NCBI GenBank assembly: GCA_946965045.2
Contig: OX337242.1
Span: 620,001-684,000 of the forward strand
Length of the DNA: 64,000 bases
Source of the DNA: Epithemia pelagica
Lineage: Eukaryota; Protista; Bacillariophyta
Direction of reading: 5' to 3'
Shown here: positions 1 to 64,000 of the stretch, one piece after another
Layout: each line of letters starts with the position of its first letter
How positions within the stretch are numbered: position 1 is the stretch's first letter
Made by a program: the position numbers and the translations under genes
Notes under the pieces: model-generated
What the model was told of the DNA's origin: nothing
Database searches by the model: none
Seen by the model: the letters and a program-made list of their open reading frames with translations, nothing else

Positions 1-142
1 CTTGACCACATCGGAACAACGAATGATGTCCAATACCAATGTGTTTGATTTTGAGCTTGACGCCGATGAAATGGAGGCCATTGATAAGCTGAATACCCCT
101 GAAGGAGGATGGGGACTTCCCAAACCACAAGAAATTGATTAG
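1..142 (+). CDS. Aldo-keto reductase, 3' end (gene begins before the window)
   Basis: Frame 2 reads TSEQRMMSNTNVFDFELDADEMEAIDKLN...EID*, which resembles the AKR C-terminal pattern S..R..EN..VFDFEL..EEM..ID.L. Stop TAG at 140-142. Confidence 0.75.
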   Translation, partial: LTTSEQRMMSNTNVFDFELDADEMEAIDKLNTPEGGWGLPKPQEID

Positions 143-814
143 CAACAATATAGACTTGCTCTTGTTGTTACAGCAAAATTGACCACGAATGAAGGTCATG
201 AAAACCACCATGGTCATTGTGTACTAGGAGTAATCCTAGAGTAGGATACCGTCTTCTTTGCATAGCTACCTGCTGTTGAAAAACAAAAGAGTACAGCCCA
301 CAGGTAGTAGTCATTCCAATTTCTGGGGGTAGGCGGTCATTCTCGTCATTTCTCTGGGGGAGGAGACGCACAAAAAATCGCTCTCGAACAGATCCAACAT
401 CCAACACACAACAAAAACAAACTGGAGATTGATGGTGTGATTGTGTGAGAGACAGGGATAGAAAAGATTTATTGGACATCCTGTGATCTTTCTGCGTGAT
501 CGAGATTATCAGTGTTTGGTGTTGTGATAGCGGAGCTGAGACTGAGAGAGAGAGAGAGAGAGAACAGAAAGGAGTGTGTGACAACGCCTCCCCCAAATTC
601 ATCACATTGATCGAATACAACATTTTGGTATCCCGTCCCTGTCGATCCAGCAACTTTGGATCTTGGCTTGTTCCACGTAGACAACGAATTGTCGCGCAAC
701 GAGAGGCGCAAGCTGCTGTTTCTGCATCAACACGAAAGATTGTCGAAACAACGACGACTGTCTACGGTACAGCCAAACACGCGTGACGCAAATTGATATT
801 ATAACACAGAAAGC

Positions 815-1192
815 ATGATTATCGATGCATCCACAATTGTGTTGACGCTATTAATGGTCTCTGTGGGCCTGTATGGTGGGTTGCAATTGATTCGTAAATT
901 TGCTTTGGAAATTGCGCAAGAAAATCATGATGCCATGGCTATTTTGGATCAACGAGCCGAAGAAGAACGAGTTCGAAAAGAACGGGCGGCAGATGCCGCA
1001 GCCAGTTCAGCCTTTGCCAAGGTACAACCCATTGTCACCCAACTGGCACAAAAACAACCACAACATCAACAACAACAACAGCATGTGTCAAAGGCCAAAC
1101 TGGGGGAATTGAGGACACCGGGACAAGCGCCAAGCGCTTCACCACCCTCCACGGCATCGGCATCTCTTCAAGATATGGTGGACAGCGTCTAA
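815..1192 (+). CDS. Small hypothetical protein with an N-terminal TM/signal anchor and a coiled coil
   Basis: 125-aa ATG ORF. Hydrophobic IVLTLLMVSVGLYGGLQLI is followed by the charged helix RAEEERVRKERAADAAA. No family recognised. Confidence 0.55.
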   Translation: MIIDASTIVLTLLMVSVGLYGGLQLIRKFALEIAQENHDAMAILDQRAEEERVRKERAADAAASSAFAKVQPIVTQLAQKQPQHQQQQQHVSKAKLGELRTPGQAPSASPPSTASASLQDMVDSV

Positions 1193-1596
1193 CCAACTAC
1201 ATCCTGCTCTGACATTGTAGCGAATGGAGACAACCGTATGGATGAAACAGCAAAACTTTCTTCTTCCTAGAGCAGAGACGGGCAATTTTGTGTAACATTA
1301 TATACACTAGCGAAACATATTTAACAGAAACTCACCTCTCCTTTTTCCTCTGGACAAAGGAATTCCTTGTTCGAGAAGACTTCTGTTCATTTCAATGCAC
1401 GGATCCAATGAATCTAACCACCATTTCGGGGTTCTCGCCAACAAAGGCGTTCGACATGGATTCGAGGGAGAATCAAACCAACAATGGGTGTTGAATGATA
1501 TTCTCATTCAGCAACCCAAAACCGTCCTTGATTCGAATGACGTCCTTTTGGAGACTGTCCTCCGTATTCTGTTTCTGCCTCTAGTTCGGGCCGTCG

Positions 1597-3366
1597 TTAC
1601 ACGGGTGGTAATTGGGTTCGACAGGTGGGACACTTCAGTTTGATTTCCATCCATTGCAAAAGACAGGTTTTGTGAAAGACGTGATTGCACGGTGCCAACA
1701 TGTACGTGGTCGGACGCGTTGTTGCGTCCACAATGGGTTCCAAACAGATGCTACATTCCAATTCACAGCATGTGGTACTTTTTGTAATCGAAGATGACAT
1801 CCAGGAGGTGAAAGACGACCTGGAAACAGAACCGACATTTGTTGGTGTCTTTGACGTGGATGAATGTTCATTGGATACCGCGTTGGACTTGTCTCGTTTT
1901 CGTCGCAAGCGCTGGCGGAGAGATGGGTGAGATGCGGACCAAACGGATGAAGACGACGGAGGAGAGGCAGTATACGAGCACACAGTTGCTCTATCGAATG
2001 TCGCTGGTTCCAAGTCTGAGGCATTTTCATTAGTTGTGACTTGTCCTTGGTCATGTGTTTGTTGTTGCTGATTTTCCCATACAGACGGTGGAATGGGTCG
2101 ATGATAATTGTATTTGGGTGGTAAAAAGACAGAGGGTATGCCATAGCGTGCTCCCTGACGACTGCCTTGTCCGAGAACGATGACTGTTTGGACCGTCATC
2201 CAGGCCACGAGCCACAGACATGTCGTTGGATCGTACCACCACAAGGTTGCTGTTTTTGTTCGATAGACGGCATGAAGAAAGTTGGACTGCCATCCAAAGA
2301 CGTAGAGTGGTACCACCAATCGTGTGAGGCTCATGCCGCAAATAAAGTGATAATGCAACGGTGTTTTGGATTGAGTCCAGATATTGCGAACTATTTGGGG
2401 AACCCAAAACGAATACAAGGCCAAAAGGTAGATTCGTCGTTCGAAACGGTGAGAATTCTCGAAGGAATACCATGCAGTTGAGTCGTCTTGTTGTTGATGA
2501 TGCGTAGTGTTGTGGTTTAGCACCGAGCCGGTGTTGGATGCGTGTTGAAACAAGAGGGCAAACAAGACAACCAAAACGATATAAAAGCGTACCAAGAAAA
2601 GCCCCACTTGTTTTAGGGCATCCGTGGCATGTCCACCTTGGGCAGCATTGCGTGCTTGTAAAATGAGACTGACATATTTCATTTCAATCACACAACACAT
2701 TAAGAATTTGGAAAAGGCCACACTGGCAAAGGCGGTAAAAAAGAGAGGAGGCAATGCCATGCAGAAATAAAAGTGTCCCAAACACAAGAGAGCATCCAAA
2801 ATCGCTTGCCAGGCAATACAAACAATCGACACTTGCTGTTGCTGCTGCTGGGATGACAGAGGACGGTGTTGTTGCCAATGACGTAGTAATTGTTGTAGCA
2901 ACAAGAGAATTTGCATCAAACAAACGAGCATCATGACAATACTGAAATGAATGGCCTTGGTGTGACTGGTGGTGTTGATAGTATAGGCAAAACTGTCCTG
3001 CTCATGGCTGGAATGGTCGCCTTTGTTCTTGAGGAGGGTGGTTGCTATGGGCGGTGCCACTTCAGGTGTCATCCACCAGTCAAAGGAGGAGAACACCAGA
3101 TTCATAGCCGTCTCCAAAGCCGAAAGGGATGGTGACGACGAGAGCGATGACATGATGAATTGTGCGGCTGTAGTGGCACAAGAAGGAGAGTATGTCACAA
3201 AGTGCCAATCGACAGTGCGATGTACTTCGTTGTCAACACGAAGACTCTCCAATTGGTGAGATCTATACTGCTTGTTGGTGAGCTCCCTTTCTATACTGCT
3301 TGTTGGTTTTGTAGAGAATGTCAGAAAGGAAGTATCTTGAGTCTTGAGTGGACCACGCAATTCCAA
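1597..3366 (-). CDS. Multi-pass transmembrane RING-H2 E3 ubiquitin ligase (TUL1/FLY-like)
   Basis: TM block with SFWVPQIVRN...SLTRLVVPLY and PPKYNYHRP, typical of TUL1/FLY. C-terminal RING-H2 CSIC...PCNHVFHKTC...W....CPTCR. The true 5' end is uncertain. Confidence 0.85.
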   Translation of the reverse strand: MELRGPLKTQDTSFLTFSTKPTSSIERELTNKQYRSHQLESLRVDNEVHRTVDWHFVTYSPSCATTAAQFIMSSLSSSPSLSALETAMNLVFSSFDWWMTPEVAPPIATTLLKNKGDHSSHEQDSFAYTINTTSHTKAIHFSIVMMLVCLMQILLLLQQLLRHWQQHRPLSSQQQQQQVSIVCIAWQAILDALLCLGHFYFCMALPPLFFTAFASVAFSKFLMCCVIEMKYVSLILQARNAAQGGHATDALKQVGLFLVRFYIVLVVLFALLFQHASNTGSVLNHNTTHHQQQDDSTAWYSFENSHRFERRIYLLALYSFWVPQIVRNIWTQSKTPLHYHFICGMSLTRLVVPLYVFGWQSNFLHAVYRTKTATLWWYDPTTCLWLVAWMTVQTVIVLGQGSRQGARYGIPSVFLPPKYNYHRPIPPSVWENQQQQTHDQGQVTTNENASDLEPATFDRATVCSYTASPPSSSSVWSASHPSLRQRLRRKRDKSNAVSNEHSSTSKTPTNVGSVSRSSFTSWMSSSITKSTTCCELECSICLEPIVDATTRPTTYMLAPCNHVFHKTCLLQWMEIKLKCPTCRTQLPPV

Positions 3367-3669
3367 TTCTAAGACGGAACGTTGCGATAAGTTCTCTATT
3401 GATTACAATATCAGCAAGTGACAAGTGACAAAGAGGTTTCTTTTTCTCGCTCGTCATTTTGTGTCGGGTGACGATTGGTTGCAGAATTTTTAATAGCGAC
3501 CAATCCGCGATATATTTCCACCGCAAATCTATGTCGACGAGTAGCTAAGGCATCCGTTTGTTCAAGAGGAACAAGCAAAGAAAGAGCAGGAGCATCACAA
3601 AGATGACCTGTCATGCTTCTCTAGAATTGTACAGACATTGAATCGGACTGGTTTTAGAGTTATGAAGCG

Positions 3670-4833
3670 CTATGACAGTCTTGACGAATAGTGCCCTTGT
3701 CGTTGTAAGGTCGGCATGGGCAAACACATGTTGGAATTGTCAATGCTCTCGAGACTGACCAAGGGTGGAACCAATAACGGTATTGGGTCCGTTTGTTCGT
3801 CTTCTTCTTCTATCAACAATGGTTGAGGATTGTGTGCTGCATGACTCGGTAAAGCATTTTTGTCTTCCAGCAATGGCTGGAAAGCCTGGTTGTGGCTCAG
3901 AAATTTCATTTGTTGCGCCACCTCATGGGCCATGCCATTTTGGGAGTCGTTCTGGTGGTGTTGAGGAAACAAGTTGAGACTGACTTGCCCGTTTGTGGAT
4001 CTGTTCAAGACAGTAGGAACTCTTGTTGATCCTCGGATGAGTCCACCTTGTTTTCGCAAGCTGGTTCTTCGCAGAGTCTGATTGATTTTGAGCAAGGCCT
4101 TGGCCCGTGAAACGGGTTGCCACTCTGTTGTGGTTGCTGAAGGCCGTGCATGATCGACAAATTGGCCTCCATCGGATTGGATCCGATTGTAAATGGTTAT
4201 GCAGAGGACCGTCTTTTCCGATTGTGTGGTGGCCAAGTGGTAGGCCTCCTTGTATTCGTCCACAAGTTGCCGATACCGAACCGTTCCAGGAGCTTCCCCA
4301 ACAGAAACAGGTAAGGTTCGGCTCACTGGAACATCCCATTCACCCAACGATGTAGTAGGGCTATTTGGCTTGACGACGGCGGTAGGAGTTCTGAGGAAGC
4401 TAATGTGTTTCAAGGTTGGCAAAGTTTCCTGCAAAATATTGTGTTCACAGTGATGTTGCGGAGTAAGGCTGCAGTGGCTGGACATGCTGCTACTTGAGCT
4501 GAATTGGCTGGAGGCATCCGTTTGTTCCAAGAGCACTTCATCCTGCGGTTGAGGATGTCTCATTGTCTTGGATGACGACAAATGCTGTTGAGCCGCATGC
4601 TCTGTCACTACAAGGTTATCACGGGAAGTATCGTGGAACATCATGTTATTGTTGTTGTTTGTTCCGGGTGTTTCTTGATGTTCCTGAAAGGTTGTGTGCA
4701 GCCAACTGCTGTCGTTGGTTCTTGTCTGTTTTTTATGGCGATGCATTTTTTGTTCGGATTCTGTTCCGTGCCAATTGATTCTGTGACTCGAACGGACCGG
4801 CCAGCAGGCGATTTTCGGTTGGGAGTGTGTCAA
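3670..4833 (-). CDS. DUF6824-domain protein (family expanded in diatoms)
   Basis: PGTVRYRQLVDEYKEAY...EK...I..RIQSDGGQFV...WQPVSRAKALLKINQTLR fits the DUF6824 pattern. Start codon uncertain. Confidence 0.7.
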   Translation of the reverse strand: MTHSQPKIACWPVRSSHRINWHGTESEQKMHRHKKQTRTNDSSWLHTTFQEHQETPGTNNNNNMMFHDTSRDNLVVTEHAAQQHLSSSKTMRHPQPQDEVLLEQTDASSQFSSSSSMSSHCSLTPQHHCEHNILQETLPTLKHISFLRTPTAVVKPNSPTTSLGEWDVPVSRTLPVSVGEAPGTVRYRQLVDEYKEAYHLATTQSEKTVLCITIYNRIQSDGGQFVDHARPSATTTEWQPVSRAKALLKINQTLRRTSLRKQGGLIRGSTRVPTVLNRSTNGQVSLNLFPQHHQNDSQNGMAHEVAQQMKFLSHNQAFQPLLEDKNALPSHAAHNPQPLLIEEEDEQTDPIPLLVPPLVSLESIDNSNMCLPMPTLQRQGHYSSRLS

Positions 4834-5639
4834 CTTGCTGTAGATCTTCCTTTGTAGAGTAGAGAAATGGCCTCCACGGCGTGTGTGTCTGAAATGCTAT
4901 GTGTGAATGAACAGAATTCATCCACGACAGAGCGCGATCCGTCGAAAAAAGTATAAGTTTGTATCGTTTCCTATCGGAGAGATGGGTTGTTGTAACTGTC
5001 ATTAGTCATTACGAGCTCCATCAATCGATATGGGTAACCGTAGTGGCCCGTGCTTTTCATACCCCCACTGTTTTTTCTACAGTGATTCTAACTTCGTAGG
5101 GACACCACTACGGTCATTTTGCACTGCGTAACACCACCATGACACACTCAAGCCGGTGTGCACCTCCAACGAAAGGTGCCAGCTCTCTTGCGACCATCAA
5201 GGATGCCTAAGAATCAAGTGTACCGTGAGGGAATGGGCGGGCAGGGATGAGTTGGCTTTTTTTATGGACCGACGGCAAGGTTTTGAAGTCTTCCTTATTT
5301 GGCATCCGAAACAGAGGAAGTGACCTTGAGAAGAAGACGACGACAACCGATAGAATGCATCCAGCAAGTCACCGATCATACGTCCGCATGCAGCAATCAA
5401 CTCCTCGTCACTTAATAGACCGAGCACAACATTGGAAAGCCTCGACCGTTGGTGGCTCAAACGCAACAAAAGCTGATTTGTTCAGACAAAACAAACGTGA
5501 ACCGTGGGTGGAAGGACTGCTTCTACTGCGACAGACGATGGTGGTGCCGGTGGTGCGGCTGATTCCCACAGCACAATTTGAGTGGAAGAAGGAGGGGATG
5601 CCGTGAAGCTGATGGGCGGTGGTCGAAGAGCCTTGCGAG

Positions 5640-6370
5640 TCGACAACACTCGGCAACAACAACAACAACCCAAAACCCAAACACAACAATCAACTACTCA
5701 CTCCTCGCTGCCACCGAACGAACAACAACAACTCTCGGCAACAACACTCGACAACGACACTCGGCGGCAAGACTCGGCGACAAGATGGTGTGGTCGTCCT
5801 CCTTCTTCTACCTTGCGACGAAACAATCAACTCCTCGTCTTTTCGTTGCCCTCACCCAACAAATCGAAGCCTCGTCCACTGGTGGTAACAAGCGACGACA
5901 ACGACAACCACAAGCGGCTCAACTACAAATGGCGAAACAATCGGCGACGATGTCACAGCTGATCGATCGAATGAACGAAAGAACGAATGAACGACAACAA
6001 CAACACTCGGCGACAACAAAAATCCAAACACAACAATCAACTACTCACCGCCACTGATCGAACGAACGAACGAATGAACAAACAACAACAAAAACAACAC
6101 TCGGCAACAACAACAACCCCCACGCAACAATCAACTTTTCGCTGTCACCGAACCCTCTGCCCGAGACTGTGCCCTTCAACAACAGCAAGCGGTGACAACG
6201 ACAAGCGACGACAACGGCATGCGACAAGACAGCAAGCGGCAACAACGACATGCGACGACAGCGACATCCGACGACAATGACATACTCAACAATCAACTGC
6301 TCGTTTCGGCCAAACGGCAAAACATTCGGCGACCACGGCACGGCAACAGCACCATACTCAACACCGAAAC
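5640..6370. repeat. Degenerate CAA/CGA-rich repeat array
   Basis: Recurrent CACTCGGC-like and ACAATCAACT motifs. A block of about 100 bp at ~5640-5740 recurs degenerately at ~5990-6110. The ORFs here are low-complexity only. Confidence 0.6.
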
Positions 6371-7076
6371 GATTGCCTATTGTACGACCTACGACACAGA
6401 GAAGCATGTACTAAGCTAGATAGATGTTCTGTACTAGTAGCTGTTTATATGCATACTCGTAGAGGAGGCGGGTTGATTATTGTGCTAGCGCCGCCTCACC
6501 ATGGTGATGGTGTGGGTGCAGTTGGTGAGAAGAATCTCGCAACAAAATGTGCAAGAGCATGAGGGCAATTCATTTTACTTTAGGAAAATGTATGGTGTAG
6601 TGAATCTCGTAGGGCCGGAAGTTCAACCGAGTATCGGAAACGTGAAGCACGGGCCACTACGGTTACCCATATCGATTGATGGAGCTCGTAGGCTATTGTT
6701 ATCGTAGTCTGCGTAGAAGATTAGATGGGGGCTTAGTTACTCGTCTCTCAGATACCGGAGATGAAGTTTGGGGTGACCGGTGACCTTTTTTTTCAGTGTT
6801 CAGAATTCGAACAACGTCGAGTGTCCAATTGGTGTGTGTGCAGCGTGCAGTCGAGAAGAAAGAACCGAGCTCACAAAATCATTTGTTCGGACGTCTATCG
6901 GTGGAATTGTGTTACGCAGAGATTGATAGGGTTGTGGGTTGTCTCGGGTTAGGACGAATCTGAAGATGGAAGATGGCATCACGAAATTCTCGTTCACTGG
7001 GCAACATTGTAACCAAAGACCAAGACGATAACATTTCACAACTGGAACGAAACTGCTGAAACACAACGCGTGCGCG

Positions 7077-7310
7077 ATGATGATGATGATATCACCTTCT
7101 TCTTCTTCTTCTAGTCCACTACACCGACGACGACAGGGTTCCCTTCCAATTCGCCTTGGACCATTGATTAGCTCGTTTCCACTCAGCATGATATGGCTGG
7201 CTCTATTGGTCGCAAGTGTCTTCGTGTGGAGTGGCAATGACAAGTTGTTTCCAAGTGTCGAGGCCAAGGAGATTGAGACCACGCACGACTGGCAATTGGT
7301 ACCTTTCTAG
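7077..7310 (+). pseudogene. Possible orphan 5' fragment of a SIL1-like ER protein gene
   Basis: Signal-like MIWLALLVASVFVWSG is followed by KEIETTHDWQLV, resembling the SIL1 N-terminal T.EWQ motif, then an immediate stop. No continuation found. Confidence 0.3.
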
Positions 7311-7972
7311 GTAGTTCGTAGTGTTCTGCAGAGAATATACGAGTACATGATTCCCAGCTGAAAAGCAATCCAAGAAATCGGTGCGAATTGCGAATGAAAG
7401 ATACCTCAGATCATGCACAGTTAGTTCTCCGACCTCTGACCGAGATGTACTTTCAACCAGTAACTTGAGAACCTCCTGTTAGGGTCGACAAGGGCAGCTA
7501 ACACAATATTTTTGTCGACCATCTTTGATTTGTGTGATCAGGGTAGCATAATGGCGAGACCTGGATTGACGGAGAGACAGGGAAAAAGGGGGACGGCGAT
7601 AAGGCAGTTGTCACGAATCCATGGCCAGCTCTTTATCAATAAGGTTATCAGCCGTGGCCAATCACCACAGGTAGAATAGATATACGAGCTAACCCTCTTG
7701 GTAAACCAGCACAGACCATGGCGTCTACTAACACAGTTCTATGGTAAATACATTAAAATCAAGATTGAGCTCCGAGTAGGCAGAGCCTTTCGCTGCTTTT
7801 TTATGATCCTGATTGAAAGCCACGGCCTCGAATCCTCACCTTTTCACAACAAACGCGTGCCCAACCTCCTTTCTCTTGCTGGTGAAGAACCCATGGAAGC
7901 GGGCACAGCTTGTCCTCGATGTCGAATGAGGGCTCTGTGCATGTGCCCCATGTATACGCGACACTGTGCTTC

Positions 7973-9030
7973 TCAGTCGTACATCCAAAGGGATTCCAAT
8001 CCGAGGTAAAAGTCAAATTTTTGGGCCTTGGTCAAGGCCCGCGCTGAAATTCCCTTGACTGTTTGGTCGTCGGGGTTTTGATACTTGGAGGTCAAGTTTT
8101 GATTCTGTTCCAGTAACCATGCTACTAGCTTTTTGCTCGTGGACAAGTCATGTCGTTTCAAAATGTTAGCCTTGAACAAGGCATCTCGTAGATTGTCCAC
8201 ATTCAAATGTGGCTTGAGACAATTTTGACTGGCCGAAAACATTTCCGGATAGATGGATTTTAGGTGTTCGGCCGCTTCGGTAACGATACGTCGCTCCGAT
8301 TCCTTGGCCACGCCTGGCATATCCACCAATTTCAAGGGTTCTGCCTTGTTGATTTCCACAAACAAATCACTGGCGAATTGGTCGGAGGTACTATTCGTAT
8401 TTGTCGAAGATGCCAAAGAAAAGACTTCGACCAAAATCTTGTCCCAATCAATCGAGTCTTGGTCATTCTTTTCGGCTAGCAACTTGATCATTCCCACACG
8501 ATGCTGTCCATCCAAAATAGATAGAGCACCATCCTCATCCTTATGCCAACAAGTAATGAAAGACGTAAAAAGTTTGTATAGCAACATGAGAAGGTCATTC
8601 CCCATCAATTCTTTGGAATCATCACACAAGAAGAGTTACAAGCTCGACCCCATGCTGATCGAGCCACACACACACATGGAACCAGTACACTTACCTCAAA
8701 GAGACAAATGGCACCCGGCAGACCTAGATGCAAGGATTTGGTCTTGTCCTTGGCCATGAGTTTGACTCGATCGTGTCGGTACGTTCGTTGTTTTTTCCAG
8801 ACTGGTAAATTGGCCAAGACATGGACCGAGACCAAATGCAAACGTTTCGGTCCCAGCACGGCCAAGACGGGTCCCAACAAGGGATCTGTCGGTGCTGCAG
8901 TTGCTGGTTCATTGGTTTGTGGAACCGCATCCACCACGACGGACGGCGTCAAGGACGATGAAGAAGATGTCTCAGCCGCATCCTTGGTTTCCTCGGACGC
9001 AGCCGTCCTTGTATCCTCCGAGGCGACAGT

Positions 9031-9065
<35 letters not shown>

Positions 9066-9711
9066 GCTGTTGCTGTTGTTGTTGTTTGGCCTGTTCCAAA
9101 TCCAATTTCCATTGTTCAAATTGCAATTTTCGTCGTTCCATTTCAATTCGATCTTCGGCTGCCTGTTGCATTTGTCGTTCATGATCCTTGAGTTTCTTGG
9201 CAAATTCGTTCTGTTGCAATCGCGCTTCCAAGGCCCGTGCTTCGGCCACAGCTTCCGAAATGGTTTTTTGCAATTCCGTGGTTGAGGATTTTTCCTTGTC
9301 GTCGTCGTCGTCTTCTTGCGGACTCTTGGACGATCCCGTGTCTTGGGGTTGCAATTCTGGTTCTGCTTTGGGTGCTGGACTGTATTTGTCCATGAGGACT
9401 TGTCGTTCCTTGTCCGACAGGGAGGAGGTAATGGCCGCCGCAGCCTTTTGACGCAAGTCGGACCAAAAGGACATGGAACCAAACAACGAAGAAGATGATG
9501 ATGATGATGACGAATTATTGTCCAAAGACGACGACGTGCGTGAGGGAGGTGGACTACTGATCTTCCATCGTAGCAACTGGATGCAAGGTGGACCCATGGC
9601 TCCCACAATGGACTTGTTGTTGTGGTAGTAGGAGGAGTTGCTGTGGGTCGACGCAACAACCCTCGAAAGTGAGGTACAGCTCCTTCGACCTGTCGCCACA
9701 ATGCGTCTCAT
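7973..9711 (-). CDS. DGQHR-domain (ParB/Srx-fold, DndB-like) protein with a putative mitochondrial presequence, 2 exons
   Basis: Exons 9711-8695 and 8539-7973, intron 8694-8540 (GTAAGT...AAG, phase 0). Spliced reading: QRTYRHDRV...GLPGAICLFE|DEDGALSILDGQHR...LFVEINKAEP. The N-terminus MRRIVATGRRS... is Arg/Ser-rich with no acidic residues. PolyQ tract in a coiled-coil region. Confidence 0.8.
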
Positions 9712-10010
9712 GATTGCAGCCACTGAAACCAGAAACGAATTCTGCAGTCTCCAAGATTATCAAAAATTCAACTCTCTGTTGTACTAAGAGAGAGTATCTC
9801 GTACAGCCGAAACAGCAGGGAAGGAAAGGCAGACAGGGAGCGTCTTTGAGCTCACAAATACGAGGATTCCCAAACACCAACAGATTCCCAACGTTGTGCC
9901 AAAAGACTCGAATGCCGACAAGAGGAATGAATCAACTCCAGAATAGAGTGTGGTCTTGTTCTGTTGTCGTCGTCGACTCTCGCAAAAGATTTGTGGGCTC
10001 ATCATTTACG

Positions 10011-10091
10011 ACCCCCTAGCGCGGGTGAATAAGAGGGTTTAATTTATTGTAGCCACAAATTAAACCCTCAAAACCACCCCCGCTAGGAGGT
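10011..10091. repeat. 81-bp symmetric palindrome/foldback
   Basis: Arms 10011-10045 and 10057-10091 pair in register at 28 of 35 positions, including a perfect 13-bp GAGGGTTTAATTT/AAATTAAACCCTC. Loop of 11 nt. Confidence 0.85.
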
Positions 10092-10702
10092 GATAATTGG
10101 CGGCTCGTCGCCATGGATCTTTCTTAGCGGTAAGAGCCATACATGGGCATACTTCATATAAAAGAAGACGTCTTTACAACGCTGGGGATCTCGGTGGCAG
10201 TGCTAACACCTTCCAAAAAGATCCATCGAGTAGTAAATTCCTTCTTATCTCTAGTCTCTAGTAGTATGCATATTCCTTTTTTCTTTCAATGCTTCAAGAT
10301 TACTCGCATCACAGGAACATTCCTTGTTCTCCTACGTATTGCGTTGTTGGTTGGCTTGGTTGGTACGTATCTACGGAGCGAATGATTGCATGCGAAACGA
10401 GTGCTTGGCACCTTCCGTCCAATGAATGGCACGTACCTTCTTCCCGTCTACGACACGTCTACGACAAGCATATTATACAAAAAGACCAAACAGAGACGTG
10501 GCCTTCTCGAACTTCCTCTGGTCATTCCTAACACACTTGTCCAAGGAATGACACGAACCTTTTTCTCGTTCTTTCTCAAGAATACCATAGACAAAAGGCC
10601 AATCGAGATGTGGCCTTTTCGCTAGATTTCACAATTTGCTAGCACTATTAATGTATATCGCTGGATTTGAGGAATGGCTTCTGGGACCCCCACTGCTTTA
10701 CT

Positions 10703-11938
10703 TTACTTTGCTTCTCCTTTTGCTTTTGCTTCTCCTTTTTCCTTTGCTTTTGCTGTTTCTTCTTCTTCTTTCGTTGGCGCAAACAATACACGACGAATCC
10801 TTTTAAAACGCTTGCCAGTTTTACCCGTTTCTTCTTCTTCTTCTGGATCTGTAATTTCTTGCTTTTCTTTTTCCAGTCCATTTTTGAATCCTACCGTACG
10901 ATGCCTCATGTAGTAGTCGGGATCAATGCGGAGACTTTTCCGTCGTTCCTCGGACAGGTGGAGGGCCGTTTGTTGGCGTTCCGATTGGTCCATGGACGTG
11001 GCTCCCGACAAATCTTGGTACTTATCGGACCAGTCTTTGAATTTCTTTTTAATGTCAATGTGTGGGATCAAGACGGGCCATCCAGGATACTGCGTAAACT
11101 CGTCCCACAGCTTGTTGTAAAAGTACGTGGCATTGTCACGGGGCAAGGAGCCGTACTTGTGGGGAAATCGTTGTTGCAAGAGTGTAAAGGCTGACAAGAT
11201 CTTGGCCGGGATGGGAGAGTCACAGGACTCTTGCATGGCGTGGAAGGAAGCTTGATGAGTCTTGAGATCGGTACCCTCGACATGCAAATCCTGTTCTTCA
11301 TCGAGTGTCGTCGTTGTTGTTGTTGTCGTTTCGGATTCATCGGGGTGGTCCTGCTTGGTTCGGTTCATCTTGTTCTTGTTTCGGGTGGCATTGGTGGGAA
11401 TCTCGTGTTCCTCCTTGCTTCGTGCCCGATCAAACCACTGTTGTTCAAAGGTCACTTGCAAATGAATTTTTTCCAACGCCTTGACGGCCGCCATGTGCAT
11501 ATCCGTTTTGGATTGATAGCCCGTGTACTTGCCCAGCGTGGTGAGCATGGTGGCAATGGCTCCCAACACTCCAATGGACACGGCCAAGGCCCGTCGGGGT
11601 TCATTGTCAAAATTGTATTCGCCCGTTTCGGAGGAGGCCTCGACGCGACCGGTACTGAGAAAGCCCAAAATGGTGGTGACGGTCGACACAATGGTCAGGG
11701 ACAAAAAGAGGAGCCAAAAGGCTCGAAAGCCGTAGTACTGTTTGGCGAGTTTGTGCATAATCAAGGTCCGTTCAAACAACTAGGAAATCTTTTTGTACTC
11801 GTAGGCAATTACATCAATCTTGGTAAAGTCGGCCATGGCCTGCTTGACAATTTCCCGACGGCTCTTGACGCTCTGAATGTCCTCATTGCTTAACAAGGAA
11901 GCAGTGCTTTCTGGAACTGGATGGGGTTCAGCAAACAT
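10703..11938 (-). pseudogene. SLATT-like two-TM protein with an in-frame TAG at codon 53
   Basis: ATG at 11938 reads MFAEPHP...AYEYKKIS*(11782-11780)LFERTLIMHKLAKQYY, then TM1, TM2 and YQSKTDMHMAAVKALEK, in one frame to TAA at 10705-10703. The H..A..YY / 2TM / K...H..A layout is SLATT-like. Confidence 0.6.
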
Positions 11939-12481
11939 GATTCAATCGGTCAACGACCACGACGACGATGCAATCCAAATCCAAAAATCATGACATGGAT
12001 GCACCACAACAGAGCCTCCGAGCTCGACAGTCGCTCGTTTCAAAAAAAGCACACCAAGCCATTCTTCTTTGATTGTTAGTCGAGCAAAGAGCATTTCCAT
12101 GGTTCTTTGTTTGTTTGTTTATTTTTTGTTTGTTTGGATGTACGTCTCTCCATAAAAAATACAAGCGCCCTGTTCCAAGATTTTTTGTCGTTCCAACCAT
12201 TGTATTAGTACGCATTACGCACTTTGTGTCTCTTCACAAGGACACTCAAGATTTATGGCGGGTTCTGGGGTGAGAACAGGAGGACACACCAGATTTATGG
12301 GTTGCGTGAAGAACGGCCCTTGTCGCTCGACTAAATTTGCCGCCCTGCGCGTCAACGAAGCCCATACCTACAAAAGTGTGAGTGACGTTGGTACAATTTG
12401 CGACAGTATGATGGACTATATTCTACAGAGTACTATCGATGTTCGATTCTTCCAAACTGTATTTGAAAAAAGACTTGGACC

Positions 12482-13090
12482 ATGAAGGTCTCATCGTTGG
12501 TTGCACCGGCAGCTCTCGGTTCGGTCCTCCTGTTCATCGTTACCGCTCCATGGCGTACCGAGGCATGGTGTCATTTGAATTCCACGGCATGGTGGTCGCT
12601 GCCACCATCCCAACGTCCAAGATCCAGACTCTCTTTGCTTTCGAGTGATTACTTGGAAAACGATTTGGTGGCCATTGTGGTACCATCCTCCTCCCTGGAT
12701 GACGACGACGACAACGAGTCGTCCAAGGACGAGAACAAGCACAAACAGGGTCGTCTTTGTGCCGTCACACCGGAGGGAGGTGTCGTACCGTTGTGTCACC
12801 GCTTGGACGATGTCGAAACAGATTTGTTGGCCGATCCCCGGGAATTTGCCAATCCGTGGTATCGGCACGAGGTTTCCGATGAGCACGTGTGTGGAACCTA
12901 TGAGGAAGGTTTTTATGGACAACGACCCGTGCCTAGTTTGGGCGGGGGACCGGGCTATGGAGCCCAAGCCGATGAAGTTTGGAGTGTCGACCAAGCCGTC
13001 ATGGAAGCGGTCGCTGCGGATGGAGTGTGGTTGCCCGAAGTGGACATGGGCATTGCCCATGGCGAAAAGGCTCGAGCGGGTACCTTTTGA
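12482..13090 (+). CDS. Hypothetical protein with a probable signal or bipartite plastid presequence
   Basis: 202-aa ATG ORF. Hydrophobic N-terminus ending TEA-W, then a Ser/Arg-rich stretch. Globular-looking C-terminus PVPSLGGGPGYGA...HGEKAR. Confidence 0.7.
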   Translation: MKVSSLVAPAALGSVLLFIVTAPWRTEAWCHLNSTAWWSLPPSQRPRSRLSLLSSDYLENDLVAIVVPSSSLDDDDDNESSKDENKHKQGRLCAVTPEGGVVPLCHRLDDVETDLLADPREFANPWYRHEVSDEHVCGTYEEGFYGQRPVPSLGGGPGYGAQADEVWSVDQAVMEAVAADGVWLPEVDMGIAHGEKARAGTF

Positions 13091-13666
13091 ACAAGAAGGC
13101 GACCCGTGTCGACTTGCTGGATTGGTTGGTTTGAGTACAACTACTGATGGGATTGCCAAACGATACCAGAACGGAACCCTCGTACCAACCAAGTGTGTAA
13201 TGCACTATTGACATTCAGCACCCCAACGAGGACACTGGAGGATGGATGGAGGGCAGGAACACACACAAGTCTTGTACTCCTCCCACGGTAGCTGCTGCGT
13301 TTGGCCGCAGGACTCGGAGATGGACGAACCAACAAGGTTGGTTACCGTCTTTTGTTGGTCAATGCTCTATATCTGTTGCAAGTGGAAACAAGGATTGGTT
13401 GGTTGTAAGTGGAAACAAGGATTGGTTGGTTGGTCATCGAACGCGTCGTTTTGTGGTAAAACTATCTCTAAGTATTAGAGAATCCAGTTCCTATTGCTCT
13501 TATTGTACTTTGTACCTGTGTGCGATTTGGAATGGATCGTGTGGATGGTCCAAAAAAGCAAACAGCGGCTGGTCAAACCAATGGGGATTGGAGTGTCATC
13601 CCGAAATGTCTAGAAATGTATACGTATGTTGGTTGTCGCTGCTGCTGTGAGTGGATGTAATGGAAA

Positions 13667-14680
13667 TTAGGATTCGGCCGCCTCGGTTGGTTCTTTTTCC
13701 ACTGTGGAGGTATACGGCGGTCCCAATTTGGAGGCTGCCGCCTCATCCAACATCCATGTCGCTCGGGCTCGCAATCCGACCGCCGGAAAGGACGTTAGCG
13801 TTTCCTTGGGATTGGCAATGGCTCGTTGCATACCGGCCGATTTGCCCTGCGGATACTTGTCCGACACCCCACAGGCCGCCACCACGACTTGCTTGGCATG
13901 GGCCATGACGGGCAAGGACAGGGTAATACTCGGTGGTGTTTTCATGTCCACCGACAAGACCCAGGGAATACTATCTTCGGAAGTTGCATCGGATCCCACC
14001 AAGACTTCGTCGCGATTGGGATACAAGGAACCGACATGACCATCGTCTCCGACGCCAATCAAGGCCAAATCAAACAGGGGCAATCCCGTTGCGGTGCGTG
14101 GCAAAATGTCGGTCGACACGGCTTGCAATTTGGTGTGATACGAGGCGGCTTCGGCCGGTCCATTGTCGGTTCCATCTAGTAAAATCGTGGTGCAATCCTT
14201 CCAGTCGTGCAAAAACAAACTAGTGGCCTTGGCATGCGTCGCTTGGACGGCATCGTCCATGGCGACACACTTGTGATTGACATAGGCCAAGGTCGTGTGC
14301 GTCGTCCAATCCGCATCGTCATTGCCCCCCGTACCGACCAACATTTTCAAAATGGATCCCCCGGGAATGGCCAGGGCAAAGTGACCCCGGTCTTTCAGGG
14401 CTTGACGAGCCGCGGTACGAACCACGTCCCGGACGGCGGCCCCCACATCCTCGGCCGTCGCATACAGTTGCACCGCGTCCACCGGAGCCGGTGGCGTTGT
14501 CATTTCGGCCGTGGTCGAATCGGTACCGGCTTCTTGGAGCAGAACGCTTCTTGTGCCACGGCGGGCAAAACGACCCACACCACCACTCAGGGCAAAGGCA
14601 CTCACTCCTCCTGTGCTCGTGGTGGATGTGGTGATTGATACGTAGATCCAGGCGAGTAGGAATCCAAACAAGCTTGTCAT
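13667..14680 (-). CDS. PGL: 6-phosphogluconolactonase, predicted plastid-targeted
   Basis: Motifs FALAIPGGS, DLALIGVGDDGHVGSLYP and ITLSLPV. Presequence MTSLFGFLLAWIYVS...VSA-FAL is ASAFAP-like, starting at ATG 14680. Confidence 0.9.
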   Translation of the reverse strand: MTSLFGFLLAWIYVSITTSTTSTGGVSAFALSGGVGRFARRGTRSVLLQEAGTDSTTAEMTTPPAPVDAVQLYATAEDVGAAVRDVVRTAARQALKDRGHFALAIPGGSILKMLVGTGGNDDADWTTHTTLAYVNHKCVAMDDAVQATHAKATSLFLHDWKDCTTILLDGTDNGPAEAASYHTKLQAVSTDILPRTATGLPLFDLALIGVGDDGHVGSLYPNRDEVLVGSDATSEDSIPWVLSVDMKTPPSITLSLPVMAHAKQVVVAACGVSDKYPQGKSAGMQRAIANPKETLTSFPAVGLRARATWMLDEAAASKLGPPYTSTVEKEPTEAAES

Positions 14681-15175
14681 GGTTGCAACACCAACCAAAG
14701 GAGTATACGTTGAAGAAAGATTCGACTGCTAGTGACGTGTACAACGGAGCGTGAGTAAAATATGTGTACATCAAAATATATAGTAAAAGAAAGAGAGACG
14801 CGCGGTTGTTTCAAAGAGTCCCACCGAGCTCCAAGACCGTTGGGGAAATGACTCGTCCGGTCCCAACAGGACTTCTTGGGGCTCGACCGCTCACAAAACC
14901 CTGAAAAAGAACCTGTGAGGCTTTGTCTCTCGTTGTAGACACTTTTTGCCACAAACCGACCAAACCAAAGAAGTCTTGGCAGGTCAAATCCTCCATTTTG
15001 TATCTCTTTTCTGTGTGTGTCGTCTTGGACTCAGGTGGATTGATTTTGGATGGAGTAGACTCTTTCTACCAACCAAAGAGGAGAGAGACAGAGAAAGAAG
15101 GACAAGTTCTCACAAACAGAAGAAGGCGAAGAATCCAGGGAACTCCTTTGTGCTCTTGTTGTTCTCGTAGATTGA

Positions 15176-18100
15176 TTGGATACCCTACGAGACAAGACAA
15201 TGAACGAATCCGCGTCGGCCAACATTGCGCTGGTCGCCAGTCCTACAAGCAACAACACTGCGTCGACCACCACGACACCAAAGGAGGATGCCACACACAA
15301 CAACGACAAAGATGCGACCCCGGCAATCCTCATGGATCCCGTCAAACCCGTTCTCCCAAAGGAGGAGCCAGAGGATCCGACAACCCTCAAGGCTACAGTG
15401 TCTCCCGAGACGAAGGATGCAGAGACCACGGACGTGAACCAACAACCACCACAACAAGAACAACAACAAGAACAACAAGCAACACCATCTGCTCCGCCAC
15501 AGGAGAGCCTCTCATCCTCGTCGGTTCCGACAACGGTTGACGAATCCCAACAGGAAACGGCAGTGGTGGCTTTATCGGTCAATGGAGAAGGAGCAACAAC
15601 TGCATCAGCAATAGCAGAACACCAACAAGACGAGACCAAGGCCTCGTCGTCGTCCTCCTCCTTGGAGGGAGCATCCACAACCACCACCACCACAACCACG
15701 GAACCGTTACTTACGGCGGCCGCATCTACAGACAGCGATGCCACGACCATGGCACAAGCACAAGCACAAGCACAAGCACAAGCACAAGCACAAGCACAAG
15801 CACAAGCACAAGCACAAGAACAATCGCAAGAACAACAAGAACAACATTCAGAACCGGACAACAACAACACTCAGACTACAACAACTACTTCTGCAACATC
15901 GACCACAGAGCCAGAGGCACAACCACCACAGAATGACTCGACCAACCAACAACCACCGCCACTACCATCAACCACAACACCGGCAGCAACGACCGATGCC
16001 GTCGAGGAGACTGCCAATCTGGACAGCAAGGACGACGTAGAAACTGTTCAGAAATCCTCCACAATCCAGGACGATGCAGTGGAGGAGGCAGCACCTGTGG
16101 CAACGACCGATGCAGTCGAGGAGTCTCCCAATCTGGACAACAAGGACGACGAAGAAACTGTTCCGGAATCCTCCACAATACAGGACGATGCAGTGGAGGA
16201 GGCAGTACCTGCAGCAACGACCGATGTTGTTGAAGAGACTTCCAATCTCAACAACAAGGACGACGCAGAAACTGTTCCGGAATCTCCAGTTCAGAACCAA
16301 ACAGCGGAGGAGGAAACACCTGCAGCAATGACCGATGCAGTCAAGGAGTCTCCTAATCTGGACAACAAGGACGACGCGGACATGGCTCAGGAATCCTCCA
16401 CAATCCAGAACCAAGCAGTGGGGGAGGAAGCACCTGCAGCAACGACCAATGTTGTTGAGGAGACTTCCAATCTGGATAAGGACGACGCTGAAATTGTTCA
16501 GGAGCCTCCAGTTCAGAACCAAGCAGTGGAGGAGGAAACACCTGCAGCACCGACGGATGATGTTGAGGAGACTCCCAGTCTGGATAAGGACGACGCAGAA
16601 ATTGTACAGGAGCCTCCAGTTCAGAACGAAGCAGTGGAGGAGGAAACACCTGCAGCAATGACCGATGCAGTCGAGCAGACTTCCAATCTGGATAAGGACG
16701 ACGCACAAATTGTTCAGGAATCCTCAACAATCCAGGACGATGCAGCGGAGGAGGAAGCACCTGCAGCAACGACCGATGTAGTCGAGCAGACTCCGAGTCT
16801 GGATAAGGACGACGCAGAGATTGCACAGGAATCCTCAACAATCCAGGACGATTCAGTGAAGGAGGAAGCTCCTGCAGCAACGACCGATGTCGTCGAGGAG
16901 ACTCCCAGTGTATCGAAAGAGGAGAACGCGGACATGGTTCAGGAATCCTCAACCCAGGACCAAACAGTCGAGGAGGACACACCGGCGGCAACGACCGATG
17001 CAGTCGAGGAGACTGTCTGTCTTGACAAGGACACGGAAGATGCACAAGAAGCCCAGGAAATTGTGTCAAACACGAATGAGGAGAACGAGGCTTTCACAAC
17101 TCAAGAACCGGTCGAAGAAGGCCACAATGTCTCGAACCCACCAATCGAAACCGATACAAACCAGGATGCTACAGACGATACTCTGGTGGCCGAGACACCA
17201 GACTCTCTTGTTGAGAACAAGACAGTCAACACGAAAGAAGAGTCTCCTACCATGAGTGATGCGCAAGAGGAGGAAACGACAGCCATCTCACCAACTGCTG
17301 CCGAGAGTGCGGAGGAGCCAGTGGCGCCCTCAACCGAAACACAACTCGCTTCGAATCAGAATGACTCAGAGCAATCGACCACGCAAGAGGCTACAGGAAT
17401 TTCTGGCGATCCACAAGCGACGGTTGAGGAATCCAATGGTATGGATGATTCACCTTCCGACATGGATTCACCCGAAACTGCTACAGAAGAAGCATTGAAT
17501 GGAGACGGTTCTCAACCTGCCTCTTCATCGGATGCTCTTCCAGAGCCAAACGCTCAAGAAGAAAGCGCGAACGAAACATCCCAGTCTCCTGGCGGAGCTT
17601 CGGACGCTGCCAAGGAGGACCCCACACCAGAGGACCAAGTACTCCCTAAACCTGTCGAAGAGGAAACTGCAGGTAAAGACACACCTCTTGCCGAGAGTGA
17701 TGTCCAAGCAACAAATAAAGTGGACCATGCCATCGCGCCCACAGATACTGCAACGACCACTTCGAGCCAGGAACCAGTCGATCAAACGGACGAGGGTGAC
17801 GGTTGTGTGGACCATAATGAACCCATTGCGGTCGAAATAACTACATCGAATGAGACGGAAGGGTCTGTCTCAAAGACCGTAGACACTGGGGTACAAAACC
17901 AAGAGTCAGTAGAAGAGTCCACAGTGGGGGAGGTACCAAAATCGGATGAAACCGAGCCGGAGAAAGGCGAAACTCTGTCCAACACAGAGGCACAAGAAGT
18001 CGACGGGTTAACAACGGATACTCAAGGGGAAAGTCCGAGTGCAACAAAGCATCCAAGCTCTACCGCTGATAACGATACCAAGACCGAAACTACAGACACA

Positions 18101-21100
18101 TTGTCAAGAGACGAATCAAATGACGACAGCTCTCTGCTTGATGCTCCCTCCAGTGAACAAGAAGCCACGACGGATTCTGCATCTACTACAGCTGATCAAG
18201 CAGTTCAGCAGGAAGCGAATGATGCAGAATTGGTGGATTCGAATGCCGTCACAATGCAAAACAATGAAGTATGTGAATCGACGGATAAGGACGAGAACGA
18301 AATCAATGTGTCCAAGGAAGACTGTATTGACAGCAAGAAAGATTCTCTGTCAATGCTTCAGAACACCGAAAAGACTGGGACTGGCGAAGAAATCGAACTG
18401 CCAGCACCAGTCCCCGATGTGGTCTGTTCACCTGCCATAGCCGCAGAAGCATCATCCAGTCAAGAGCCCACTCCAACTCAAGAAGTCATGAGAAATAGCA
18501 TGGAAGCAGTAGGAGATACAACAAGTGAACCTAAAAGTTCGTCGGACGAAGTCGATCGCTCAACCGTTGAGAATACAGCGCCGTCGGAACCAGCACAAGA
18601 TGTGATGCAATCGAGCAGTGAACCCGTTTCACCAAGTGAAACGCCCGCGGAAGCATCAAAAGATGACGAAGGATCTTCTGAGGCAAACAATGATACGATT
18701 GCAGTTGCAGAACCCCTGTCGAGTCAACCATCAGCAGAGAGCACCACCGAAGGTTCTGAAGCGACCTCAAACAAAAAATCCGGAGTTTCAGACACGATCA
18801 AAACAATAGATGATTCTCAAGTGACAACCGAGGACACTCAAGAGACCCCGACCACCGCGGATGGTCTCCTTGTGCTTTTGTCTTTGCAGTCCTTTGATCG
18901 TGAGGTTGTCGCGAACCAACAGATGACAACGACAGTGTTAGACAACAACGGGGTTAAATATGACACACTTGACGGAGCAAACGCTGACAATCGAACGAGG
19001 AGAAACGAGCTCTTTGGTATCTCCGGTATTCGAGCCAAATACCCACAATTCTTCCTTGTCAAAGGCAACAGTACTACTTACTGGGGGGACTGGGAGAAAT
19101 TCCAGATGGCAAATGATTCGCGAACCATTGTCGATGAGTTTATGAAACCATTCGAAAAATCATCTCCAACAACCAGTGATGCAGAACCAACAGCAGATAG
19201 AGCGATCCCAGATGAGCAAGGTGCACTTATTGAAGACACCTCATCACTAGAAATTGCGGAGAAACACCTTCTTATACTCATGTCATTACGCTCTTTTGAT
19301 CGCGACGTGGTATCCAATCAGAAACAAACGATTGCAGCCCTGGACGGAAATGGAGTTAAATACAAAATCGTGGATGGCGCTGACCCTGACAACCGACCAA
19401 AGAGAAACGAGCTCTTTGAGCTTTCGGGGATAAGAGCAAAATATCCGCAATTCTTCACTGTCGAGAGTGACAAGACCACAAAATTCTGGGGAGACTGGGA
19501 AAAGTTTCAGATGGCGAATGAGAACGGAGCCATAAGCGACATTCTGAATAGGCTTGGAACTGGGGATATGTCTCAGCGTGACGACGGTGTTTCAAAGACT
19601 TCAGTGCCCACGGCAGGAACAGCAGTTGTGGCGGATTTGTCCGCAGTCGAAATTGAAGGGAGACATCTTTTGGTTTTGGTTTCACTGCAGTCGTTCGATC
19701 GCAAGGTGGTTGCGAACCAACAACAGGTTATTTCAGTGCTCAACGCAAATAAGGTTACCTACAAAACCTTGGATGGTGCAAATCAGGAATTCAAAACAAG
19801 AAGAAACGAGCTATTTGAGATCTCTGGTATCCGAGCGAAATATCCACAGTTCTTTACGATTGAGAACGATAGAACGACCTTTTGGGGTGACTTTGAAAAG
19901 TTCCAGCTTACCAATGATAGCGGTAAGATTGTTGAAGAATTCAGTGAACCTGCCGCAGTTCAGTCCACGGCTCCAGATACACAGCCGAAGCCGAGCGAGG
20001 AACCACAAGATGAATCTGAAGCACCATCTTCAGTTGTAGTAGACAGTTCATCATTGGAGCTTGAGGGACGTCACCTTCTCGTTCTCATTTCGTTGCAGTC
20101 TTTCGATCGCGAAGTGGTTGCAAACCAACAACAAGTCATATCAGTATTGGACGCCAACAGTATCAAATACAAAACACTGGATGGAGCCAACCAGGACTAC
20201 ATAGCACGAAGAAATGAGCTCTTTGAGACATCTGGTATTCGTGCCAAGTATCCGCAGTTCTTTATGGTGGAAAGCGATAAATCGACCACATTTTGGGGCG
20301 ATTTTGAAAAGTTCCAGATAACTAACGACAGGGGCGACATTGTCAACGAATTCAGCGAGCCCCTTCCTGTAGAGTCATCCCCGCCATCAACGCAGTCGAC
20401 CGAGCAGCCACAACAGGAGCCGGAAGAACCTACTGCGATTGTCGACAGCTCATCGTTGGAAATTGAGGGACGTCACCTTCTCGTTCTTATTTCGTTGCAG
20501 TCTTTCGATCGTGAGGTGGTTGCGAACCAGCAACAGGTCATATCAGCATTGGATGCCAACAGTATCAAGTATAAAACACTGGATGGAGCCAACCAGGACT
20601 ACAAAGCACGAAGAAATGAGCTCTTTGAGATATCTGGTATCCGAGCCAAGTATCCGCAGTTCTTTATGGTGGAAAGCGATAAATCGACCACATTCTGGGG
20701 CGATTTTGAAAAGTTCCAGATTACCAATGATAGCGGCGACATGGTCAAAGAATTCAGCAAGCCCCTTCCCGTAGAGTCATCCCCGCCATCAACGCAGTCG
20801 ACCGAGCAGCCACAACAGGAGTCGGAAGCACCTACTGCGATTGTCGATAGCTCATCGTTGGAAATTGAAGGACGTCACCTTCTCGTTCTCATTTCACTAC
20901 AATCATTCGACCGAGAAGTTGTTGCGAATCAACAACAGGTGATATCAGTATTGGACGCCAACAGTGTCAAATATAAAACACTGGATGGTGCAAACCAAGA
21001 CTTCAAAGCAAGGCGAAACGAGCTTTTTGAGATCTCTGGTATCCGTGCCAAGTATCCGCAGTTCTTTATGGTGGAAAGCGATAAATCGACCACATTCTGG

Positions 21101-23563
21101 GGCAATTTTGAAAAGTTCCAGATAACTAACGACAGGGGCAACATTGTGGAAGAGTTCAGTCCGGGTATCACGACATCCGAACCCCCACCAACGAGCAACG
21201 ACAATGAAGAGAGTCTCTCTGTGTTCAAGGCCACTGGTGCATTGGTTGAGGAAGAGATTGTGTTCATTCCGGACACTTCTGCTGTAGAAATAAGTGGCAA
21301 GCATCTTCTGGTTCTGGTCTCACTGCAATCATTTGACCGGGAGGTGGTTGCGAACCAGCAACGAACCATTGAGGTTTTGGATTCGAGCGGGGTCAAATAT
21401 AAAACATTGGATGGGGCGAACCCAGACTACGTCGCGAGAAGAAATGAACTGTTCGACATATCCGGTATACGGGCCAAGTACCCTCAGTTTTTCATTGTCG
21501 AAGATGATAAGACAACAAGGTTTTGGGGTGACTGGGAAAAATTCCAGAGCAATGACATTTCCGTCGTACTCTCGCAAGAGTCGGATGAGGAGACTCCATC
21601 TCCCACCGAGTCCTTGGATAAGGAGCCTACTCCAGCTGATCCTGTACCCTCCGAAGCTACCGAACCGGAGACTCAAGTGGACACTCCTGTCGCTGAAGAG
21701 GCGACGTCAAGCAGGGAAGAAGAAGCTCCCGTTTCCGCCGATGAGAGTCCATCAGAAGCAAACGCACCTTCGTCTGATGATATTTCTGGTGAAAGCAATA
21801 TGGAATTGCCGGTGAAACAGAGCAATACACCCACATCGACAGAGAACACAGAAACCACGGATGCAAGCAGCACGGCCCAAGAGTCTTTGGCAATCTCCAG
21901 TGACATTCAAACACCGGAAGAGAAGGTGTCTGTTCAGGCAGAGTCGAAACCTCTAAATGACGATTCCACTTCAGATCCACAAGAGGCAAGTTCTCCTGAG
22001 ACGTTGCCTGATACACCCTCCACTGCCACTACCGATATGGCTGCCAACAACCCACCCCAAGCATCGGCTCCAACCGTGGCAGACCCAACGACAGAAGTTG
22101 TTGAACCGATTCCGGACGCATCCATGGAAGCAGAATCAGCGACGCCGGTGCAAGTCTCGAAGGAAAAGACTCCCGAACCAGTAGATTCTACACCCGTGGA
22201 ACCTGCACCAAAAGTCGAGTCCACCGAAGCTACTGTGGCTGTTGTTGCTCCGCCAGCTGCTGATGGAGAGGAGGCCTCCTCCACGACCACGCCTCCATCC
22301 TCGCAGGATAATGTCGACGAAGACGACAACAACAAGGGAACCTCCGTCTCGTTGATAGAAGTGGAGGTTGTGGAATCCTCCGAAACCGACATTGTCACCG
22401 AACGGGTAGTGGAACCCCTGGTTGACACGAATCTCGATGTCATTGTCGAAGAGTCGGAGAGTCCACCAGACGAGAGTGAATCCCCTGGTGAATCCTCCCA
22501 GCCCCTCGTGGTTGCACCCAAAGAGGACGTCACACCACCACCCGTGACACCTTCTCCTCCTCCTCCTCCTTCCACCGTGCCCTCCACCAAGACGGCTCCT
22601 GTTGCTCCAGCACCTCCACCAGCGCCAGTTGTGATAACGACCCGAATTCAGGACTCGGCGTCCAAGGTGATCCAGGGGCGACATTTGGTTGTGTTGGTGT
22701 CGTGTCAACCGACTGATGTGACCATGGCCACTCGTCAAGAGGAAACAATCAATCTCCTGGATGCGCATGGCATTCAATACAAGACGATTGATGGATCCAA
22801 TCCGGCCAACAATTCCCAAAAGAATGAACTCTTTTTTTCCTGCGGAGTTCGTGCTACCTCCAAGTACCCGCAAGTGTTCAAACTTCGAAGCGACAAGAGC
22901 GCCTCCTATTGGGGCGATTGGGAGACACTGGACAAACTCCAAAAGCAAGGTGACCAACCAGTGGCAGAGGAATTTGCCTCCTACATTGACGCCTCCCGAA
23001 TCCCCGAGAAAAAGGCCGCTCCACCACCACCGGCGACCAGCAGCAGCAGCACCACTACCATTCCGACCAAGGGAACACATGTCTTGGTGTTGATTTCCAG
23101 TCAATCGACGGACCGCGAGGTCCAGGCCAATCAAATGTTGAGTGTGGCAGTCCTCCAGGCCAAATCACTGAATCATGTCACCTTGGATGGATCAGACCCG
23201 GCGAATAAAACGCGGGCCAATGAACTCGTGTTCTTGTCCGGCAGTCGTCCCCACTATCCCCTCTTTTTCCTGTTAAAAAATGGCAAGGCTGACTTTTGGG
23301 GTGGATGGGACAAATTTCGCAAGGTGAATCAAAGCAATGGTATTGCGCAAGAATTTCGACGGGCCAGCTCCAAGGAAACCTTGGAAGCCGAAGATGCTCC
23401 CACGCACAATAGCAACAACAACAACCACCACAAGGTCCGGGCCAATCGCCGAGCCTCTCTGGCGGCCGCACCCCTTCCACTCAAATCACCCACCAAAAAA
23501 TCGGCCAATGATCGCATTGCCTTGACCACCGATGTGTGGCGAAGCATGAATTGTCCCTTGTAA
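15176..23563 (+). CDS. Giant 2795-aa acidic protein with nine SH3BGR-like thioredoxin-fold domains
   Basis: Single uninterrupted ORF. Nine copies of L(V/I)L.S.QS.DREV.ANQQ....LD.N.(I/V)KY..LDG......RNELF..SG.R.KYPQFF......(F/Y)WGD(W/F)EKF, which aligns by eye with SH3BGRL3 (SREIKSQQSEVTRILD..PPQI..YCGDYELF). Long E/D/T/S/P-rich spacers. Confidence 0.85.
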   Translation: MDTLRDKTMNESASANIALVASPTSNNTASTTTTPKEDATHNNDKDATPAILMDPVKPVLPKEEPEDPTTLKATVSPETKDAETTDVNQQPPQQEQQQEQQATPSAPPQESLSSSSVPTTVDESQQETAVVALSVNGEGATTASAIAEHQQDETKASSSSSSLEGASTTTTTTTTEPLLTAAASTDSDATTMAQAQAQAQAQAQAQAQAQAQAQEQSQEQQEQHSEPDNNNTQTTTTTSATSTTEPEAQPPQNDSTNQQPPPLPSTTTPAATTDAVEETANLDSKDDVETVQKSSTIQDDAVEEAAPVATTDAVEESPNLDNKDDEETVPESSTIQDDAVEEAVPAATTDVVEETSNLNNKDDAETVPESPVQNQTAEEETPAAMTDAVKESPNLDNKDDADMAQESSTIQNQAVGEEAPAATTNVVEETSNLDKDDAEIVQEPPVQNQAVEEETPAAPTDDVEETPSLDKDDAEIVQEPPVQNEAVEEETPAAMTDAVEQTSNLDKDDAQIVQESSTIQDDAAEEEAPAATTDVVEQTPSLDKDDAEIAQESSTIQDDSVKEEAPAATTDVVEETPSVSKEENADMVQESSTQDQTVEEDTPAATTDAVEETVCLDKDTEDAQEAQEIVSNTNEENEAFTTQEPVEEGHNVSNPPIETDTNQDATDDTLVAETPDSLVENKTVNTKEESPTMSDAQEEETTAISPTAAESAEEPVAPSTETQLASNQNDSEQSTTQEATGISGDPQATVEESNGMDDSPSDMDSPETATEEALNGDGSQPASSSDALPEPNAQEESANETSQSPGGASDAAKEDPTPEDQVLPKPVEEETAGKDTPLAESDVQATNKVDHAIAPTDTATTTSSQEPVDQTDEGDGCVDHNEPIAVEITTSNETEGSVSKTVDTGVQNQESVEESTVGEVPKSDETEPEKGETLSNTEAQEVDGLTTDTQGESPSATKHPSSTADNDTKTETTDTLSRDESNDDSSLLDAPSSEQEATTDSASTTADQAVQQEANDAELVDSNAVTMQNNEVCESTDKDENEINVSKEDCIDSKKDSLSMLQNTEKTGTGEEIELPAPVPDVVCSPAIAAEASSSQEPTPTQEVMRNSMEAVGDTTSEPKSSSDEVDRSTVENTAPSEPAQDVMQSSSEPVSPSETPAEASKDDEGSSEANNDTIAVAEPLSSQPSAESTTEGSEATSNKKSGVSDTIKTIDDSQVTTEDTQETPTTADGLLVLLSLQSFDREVVANQQMTTTVLDNNGVKYDTLDGANADNRTRRNELFGISGIRAKYPQFFLVKGNSTTYWGDWEKFQMANDSRTIVDEFMKPFEKSSPTTSDAEPTADRAIPDEQGALIEDTSSLEIAEKHLLILMSLRSFDRDVVSNQKQTIAALDGNGVKYKIVDGADPDNRPKRNELFELSGIRAKYPQFFTVESDKTTKFWGDWEKFQMANENGAISDILNRLGTGDMSQRDDGVSKTSVPTAGTAVVADLSAVEIEGRHLLVLVSLQSFDRKVVANQQQVISVLNANKVTYKTLDGANQEFKTRRNELFEISGIRAKYPQFFTIENDRTTFWGDFEKFQLTNDSGKIVEEFSEPAAVQSTAPDTQPKPSEEPQDESEAPSSVVVDSSSLELEGRHLLVLISLQSFDREVVANQQQVISVLDANSIKYKTLDGANQDYIARRNELFETSGIRAKYPQFFMVESDKSTTFWGDFEKFQITNDRGDIVNEFSEPLPVESSPPSTQSTEQPQQEPEEPTAIVDSSSLEIEGRHLLVLISLQSFDREVVANQQQVISALDANSIKYKTLDGANQDYKARRNELFEISGIRAKYPQFFMVESDKSTTFWGDFEKFQITNDSGDMVKEFSKPLPVESSPPSTQSTEQPQQESEAPTAIVDSSSLEIEGRHLLVLISLQSFDREVVANQQQVISVLDANSVKYKTLDGANQDFKARRNELFEISGIRAKYPQFFMVESDKSTTFWGNFEKFQITNDRGNIVEEFSPGITTSEPPPTSNDNEESLSVFKATGALVEEEIVFIPDTSAVEISGKHLLVLVSLQSFDREVVANQQRTIEVLDSSGVKYKTLDGANPDYVARRNELFDISGIRAKYPQFFIVEDDKTTRFWGDWEKFQSNDISVVLSQESDEETPSPTESLDKEPTPADPVPSEATEPETQVDTPVAEEATSSREEEAPVSADESPSEANAPSSDDISGESNMELPVKQSNTPTSTENTETTDASSTAQESLAISSDIQTPEEKVSVQAESKPLNDDSTSDPQEASSPETLPDTPSTATTDMAANNPPQASAPTVADPTTEVVEPIPDASMEAESATPVQVSKEKTPEPVDSTPVEPAPKVESTEATVAVVAPPAADGEEASSTTTPPSSQDNVDEDDNNKGTSVSLIEVEVVESSETDIVTERVVEPLVDTNLDVIVEESESPPDESESPGESSQPLVVAPKEDVTPPPVTPSPPPPPSTVPSTKTAPVAPAPPPAPVVITTRIQDSASKVIQGRHLVVLVSCQPTDVTMATRQEETINLLDAHGIQYKTIDGSNPANNSQKNELFFSCGVRATSKYPQVFKLRSDKSASYWGDWETLDKLQKQGDQPVAEEFASYIDASRIPEKKAAPPPPATSSSSTTTIPTKGTHVLVLISSQSTDREVQANQMLSVAVLQAKSLNHVTLDGSDPANKTRANELVFLSGSRPHYPLFFLLKNGKADFWGGWDKFRKVNQSNGIAQEFRRASSKETLEAEDAPTHNSNNNNHHKVRANRRASLAAAPLPLKSPTKKSANDRIALTTDVWRSMNCPL
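15751..15816 (+). repeat. (GCACAA)n microsatellite encoding a poly-AQ tract
   Basis: About 11 tandem GCACAA units in frame within the giant ORF. Confidence 0.9.
15980..17035 (+). repeat. Coding tandem repeat, about 10 units of 36-38 aa
   Basis: Units of the form PAATTD(A/V)VEET..LD.KDDA..VQE....Q..AVEEE(A/T) repeated consecutively. Confidence 0.9.
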
Positions 23564-24941
23564 AATGATGGAACCACACAAGATCTGTTTCTCTCTTTCT
23601 CTCTAGAAACTATGTACTCTAGTAAATGGCACAGCCAGTTCCCTCTAGTCGTATCGATAGCCATGGAAACGATCCCATTTGGCTTCCATGGACCTATATA
23701 CTACTAGTGACAGTTATTCTAGATACAAAGGTCTTACCAACACATTTGCACACAGAGAGGGATGAATGATGGAGGGTGAGTTTCTCTCGTTTTACTCTCT
23801 CTGGTTTGTCCTACACCGCATTCCGTTCGAGGTGTGATCCCTGTGGGAGAGTGTCTGCCTCGTGCAGTTCATTTCTGCACCACCCAGAGCAACGTTTTTG
23901 GCATGGAAACCATGCACTCCACCGTCTCTCTCTCTCTCTCAACAAGCGTCGATTGCATCCTGCATCATTGGAACAACATTGGAACGAAACACATGGAGGC
24001 GAACGATAGCATGGAGAATCTCCGTAGTGTGGTAGGATTGTCTGCGATCCCACGATTCCACAACAACCACAATGATTGTCTGTGGTCACGATTCCTCAAC
24101 AGCAACAACAACAACATGTATTCGCGCAACTCGGGATCCTATTAGAATATACTATTATCACGAATAGATCACACAACTCCCGAATACGCCTCCGTGATTC
24201 CTACGAGCTCGTACTCTCGTAGTCAACTACGAGTAAGAGGAGGATGAGGATGGTACTATATATAGTTGTTGTTGCATTCGTTTGTCTCATTTTTTTCTGT
24301 TTCCAATGACAAACTCCAAAACAAAAGGGAGGACAAGCCCCGTGCGTTTGGGGCTTGATCGTGAATGACTTCTTGTTAAATGAGTACTTGCTCCCAGAAC
24401 GATTGTATGAAACGTAGTACACTGGAATGGTTGAATTCGTGACAGACGAAAGGGACTGAATTGTACTTTTGAATCTATAGTCAAACGTTACTGTACATCA
24501 TAAAGTAGTATCGGATACTTTTTGGATGATACCAGGACAATCGTGGTCCCTGCACGTATCTATTCCCCAACTAAACATCTGCATGTGTGGCCTCTCCACG
24601 ACGTCAAACATTCAACGGAGCCCTGCTATTCTTGTGTGTGGAGATAACTGGTTGGTCCGAGAGAAAAGTGGTAATAAAATTGTCCTTCATTCCCTCTTCG
24701 CTCTCTCTCGAGACGAGACCTTTTGTGTGTGTGTGTGGACTTTGGTCAACTCTCTCTCTCTCCGTTCGAGATTGTGAGAGTGTGTCATATTCCTGGCTCT
24801 CCTTGTTGTGGTTGCCCAACAGCGCCCTCCTTGTTGTTGTTGCCGGTCGTAGGAGCATTGGAGCGTGGATTGCAGCATCTCTTGCCCATTCTCTCGCGGT
24901 TTTCCTAGTATTAGTATTATTACTCTGTAACAATCGAGAGT

Positions 24942-27653
24942 ATGGAACCCTTGGTGCTCAAGAGTGGCAATACTCGTCCACCCGCCATGGCAGGTACTGG
25001 TGGTGAAGCATGGAATCCCGCGGCCGCCTTGGATTGTCCCACCACTCCCAGTACCACCACCAAAAGCAAGGCCAAACACAGCAATCACAAAAGCAACAAC
25101 AACAAGCAGCAGTCCTCCAATCTCAAATCTCCACCCCCCTCGTCCGCGAGTCGACGACGACGATCCTTGTCGCGACTCGTCATGCCTGAAAAAGAGGAAG
25201 AATTGGTGGGAGAAAAAACAACGGCCACGACCAGTTCGAGCAGTTTGGAAGACCTCCAACCACCACAGCCATCCGACCCTTCTACTCGCCACAACAGTAC
25301 CAAGAAACGATCGTCTTCCAAATCGGCGCGAGGACGACGACGGAGTAGTTTGGGGACTCCCGTTCTCAAATCCAAACCACAATCACAGTCGCAACAGTCG
25401 CAACAAGCACAAGCACAACCACAGTCCTCCCTGCATCATTCGTGGCAAGGTTCCGAACTCCTTCACCGCAACGACGACAACAATGAAGAAGAAGAAGAAG
25501 ATTGGAAACATTCGCATCGCAGCAATCGCACGACCCAATCGTCCAAAACGCCCACGACACCCACCACGACCGCCACCACCTTGACCTTGTCGCCCTTGCC
25601 CGCCACGACAACCTCCTCGCCACGGTCCAAAAAGACGTCGTCGTCCCGCAAAAAATCAAGTGGCAAATCCAATGAACTCGAGACCCCCAAATCCTCCGCC
25701 AAAGTCAAATCGTCCAAGAAAAAATCCACCAAATCACGATCCAAATCCAAGACGCGACGGCCTCCCTTGGCACCCTCCTTGGAACAAGCCGCACCCGCCG
25801 AAAGCAGTAATAGTGGCCATGGCCGACCCAAATTAGTCGACCCAGACGAAGCACAACAACAAGATTTGGAAGGATCCTTGATCTTGGACCATGCTCCCGA
25901 AGACGATCCAGAACAAAAGTCTACGAGCAAGCGACGGTCTCGATCCTCTTCGAAACTACGCACTAAGAAAGCACTCAAGAAACAATCGAGCAAACGCAAT
26001 TTTCACGATTCCATGCGATCCAAAAAGTCGTCGTCCTCCGTGTCGTCGTCTCTCAAGAAGGACAAGAACAAGGACCAGGAAGAAAACCACCAAGCACCAG
26101 AAGCCGAAGAATTACCGGAAACGGATCGCGAATGGATTGCCAAGACCCGGTCTCGATCCCGATCGCACGAGGCCAAGAGATCCTCCAAACAAGAAACTCG
26201 TGGTCGTGGTCGAAGACGATCGCTGTCGCGATCCCGAAGCAAAAAGAATCTCACCAACAAAAAGTCGTCACTGAAAAAGACCACGTCTTCCTCCTCTCTG
26301 CCACAAGAACAAGAACAACCAGAACAACCACCACCACTACCACAAGACGATCAAGATTGGGTGGCGGCTCGATTGGAAGAAACCCGACAACGTGTCGATG
26401 CCGAAGACACTCCCAAGGCAGCGGCGGCTCTGTCCAAACGCAAAAAGAAGAATAAGGACCAACCCGAACAAGAACCACCAGAACCAGCTCCCAAGCCGGC
26501 ACCACCACAACCCGAAGAGTCCTTGGACCTTTCGGTACCACCCTCCTTTGTCGGTGTCACGATTGAATTTGATCCAGCCGACGAAGATTGTTCCGTCATT
26601 ACCACACCTCGGCAAATTCGGGAAGACGACGATTATCATCCGTCCCGATCCCGTACGTCCTCCACGACCCAATCGTCCAGTATCCATCAAAATAACAAGC
26701 GTGGATTGGAACCGGAAGGATTGCACAATTCCGAACGCATGCATCGGACGGTATTCCTACCGGGATTTCAAACGGGATTGCCCGCCAGTCCAGCGCAACG
26801 TGGAGGATCGCGATGGAGGAATTTGCAATCGGTCCCCGAACAAACCACGGAAGAAGAGGGGGACCAACCGCCGTCGTCACGGTCACCAGAGTCGAAGGAA
26901 CAACCACAACCACAACAACAAGACATCGATCCTCATCACCCGCACCCAGAGAACAACACCAACAAGTCGGGAGAAAAGCCGTGGCCACCGGCCGTGGCGG
27001 CCGCCAAGGAATTGATTCAGCAACGCAAGCAGCAACAACAACAACAACAGTCAAGGCCGCCACCACCACTGCCATCGCAAGAACAACAACAAGTACGGGA
27101 AACTCCCTTGGTAGAAACCGTCACCTCGGACGACTCGGACCATTCCTCCCCCGCGTTGAAGGACGAAGCCAACCCGACGAGCAGCACTGGCAGCAACAAC
27201 AACAACAAGGCCTCTCGCACCAACCACACCAAGACGAGCCGCAGTTGTTTGGTCGTGTTGGTATTGGTGTCGAATCAAAGTTTGAATCGCACCGTGGTGG
27301 CAAATCAAGAGCGAGCCATTACCATTTTGGACAGTCTCAACCGGGTGCATGAAGATACCATTGCCTACCGATTGCTCGATGGGTCCGATCCCACCAATCG
27401 CGAAAAACGCAATCAATTGCAACGACTCGTGGCCGACTCGCCGTCCACAACAAGTACGGCTGCTGGCATGGAGTATCCCCAATTCTTTACCTGTCATGTT
27501 CATCATGAAGAATTGGATTCCATTTCGCAACAGGGCCGACATTGGGAATTGGTCACAATCGATCGGACCGAGCTGCTCTCGTACAAGGGCAATTGGGATT
27601 GGTTGGAACAGTTGCATGAAACGGGACAATTGAAAAAGGCGCTCATGCAATAA
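24942..27653 (+). CDS. 903-aa Lys/Arg/Ser-rich low-complexity protein with one C-terminal SH3BGR-like domain
   Basis: C-terminus LVLVSNQSLNRTVVANQERAITILD...LDGSDPTNREKRNQL...YPQFF...YKGNWDWLEQL is homologous to the repeats of the upstream giant protein. Confidence 0.8.
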   Translation: MEPLVLKSGNTRPPAMAGTGGEAWNPAAALDCPTTPSTTTKSKAKHSNHKSNNNKQQSSNLKSPPPSSASRRRRSLSRLVMPEKEEELVGEKTTATTSSSSLEDLQPPQPSDPSTRHNSTKKRSSSKSARGRRRSSLGTPVLKSKPQSQSQQSQQAQAQPQSSLHHSWQGSELLHRNDDNNEEEEEDWKHSHRSNRTTQSSKTPTTPTTTATTLTLSPLPATTTSSPRSKKTSSSRKKSSGKSNELETPKSSAKVKSSKKKSTKSRSKSKTRRPPLAPSLEQAAPAESSNSGHGRPKLVDPDEAQQQDLEGSLILDHAPEDDPEQKSTSKRRSRSSSKLRTKKALKKQSSKRNFHDSMRSKKSSSSVSSSLKKDKNKDQEENHQAPEAEELPETDREWIAKTRSRSRSHEAKRSSKQETRGRGRRRSLSRSRSKKNLTNKKSSLKKTTSSSSLPQEQEQPEQPPPLPQDDQDWVAARLEETRQRVDAEDTPKAAAALSKRKKKNKDQPEQEPPEPAPKPAPPQPEESLDLSVPPSFVGVTIEFDPADEDCSVITTPRQIREDDDYHPSRSRTSSTTQSSSIHQNNKRGLEPEGLHNSERMHRTVFLPGFQTGLPASPAQRGGSRWRNLQSVPEQTTEEEGDQPPSSRSPESKEQPQPQQQDIDPHHPHPENNTNKSGEKPWPPAVAAAKELIQQRKQQQQQQQSRPPPPLPSQEQQQVRETPLVETVTSDDSDHSSPALKDEANPTSSTGSNNNNKASRTNHTKTSRSCLVVLVLVSNQSLNRTVVANQERAITILDSLNRVHEDTIAYRLLDGSDPTNREKRNQLQRLVADSPSTTSTAAGMEYPQFFTCHVHHEELDSISQQGRHWELVTIDRTELLSYKGNWDWLEQLHETGQLKKALMQ

Positions 27654-28289
27654 TAAGTGTGTAAGGGCCCTAACACTACTCGTAAACTGCAAAAACGGGC
27701 CACTGGGAACCAATCTTATTATCTATATACGGCTACAAACACCAGCACGCAAAAACTGACGATGCACGTAAGTATCAAGCCATGGGCGTGGATACATAAT
27801 AAACTCACACACGCACATGCCTCGATTCCCGACAAGGATCCTTGCCGTGTGAAGCACCTCACCGAAAAGAAGAACGGGAACGTAAGGATACCTGTTGAAA
27901 GACGACGTACAATCTTTCTTTTGGACACAAACAACACGGAAGGACGGCTCTCTCTGATCCGATGGAACATTGGTCCATGGAAATACCGAGTCATTTTCAT
28001 TCCAGTTTCCTTTTGTGTCCAGAACAATAACCATTATTTGTGGGACTAACCAAGAATATCTGTATTCTCTGTAGTAGTCCCATTTGTCCCATAGGCGAAT
28101 GGGATCCGTCGACTGAACCAAGTTGGATGATTGGGACGCCAGTAGAGTGCCTGTGAGTCTCATTGCCTCGTTGTAAATCGCCCGCTCCCTTTCTTGGTTC
28201 CATAGGTCCGTTCACACCGTGGCAGGATGAGTTGTGTTGCGGAGGCCAGGCTTGTCCATTCAAAAGGCGAACCCAAAGGGCCAAGGGGA

Positions 28290-30103
28290 TTAGTTTGGAT
28301 TCAGCAAAATCTTGAGATCGTCTTGATCTAGATAGCCACCACCATCGGCATCCAACTTGTCAAATTGTTGATGCAATTCTTGGAATAATTCCTCCGATAC
28401 CAATTGCATTTCCTTGAGCATGAATTCCACATACTCTTCTCTCGAAACCTTGCCATTGTGATCCGTGTCCATTTCCACCAATCGATCCACATTGAGCTCT
28501 CGTTCCATCAAGGACTTTTGGAATCGTTCATGTCGTCGATCCAAGAGAGCCGATGCCACATTCCCCAATACTTCTCCGGCTGCCGAAACGGCCAAGGGAA
28601 CAAAGAGAATGGCCCAAATTCGACCATTGCGGGTCAGGGGGGACAAGTCGCCATACCCCAATGTTCCAGCCGTTATAAAGGTATAGTAAAGGGCGTCAAT
28701 CATGGACCAACCCTCTAGGTGACCCATGAATATGCCTCCCAGGGCCAATGTGGCAAAGGCCGGAATGGACTTTTGGAACAACCGTCGGACTGCCGAAAAC
28801 CAAAAGGGCAAGGGTGGTACCGGCTCGGACACGACAGCAACGTCGTTGGTCTTGGTTTCAGTGTCGTTTCCCTCCGCCATTTCGTCTTTCATGACAGTAG
28901 TAGGACTAGGTGTAGTAATGGAAGTGGTACGTTTCTTGTCTTTTTGCTCCATGCGTGCCTGCAAGAAATGCAACAAACGCCTTTGACTGGCATCCTTGGC
29001 GGCTTGAATCATGGAGTTTTCTTGTTGGACAAATCGGCTACCAATCGTTCCAATGGCAATCCCCAAAATCGAAATACCAGACAAGCCAAACAAAATGGTA
29101 AAAAGCTTGCCACCCGTTGTGGTGGGACAAAGGTCGCCATAGCCCACACTCGTAAAGGTGACCACTGGACACACAATCAAGGCACAAAGCATGTATAGTA
29201 CCGATAGTTTAGTCGTTTGAGTTGCACCATGGCCAACGGATCCAAGCCAGCAACCTCAGAGAGGCAGCTCGCCAATTAAAGCAGGAAAGCTCACGTACCT
29301 CCAAAATACAAGGCATCCACAAGACTCCACCGTTGATCCTTTTGCAGTACGGTGGAGCTGTAGGACACGGCACCCAATGCGAGATAGACTGCAATGGCAA
29401 TCATGGATTCCTTGAGGGAAAAGCCCATGGCCATTCTCTGAGAGGATGACAATGAGTTTTTCTTGCTGCTACTGTCCTTGTCATGTTCCGAAGGGGGAGA
29501 TTCCAAGATTAACCGTCGGAAAGTGGGGAAGGGCAATGTAATGCCCTGGAACAACAAACGAAAGAATTTTGTGACTGGTTGGCCCCGCCACGTAATGACG
29601 AGAGATTCATCATGGTTCGTTTCGTTCCCAAGTGCCGAATCAATCATCACGTCACGGCCATTCTTCATGTCTCCACCTCTTGTGGACTGAATCGCTTCAT
29701 GGATGGAGGTACCATTGTTTGAAGCAGTGCTGCCCGAACTCGGTTCATGGTGTTGTTGTTGTAGTGCATGCCTTGGTACAGACGCTGGTTCAACCGACCA
29801 CCCGTGCCTCAATCGGAATACCGGACTCCTTGTAAAGGCAGCAATCTCCCCGATGTGGTAGATTACACCAATCAGGACGAACAAGTCAGGGGTGACACGT
29901 GAGAGTCGGGCAATCTTCATGGTGGGAAGAAAATCTTGGGGGTATCTTTGACGAATCTCGAAGAACTCTGTTGCTAGCATTGCTATGTGCCACGTGCTGA
30001 ACGCGACATCTATTGTGTCTCTCGCTGTTATATAGAGGGAAAAGGGAAAAGCTCCTATTGTCCTGTTTCGTATTCGATGCTCCCGGGGGGTACGCATCTC
30101 CAT
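28290..30103 (-). CDS. Two-pore K+ channel (TPK/KCO-like) with two EF-hands, 2 exons
   Basis: Exons ?-29299 and 29164-28290, intron 29298-29165 (GTACGT...CAG). Filters TSVGYGD and TLGYGD. EF loops DTDHNGKVSREE and DADGGGYLDQDD. Start codon uncertain. Confidence 0.9.
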
Positions 30104-30569
30104 CTCTGGATAGCTTCTCTACCTACTCTCGTAATATGACACTCTTCTATGAATAGAACTGACGAATGACGAGGTTCCCATAACCAGAGCAACGCGACGG
30201 CAGTCTCATCTGCACTATGACTATTTTATCTCTCTCCAGCACAAGAAGAAGGTCTCACTTCCGCATAAGAATTAATTCGTTTGGTCACGGGGTCTGTTGT
30301 TGCAGTGTATCCTCGACCACTAAGCAAAATTCATGGGAAGGAAGGGACGGCTCATAAGGATAATGGATCTCTCTACTAGGAGTAGAAACGAAAAAGAAGT
30401 GATAGTCCGTCCATCCTGCATATGGACAGGACATGAACAACAATTATGGTCGGATCAGCAAACGAATACATTTAGTGTTCTCTCGTTCACCAATGCGAAA
30501 TAATTGTTTTGTAACGATTCGATTCTCATGGAAATTGTACCTTGTTTCCGCCCATCCTCCATCTAATTC

Positions 30570-31313
30570 CTAGCAACAACCCGCGGCCTTTTCCTTGGCC
30601 TTGGCCGCCAAGTCAATGCCCCTCTTGTCACCATTGACTCCACTGTCGTTTGCCCTTGACATTCTTTGTCGAATAAGTTCACCTGCCATTGTGAGAAAGG
30701 CTTCTTCCACGTTTTTGGCACTCTTGGCCGAAGTCTCAATGAATGGAATACCCAGCTCGGTGGCAAACTCTTGTGCTTGTGCCTCCGTCACGACACGGTC
30801 GGCTGTTCGATCACACTTGTTGCCCACCAGTAGCTTTACCGTGCCTTCCGCAGCGTATCGATTGACCTCCTTGAGCCAATCATTAACGTGATCAAAGGAT
30901 TCGGTGCTGGTTACATCAAACACCATAATGATGCCATCTGCGCCACGATAATAGGCCGAGGTGATTGTTCGGAAACGTTCCTGACCGGCTGTATCCCAAA
31001 TTTGTAGTTTGACCGTCTTTTTATCCATCTTTACAGTTCGAAATCGGAAATCCACCCCAATGGTGCTTATGTAGGATTCGGTAAAGGCATCGTCCTGTGT
31101 ATAACAAAAAGGGATAGAAACGTACAATAATATGGTTCATATCGCATGAGCAACATCATCCATGGTGTGTACATGAGAAAAGGATTCCATTCCGATACGC
31201 ACCGCAAATCGAAGTAAAAGACAGGATTTTCCTACACCACTGTCACCAATCAGTACCAGCTTGAATAAATGATCATAATCTCGTTGCTGTTGTTTCGACG
31301 ACGACGCGGCCAT
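30570..31313 (-). CDS. RAB1: Rab1/Ypt1 small GTPase, 2 exons
   Basis: Exons 31313-31203 and 31094-30570, intron 31202-31095. Motifs [28 protein letters not shown] and ETSAK, with a C-terminal CC prenylation motif. Confidence 0.97.
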
Positions 31314-31759
31314 TGTGATTCTAGTGTTTCAACAATTAGGGAGTAGTAGAGTCAACTTCGAGTATGATGTACAAGGTATCGCCAGAGACGAATGAGAGAA
31401 AACGTTGCCGAGAGTTTGGATATGCAGAGCACAATTCACTGCAAACAACACACACCAAGAAGACCACAACAACAACCGTCAACAACAACAACAATTATTT
31501 GGAATCGAGTAGTTGCGTATTCTTCTGTCGGTCTCGCGCAGTTCTGCCGTTTTTGGTGACCGACTCGCCAATGCGACAAACGCGACCCGACTCTCGTATC
31601 TGCGATCACGCGCCTGGCAATGCCGCGACGCCCGCTTTCTACGGTTAAAAAGTACAGAAACGACTTATAGTACATACATTTTGAATTCGATCCATGTCTC
31701 GAAACGCCTTCCGAATTCCGACCATGAGAGATGAGAGGAACGACGTCCATATTTACTAC

Positions 31760-32814
31760 ATGGTGCCGTCTCTTGCTCTCTTATCCATTGCAGCGCCAAT
31801 CGTTTCGTCCTTCTCCTCGCCCCCTTTTCCTGTGTCTTTTCTGGGTAGACACCGAAACTTTCAACATCCATCAGCATTCATCATGAATTCGTCTTGTGGC
31901 AAACGCAAGCTTTCACAAAGTACATTAGATTTCACATCCTCGTTGACTCGAAGCAAGAAACGTGTGGCGAATGATGCTGCTGCTAGTGCCTTGTCAAATG
32001 GTTCTCGCCAATCGACCTCCAAAGTCACAACAACAGCCACCAGCGAAACCCACAAGAAAAAGGAGGAAGCATTCCACATCTATTGTGACATGGATGGCGT
32101 ATTGACGGATTTTGAAGCGGGCGTTCAAGCCTTGACCGGCAAACGTACCAAAGATCTGAGTAAGGGCCGTCTTTGGTCCAGCATTGCCAAAAGTCCCAAC
32201 TTTTATGAGCACCTGCCATGGATGGCAGATGGCGAAGAATTGTGGGAATCGATCCGACCCTTACGACCACGGATTTTGACAGGTTGTTCGGAAGGTGCCA
32301 AGGTACCCTTGGCCAAGTTTGAATGGTGCAAACGAGAATTGTGCGTCGAAGTCCAGCACTTGAATTATGCGGCACCCAAAAAGAAACATGTACGGGTCCA
32401 TTCCGAAACCGTCCATTCGACCAGGAATAATAATGGGCAAGCAAGAAAGGAGTCTTTGAACGAGGACAAACAAGACAAAAGTATTTGTTCCGTGATCACG
32501 TGTTGGTCCAGAAACAAGCATTATGAAAGTGGTCCAGGTCGGTACGTTCTTTGTCGAGTCCAGTGCTCTTGTGTTTTGTAGGTCTGTCGTAGAAAACGCA
32601 CCAGAACCAACCATTCTAATTCGAATTGGTGTTTTCTCTGGCTTGCTTGTTTGCACCAAACACAAGAGTCTTGATTGACGATCGCGAACAACTAAGACAA
32701 GCCTGGGAAGCCAAGGGAGGGATCTTCATTTTACATACGTCCACTGCGAATACATTGGACCAACTCGTATCCCGGAGCATTTTGCCATTGGCATCGGGTG
32801 AGGAAACAGCATAG
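31760..32814 (+). CDS. HAD-superfamily 5'(3')-deoxyribonucleotidase-like hydrolase, 2 exons
   Basis: Motifs YCDMDGVLTDF, LPWM, ILTG and K..WC. The intron 32542-32666 (GTACGT...AAG) joins GPGR|VLIDDR...WEAKGG.FILH. Alternative starts at 31694, 31760 or downstream. Confidence 0.85.
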
Positions 32815-33388
32815 AGTATGTGACACACAACGACGAGATTGTTTTTGGCAAACAACGAAGAGAATGGCTTGGACCATACACGCAACGTGGCCCTTCGCTC
32901 AGCACAGCCTGGAAAGTACCTGGTTGGATAGTAAAGAGATGTCGTAAGTGTGGTAGTAGGACTCCTACGAGAAATAGCAGGAGTTGGCGTGGATCGATCT
33001 TTGCTGCTGCTTCACCATAACGTTTGAAAAACGTGGTTGAATTATATTATTAGCCGTCATGCATTGGACGAGAAAATCGCTGCAGGACTCTGCTCGGACA
33101 ATACCACAACGGGGGACTTTAGGTTTAGGATTATGCTGCAAAAAATAATAGCGCTCTATAGACTACTCTTGCTCTTACCATGAGTGAACCATTGCAAAGG
33201 TCTTGCGAGTGCTTACGGATATGGAGCAAGTCCTCATGGGTTCTATTTACAAACTGGGACCGACGATTGCCACGATCACCGGTTCAACCGAGTTTCGCCG
33301 TCCACAGCGTCGTTCGAACACGACTAACTCTGTCTCCAGAAGCGGATGGGTCGTTGGGAGGTAGCGTGTTTGTTCGTTAGTGTGTGTG

Positions 33389-33667
33389 TTACAGAGGCGG
33401 CAAATCGGTTCGACAAATGGGACATTCCATCTTGATGTCCATCCATTGCATCAAACAATCGCGATGAAATAAATGATCGCAGGGTGCCAGCATGTAGGAT
33501 TGTCGCACCACATCAATGGGTTCCCAACAGATACTGCAATCCAATGCCGAGGGTGATGAGGCTGTCGGTGGTGTAGGTGTCATGGTCGTCATGGTGGTTC
33601 GACTAATCTTGGTCCTTCTCGAAGATTGTCGACTGGGCATTCTACCTCTTTTTGACTTTAGTTTCAC
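33389..33667 (-). pseudogene. Isolated TUL1-type RING-H2 module lacking the TM region
   Basis: CSICWEPI...YMLAPCDHLFHRDCLMQWMDIKMECPICRTDLPPL* is paralogous to the C-terminus of 1597-3366. In-frame stop about 45 nt upstream of the ORF, and no TUL1 TM-coding sequence seen upstream. Confidence 0.6.
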
Positions 33668-34845
33668 TGGGGTCTCTCCAGGAGTAGCTGCTTGGAGAGA
33701 AACGCCCTTTCATAGAGGCTTCGAGTATACACTCCGTCATGGCACCCGAGCGCAAAAAGTAGCATTCTTACAAAGGTCTTCTTCGTTGGGACAGGTTCTA
33801 TTCGTTGTGACACGGCCAAACACATGCCATGGAAGCAGGACCTTGTTCCACAACAACGGTTTATCGAAGTCGACTTCACACCGTCAAGTCTCAATCGAGA
33901 AAGGAGATGCGCAATGTCTACAATGGCGGGATGACGACGGATCCGAGGTGACGTAACGTCATTGGATGGGGAATACTAACCTACTGAACGGAGTTGCAAT
34001 GTCTTGGCTGTACACTCCGAAAAGGTGTTCGGGGGAGCCTCGTCAAGATTGCTCAATTGGTCCCAATTGCAGGCAACTTGGTTCGAGGTCGAGAAAAAGC
34101 AGTATGGAATAGATTTTGGGGGGTTGTCGGTGACCCTCGCCAAGTCATTGCAAGGTACCTTACTTTTAAGTACACCCATTAGAGGGAGTGTCCAGCCTCG
34201 CTATCCAGCGAGTTGGTACGGAGTACAAGCAGTCATTCGTCAATCTTGTCCTCTCGCCATTCTTGTCGCTCCCTCTTCCGAGCTACCTCGAATCTCGAGA
34301 GTTTGTGTGGCGTTGATTTTCGCAAGATTGAGTCTCTACCGATCACCGAGAGATGGTCGAAGAGAATATAGTGAGGGATGAGAGCATCAAAAGTCTTTCG
34401 ATTTCCCATTCTCAGTTCCGAATGGAATCCAGTGAAAAGAAGAGTGTTTGCTGGTACACCCTATCATTAAGATTCATAAATTAATATTACTTGTTGTACG
34501 ATATTACTCTATGACGCGTCAGAGAGTAAATAGGCGTCATAGAGTAAATAGGGGAAAACATAGGCCTATCTTTATCCAGGATCCACGGGTTAAGTACTGC
34601 ATGACGGGCAATTCTAATTTTTGGGGGTAATGACAATGACTTTTGGTCATAGCCTAAAAAGACTGGAGTTAAACGACTGACGTTCCAACTGCCAACCCAC
34701 CCATCTTCTTACACTCCGCCGTGGGACACTGAGGTTCACATCATCATGTCTGTCCAAGTCAAAGCTCTTTTGACGATTTCACAATTTCCCATACAACCAA
34801 AAAACCAAGTCTTCGTTCTTGACTACAATTCTCTTCTTGTTCACC

Positions 34846-35382
34846 ATGCGTTCCTTTACTTTCACAGGAAACTTTTGGGCTGCGTTCTTGCTCATTGCAA
34901 CGATTTTCATTGGTCCAAGTGCTGATGCGAGGCATTACAATCAATATGGCGGTGACTACTTCTTTAGCACCACGACCTACGCCTCCGGAGAGCAAGAGCT
35001 TCCCACTGTTCACACCATGACAAGGGGTGCCATGTTTCTCAAGTTTCAAAAAGACTTTTCCAGAATCAAGTACCGAGTGAGACTCATGAACGGTGTCGGT
35101 GTCACCATGGCTCATTTACATTGTGGTGCAGCTGGTGAAACTGGAGCCGTCCTTGTCAATTTATTCCAATTCCAGGGAAACATGACCGTTGGAGTCGATA
35201 TCAATGGTGTCCTCGTCCATGGCGACTTGTTGAACGACGACATTATCAATCAAACCTGTGCCAACCGTACCATCAACAACGTTGCCAGTCTTTACAATCT
35301 CGTCAGGGAGGGTTTCGTGTACCTAAACGTGCACACGGTTGACAATCCGGCAGGAGAAGTCCGAGGCCAATTCTTTGTATAA
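34846..35382 (+). CDS. Secreted stand-alone CHRD-domain protein, paralog 1
   Basis: Signal peptide from ATG 34846. CHRD motifs SGEQE.P, AHLHCG..G..G.V and YLNVHT..NPAGEVRGQ. Confidence 0.9.
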   Translation: MRSFTFTGNFWAAFLLIATIFIGPSADARHYNQYGGDYFFSTTTYASGEQELPTVHTMTRGAMFLKFQKDFSRIKYRVRLMNGVGVTMAHLHCGAAGETGAVLVNLFQFQGNMTVGVDINGVLVHGDLLNDDIINQTCANRTINNVASLYNLVREGFVYLNVHTVDNPAGEVRGQFFV

Positions 35383-35932
35383 CCGAGATGCATGCCGAAT
35401 CTCATACCACCGTGGAAACGGTGGCTAGTCCGTAATTTCTGTTCACTCCATCTACTACTAAACAATCGCACTTTTATTCACCTCCCGCTCGTTGACCTAA
35501 CCCTAACCACGTCATGTAGACTGAAATAAAGACTCGTGAAAACGAACGGTAGGATTCGCCTTATGCGATGGCTGTAACACTCTAGTCAAAACACCAAAGA
35601 GAATGATGGCAAAAAGATCTTTTCTGCTTTCACATCTTTGCAGAACCTGCGCTTGATCACACCAAAGAAAAGAACTGCTCTCACAGGAAGAACGACAAAA
35701 GCTCGTGGGGTGGTTCTTTCGTACTCACAAGATACAAGATACCGTTGGTCTATTGAGACACTCTTTGAATTTTGAATAGGAACATCATTGATTTGAATGA
35801 TGTGGTGTTTGTGAAGCACCCCCAGACCCCAGTGTTCCTGTTCCAAGCTATTCCTCAAGGAGAATGATTACACACGATACAGGGTCCAGAGTTGGGGCAT
35901 TTTGCATATTTTGAGCATGATTGACTCGTTGA

Positions 35933-35982
35933 GGGTCGGTCTTATCGACACGATTTCTTCGCATTCTTCGCAAATCTTCGCA
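35933..35982 (+). repeat. Left TIR (50 bp)
   Basis: GGGTCGGTCTTATCGACACGATTTCTTCGCATTCTTCGCAAATCTTCGCA, the exact reverse complement of 42451-42500. Confidence 0.95.
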
Positions 35983-36367
35983 CACCTCCGGGGACACCCA
36001 AAAGTTGCGAAACTTCGTTCAGTCTTAACGAGAGTGCGAAGCTTCGCACACCTTCGCAATGACACTATGATTGCTATGGCGCTATAGAGAATTGGATATT
36101 CTATACTAGGAGTAATCCTACTCCAAGCAATAAGTAGGAACACAGGGGAGAGTACTTGCAAAACAATGGAGAACTGTTAGTCGTCCATTGCTACCCCGCA
36201 TGACGTGCCCAACAAAGGGGATCTTCAATTGTTGTTGCCAGGCATCCAACGCAGTCGCTCGTAGAGCCAGTCATCAACTCGTTCTCACAGTCGAAAGTCG
36301 AAACAATTGCCGAAGGTCGAAAGAACAGTTGTCACTGAATCCGGATTGTCGTTGCTCGTGCACATTG

Positions 36368-36567
36368 TTCTCTTGTCTTCCACTGCACTGTTTGATTGTT
36401 GTTCGATAGAAGGGGATGGGTCATTTGGATTTCTCTTGTCTTCCACCACGCTGTTTGATTGTTGTTCGATAGAATCGATAGAAGGGGATGAGTCATTTGG
36501 ATTTCTCTTGTCTTCCACTGCACTGCTTGATTGTTGTTCGATAGAAGGGGATGGGTCATTTGGGTTT
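36368..36567. repeat. Three tandem 63/72-bp units inside the TIR element
   Basis: Unit TTCTCTTGTCTTCCAC...GATTGTTGTTCGATAGAAGGGGATG.GTCATTTGG starts at 36368, 36431 and 36503. A related partial copy lies at 42211-42255. Confidence 0.9.
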
Positions 36568-36802
36568 GGCACATACTCCTAGGTATAAACCGTATTTTTG
36601 GGACTTCGGTCAAGACGGTCAAGGCACAGGAAAAGATTATTGCTGCACGGTTGTTTTGGCTCTGCAATTCCCGCCGTATTAGTGGTTCCCGCTAGCTCCT
36701 CGTCCTCCTTTGTTTGTACTTGACACACTGCCACATAAAACAGCGAATGAAGTGTCGTTGTCATCATGAATTCGCAGTGATATAAAAAGGCATAACCACG
36801 AG

Positions 36803-37083
36803 TGCTAGAACACTTTAAGACTGGCCTATTAGGTTTTGCTTTTCCCAAACTTATGATCTCATTACTAATATTTTGTTTTCGTTATCCTAATCGTATTCTG
36901 TGTTTGTTTGTGTCCCCGTGGGAGCAAGGCCTATTTCGACTCCCATTCAGCTGACCTGATCCCGTACATAGTTTCCCCAGTAGTCGAATCCCAAGGCGCT
37001 AATCCCGACCGTTATAGAGGCCACAGCGCTAATCCCGACCGTTATAAGGGCGACCATCAGTCAGGCCACAATAGGTTCCAACA
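36803..37083 (-). repeat. 3' LTR (281 bp)
   Basis: Matches 41800-42080 except GCAAGG versus GTAAGA. Contains a duplicated 21-mer GCGCTAATCCCGACCGTTATA. Confidence 0.97.
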
Positions 37084-37093
37084 CCCTCCCCTT
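37084..37093 (-). other. Polypurine tract
   Basis: AAGGGGAGGG directly abutting the 3' LTR on the minus strand. Confidence 0.9.
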
Positions 37094-37103
37094 GTGGCTG
37101 ACT

Positions 37104-40100
37104 TCAATCGGCCACAAAGACCAACCCATGACGAAGAAAGGTAGGACCATCAAGATTCTTGGTAAAGAGGTCCGCAGAATTGTCGTCAGTGCTGATCCAG
37201 TTGCATTTGAGAATTCCTTCTTCCTTGAGTTCTCGAAGGAAGAACATACGGACATCAATGTGACGTGTCCGACCACCAACTGCCCACGAATTGATGATAT
37301 CTTTTCCCCCTTTGTTGTCCATTTCAAGTAGCATAGGTAGTTTCACCTTAAGCCCCATGCTAAGAATAATTTGCCGAGCGAACAACATCGTCTGCACACA
37401 GTCCACAGCAGCCACCAATTCGGCTTCCGTAACGCTCAGGGTTATGATGTTCTGAGTCTTGCTTTTCGTTTGGATAGGTGCACCGTTGAGAAACACCGAA
37501 ATTCCACTAACACTCTTGCGATCGTGCTGTTTTGCGTAGTCACTGTCAGAACGGCCGCTGATCTCAAACTCGTAATCGGCTGTTCCATCCCACTGTCCTT
37601 CAGGTTAAGCAAAAGACCGCGCTGTTTGGTTGAGACGCAGTATTCCATCAAGCGGCGCATTGCCTTGTCATGCGCAAGAGAAGGTTCCTGCATGAACCGA
37701 CTCAAATCTCGAACGGCATTCGAAATGTCAGGGCGACTCCATTTCATTAAGTACAATAGCTTTCCAATCCCAGACCGAACTCGAAATGTGCCCTTAGCAT
37801 CCAAACGCGAACTCTCATCACCAGGTTGTAGTGTACTGTGCGGTACAGCAGGTGTTTTCGATGTACCCTCCCCCACTCCAAATTCGTCCCCAAAGCTGCG
37901 AAGAAGAACTGGTTGGGTAATTTTGACTGTGCGTTGTTCAGTACAAAATTCAATCTTGGCCCCCAAATATTCATCCAACGGTCCAATATCATCAACATCA
38001 ACCTTTCCCTTGAAGATTTCACGGAAATGCATAACTCCGTCTTTATTCCCCATCAGAATCATGTCGTCAATGTAGGACAGAAACAGGATAAGCCCAAATT
38101 GCGTCCAAGCAAAATATAAGCAAGGGTCAGCTTTGCTTCGATCAAAGCCCATACTCTGCATCAATTTCAACAGAAATTCCCAAAACATCTTAGCGGCTTG
38201 CTTGCATCCATAGAGCGTCTTCAACAGAAGCAACAACCAACCGTAGGGATAGAATTTCTCAAAACCTCTTGGGACTTCCATTGCCACTTTGTGTTGAGAT
38301 CGAAAACCACATTTTAGAAAAGCCCCTTTCACGTCCATTAAAGGAGCGTACCACCCAGCCAAAATCATCATCACAAAGGCAATTTTCACGGTGAGTTCGT
38401 TGACCACCGGTGCGAATAAATCATCACGATCGTACGACACTCCTTCGCGTTGTTTGAAACCCCGAGCTGCCAAACGAGCACGATACTTTCCACTGGCCTT
38501 TTTCTTCATAGACCAGGTCGAATCGATGATGTCGCAATTGGGAGGCAAATCTTCTTTCCGAATGGGCACCCAGACGCCACAATCAATCATGCGTTGATGT
38601 TCCTCATCAACTGACTTGACCCAAGCATCCTTGTCAGCTTGCGCCATTGCCTCATCGAAGGTCATCACCTTGAGCTCTTTTGTATTCGTGATGCCTTGCC
38701 CCAATCCGGCACCCACCATGGCCAATTCTTCATCCAGGAAGCTATCGGCATCAGAGTCCAATGCCTGAAGGGCATGGTAATAATTCTGTTCTGCTTTGGA
38801 CAACACGACTTGTCCAATTTCAGCAATCAACCGTTGTGGTGCTCGTACGGTACGACCTGTACGCGTCGTCGTTGTTTCAACGGGCTCCGGAATCACAATA
38901 TTCCGCACTGGAGCCGTGGATTCGTCATTGCCTGTGCTCACGTTCGCCTCAGGCATCGGATCATCCGGTTCATCTTCATTGTTGGTATTGTTGTCGTCCG
39001 CATCGCCGTCATTTCCGCCATGGTCGTCTTGGCCATGGTTTTCGCGACCATTTCCGCGACTCTCCCCGTGATTCGATGCAGCTTCAGCATCCACGACTGG
39101 ATTGGTCTGTAGTTCCTTGACATTAGGAGGTTTCTTGTAGTATAGTCGCTTTAGCCAAGTCACGTCGCGTGATTCCCGAACACGACCCGTTTTGGGATCA
39201 AACATCCGATAACAGTCACCCGGATGATCACGTGCATACCCAACGAAGAAACAATGTACACCTTTGTCCATTAATTTCGGGGAAGTTTTAGTCTTGATCT
39301 CGACTGTTCCGGCTTCCCCCCAAACTCGCAAGTGTTTTGCGAACGTTGGCACTTTCCCCCAAATGTGTTCGTATCGAGTCGCAGATCTTCCCCCATGATC
39401 CACAACAACCAAGCCGTCCAAAAGCGTTGCCGTCATGCAAGCCTCGTGCCACAACTTGAAGCGGATTTCGATGGGGATATTAGCACGGTGCATCATCGCA
39501 CGTGCTCGATTCATCACGGTAGCAAATCCCACCTCAGCGACAGAATTTTGCTGGGGTGTATCACGCGCAGTGAACTCAAACTGGATTCCAAGCTGCCACT
39601 TTTCATTTTGACACCGTTTCTGCAAGGCCTTGTTCTCGCCTGCATTGTCCAACCGAAGGTGAGTGATGGATACACCATGTTGTTTCAACAATGCCATTTT
39701 CTCACATGTGTCCTCTGGCATTTCGTCTTTGGCATCATAGAACTCGGAAAGCTTGAGCTGGATTTTCGGATGGACCACCAAGATTCTCCACTGCGGCTTC
39801 GACGGAATTGGCATGTCTGGCTTCTTCTTGATCGAGGCCATGTCGAGGTAAGCACGAAGTTGTTTCTCGTCATCGTGTTCCCTGTCATCTTCTCCATTCT
39901 CATTTCGCGGCAAGTTCTTCTGTTTTGCCTTTCCAGCTGCGCAAGCTGCACATTTTGGCATCGTTGTCTTGGTGAGTTTCCATCCAAGTTTCTTGGCTGT
40001 TTCGATTACCGCTTTCTCTCCGATATGACCCAGTTTCTCATGAGCCTGTTCCATTGTCATCTTGATTTGTTCTTCACTTGTCGCTGCGTTTCCCAACTCG

Positions 40101-41764
40101 GTCCTTTCAAAATACGCGGCAAAAATCACTCCCTTGGGCGTTTGGATCTTGATATCGAAGATGATTTCCTGCCCATTCTTGGTAAGTCGGATCGACTGTT
40201 TGTCTCCTTCCAATTTCCATCCACTCATCTGCATTTTCGTGATGCTGAACAGGTTGAATCCACCGCTTGGAACCACGCTGACGTCTTGCATCTTCACACG
40301 GTTGAGCGCGTTTCCATTCTTGTCGTGCAACACTCCAGGTAAGTTGCCAACTTCCACGACCTTTTCTGTTTTATTGTTGCCCATGGTGATCCCTTTCTCA
40401 TCATGTTGTTTCTTCACATCAACCATTCCGACGCGAAACGGAGTCATATGCGTCGTCGCTCCTGTGTCCGCGATCCATACATTCGGATCTGTCAGGAGAC
40501 TTTGGATGGCTGGGAATTCCATTTCCTTCGCCATACCAGCACAACAAATCTCCCTGTCCACTTCATCTTCATCGTCATCGGATACAACAATCAACGAGTC
40601 GTCGACGCTTTCATCGTCCTCTTCACCCAACAAACTGATCCAATCGAGGTCTTCATCGTCGCCTCTTGTCTCTTCGTCGTCGGTGTCGCTCACGATCTCG
40701 TGATCGAGTACCGAATCGGGGAGTTCCTCATATTCGTTGTGCTCGTCTTCATCATCGGTATCTAACCATACCATGTTCTGTGGAGGTAAGTCGACCGCAC
40801 AAGTGATGATTTCGACGCTGCCTTCGACATCCGTCTCACCACTGTCCTTTGCCACTTTGCCATGCTCCTCGACCTTGTACCATTCGGGCCTCTTGTCTTT
40901 GTTCTCGGGTTTTATCCAGCAGTCTGCGGCCTTGTGCCCGACCTTTCCGCAATGATGGCACTTGCCCTTGAATTTGTAAGTCTTCTTACCGTCACCTTTC
41001 CCACTTTTCTTGCTTGACTTTGACTTTCCTGACGTTGAACCTTGTTTGTCTCCAGCTGCGAGACCAATCTCGTTGTCTTCGTCTCCGTCGTCTTGCAGGA
41101 AATTCTTGGTGCGCTGACCATAAAGTGCGCGCCAGTGCAACCGCATAACGTCTTCGATGTGGTCTGACGTCAATGTCGCACCTTGCTGGCGTTGCTCGGA
41201 CACAATAATCGACTGGTATTCTCGCGGAGCTGCTTCAATCGCAATCGCAATTTTCTCCTCATCATCAACCGTCACGTTGAACATATTTTCAATCTGCCCA
41301 ATTTGGCTGAACAGAGTAGTCGGATCTTCTTTCTTGGTCATGGCCACTTTACCCAACAACCTTCGCATCTCAATCTTCGATACAGTGTCAGTCGGCTTGA
41401 ATCTCTTGTGCAATGCAGCAATCACCTTCCAGGCCAAACCATCGGGCCATTCATCCGTCTGAGATTCGGTCAGCATTCGGATCATCTGAGGGCTTGTCAT
41501 CGCGAGGTTCAAGGCACAAAAGGCTGCCGCATTCTTCTTCTTGGCCAAAGCTTGTTTTCCTGCCACTGTTGTATCGGTATCAAGAGGTGAATCGTCCCGC
41601 AAAGGCAAGTCAGTGTCAGGCCCATCTTTGCTGATCGCCGACTTGAATCCATGCGCCACTGCATATGAACGAAAGTTCATGAACCAAACTTGGAAATTTT
41701 CGTGCTTTCCATCGAACGTCTGCAAACGTAGATGCTTTAGTGATAAGTCGTCTACCGTAGCCAT
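37104..41764 (-). CDS. Copia gag-pol polyprotein with a 1-bp frameshift before the RNase H domain
   Basis: ATG 41764. Zn knuckle CHHCGKVGHKAADC, protease WIADTGATTHM, GAG-pre-integrase HEKLGH..C..C, integrase LRLDNAGE and QNSVAE, RT RARLAARGF, DVKGAFL and YIDD. RNase H (SDSDY..EAE..MDN..HIDVR..ADLFTK) is in a shifted frame after about 37603. Confidence 0.95.
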
Positions 41765-41799
41765 TGTTGTCTCGAGCGATCTCCTTTCGCTTCGAAGCG

Positions 41800-42080
41800 T
41801 GCTAGAACACTTTAAGACTGGCCTATTAGGTTTTGCTTTTCCCAAACTTATGATCTCATTACTAATATTTTGTTTTCGTTATCCTAATCGTATTCTGTGT
41901 TTGTTTGTGTCCCCGTGGGAGTAAGACCTATTTCGACTCCCATTCAGCTGACCTGATCCCGTACATAGTTTCCCCAGTAGTCGAATCCCAAGGCGCTAAT
42001 CCCGACCGTTATAGAGGCCACAGCGCTAATCCCGACCGTTATAAGGGCGACCATCAGTCAGGCCACAATAGGTTCCAACA
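41800..42080 (-). repeat. 5' LTR (281 bp)
   Basis: Direct repeat of 36803-37083 with TG/CA termini. Confidence 0.97.
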
Positions 42081-42450
42081 ACGAGCAAAACCTCCACTAT
42101 CTGCTTGAAACAACATGTAGGAGTAGGGGGCTCTCGTCGTAAACTGACACTTCTTTCGAAAGAAATGGAAGACCCGGGCCTTCGTCCACGACGGCAGATG
42201 CATTGCATTGCACTGCTTGAATGTTGTTCGCAGGGGATGAGTCATTTCATTTGGCCCATGGATGTAGCCATGGGTGTGATGTCCCTTTAGGAGAGTTAGG
42301 GAAAACTAGAGGAGAAATTGCGTGTACTACCCGACAAAAATGCTGCTACCCTACGACCTTCGCAAAAACCTTCGCAAATCCTCGAATCTGCGAAATGGGC
42401 CACTTGCGAAGATTTTCTTCGCAAAATTTGGGCAAACCGACCCGGATATA

Positions 42451-42500
42451 TGCGAAGATTTGCGAAGAATGCGAAGAAATCGTGTCGATAAGACCGACCC
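42451..42500 (-). repeat. Right TIR (50 bp)
   Basis: Exact reverse complement of 35933-35982, followed by TSD TGA. Confidence 0.95.
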
Positions 42501-42916
42501 TGACGGTTACTGATGTGTTGTTCAAATTGTGATGGGAGAGAGTAAAAGGCTGTTCCCTTCATATCTGTAACTGTAACGGGATTTGAGATTTTGGTCTGTC
42601 TCATACCTCGTACACTCCATCTCAAACTCCATTGTCCATTTTACGAGTTGGATAGATCCTCTGTTTATACCGGATGCTAAGAAATCCCATTGACACAAAA
42701 TTGCCCATGGCATTAGCTTCCGAGTCGGAGCACAAGGCTATTTTAGTTATGGGGAGAGACAGCTTTACAAGACCGTTGCAACGGTCAACTGTCAGATGGT
42801 ACTCCGCATCACGAAAATCCTTCGATCCCTCTCTCTCATAATTTCGATTTCTCCCACAACAGGCTGCACTTCACGGGTTTTTGGTTTTGACTTATAATAA
42901 TAATACCATAATCATC

Positions 42917-43453
42917 ATGCGTTTCTCGATTCGAGTCTTGAACTTTTGGGGAGCTCTCCTTGTCATGGCAATGGTAGTTTCAAGTCCAGGTGCCTTGGCC
43001 AAGAACGATGGGTCCAAGCGGTATGGTGGCGATGGGTTCATTACGGTCAAGGCATTTGCCTCTGGTGAACAAGAGCTTCCCGATGAAGTCACTACCAAGA
43101 CAAGAGCTGTCATGTTCATGAATGTTCAACGAGACTATTCCCGAATCAAGTTTCGACTCCGAGTCATGAATGGTGTCGATGTGACCATGGCTCATTTGCA
43201 TTGCGGACAAGCCGGTTCCAATGGGCCTGTTCTGGTCGGTCTCTTTGAGGATATGGATGGTGTCCAAGTCAATGGTGTCTTGGCCTGCAACAACGAATTG
43301 CGCAATGCGGATATTGTGCCACAACAATGCGGAACTGTGTATGTCCAGAACGTGGCGAGTCTCTACGCAGCCGTTCGAAGCGGCGACGTCTACCTCAATG
43401 TTCACACCAAGGGCAATCCGGCTGGTGAAGTCCGCGGACAATTCTTTGTCTAA
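42917..43453 (+). CDS. Secreted stand-alone CHRD-domain protein, paralog 2
   Basis: Signal peptide from ATG 42917. Shares ASGEQELP, TMAHLHCG and YLNVHT..NPAGEVRGQFFV with paralog 1. Confidence 0.9.
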   Translation: MRFSIRVLNFWGALLVMAMVVSSPGALAKNDGSKRYGGDGFITVKAFASGEQELPDEVTTKTRAVMFMNVQRDYSRIKFRLRVMNGVDVTMAHLHCGQAGSNGPVLVGLFEDMDGVQVNGVLACNNELRNADIVPQQCGTVYVQNVASLYAAVRSGDVYLNVHTKGNPAGEVRGQFFV

Positions 43454-44216
43454 CAGAGAAACATCCAAAAGATGATGCGATAGCTTCCATCCAGCAGGCA
43501 GTGTACTATCCATCAGAGTACTTCATTTCGGCAATTTATCAGGCATCTTTGTTTCCCTGGTGCAGGTTAGATAACCAGACCGATGTATAATTCAATAAGA
43601 CTCGAGAACATACTTTGACACAAAACGAATTGAATGTATTTTGGCAAGCATACGAGAGCAAGTAACCACAGTTTGTCTTTCAGGTAGGAGAGTAAAGGAG
43701 GAACGTGATATTGTCCATCGAAAGTCTTTGAAGCAGCGTTTCCCAACTCAAGGTCCAAGCTAGAAAGGTCAAACGGATTGGCTTGGACGTTGGTATTGCG
43801 CCTCGAAACGGGTCCATAGAGAGGAAAATAGAAGGGTGGAGGAGCAAGAGGTGCTGGGATGAAAGGGATAGGTAAGCCTATCAAGGGTAGCTCTGATGCG
43901 GGACTTTCTAGATTCTCGAATCACGAATCGAGGATCTTGGTAATCACGATTTTACTCTGTCTCATTCAGTACAAAGATACGGATGGTGTTAAGTCGGAAG
44001 CTGGACAGAGTCAGGAGAAATCTTCCCTCATTGTTTTGGCTCCATCGGACAACAACCAACAAAACAACCACCACATCAAACTGACGTGAGTTCCATTGGA
44101 AGAAGGGTAAGTTTCTTCCATGTGTTTGAGACTGTCGAGTATTTTGTTCTACGGACTCAAAGTTGCACTGTTGTTCCTGTTCTATTTCCTCGACGTAGAG
44201 AAGTAGGAGAGACGTC

Positions 44217-46796
44217 ATGTTGGAACGACCTGCACTGAAGCCGCCGAAAGAGCAACAACAACGTGAGCATGGAGAATTCCAACACCATGCTGGTGACAAT
44301 GATGTGGAAGGATTGATGATGCCCCGAGAAGATGATCCCCTTTTGGTGGGGACGACTGGATCAGATTCGGAACAACCAAACGAGGACCACAACACTGCCA
44401 TCAAGATCCGCTACTCCACTGGCTCGAATACCAACGTAGTACTTGGTGTGGTGGCCGCCTTTGGGTGGATTTTGGCGATTGGTCTTGCTGTGATAGTACT
44501 TACCATGCCAAACACTCGTCCAGAGTCCTCTTTCTGGACGGCTCCAATGTCATCATCAGCTTCCTCCTCCATTGTGGAACCGCAAGGAACGTACACTGCA
44601 TCGTCCGTAACGTTTGATGAACAAGACCAAGCCCAGATTGATGCACAAAGTTTGCTTTCCGAATTGATGCGAGATCCAGTCATTTTAAAAATCTCCATGA
44701 AGACCACTCACGGCAACTACCAACGCATGTACCTCGAAGGTCATCAAGCCGAAACTCCAGATACTCCCACCATTCAATGGCGCAAGACACCCTCCAAGGC
44801 GGGCAACTTTTACTACCTGGAAGCGACTCCTTCGGCCGAACTACAACGGGACTGCCCCGTCCGCATGAACGTTACTTCGGTTCCTACCATTAATGTGACG
44901 GCGAATCCACCCCATATTTCCAGCTGCAACTTGTACGATTTTCGTCTCGTCATTTGGAACAATTTGACGTCGCAGGGTGCCACGGTACACTTTCATGGCC
45001 TCACGCCACCCAGCAATGAAGATGGCGTCCCCTTTACCAACAATGCCAATATCCATGCGCAAAATTTGCAATACTACCGCTTTGTCGAACTCACCTATGC
45101 CGGAATGCATTGGATGCATGCCCATACAGGCTTTCAAGAGGCCTATGGTGTCGCTGCTCCCATTATTTTTCAACATTCCGATACCTACCTCAAGGCCATT
45201 GGAATTGACAAGGACCAAGATGTCATTGCCGTGTTGGAGGAAGGATTTGTCTTTCCCAAATGTGCCTATTCCGTGTATTGGTATGAACAAGAATGTGGTC
45301 TGGAAAAGAATGACACACAAACGTCCTTGGGCTTGTACATTAACCGACAAGAGGCACCCATTGAATACTATCCATCGGCCAAGGCGAAAAAGATTCGCAT
45401 CCGATTCCTCAATGCCGGTTCCGAAGCTCCTTGGAGGATCACCAATGAATTTTCAAAAGCCTATGGCGGCGTGACTCCCAACATGACCATTATCGCCACT
45501 GACGGTAACGATGCGTATCATCGGCCTGCCTCTGTTCTCATGTCGACAGCCTTTGTGGAGACGGAAGACCTCGACTACTACTTTGCTGCAGATGGAACAC
45601 CAAGAGCCAAGAAACAAGCTCATGTCAATGCCGATGGAACTGTGTCTGATTTTGAACTCGGGATTGCCAACCGCATTGACGTCACAATTGAGTTGGATCC
45701 CCGATACGATGTTGTTATCACGGCTGTTCAAATGATGCATCGTGCCGATGTCACCAATCCAGCTCTTCGCCATATTATTTTGCACGGAGCAAACAATTCT
45801 CATCCCATCAATGCGACCAAGCTGAATCGGACGGGTACAGGCGTCTCTCTCATGTTTGACAATTTTGGAGTCTTGGATTCGCTCGAGGCGGTCCATCCTC
45901 TGGGCGACAAGACGGTGACAAGGAATATTACCGTCATGAATCGAGGAGGTGATCAATTTGGTGGATTCCCTCTGAGCATTTACAATGGCCTGCACATGAA
46001 CGTCAGTGACATGGACGGGAACCTCTACCCCACACCCAACTACACAGCACTCAATCATCTCAAGTATCAACTTCCTCCCTACAAGGTATACCGTCACAAT
46101 CTCACGGGAGAAACGATTAGTACTCGCCGGCCCTGTGAAAATTGTGCCAACGGAACCATGGGTTCCAGTGGCTTGAGAAACATTAGCTCGGTGAATTCAA
46201 AGATGCAACTCAATTCCCTAGGATATGGGGACGAAAAGGAGGAAGAGGACAATGGTTCAGCTGGCTACACCTCCTCACAAGGGAAATGTTGTTGGGAATG
46301 GTGCAATGTACCGCCCAGTCAATGTCCCTACTATGAGTTGGTGGATGTTTACGCGTACCAACCCAATGAGCACTACATTCCGGTTTGCTATGGTGACCGT
46401 GTTCGAATCTTGTTCATCAATAGTGCTTCGTACGAAGTTGAGGAAGGTCATCCCATGCATTTGCATGGCCATAACTTTGCCTTGAGGGAATTGTACAATG
46501 TCACCAACGGCCTGCTGTACAAAACCAAGGATTTTCAAGATGATGGACCCTTGCTGGATACAATCTGGGTGCCATGGGGTACGGCCGTGGCGTTTGATTT
46601 TGATGCCTACAATCCCGGAGAGTTTTTGTTCCATTGCCACAATGACTTTCATTTGGAAAATGGAATGATGACAACTGTCCGGTACATGTCTGGTGGGGAA
46701 TATGGATGCGACGAATTGACACAAACTTTTCATGGAAATGTCAATGACTACCCTGAGCAACTCTGTGCCATGACCGGGTGTAACGCAACTTCCTAG
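44217..46796 (+). CDS. Type II membrane-anchored multicopper oxidase
   Basis: All four Cu-binding motifs are present: HFHG, WMHAH, HPMHLHGH and HCHNDFHLENGM (axial Met). One N-terminal TM segment VVLGVVAAFGWILAIGLAVIVL. Many N-glycosylation sequons. Confidence 0.93.
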   Translation: MLERPALKPPKEQQQREHGEFQHHAGDNDVEGLMMPREDDPLLVGTTGSDSEQPNEDHNTAIKIRYSTGSNTNVVLGVVAAFGWILAIGLAVIVLTMPNTRPESSFWTAPMSSSASSSIVEPQGTYTASSVTFDEQDQAQIDAQSLLSELMRDPVILKISMKTTHGNYQRMYLEGHQAETPDTPTIQWRKTPSKAGNFYYLEATPSAELQRDCPVRMNVTSVPTINVTANPPHISSCNLYDFRLVIWNNLTSQGATVHFHGLTPPSNEDGVPFTNNANIHAQNLQYYRFVELTYAGMHWMHAHTGFQEAYGVAAPIIFQHSDTYLKAIGIDKDQDVIAVLEEGFVFPKCAYSVYWYEQECGLEKNDTQTSLGLYINRQEAPIEYYPSAKAKKIRIRFLNAGSEAPWRITNEFSKAYGGVTPNMTIIATDGNDAYHRPASVLMSTAFVETEDLDYYFAADGTPRAKKQAHVNADGTVSDFELGIANRIDVTIELDPRYDVVITAVQMMHRADVTNPALRHIILHGANNSHPINATKLNRTGTGVSLMFDNFGVLDSLEAVHPLGDKTVTRNITVMNRGGDQFGGFPLSIYNGLHMNVSDMDGNLYPTPNYTALNHLKYQLPPYKVYRHNLTGETISTRRPCENCANGTMGSSGLRNISSVNSKMQLNSLGYGDEKEEEDNGSAGYTSSQGKCCWEWCNVPPSQCPYYELVDVYAYQPNEHYIPVCYGDRVRILFINSASYEVEEGHPMHLHGHNFALRELYNVTNGLLYKTKDFQDDGPLLDTIWVPWGTAVAFDFDAYNPGEFLFHCHNDFHLENGMMTTVRYMSGGEYGCDELTQTFHGNVNDYPEQLCAMTGCNATS

Positions 46797-47760
46797 TGAA
46801 ACAAAGTCAAGGATCTGAGTGGGGAAATAGACATGAAATGCATATTTAGTTACGATCAATGTGTTAAAAAGATTCGAAATCACACGACCATTCTTCTAGC
46901 GTGATTGAGTGGAATTACAGTATTTCACTCCATCTTTTGGAGGCCAAAGGATGCGTAGACTTTTTCTTGAATGCATCTTGTTTCCTCCACATATTAGCAC
47001 CAGACACATGCTCTCATCTTGTCTTAAAAGGGCCACGACAATCCCGAGCCAAAGAGAGCTGTTCCAACGCCAAACGCGAGAGACAAGACGTTCGTATTGG
47101 GAATCATTGAGACGTACGTTGCGTCCATGATTTTCCGCTGCATAAAATTCTATTGTTATATGCATGCGCGTCCTCCAAGGGAGAGAGCCCGTAATTCGAT
47201 CATCATTATTTCGTTCCATACTAGCATCGTCTATTAGTTTAGTTCGAGAAGCGATACGTTCGTTTTGAAAATTTGCCGTGTACTAAAAATGTGAGACTTT
47301 TTTTCACCATCTCGGCGCGCGTTGGGGGATGGTGCGTCGTCATCACAGACTCCCCATATTCTGGGGAAGATCCCGAAATAATAAGGGGGATGAATTGTAA
47401 AGGAACGGGGGCAGTCTCCCCGAAAAGTTGAAACCGGCGTCGGACCTTCCTTCCAAGTTAAGTGTTGGATGGAAAGAGGAAGCGAACGAGATACCAATAC
47501 ACCAGACCATAGAACGACCCTAACACAAACACTGTTATATCCTTGTTGCAAGAACGACGCGCAAAAGAATACCAAGGAAGAGAGAGAGCAGCAGACGAAA
47601 ACGACCTCTCGACTCCAACAAACTGCTGGTTTCTCTTCTCATGAGTGTGGCTGCACCTTCTAGAATTCTAACTCGACAACCAGCAACCTCCACGACACCC
47701 CAATCACTCCAACTCCGCCACAAATAGACAACCACAACCACAACAACAAAACCAACAAGC

Positions 47761-50700
47761 ATGGGAGTTCCAGCCTTTTATCGTTGGTTGACCGAAAAGT
47801 ATCCGAAAATTGTGCAAGATGTCGTCGAAGAGCGGGTTCCCTTGGCACCAACTGGAACGAATACAGCAGCGGCTGGATTGGACATTAGCAAGGCCAATCC
47901 CAGTGGTTTGGAATGTCACGCCTTGTATTTGGATTTGAATGGGATTATTCATCCTTGTTCGCATCCGGAAACGGGTCCGCAACCGGCCACGGAAGCCGAC
48001 ATGTTTGACAATATTTGTCGCTACATTGATCGATTGATGCGGGCCATTCGACCGCGACAATTGCTCTATGTGGCCATTGATGGCGTAGCACCCCGCGCCA
48101 AAATGAATCAACAACGAGCCCGACGATTCCGTTCCGCGCAAGAAGCTCGTGAATACAAAGAATTGGAACGACAAATGCGTCAAGAAATACAAGAAGAAGA
48201 AGAAGACAATGACGGCATTCCCAAAGACAAGGAAGAAGACGATGCCTGGGATTCCAATGTCATTACACCTGGCACTCCGTTCATGTTGCGCTTGTCCACC
48301 TTTGTCCGATTTTATATTCGCAAACGCTTGTCGCACGATCGAGGTTGGAAGGGCTTGCAAGTCATTTTCAGTGACGCGAGTATTCCAGGCGAAGGCGAAC
48401 ACAAAATCATGTCGCACATTCGATTGCAACGGGCACAACCAGGCTACGATCCCAATCGAGTTCATGTCTTGCATGGGTTGGATGCGGACCTCATCATGTT
48501 GGCCTTGGCGACACATGAAGTGCAGTTTTATATCAGTCGCGAACAAGTCTTGTTTGGACGCAAATCGCACGAAACCATGGAAGCTCGACAGGCAGCCTCG
48601 GGACACAAACAACATCAACTCGCCTTGAATGAGTCGGTCGGGGACGCGGCCATGCAATTGTCCGAAAATGCGTGGTCCAAACCGTTGGAACGAGTGTCGA
48701 TTCCCATTTTGCGCGAGTATTGGACCGTGGAATTTGCTGGATTGTTGAATCCAGAACGATTGCCCAATTTTGCGCCCAATTTGGAACGCTTGATTGACGA
48801 TTTGGTCTTTTTGTGCTTCTTTGTGGGCAATGACTTTTTGCCCCACTTGCCCAGTTTGGATATTCGCGATGGGGCCTTGGATTATTTGTTCAATGTCTAT
48901 CAACGATTGTTGCCCACCTTGCCGAATTATATTACCAAATCGGGAGGACATGTCCATTTGCCCTCCGTCTCCTTGTTATTGCAACAAGTGGGTGCCATTG
49001 AAGATTATGTCTTTAGCATGAAACACGACAAGGAACAACAAATGCAACAACAACGAGCCGAACAAAAAAAGAACAACAACAACAAGAATTCCGCCACCAA
49101 GGGTCCACCACCACCACCACCTTCCACAATGCAAGCCAAACCAGTCCGACGAGGCCGTGCGGCGCAATTGTTGGCCGACAAACCAGGTCGAGCCTACGGA
49201 GAAGATACTTTGACGACGCACCGTCCGAAAGTGATTGTGCCATCCCACAGTCGTCCATCCAGTAAGAGCAACAACAAGGTGACAGCGGCCTCTCTTGCCG
49301 ACAATCAACAAGCGGCCATGGCACTCCAGCAAGCCTTGCAGCAAACTAACAACAACCCAAAGTCGAATGATGAATCGGCAGCAACAACCATGACAGATTC
49401 GAGACCACCCAACGACAACAAATCCGACCAAGATCCAGGAGGAAATGGAGCAACAGAGGGAATTCAGGAAGACGGAAACAAGAGCAAGAAACGCAAGGCC
49501 GACGATTCCTTGTCGCCGAAAGCGTCCAAGAAAGTAACAAATGATAAGGACAGCAAGGTCCCTCAAAACCAGCAAGTCGGCATGGTAGGCGAGGCTCAGG
49601 ATGAATTTGACAAAGATGACGATGAAGACGAAGACGAGGACGATCCGGATGCACCAGGAGGTGGTACGAACACCGCCACTCCTTCCATCACCACAACAAG
49701 TACCATCGTCAAGGCGGACCGATCTGCAGCTCTAGCGGTCGCCTTGAAAGAACGGGTCAAGGCGGCCCAACAAAAACAATTGGATGAGTATGCAGCCAAT
49801 GTCAAAGACAATGTCCGATTGCACGAAGCGGGATGGAAAGATCGGTATTATACCGACAAGTGCAAGGCAGAAGATGTCGCTGCCCATGGGGGACGAGAAC
49901 ATTTGTTTCGATCCTACGTGGTTGGATTGTGTTGGGTCATGAAATATTACTACGATGGATGTCCCAGTTGGAAATGGTACTATCCCTTTCATTATGGTAT
50001 GTGATGTGTGTGCGTGTTTGTGTCGATGGTGCAGGCCAATACTGCCTGGATATACAGTGGTATCCTTAACGACAGAGGAGAATGACTTTGCATATCTTCG
50101 TGTTTAGTGAGAAGAATTGGGTGGGTTGCACTAACATTTTCTATTTTCTTGTTACTTTATCAGCACCCTTTGCATCGGACTTGCAAAACATTGAGCGTTT
50201 TCAAAAAGACGTACGAGCCTTGGAATTGAGCAAACCATTCAATCCCGTGGAACAGCTAATGGCTGTACTACCAAGTGACTCAGCGCATGCTATTCCACAG
50301 GCGGCACGATGGCTCATGTGCGATCCAGAAAGTCCAATCATTGACTTTTATCCCAAGGACGTACCCGTAGATCCCAACGGCAAAGCGATGCCATGGCTTT
50401 GGGTTGTTTTACTACCTTTTATTGAGGAAGAACGATTGTTGGATGCCATGATGCCAACCATGTCCAAATGGACCAAGGAAGAATTACTTTGTAACGCGCG
50501 GGGTATGGACGATGGATACCTCTATGTTCACAAATCTCATGGCTTGGTCAAAAAGTTAGCACCAGTCGTGGCCAAGGGCAAAAGTGCGAAGGACCCCAAA
50601 ACCCGACTTACCAACACGGCTGCCTATGGTGTGGCCGGGTTTTCGGGGTCTGTACGGGCACCACTGAGCAACGAACTCTATCCTGTCGAAACGGGGGAGG

Positions 50701-51713
50701 GAGAGGAACTCACCGTGGTCAAACTTCCACCCACGGCATCCAGCATTGAGAATCCCGGCTCCGATGGACTGTTCACTGAAGACTTGGAGGGTAATCTAGC
50801 TGTCTGTGTAGCGTTTTCGGAACCATCCAAACTTCCTCACAAGAGCGTCTTGTTGCCGGGTGCACGACCGATGGCGCCCGTCTTGACAGAAGAAGACAAG
50901 CAGATACGTAAGCCCCGACTGGGGAAGGGTGGTTCAATTGCTAACATGGGAGGCGGCAACATGAACAACAACAATAGTCACCAATCAGGGTACGGATCCA
51001 TGAACATTGGTTCCTACGAACGAGACTTGGCAGGTCAAACGGGACGGGGGAATCAAATGTACCAAGCTGGAACGCGTTCGTGGGGCGCAATGGAACCCAC
51101 ACCAAAAAATCGACGTCCACCTCCGCCGCCTCCTCCCAATCCATTCCTAGCGCAACCAAATCAGCAGCAACAACCACCACCACCTCAGAGATGGCCATCC
51201 TCGCAGGGAAACCATTTGCAACAGCAGCAACACTACAACAACAATTCAAACCACGAGAGACAGGGGTACGACAATTACTATGCTCAACGAAATGGGGGTT
51301 CTTATCATCAACAACAACGACAGTGGCAACAACCATCACCCACCGGGTATGGCAACAACAATGGCCGAAGTGGCTTTCATCCGAACAATAACAATAACCG
51401 GCCTGGCTATGGAAATGACAACCACTCAGGTCGTTCAGGGTCCTTTCCGAATCAATCCACGCGTCCTCAACAACCTCCCCCTCGTGGGCCACCACCACAA
51501 CAGCAGCAACAGCCACAACATCAAGGGTTTAGTTTTCGAAATCAGATGTATGGAGCACCAGCAGGACGACCCAATCAGCCGCCACAACAGCAACGGTCAC
51601 GCGCGAGTGCCGATGCCATGCAAACGCTTCGTGCGCAATTGTCCAACACGTTGATGCGGAAACAAACTCAAAATGGATCCAGTGGTCAAGGCAATACCAA
51701 TTACAGGTACTAA
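47761..51713 (+). CDS. XRN2: 5'-3' exoribonuclease, XRN2/Rat1-like, 2 exons
   Basis: Motifs MGVPAFYRWL, LYLDLNGIIHPCSH, DGVAPRAKMNQQR, PGEGEHKI and GNDFLPH. Intron 49997-50163 (GTATGT...CAG, branch CTAAC) joins YPFHY|APFASD. The XRN2 versus XRN1 call rests on length and architecture. Confidence 0.92.
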
Positions 51714-52098
51714 CCTCGAGTCCCAAACACGTTGGGTTATGTTCTTCCTTTATGTACATAGCTTGGCATGGTTCTAGAGACAACAAGGATTCTAAAGGCG
51801 ATCAGTCATGTGTCTGGTTTATCCTATGACAAGTTAGGCATCAGTCGATTGTCGTTGCAATAGAAAAGTCTACTTGTAATGTTTCGCTCTAGTTACTTTG
51901 TCATATTGTCTATTAGCTGTGTGTTAATTTGTAGAGGATGTCATAGTTTGAAATTTGGCACTTGCTAGCGCTATTTGCGTTGGTGTTCTCGATGACTCTG
52001 TGTCGTCATGCATGCTCCTGTCTCTGGAATATTTTGTTCTCTTCATATTGAAAGATATATTTTTTGCTTCGGCTCTTCTCACCCTCTTTTATATTTTG

Positions 52099-55000
52099 TT
52101 ATGGATCCGTCAAGTCGTCTGTTGGTATTTCTCGACTCTCTTGTCCATCGGACTCATCTACGTTGCTTCCACCTATCGAAGTCTCTTGTTTCGGTACTTC
52201 ATCAAACTGATGCCTTAGCAGTTGCAAATGCCACTGTGTTCGACCGTTGTCTTCCATTTGTTGGACTGCCTGAATACCCCATCCAGATCGCGAAAATATC
52301 CGTAATGCCGCCATAGAGGCACGTACCAAGGGAAATTGAAATGGATGAACCAAATCTAGTTCGGAATTCAGGTCCGCCGAATGGGAAGGATCAAGTTGCT
52401 CTGTCGATTGGCGACGCAACGCAATGCGAGTAGAAAGCAACAAATTTTCGTCTTTGCCCTTGTCACTCTGCCATTGAGATGATACATGCAGCAACTCACT
52501 ACCGTCATTGCCAGAGACAAGGACTGTCACAGGAAGCAATGATGGGTTTTTCACATATTCCATATCTTCAGGTCCATAAGACATGATAAACACATCATCT
52601 GAATCGCTGTTTATAACAATGACGCCATGGGTATTGGTGTTTTGCTTCAATTTCGCTGATTTGTCAACAAAACTGCAAGATCCCCGATGGACAAATTGAA
52701 TCGTATGGTTAGGACAAGTCTCTTCTTCATCTTCATCGTGTCTCTCAACGGACTCTGGTTTCACATCAGCACCAGCACAACCAAAGGAATTTTCGGGATC
52801 AGGTTCCAAAAGGTTTCCTTCGACAATCAGGTCATCACGCTCTGCCAAATGAGCCATATGGGTAGGACCAAATAGTGCTGGCGTCTGCTCATGGACAAGA
52901 CAACAAGAGAAACGCATGAGGACTCACAGACAAACATCCATCAATGCAATCAATACTCATTTTTACTTACACAGGGCACCCGATGCAATAACTTCTCGCT
53001 TGTCGACTTGTTGTCGGGGGCTGATTTTTGTTCGACCAATTCCACGTTGCACGTAAAACTATTGCTGTTCGTATCGCCCATGACGACAACACGACTGTCT
53101 TGATGCTCGTCATGCTCCGCAACTTTGGGAAAGACAGCATGCACCATGAAAAAGACGGTTCTCGAATGTTCTTCATGAACAAACGTACTCGTCAAAACAT
53201 CTCCGGTATCCAAGTGTTCCACAGCAAATCCCGATCCTGCGTCAAATGCCTTGATTTGAAAGTGACCCATTTCAGTTTGAATGCCAGTCACTCCCCCTTC
53301 ACTGTCTTCCATGTAACCGTTTGCCTCCTCGATCCTGGATCCATGCATAGAGTGCGATTGCGTTTGCTCGTGTTGCTGTGAATGTTGGTGACGTCGTTGG
53401 CTTGAGTTGTGCGACGCCGTTTGTTCTTGTTTGGAGGTGCTGGTTGGTTTGGTGGTCGCTACGCGACAGGACTTGGGTAGACGGCTGTGCCACCACTCGA
53501 CAGCATTGTCATTTGGATATCGTACGGGCCACGAATGATAATGGGCCAGTGCATAGGTTGGAGCCAAGAGGACCGGTTCGTGCTGGCTTGTCGTGTCATG
53601 CTCGTCGTCCTCCTCCTCTTCCTCCGAAAGAGCAGTGCTCGAGCGAGAAATGAATCGGGGGACATAATCTAGGGCACCTCCCTGCAAGGCATGCATCCAC
53701 AACAACTCTGGCGCCTGAAGGTTGGGACAAGCTTGAGGCAAATGCCAGGCCGAGTCCAAACTCCAAGGAGACCACATCCAAAAGAGTTCACTCGTCGGAT
53801 CCACCATGGACGACTCCAACGGATTCGTCATGCGCGACGGTTGGTGATTTCGTGGTTCCAGGACGGATCCCACTACGGACCCAAAAAAGATGTCGTCGTC
53901 GTACTGTTCGTCTTGTTCGTCCACAACCTGCTCTTGTTTTTGGCGAACATTGAGCATGCCCTTGTGATAGGAACTTCTTTGTGAATTGGTTTCCTTATAC
54001 CGGTTCGTAGTAGACGACGATGGTTGGTATTGAGGTGGCACCACATGAATCCGTTCTCCTTTAATCCTTTGTTTCAACAACTGTTCCAACCAAACCAATC
54101 CACGATCGTCCTTGTCGTCTTGCATACCATGTTTCTTGTCTTCGTTATCCTTGGAGCCGATGCGACCATGGTTGGCTGCCTCGTTGTTCATATTACTTCC
54201 CGGACTAATGGTGGTGGTATGAATCGGATGGGCTTCGGTGGTAAAGACCCAATTGCGTGTCCAGGCATCTTGATGCAATCGATTGTCCGGGTCAAAGGTG
54301 AGATACAAGTACTTGAGTGTTTCGGTGAGAAAAAAGCTAGGCATTTCGTCCATGCGTTTCACGTTCAACAACGAGTCGGGAGGACCATATGGGTGGTCAT
54401 GGTTGGATGGTGGTACGACAGGGGGGATCCGTCCCGTGGAATGAGGTCGAACATCCGACAAGGAGGCAAAGCCACACGGGGCTCGTGTATAGTGTTGCAA
54501 TTGAGCCAAGGCAAAGTCCGAAGCCCACAACCACCCCGAAGACGACGACGAAGAAGAAGGTCCATGATTTGTGGATGCTTGTGCCGTGGTTCCCACGAGG
54601 GCACACTGCAAAAAGTAGGCCGATTCGAGCAATTCGGGTCGTAGCAAGTGTTTGCCCGCACCGGCCCCATGATCGACTCTCCAGTGTTGGTAGGAAAAGC
54701 GTTCGGGCAAAAATCCCAAGTATTCCCGAACGAGAAAAAAGGCATTGAGGGATCGAGCGGCGGGTGCGACATGACCCACCCCCAATTGCATTCCGGGAAC
54801 AAAGGCCGTCAAGGCTTCCAAGACTTGTCGTCCCACCACACGAGCACCCGCTTGCATATCGGCATCGACATACCAATCGCCACGTCGCAATTCATGCAAG
54901 AGTCCCGAATAGACAGTCACAAATAAAATCCAAAACTCTTGATCCATTGCAAAAAAGGGAAGATTTTTGGAATACAAGGAACCCACAGAGGGCCGTGACA

Positions 55001-56978
55001 GGGTCCATTCGGAATAATGATTGGCAAATAAGAAAAAGTGTTTGGCCATGTATTCGGTAAAGGAATCGGAATTGCTACCAATACCCGACAAGGTTTCCGT
55101 CCAGGTTCCCGTTTGAATATGAATGTGTTTGCCGAGTAAATACAAGAGGGATTGCCGCATCCACAAGGCCCGGGTGGCCCGTTGAGCGGCATTGGCAAAG
55201 TCCGGGTCACCCGTCAAGTGACTCAACAATTCAAATTCCAAAACCAAGGTACCACCACCGGCCAAGGAGGCAATGGGTGTTTCCTTGGGTGGAATACCAT
55301 CTTGCAAATGGACAGTCCCATAGGGAATGCCCGTGGCCGTGTCAAAGGCGGGCAATAAACGCCGTCCCAAATCCACCGCCAAGTCCAACAAAAAGCCATC
55401 GTACGACCACATTTGATCGGGAGACAATTTGGTTTTGGTCCGCGTGGCATTTTTCCAAACATTGTTGGTGTGACCACTGGGTGGAAAATGGTTTTTGGTG
55501 AGTGCTTGTGGCAGAAGCATGGATGATGACGACGATAAGGGATGACATGCAATGTGTGGATCAGCCGTCGACGATGACGATGACGACGACGACAAGGGGT
55601 CATTTGGATTGTGATTGTTGTGGTTCTCGTCGTCATTGTCGTCGTCGTCATGGACGACTGGACAGACTCCAAGAATGGCATCGTCGCGGCCCGTCCGTAC
55701 CCGTCGTTTTGGTCGTGTGGAGTGCTCCTCTCTGTTGTTGTGGTGGTGGTGGCGATTGGCCCGTGCAGACTCGTTGTCGTCGCCCAAGCGATCTGCCTCC
55801 TCGTTGTCATTGACAAAGACTTGATGATCCCAAATGAGAACGGGTGGTAACCACGCCGTGGCCAATTGATGCGCCGACAGCAATCCACCCAACAATCGAA
55901 TCGTGGTTTCAAAGACGGAGACATTGGCATTGACATGCCACAACCCCAATTCGCCCGTTTGGACATGAAGGTGTCGCAAACGTTCGACCGATCGGGCAAA
56001 TTCTGTCGTATTGCCCACAAGCAACCAAACATCGAGGGCATCCACCAAGGTCACGGCCGAGAGTGGGACCAAATCAAAGTCTCGAGGTTGACACGAGAGC
56101 GGCGAGACTTCGCCATGTCCTTGATCAAACCCATGATAAATGTAGGAACTGTAGGCATGATCGAGCATGTCGACAATCACGCGTCGATTGGCGTGCAATT
56201 TGGAAGGCGGAAAGGGAGGAAAGGCGGCAGACCCAGAGGAGGACAAGGACGACAAGCCAGAATCAGCGGTTCTACCACCACCGCCGCCGCCATGCCGTTG
56301 TGCCATGAGAGACCGATAGTCGGCCAGCCATTGTTCCACGGTATATGGCGATGATGGTCCGGGCTCTTTTTTTCTTTTTTGTGCTGACTCAGCCGTGTCT
56401 GGCTTGTCCTCCTCGTCAGTTTCAGTATTCAAAACGACCGAAGGTTCCACTTCATACTGCACAAAAAAGAGGGCTTGTACATGATCCCACAAGGCTTGAA
56501 TGTGTAACCAGGTTCTCAAGTCCGTCGTGGTGGTGGTTGGTTTGGATGATTGGGAAGTACTTGAAGTAGTGCTTGTTGTGGTGGTCAATGGCTGCAATTG
56601 ATTCCACAAGGACACATAATGTCGATGGATACTGGTTTGATACAAGGCCAAACGTTGCCGATGCGAAGGCAACCAATCGCTGCTATTCGTCGTCGTCGTC
56701 GAGTCATTGGGGGGTGTCGTCCACGCATGGGCCTTGGACTCCTCAGTGTCGTCGTCATGCTCCTCCGTTTCATCATCAAAGGGCGATGTGCTGGCCAATT
56801 TGGACAGAGAATTCAACAATTGATCCAACAGGGATTGAGAGGCGACGCTGGGTACAAGAAGAAGAAGGACGAGAAAACTGACGAGGACAAAACCAAAGAG
56901 GGAAGCTGGTGGTTTGCCGGTCCTTCTTCTTCTTATCCTTCCTATTCTTCTTCTTCTCTCTTGTGTGGAATTGTGCAT
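52099..56978 (-). CDS. EDEM3-like GH47 alpha-1,2-mannosidase with a C-terminal PA domain, 2 exons
   Basis: Exons 56978-52971 and 52884-52099, intron 52970-52885 (GTAAGT...CAG). GH47 motifs FETTIRLLGGLLSAH, GIGSNSDSF.EY, LRPELLES and ETLKYLYL, FTTEAHP. PA motif RGSCSFVDK..VINSD. Confidence 0.92.
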
Positions 56979-58293
56979 ACTGATACCAAACTGTTTTCTG
57001 TCCAGACAAGACGGCCACTTTTACCGTCCAAAGACTCGGATTGGTTCCTAGTCCTCTCCTCTCCCACAAAAGCAAGAGAGGTGTTGTTTCTGCTTCCAGA
57101 GTACCACTCGATGCTGCGCTTTGTCGACTGTTGAAGGACGGTGAGATGGATCGACAATGGTCCTTCCACAACAAGTTGGTTTGTGTATAGTGTGTGTATT
57201 CCAAGAGGCAAGTCTACCTAGTGTCTCAGTTCTTTGGTCTCAAGCCTCAACCGTCATTCTTCTTCTCGTTGTTGTGTGGTGTTTTTGTTGGTTGTGTTGC
57301 AGCGCTGTTTTTCCCCACCCAACCCCCAAATAAGAAGAAGGGGAGGGTCATCCTTGACGCACCCCCATCAAAAGTAAAAAGACCATCCAATACCCCCAAA
57401 CAAAAGATGGGGTATGCCCCCAATTCTGCAACCCATGGCAAGTCCACAGGTCATAGGTCATACTTAGGAGTAGCACTCTATTAGAGCATAGCATAGCAAA
57501 GGGGACGACCGACGACTTGTGTGCTCCTATTTTATCTATCGGGTTTGTTCCCGGAACATGGAAAGGAGGAATGCATGATAGTAGAAGAAGACCTAGTATA
57601 CAGATGACGAACCAACGACACATGCAACCAACACTCTATGCATCGATGCAGCCAACGTACCAACCAACGATACAGCCAACGAACCACCCAACACCTCCGC
57701 CTCCCACAGACACCGCATGTCACCTTTGCGGCGTCACGGTGGTATTGCAGAAGGACGATGGGTTATCTTTGCGCTAGATAGGGGCCTGGATGTAGTCTGG
57801 GCTCATGAGATGGCTTGCTCACTGGGCTGCCAATAATAATGTGGCCAAGGCGCATCGCGACAATCGTTTGGATCTTGGAACCGTCTTGGAGACAAACATA
57901 ATTATTCGTAAGGAATGCGCTCGTCAACTTACCAACAACGCGCACCGACGACCCCCTATTATTCGATGTGTTCACGAGAGGGAACACTACAGGACCGACA
58001 CCACCTTGCTTCTGTGGAACCATCCGTTTGGAGAAGGAGGTTAACGGATGGATCAAACCAACGTCTTGGATCTATACTAATTAAGAAAGCCATTGGTTCA
58101 ACGGATGCTTGCACTTTCTCTTGTGGAGAATCTACCTGGCATCGCATATAATAATAATACGAGTAATGAGATGATGGAGAAACAGAAACAACAACAACAA
58201 CTTGTATCATAAAATTTTAAGAAACGAACCTTTCGTTCTTCGGCCGTATCTTCTCCAGAACCCCATCACAAAGAACAACCGAAGATCCAAACC

Positions 58294-59274
58294 ATGGCGG
58301 ACGCCGACAGAGGATTCGTTCAAATCCCCGACAAAGGTAATTGTCAACTATGACAACGCTGCCGTACAGTGAATTAAGAATTTGTTTGCAAAAATAGACA
58401 AGTCTGCGAAGCCTCAGAGCCTCTTTGCCGATGGGAGCGAGTCTGCATATATGGTAAGGGAGCGAATTACCAAATCATTTGCCCCATGACCAACAGCTGC
58501 GGAGGTCCATTTCAATTACTGGCAATTATTGGTAACCTCCTCATGACGTTTCATCGCTACCTATGGGGCAAGAACAAGGTCCGGGGACGCGTCTTGCGGA
58601 GTGGTACGGACGGTGACGAGACCAAAAACCAGTGCTTTCTTCCACACCCTTCCGCGGATACCACCCAAGAACCTCTTGGCCAAGACGCCGAGCAAACCAC
58701 CACTACAGTGGTTCAGGAAAACTTGCAAGATGTCCTTTCTCACATGGAGGGTGGCACCAGCTTTTCCACCGACGCGCTCCGCACGCTCTACATGTCCCTC
58801 CTCTCTGGTTTGGTGGAAGATGATAGTCAAGACATGGACATTGACCAGATGATTGACAGTGCTATTGGCTCTATCGATATTAATGAAGATGGCATGATCG
58901 ATGTTTCGGAAATGGACCACATTCAGTTGCCGCGTCAATCCGGAGACTTTGCCTTTGATGACGTTGTGGCTTGCACGTCGTCCAACTTTTAGACTGCTTC
59001 GGGAGAAGACTGCGTGACGCCGGATAACGTTGTGGACTTTCTCAATATGTTTTACGGAGGCACCGAGGTGGTCAGTGCCGAACTGGCCCAACACATTCGC
59101 GAGACGAGTGGATCGGATGCCTGCTACACACGCGCCGAATTCGAAGCCGCCTTTGGAACGACCGACACGACCTTGTCGGGAGGCGCCTTGACCATGGTTC
59201 CGACTGATCCATCTTTGGTCGCCTCGCTTGCGTTTGGTGTCGTTGGAACGGCTATGTTTACCTTGGGGATGTAG
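58294..59274 (+). pseudogene. Probably disrupted gene with an EF-hand-like loop and a hydrophobic C-terminus
   Basis: Short exon MADADRGFVQIPDK|GTAATT. ORF 58486-58992 with DINEDGMIDVSE continues in frame past TAG 58990-92 to 59274. The exon structure could not be resolved cleanly. Confidence 0.4.
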
Positions 59275-59742
59275 TTGTCGTCGCCCTTCTCAACATTACA
59301 AAACTTACATGTCCGTTCTTCCATTATAGTCCTTGTTTCGGTTACGTAATATATACTCTTCCACAGTTGTTGTTGATCAGAATGTGCGCAGAGATACTAA
59401 TACTATGTGTGCTAGCTATACTATCTGAGTCGCGGTTATATTGCATGCCTTTTTTCGTCCAGACATTTTTGTGAGAGAGGAAGAAAGTTTTCGAGAGACG
59501 AGAGAGAGAGGGCTGTTGTTTCAACTGTTGAGAGTGGATATTGATGAAGAGCATTGCTCACACGAGAAGACGCTAGCGAGATTGGGCGCAATCAACAAAC
59601 AACCACAAACATCTTTTCATTGTGGTGCTAGGGACGAACGGAAGCCTTCCCGCAAGACTGCGACCAATCCAGGACATCAACGAGAAAACTACGAGGGATT
59701 TTCCAAGAAGGTCATTCATAATATCACAATTGGTGCAGGAAA

Positions 59743-61530
59743 ATGGTGACGGTATCCTCGACTTCGTCCTCGTCGTCTTCCTCTTATTCGAAACCAGCAT
59801 CCTGTTCGTCGTGGTATTCCCAACAATGTACCTATTTGCTTCCTCTTTTGGGATGGTTTCTCTTTTCCACCCTTCTTTCGTCGTACAACAAAATCGTTTT
59901 TGGGGGAGGAAGAGGTGTGAATGCTACCAATACGACAATGTCAACTCCCAGCAATTCGTCGTTCATGAATGGCGGTGGTGACTCGAGTTTCCACGACCAT
60001 CATGACAATGCTACTCAAGTACCGACGTCTGTCGCCACGGCCTCTTTGGCCTTTCCCTGCCCGTTGCTGATGACCAGTTTGCATTTTTTGGCTCAATGGA
60101 TGTTTGCCGAAACCCTCTGTACCTTATGGCCCTTGTATTGGGGATCACAGGGCATTTCTCGCATGTCCTGGCGTCTCTATTTGAGTGTGGCCGTGCCTTG
60201 TGGTGTTGTCACCTCGGCCGATATTGGTTTGAGCAATCTGAGCTATGTCACCTTGTCTCTGACATTGTACACTCTCATCAAGTCCAGTACACCAGTCTTT
60301 GTGTTGTTGTGGGCCCGACTCTTTGGATTGTTGCCGAATGGCATTACCTTTCACTTGTTCCTTGTCATTGCCTTGATTACCTTTGGGGAATATGTCTTGG
60401 TGGGAGGGCGCCATAACCATGACGAGGTTTCAGATAGCACCAACACAACGCTATACAATGGCACCAACACAAACACTTCTTCTCTTACGTTTTCTACATT
60501 GGATCTGGATACCACGGTAGATCCTACGATTCCCTGGACGGGTGTGATTCTGTGTTTGTGTGCCGCCGTCTTGTCGGGTGCTCGATGGACCTTGGTCCAA
60601 CTCAAATTACAAACCTTGCAACCGCCCTTACAAACCACAGTAGCCACCATGCGACTCTTGGCTCCCAGTATGTTTGTGAGTTTGTTTTGGGTATCTTTGC
60701 TTTTGGAAGAACCCTGGAATCGATTGCCTCCCTATTATCAGAGTCGGTTTGACGAGGATGACAGAATGCTTCAACATAACGGCGAGGCCGGTCGATCTCT
60801 CTTGCGAAGCAGCGTCGATCACAAATTCAATGCGACAGCTGCTGGTACGGACGGCAACGTTCTGCTGGACTCATCTTTGTCTTCTTCGTGGATGTGGGCT
60901 GGCACGTTACATTTTTTTGCCTTGGGTATGATTGGAGCTGGTTTTGCCATTGCCATGATATTGTGTGAATTTTATCTCATTATGAAAACCAATGCCCTCG
61001 TCTTGACGGTGGGAGGTGTCTTGAAGGAACTCATCACCATTGTGGTTGGCGTTTTGATCTTTGAAGATGAGTTGACGGGACGCATGATGGTGGGATGTAC
61101 CATTGTCTTTGGTGGTGTCATTTTGTACAAGTGTCAATGGTCGAAGGAACAACAACAGCAACGGTCACAGCTACAAACGGCAACCAGCACAAAAAACGCA
61201 CCAGAACGCAAGGGCAAGAAAAAGTCGAGTCACTCCGAAATAACCATGCTCTTGAGTGGCACGACGGACGATGATGAAAGCGACGACGAGGAGCATCAAG
61301 ATGATCACAAGGATGACGATTATCAGGTCACAGAACAACGTGACGTCGACCGTGGACCCTTGTCTCCCACTCATTCGTCCTCGTCTTCCTCTTCTGTTTC
61401 CTCATCCTATCATCGAAGACAAATGGTTCAGGGCAGCAGTTTCAACAGCAACCGAGAAAATGATCACCATCAGGAAGATGGAGCCGGAGTCATGATGGTC
61501 GAACTGACATCTTCAACGACCAAAGGCTAG
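59743..61530 (+). CDS. TPT/SLC35C2-like nucleotide-sugar or sugar-phosphate transporter
   Basis: Motifs STLLSSYNK, FPCPLLMTSLHF, DIGLSNLS, YTLIKSSTP, SGARWTLVQ and GVLKELITI. About 10 TM segments. Confidence 0.9.
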   Translation: MVTVSSTSSSSSSSYSKPASCSSWYSQQCTYLLPLLGWFLFSTLLSSYNKIVFGGGRGVNATNTTMSTPSNSSFMNGGGDSSFHDHHDNATQVPTSVATASLAFPCPLLMTSLHFLAQWMFAETLCTLWPLYWGSQGISRMSWRLYLSVAVPCGVVTSADIGLSNLSYVTLSLTLYTLIKSSTPVFVLLWARLFGLLPNGITFHLFLVIALITFGEYVLVGGRHNHDEVSDSTNTTLYNGTNTNTSSLTFSTLDLDTTVDPTIPWTGVILCLCAAVLSGARWTLVQLKLQTLQPPLQTTVATMRLLAPSMFVSLFWVSLLLEEPWNRLPPYYQSRFDEDDRMLQHNGEAGRSLLRSSVDHKFNATAAGTDGNVLLDSSLSSSWMWAGTLHFFALGMIGAGFAIAMILCEFYLIMKTNALVLTVGGVLKELITIVVGVLIFEDELTGRMMVGCTIVFGGVILYKCQWSKEQQQQRSQLQTATSTKNAPERKGKKKSSHSEITMLLSGTTDDDESDDEEHQDDHKDDDYQVTEQRDVDRGPLSPTHSSSSSSSVSSSYHRRQMVQGSSFNSNRENDHHQEDGAGVMMVELTSSTTKG

Positions 61531-61938
61531 TACTCTTATCGTTTGCTATCTATGACTGACTCGGATCCAACAAGAACACCTTCGCACAACGACAAAGACG
61601 GCGAGTAAGAAATGGAGCGCTTGTTCAAACCAAACCATCATCTCCATTTTCTTCTCTCCGACAGAAGGCTCAACCATCCTCGCATAGCTGCATTCTTCTT
61701 GCCGACGCAGAAAGAAGCAGCTTCATCTCACAAACCTCAAGTGCGCAACAGTTTCATGGCCTCCTCTTCTGAAACGAACTTATCAGATAAGCTATGACCA
61801 AAACAGGATCTCGATAACGGAGAATCTACTAGGGAAGTTTTCAATGGGAAGAAGGGCTCCTAGATTTTCCATATACACTGGAATTACTACGTTGGTTATC
61901 GCTTCCCCCCATCATACGTTCGAAATGACTTTTCTCCT

Positions 61939-64000
61939 TCAATATCCTGGTCCGGTGTGAATGTCACGAGGCATGGGACGGAAATACATGTAATTGACAT
62001 CTTGGCGATAGTTGTACTGGTCGGGATCCACATCAGTATCTTTCAAACACCCTCCTTTCACCCCAGCCGTCCATTTGGTTTGAAGATTATCCAATTTTGT
62101 TTGCATGGATTCCCATGCATCTTTCATGACTTTGACCAGTTCCGCTTGCGACAGGGCCTTGCCACCGACAGAAGATTCGAGTGGCACCGGTGTGGCATCT
62201 TCAAAGACATTGAGAAGAGGAGGTGGTGCATTGTGCTTAGCTCCAGGATAATCTGATGGGTCATACAACAAGTGAACAAAGTTGGCGTAGGCGGTGGCCA
62301 TGGCCACATAGGCCAAGGACCGCCATTCGTCCACGGCCGGAGGGCCCCCATCCTTGCATGTCTGCGTACTTCCCAACCGTGGGTCCATGGCGGAGGCAAT
62401 GGCTGTGGTCCCGTAAAACTGATGACGAATAACCAAATGGTTGATTGAATCGGCGGCAAAGGTAATGAGACCCTTCAACGTTTCGAATTTTTCATAGCGT
62501 GCTGGTAGTTTGTGGAAAATACCCTCCAATGCTTGGTAATAATCCTGCAATGCCTTGTCGTTCTTCACATTCAGATCATTGTTCTGATAGACCTTTTTCA
62601 AGATATCACTAGCATAGGATTCGAAAATCTCATAGTAGTCCAATTCCCATTCCAACTGATTGGCTACTGGTGGCTTCATTCTGGAGGCATAGTCGGGGGT
62701 TCCCTTGATCATGCCATTCACCTTCTTGCGCTCGTCAAAGTCCTCATCCGATGCGTAGGTAAAGCGATCGTAAATTCCCGTCAAGTAGTCGGTTAGGGCT
62801 CCGTATTTGAGGGCAAACACTTGGGAAAAGACGGCATTCTCCTGAACCAGATGTGCCGTAGTGAGCTCTTGGGCCAGACCGTGGGAAAACAAGTGAATGT
62901 ACAACATGACACGGAGTGGGTGGCCATTGAAATCGTTTAGTCCACCGTTCTCATTGGTGCCGTTACCCACGTTCAGGGCATAATCAAACATGTTGATGTT
63001 GGCTACTTCCAGCAAGTTGTAACTGTCATGAAAGTGGAAAAGACGAGCAGCGAGTGAGTTTCAGGATTGTTTGAGAACTTGTCCATGTGGAATCAGAATT
63101 CAACGTACGTCATGTGAATTCCCGCCAAATGCTTTCCGGCAACAACAGAAAAGTACAGAGAGGACACGACCATGGCTTCGGCCCGGCGAAAGATGGCTGA
63201 CTTCTTTTGGACCAATGTCTTGTATTCGGTACGGGGAGCCACAACCCATTTGAGTTTAAGGTTCTTGCTCCCATTGACACCAAAATAGGCAATACCGCCA
63301 TAGGGTTCATAGTCGTTCTTTTCTTCGTATTGTTCCAAGTGACGAAAGTCAATCACCAATCCGATCTCATCATTCCCATGATTAAAGATGCCGTTGTTGT
63401 CATTGGTGACAAGTTCAAAGAAGGGGAAGGAGGTGGTTTCTTTGGCACGTTGCAAAAACGTATTACCAATACCATACTGGGCCAGGTAGGCGAGGTATTG
63501 ACCGTCCTTGAAACTATCCACAGCTGGTTGGGGTGCATACTGCAATGTCTTACCCATAGCTGGGAAGTCAAATAAGGGAAGGGAGAACAAGTTGGAAGGG
63601 TACCGTTGTTGTCCATCTTCAGTTACACCCAAACGGACCTTATATTGAAGGGGCGTCTCAATATTTGCTTGAGGCAGAAAACGGTCGAGTTTGGCAATCA
63701 AACCAAATAGTTTTGTGACCCGCTGCACGAGACTTCCAGCATTTTCCAATGCTGTCTGTGGAAGACCATCGGATATGGCCGGAACGGCCATGTTGGATGC
63801 CACTTGGTAGGGATGCGATTCGGAATAGGGTTGCATGCTGACTTTCTTTGGAGCTTTGCTTTTGTAGACTTCACGTAGTGCCTGAGGTGCTGGTGGAGAA
63901 GGATTTCCCACCAAGACAAAATAAAAGACAGACCAGACAATGTAACTGATTTCGGAACGAAAGGATTGGTACAAGAGTGGAAAGGTCTTGAATACGGTGA
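61939..64000 (-). CDS. LOX: Lipoxygenase-family protein (5' end lies beyond the window)
   Basis: Frame open to the window edge. Intron 63108-63023 (GTACGT...CAG) joins KHLAGIHMT|YNLLEVA...HPLRVMLYIHLF, the LOX H-x4-H...HP...H pattern. Later FAADSINHLVIRH, and the protein ends IHTGPGY*. Confidence 0.8.

Follow-up and report, generated by a model that had tools for sequence, protein, structure and literature searches.

The closest described relatives of the domains reported here are the animal proteins SH3BGR and SH3BGRL1-3, recently renamed TPECs, for thioredoxin-fold pointed-end capping proteins. Members of this family are small, essentially single-domain proteins of 10-20 kDa (PMC12827327). 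SH3BGRL proteins cap the pointed ends of actin filaments and nucleate weakly, as does Aip5, and zone 1 of the SH3BGRL contact with actin consists of the beta1-alpha1 loop and the beta2-alpha2 turn (PMC12827327). Aip5 is a nucleation promoter whose disordered part drives condensation (PMC6838200; PMC12827327). Only in 2025-2026 was the thioredoxin fold seen as a module for pointed-end capping and nucleation of actin, and then only in small animal proteins and Aip5.

The window analysed here, a stretch of 64,000 nucleotides, contains an open frame of 2795 codons on the forward strand (positions 15176-23563). The first ATG is at 15200, with an in-frame stop directly upstream, and opens a protein of 2787 aa and about 300 kDa that carries nine SH3BGR-like domains and in which over 1900 residues are disordered spacer. 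From the N- to the C-terminus it comprises a 1215-aa polyanionic region, seven domains, a 360-residue linker, two domains and a 16-residue tail (Table 1). This is a real, expressed and intronless nuclear diatom gene encoding a cytosolic 'beads on a string' protein, an anatomy about which we have virtually no doubt.

Table 1. Features of the giant gene and of its two neighbours, in positions of the window.
Feature	Position	Strand	Score or basis
Upstream gene, 6-phosphogluconolactonase / Glucosamine_iso type	13667..14698	-	ORF; divergent, bounds promoter region
Giant protein CDS	15200..23563	+	2787 aa plus stop, intronless; single open frame
N-terminal polyanionic low-complexity region	15200..18844	+	aa 1-1215, net charge -243; composition
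(GCACAA)14 microsatellite encoding (AQ)n run	15752..15835	+	Tandem Repeats Finder; translation
111-nt (37-aa) acidic repeat, 9.3 tandem copies, within disordered region	15978..17014	+	81% matches
SH3BGR-like domain 1	18857..19147	+	Pfam 32.3 bits; subfamily profile 131 bits
SH3BGR-like domain 2	19259..19546	+	Pfam 27.1 bits; subfamily profile 130.5 bits
SH3BGR-like domain 3	19655..19951	+	Pfam 26.9 bits; subfamily profile 129.3 bits
402-nt (134-aa) tandem repeat, 2.8 copies, 90% identical	20042..21159	+	Domain-plus-linker units 4-6
SH3BGR-like domain 4 (modelled)	20063..20359	+	Pfam 29.9 bits
SH3BGR-like domain 5	20465..20761	+	Pfam 28.4 bits; subfamily profile 133.7 bits
SH3BGR-like domain 6	20867..21163	+	Pfam 25.5 bits; subfamily profile 131.6 bits
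SH3BGR-like domain 7	21293..21589	+	Pfam 21.6 bits; subfamily profile 124.4 bits
Acidic Pro-rich linker, domains 7-8	21590..22675	+	Net -60, 16% Pro; poly-Pro tracts about 22535-22627
SH3BGR-like domain 8 (divergent)	22676..22954	+	Pfam 24.8 bits; subfamily profile 94.3 bits
SH3BGR-like domain 9 (divergent)	23069..23374	+	Pfam 14.7 bits (E 0.036), sub-threshold; subfamily profile 106.9 bits
Conserved C-terminal tail RIALTTDVWRSMNCPL, after basic patch	23513..23560	+	16 residues
3' untranslated transcript end (approximate)	23564..23631	+	Run X3 depth stops at 23631, sequencing-adapter loose end there
Neighbouring paralog, 903-aa basic Ser-rich disordered protein	24942..27653	+	One divergent subfamily domain at C-terminus

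A reading made earlier from the sequence alone had described the gene as free of introns and of a signal peptide, and both statements held. The frame is continuous, and contigs of sequencing run X3 span 19000-23631 without a splice-like joint. This run has no record as RNA and was classed as such from its behaviour, with reads inspected on the 19000-23631 side: its depth is 500-2300 up to 23631 and about zero over the intergenic positions 23800-24800, unlike three DNA-like runs, which cover both the 3' part of the gene and this intergenic stretch. A Kyte-Doolittle scan found no hydrophobic segment of the signal-peptide or membrane-spanning type in the protein; the mean over the first 30 aa is -0.55, and the maximum for a 19-residue window, 1.31, falls within a domain.

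Syntenic orthologs in two other assemblies, P0001 and P0002, carry nine and seven domains, respectively, in the same order of parts and in a single ORF as here, and a PF01182 neighbour lies upstream of both as well. P0001 differs from the giant gene by exactly one 37-aa unit in the 111-nt repeat array, and all indels between the two are in frame. The dN/dS against P0001 was 0.14 in the domains and 0.45-0.52 in the spacers (0.52 in the N-terminus), indicating purifying selection on the domains, where it is strongest, rather than on the acidic parts. In a tree, the domains of the giant gene pair one-to-one with those of the ortholog. These observations bear on the concern that the gene might be an artefact of wrong assembly, a set of separate genes taken for one, or a decaying repeat whose ORF has no function, as could be suspected from the repeat-rich region (the 111-nt and 402-nt tandem arrays), from short-read contigs that break inside the gene and from one joint that skips 206 nt. 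We consider such an artefact hardly credible, since the same single ORF of 8-9 kb, with its order of parts and its synteny, recurs in two other assemblies, the domains correspond one-to-one and are under purifying selection, every indel is in frame, and RNA-like coverage is continuous over 4.6 kb. We do not take the joint itself, from 22345 to 22552, for an intron: its ends are GT..CC, its 206 nt do not divide by three, its shorter side has only 20 letters, DNA-like runs show it too, and it falls in a Pro-rich low-complexity stretch.

We then compared the domains with known families. The whole protein matched Pfam SH3BGR (PF04908) with 145.6 bits (E 5e-43), and when each domain was also scanned singly, eight of the nine passed the gathering score of 21 bits (21.6-32.3 bits). 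Domain 9 falls below it; its score against a profile of the subfamily nevertheless marks it as a clear paralog, and it is orthologous to domain 7 of P0002 (tree support 100/99). The nine domains proposed at about 18860-23360 are thus found at 18857-23374. Units 4-6 are a recent duplication of domain plus linker, and domains 3-6 form one clade in the tree, apart from the amplified copies of the ortholog. Pfam matches to DUF2314, DUF4434 and NQRA_2nd were below their cut-offs and inside the SH3BGR domains, and were dismissed as chance.

The domains had also been predicted to be redox-inactive, and there is indeed no CxxC in the whole protein, which has eight Cys in total, and no CxxS in any of the nine domains. 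The loop equivalent to the active site reads S-L-Q-S-F-D-R, and across 129 family members it lacks Cys except for one C at the position of the conserved Ser. A redox role for the two Cys of domain 8 was rejected, as they are absent from the ortholog. A true multi-glutaredoxin, acting in redox or glutathione-dependent chemistry, would suit the glutaredoxin-type fold and the weak Pfam Glutaredoxin matches seen in a few relatives, but the missing cysteines bring this possibility close to refutation, and the giant protein gave no match to Glutaredoxin (PF00462) at E <= 0.01.

A structural model of domain 4 (AF2; pLDDT 89.9, pTM 0.79) showed a beta-alpha-beta-alpha-beta-beta-alpha order, that is, a glutaredoxin-type fold. 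In a Foldseek search with this model, ranks 1-5 and 7 were taken by SH3BGRL, SH3BGRL2 and SH3BGRL3 (TM 0.69-0.79). The best solved matches include SH3BGRL2 in its place on the spectrin-actin junction (chain 8iah_Z), and yeast Aip5 (PDB 6abr, 6m4c) matched with E 2.5e-4 and TM 0.63-0.69. At the level of sequence, a profile match to SH3BGRL3 reached E 2e-5, and no match to Aip5 was found at E <= 1 in a profile search. Identity to SH3BGRL amounts to only 18-25%.

The giant protein therefore resembles animal SH3BGR and SH3BGRL1-3, its best matches in both sequence and structure, in its PF04908 domains, glutaredoxin-type fold and lack of CxxC, and differs from them in having nine domains in 2787 aa rather than one in 10-20 kDa. 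The PLPPQIF-type SH3 / Homer-EVH1 motif of the animal proteins is replaced here by K-Y-P-Q-F-F in the cis-Pro loop segment, with a single Pro; this motif is considered buried and probably non-functional (PMC12827327). Aip5 offers an analogous architecture, with a long disordered N-terminus followed by a cysteine-less glutaredoxin-like domain, although it has one such domain, at its C-terminus, in place of nine. In a two-domain model both domains were predicted with pLDDT of about 95 and the linker with less than 50 (pTM 0.48), so that tandem domains are modelled as rigid beads on a disordered linker; the linkers between the first seven modules are flexible and about 35-40 aa long.

The acidic disordered sequence, put beforehand at about 1200 aa, measures 1215 aa, with 23.6% D+E, 3.6% K+R and 13% hydrophobic residues. 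It matched no family in a Pfam scan and showed no detectable similarity to the N-terminus of P0002 (BLASTP E 49), which nevertheless retains the acidic composition. The linker between domains 7 and 8 gave a marginal BLASTP match to that of P0002 (E 0.007), and no conserved short motif was found by BLASTP between the disordered regions of the two proteins. The tail RIALTTDVWRSMNCPL is the exception: it is identical in P0001 and in P0002, a 60%-identical protein whose other non-domain sequence is unalignable. A genome search for the tail returned the giant gene itself as sole match, and among subfamily members it is common only to the positional orthologs.

With a net charge of -243 in the N-terminus and -351 overall, and an acidic composition that the ortholog keeps in unalignable sequence, the polyanion itself could be the functional part, as a cytosolic buffer of cations (Ca2+ or polyamine) or as a former of condensates or brushes, with modules that self-associate loosely in the manner of calsequestrin. 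Calsequestrin, too, is a very acidic protein that contains several thioredoxin-fold domains without redox activity, and these domains turned up in the fold search with E about 5e-4. They rank under every SH3BGRL and Aip5 match, however, and calsequestrin is a luminal protein with a signal peptide and acidic domains, whereas the giant protein has neither a hydrophobic N-terminus nor an ER retention signal, carries its charge in the spacers and has near-neutral domains (net charge -7 to +4 singly). As selection is also strongest on the domains and not on the acidic parts, we regard a polyanion-centred function as improbable.

To our reading the gene is not isolated: it stands at the far end of a large subfamily found mostly in diatoms. 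When 1.84 billion representative proteins were searched exhaustively with a profile, no protein had more than nine domains, and arrays of two to five were common, usually on long disordered proteins; no member had more than five copies save the two positional orthologs (9 and 7). Members carry the domain subtype of the giant protein (E down to 1e-184), and their linkers have a median length of 25 aa. In a literature search, neither diatoms nor multi-domain arrays were connected with SH3BGR or PF04908 in any paper. The earlier suggestion that no nine-domain array is known holds; the implied isolation was overstated. Most of the relatives escape Pfam, with only 40 of 96 reaching E 1e-4.

The genome of the giant gene has at least five further genes with the domain, which include a TIP41 fusion on C10, two-domain genes on C18 and C1, and the next gene downstream, a 903-aa protein. 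The domain of this neighbour (27255-27647) contains an insertion and matches the subfamily profile with an i-Evalue of 2.4e-18; Pfam gave no match. As a separate observation, the same genome has at least 11 full silicon-transporter genes, which mark it as that of a diatom.

Fusion partners of the domain are very diverse. Among the 96 scanned relatives they were Sacchrp_dh_NADP (14), TIP41 (6), GRIP (4) and PI-PLC-X (2), and further partners are MFS, DUF676, Rpn13-Pru, zf-MYND and myosin, the domain being N-terminal on the myosin heavy chain P0006. Several relatives end in CaaX boxes. This range of partners and the CaaX boxes would fit a generic adaptor or targeting array with a partner other than actin, be it a membrane protein, a myosin, some other abundant hub or a small ligand bound in the former glutaredoxin pocket. 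The domain would then dock promiscuously and bring unrelated proteins together at this one partner, for which the nine-copy protein would be a high-avidity hub or sponge. The position of the conserved residues points the same way. SH3BGRL contact zone 1 aligns with the best-conserved motifs of the subfamily, L-S-x-Q-S-x-x-R and D-G, but these loops make up the canonical face on which thioredoxin folds in general bind ligands, and their conservation is therefore not specific to actin. Against a generic adaptor, the closest folds of known function are all actin pointed-end binders (PMC12827327), and our data point to no alternative partner. We give this explanation a substantial chance, though one clearly short of even.

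We propose that the giant protein is a multivalent cytosolic scaffold, probably actin-linked; an actin-linked mechanism in the following form is advanced tentatively, with confidence that stops somewhat below the halfway mark. In each module, the vestigial active-site face of the thioredoxin fold would bind a partner without catalysis, with avidity arising from the nine copies. Actin would be the most likely target because pointed-end binding and the stabilisation of small actin oligomers are known from both animal SH3BGRL and yeast Aip5, and the protein might then act on many filament ends by nucleating, capping or clustering them. The polyanionic region could serve as a spacer or, by analogy with the disordered part of Aip5, as a condensate-forming part, while the basic patch together with the conserved tail may serve for docking or lipidation. 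A cytosolic, membrane-proximal location would fit the CaaX boxes of the relatives. Indirect support for a multivalent, possibly cytoskeletal scaffold, as suggested earlier from the sequence alone, comes from the nearest solved folds, those of the pointed-end binders SH3BGRL and Aip5, and from the one fusion to a myosin motor. The alignment of the conserved motifs with SH3BGRL contact zone 1 is in keeping with actin as well.

Several observations speak against actin as the target. Most fusion partners are non-cytoskeletal (saccharopine dehydrogenase, TIP41, GRIP, PI-PLC-X, Rpn13, MFS), and the identity of the domains to SH3BGRL is low. Since a filament offers one site at its pointed end, it is not evident what purpose nine sites would serve. 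A predicted complex of domain 4 with two copies of the genome's own actin gave scores of 0.28 and 0.30, short of the 0.34 mark, which weighs on neither side.

Tandem-module nucleators of actin are known in Spire, Cobl and VopL/VopF. With their repeated WH2 they offer an analogy to the giant protein, in that several weak actin-binding units, putative in the latter, sit on flexible linkers beside proline-rich tracts (partly PMC12827327). There is no homology, the units being a 17-aa WH2 helix there and a 96-aa thioredoxin fold here, and the actin link of the giant protein is putative.

Precise actin rings and bundles serve diatoms in wall morphogenesis and gliding. It is conceivable, if rather unlikely in our estimate, that tandem TPEC-type arrays are an unrecognised, diatom-expanded class of factors that nucleate actin or cluster pointed ends, and that the nine-module protein works close to the membrane and organises large numbers of filament ends, for instance in actin rings or bundles for the silica wall or for gliding. 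The lineage-wide, multi-copy SH3BGR-type family is a concrete candidate for filament nucleation or capping in diatoms, with the nine-copy protein as its extreme. Should the modules bind actin, such arrays would exemplify a novel design for a multivalent organiser of actin; should they not, the family still represents an unstudied docking module that diatoms reuse widely.

Diatoms have been reported to be without Arp2/3 and profilin (PMC11420354). In our searches of the genome of the giant gene, tropomodulin, ARPC2 and ARPC4 gave no match, an absence that is suggestive only, as the control genomes were prokaryotic and none of them matched; actin and formins (FH2), taken as rough positive controls, were both present.

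The gene at 15176-23563 (+) is one open frame of 2795 codons, with its first ATG at 15200 directly preceded by an in-frame stop, and encodes a giant protein of 2787 aa. The gene on its 5' side (13667-14698, minus strand) is transcribed divergently and leaves ~500 nt as promoter region, with no space in which a 5' exon could be hidden. A module of ~96 aa occurs exactly nine times, a count on which a regular-expression scan and two profile scans agreed; the copies span 18857-23374, where the sequence-only reading had placed nine SH3BGR-like domains at about 18860-23360. The whole protein scored 145.6 bits (E 5e-43) against Pfam SH3BGR (PF04908), and eight of the nine domains scanned singly exceeded the 21-bit gathering score; domain 9 reached 14.7 bits, yet aligned over its full length with the other eight.

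SH3BGR-like domains of the giant protein (window coordinates) and further genes carrying the domain in this genome (G000; C, contigs; L019, a locus)
Feature	Position	Strand	Basis or content
Domain 1	18857-19147	+	regex + profile scans
Domain 2	19259-19546	+	regex + profile scans
Domain 3	19655-19951	+	regex + profile scans
Domain 4	20063-20359	+	regex + profile scans
Domain 5	20465-20761	+	regex + profile scans
Domain 6	20867-21163	+	regex + profile scans
Domain 7	21293-21589	+	regex + profile scans
Domain 8	22676-22954	+	regex + profile scans
Domain 9	23069-23374	+	regex + profile scans
Downstream neighbour, 903 aa	24942-27653	+	basic, Ser/Lys/Arg-rich, disordered; one divergent C-terminal copy
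Three-domain paralog	G000:C10:1247322-1251236 (L019:2823-6737)		C-terminal TIP41 (E 1.8e-39)
ORF, 1363 aa	C18		two domains
Short gene	C1		two domains
ORF, 2807 aa	C1		one domain copy

We modelled domain 4 from an alignment of 129 family domains and obtained a beta-alpha-beta-alpha-beta-beta-alpha topology (pLDDT 89.9, pTM 0.79). Foldseek comparison of this model with the PDB ranked SH3BGRL2 (2ct6), SH3BGRL3 (1t1v), SH3BGRL (1wry), SH3BGRL3 (1sj6) and SH3BGRL (1u6t) first to fifth, followed at ranks 6-8 by yeast Aip5 (6abr), SH3BGRL3 (1j0f) and chain Z of 8iah, which is SH3BGRL2 in the spectrin-actin junctional complex. The model and its matches bear out the thioredoxin-type fold expected of the repeats, and a profile of the nine domains found SH3BGRL3 among PDB sequences at E 2e-5. 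True glutaredoxins, PDI domains and calsequestrin came below SH3BGRL and Aip5 in the Foldseek order. A redox protein is very improbable; no C-x-x-C was found anywhere in the giant protein, as had been claimed for its domains, among eight cysteines in all, and the equivalent of the glutaredoxin active-site loop reads S-L-Q-S-F-D-R. By its profile match, its fold and the missing redox motif, the giant protein is a member of the SH3BGR domain family, although it departs from the description of that family as small and single-domain, and the family motif PLPPQIF is not present. In a model of domains 4-5 (55-row alignment; pTM 0.48) both domains reached pLDDT ~95 and the 30-residue linker stayed <50, so that the array is best seen as stiff beads on a flexible string.

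Residues 1-1215 contain 23.6% Asp+Glu and 3.6% Lys+Arg (net -243), with 24.5% Ser+Thr and 13% hydrophobic residues, and include an (AQ)n run encoded by a GCACAA microsatellite and an acidic 37-aa unit repeated 9.3 times in tandem. Linkers between domains 1-7 are ~35-40 aa long and rich in Pro/Ser/Glu/Gln, while a spacer of 358 aa (net -60, 16% Pro), ending in poly-Pro tracts, lies between domains 7 and 8. The C-terminus consists of a basic patch and then RIALTTDVWRSMNCPL (16 residues, 23513-23560), which is identical in orthologs although their remaining non-domain sequence cannot be aligned; with Cys at -3, this tail is not a canonical CaaX box. The unalignable disordered parts of the orthologs retain their composition and charge, and a role centred on charge itself is possible in principle but unlikely. 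The first 30 residues are hydrophilic, in keeping with the reported lack of a signal peptide, and no 19-residue window of the giant protein reached membrane-helix hydropathy.

Contigs of four sequencing runs were compared over 19000-24990, and three of the runs cover the gene and intergenic DNA equally. In the other, X3 (39 million letters; longest contig 19.6 kb), word depth was 500-2300 over 19000-23631, with a sequencing-adapter loose end at 23631, fell to ~0 across 23800-24800, and returned near 24800, shortly before the next gene. Although none of the runs containing this stretch, X3 included, is recorded as RNA, the X3 coverage pattern is that of an RNA library, and we infer that at least the domain half is transcribed, with a transcript 3' end that would lie ~70 nt past the stop. 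The contigs over 19000-24990 showed no splice-like joint, and the claim of an intronless gene is upheld by the continuous frame and, for 19000-23631, by the X3 contigs. Contigs of three runs, DNA-like and RNA-like, skip 206 nt of the Pro-rich linker (22345-22552). We rejected this joint as an intron, since it has GT..CC ends, is not a multiple of three, has a shorter side of 20 letters and is present in DNA-like runs; it probably reflects a collapsed repeat or an allelic artefact. Relative to the window, the contigs also show many differences, reaching ~3% in a single 1-kb piece and including in-frame 3-nt indels, which would fit the presence of divergent haplotypes or strains in the material sequenced.

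A word search found two full-length counterparts in other assemblies, P0001 and P0002, which both adjoin the same divergent PF01182 gene and are thus positional orthologs. P0001 (2740 aa; nine domains, 7+2) is 89% identical to the giant protein; all 25 indels are in frame, one being exactly one 37-aa repeat unit, and dN/dS was 0.14 for the nine domains, 0.52 for the N-terminal region and 0.45 for the linkers. This comparison gives independent support for a real gene, and an artefact is highly improbable. P0002 (2990 aa; seven domains, 5+2) shows 60% identity in the domain half. In a domain tree each window domain grouped with the corresponding domain of P0001, and domain 9 also with domain 7 of P0002, whereas window domains 3-6 and P0002 domains 1-4 formed separate clades. 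Units 4-6 of the window form a 402-nt tandem repeat (90% identity), and two P0002 units are identical. The middle of the array has therefore undergone separate amplification, or homogenisation, in the two lineages, while the two C-terminal domains are old. Copia-type retrotransposon genes (RVT_2, gag_pre-integrs) lie on both sides of the P0001 locus (L023:1-2736 and 17012-20223).

An exhaustive profile search over 1.84 billion protein representatives yielded 843 proteins at E <= 1e-3, of which 404 had E <= 1e-10. Domains were counted in 161 sequences ranked by total score, which over-represents multi-copy proteins and would have brought up an array larger than nine: one domain in 62, two in 63, three in 25, four in 8, and five, seven and nine in one sequence each. 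Nine is the maximum found, in line with the earlier statement that no described array of this kind was known; tandem arrays are the rule in the subfamily (median linker 25 aa), and none of the counted proteins contains CxxC. In the ESM Atlas the nearest clusters are eukaryotic; by structure the closest one (TM 0.89) is mostly Bacillariophyta, and the small single-domain clusters are mostly Oomycota. This genome is itself that of a diatom, as at least 11 full silicon-transporter genes show. Pfam SH3BGR reached E 1e-4 in only 40 of 96 relatives, a possible reason that the family has been overlooked. Multi-copy SH3BGR-type proteins form a broad expansion, mainly in diatoms and undescribed so far, in which the giant protein has the largest array known.

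Pfam scans over the 96 relatives identified Sacchrp_dh_NADP (14), TIP41 (6), GRIP (4) and PI-PLC-X (2) as fusion partners, with MFS, DUF676, Rpn13-Pru, Stealth and zf-MYND found once each. The six TIP41 fusions belong to assemblies other than this genome's. Such widely differing partners argue for a reusable docking module, not an enzyme. The relative P0006 (ENA contig, 1673 aa) is a myosin heavy chain (Myosin_head E 8e-166, IQ motifs) with the domain near its N-terminus (residues 96-199, E 2e-41 against the window's domain profile); this extension was not found in this genome's myosins, within the search made. Seven relatives (P0045, P0057, P0068, P0081, P0101, P0117 and P0126) end in a canonical CaaX with an upstream Cys, for example C-x-C-V-I-L or C-x-C-I-I-M, which suggests cytosolic proteins with prenylated and palmitoylated membrane anchors.

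SH3BGRL, SH3BGRL2 and SH3BGRL3, renamed TPECs, sit between the last two protomers at the actin pointed end, where they prevent subunit addition, and nucleate weakly via stabilised dimers and trimers; Aip5 is said to act alike (PMC12827327). Aip5 has a single domain of this kind behind a disordered N-terminus (PMC6838200; PMC12827327). HMMER alignment equates contact zone 1 of SH3BGRL3 (residues 9-15, 41) with positions 12-18 and 44 of the diatom domain, which hold or adjoin the near-invariant S12, Q14/S15/R18 and D42-G43 of the subfamily. On these grounds we tentatively favour a multivalent scaffold whose nine modules would bind, nucleate or cluster actin filament ends; the polyanionic region might serve as a spacer or, as in Aip5, form condensates, and the conserved tail might be a docking or lipidation site. 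However, the conserved loops are also the generic ligand face of the thioredoxin fold, the fusion partners are for the most part not cytoskeletal, and an adaptor with a non-actin partner is a serious, if less probable, alternative. The proposed cytoplasmic, possibly cytoskeletal scaffold is supported in part, by the actin-binder folds of SH3BGRL and Aip5 and by the myosin fusion. This genome has formins and four tandem actin genes with identical profile scores (G000:C10:2050991-2061243), one copy being an uninterrupted ORF of 377 aa (L024:1489-2622). Arp2/3 and profilin are reportedly missing from diatoms (PMC11420354), and searches of this genome for tropomodulin, ARPC2 and ARPC4 gave no match; an unconventional nucleator or capper would fill this gap. 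The known actin function of the fold makes the case testable now.

At least five further genes in this genome carry the domain. In the downstream neighbour the divergent copy (27255-27647) has a ~30-aa insertion and was not detected by a Pfam scan, and no copy of this neighbour occurs within 6 kb of the P0001 locus. The giant protein and this neighbour are opposite in charge.
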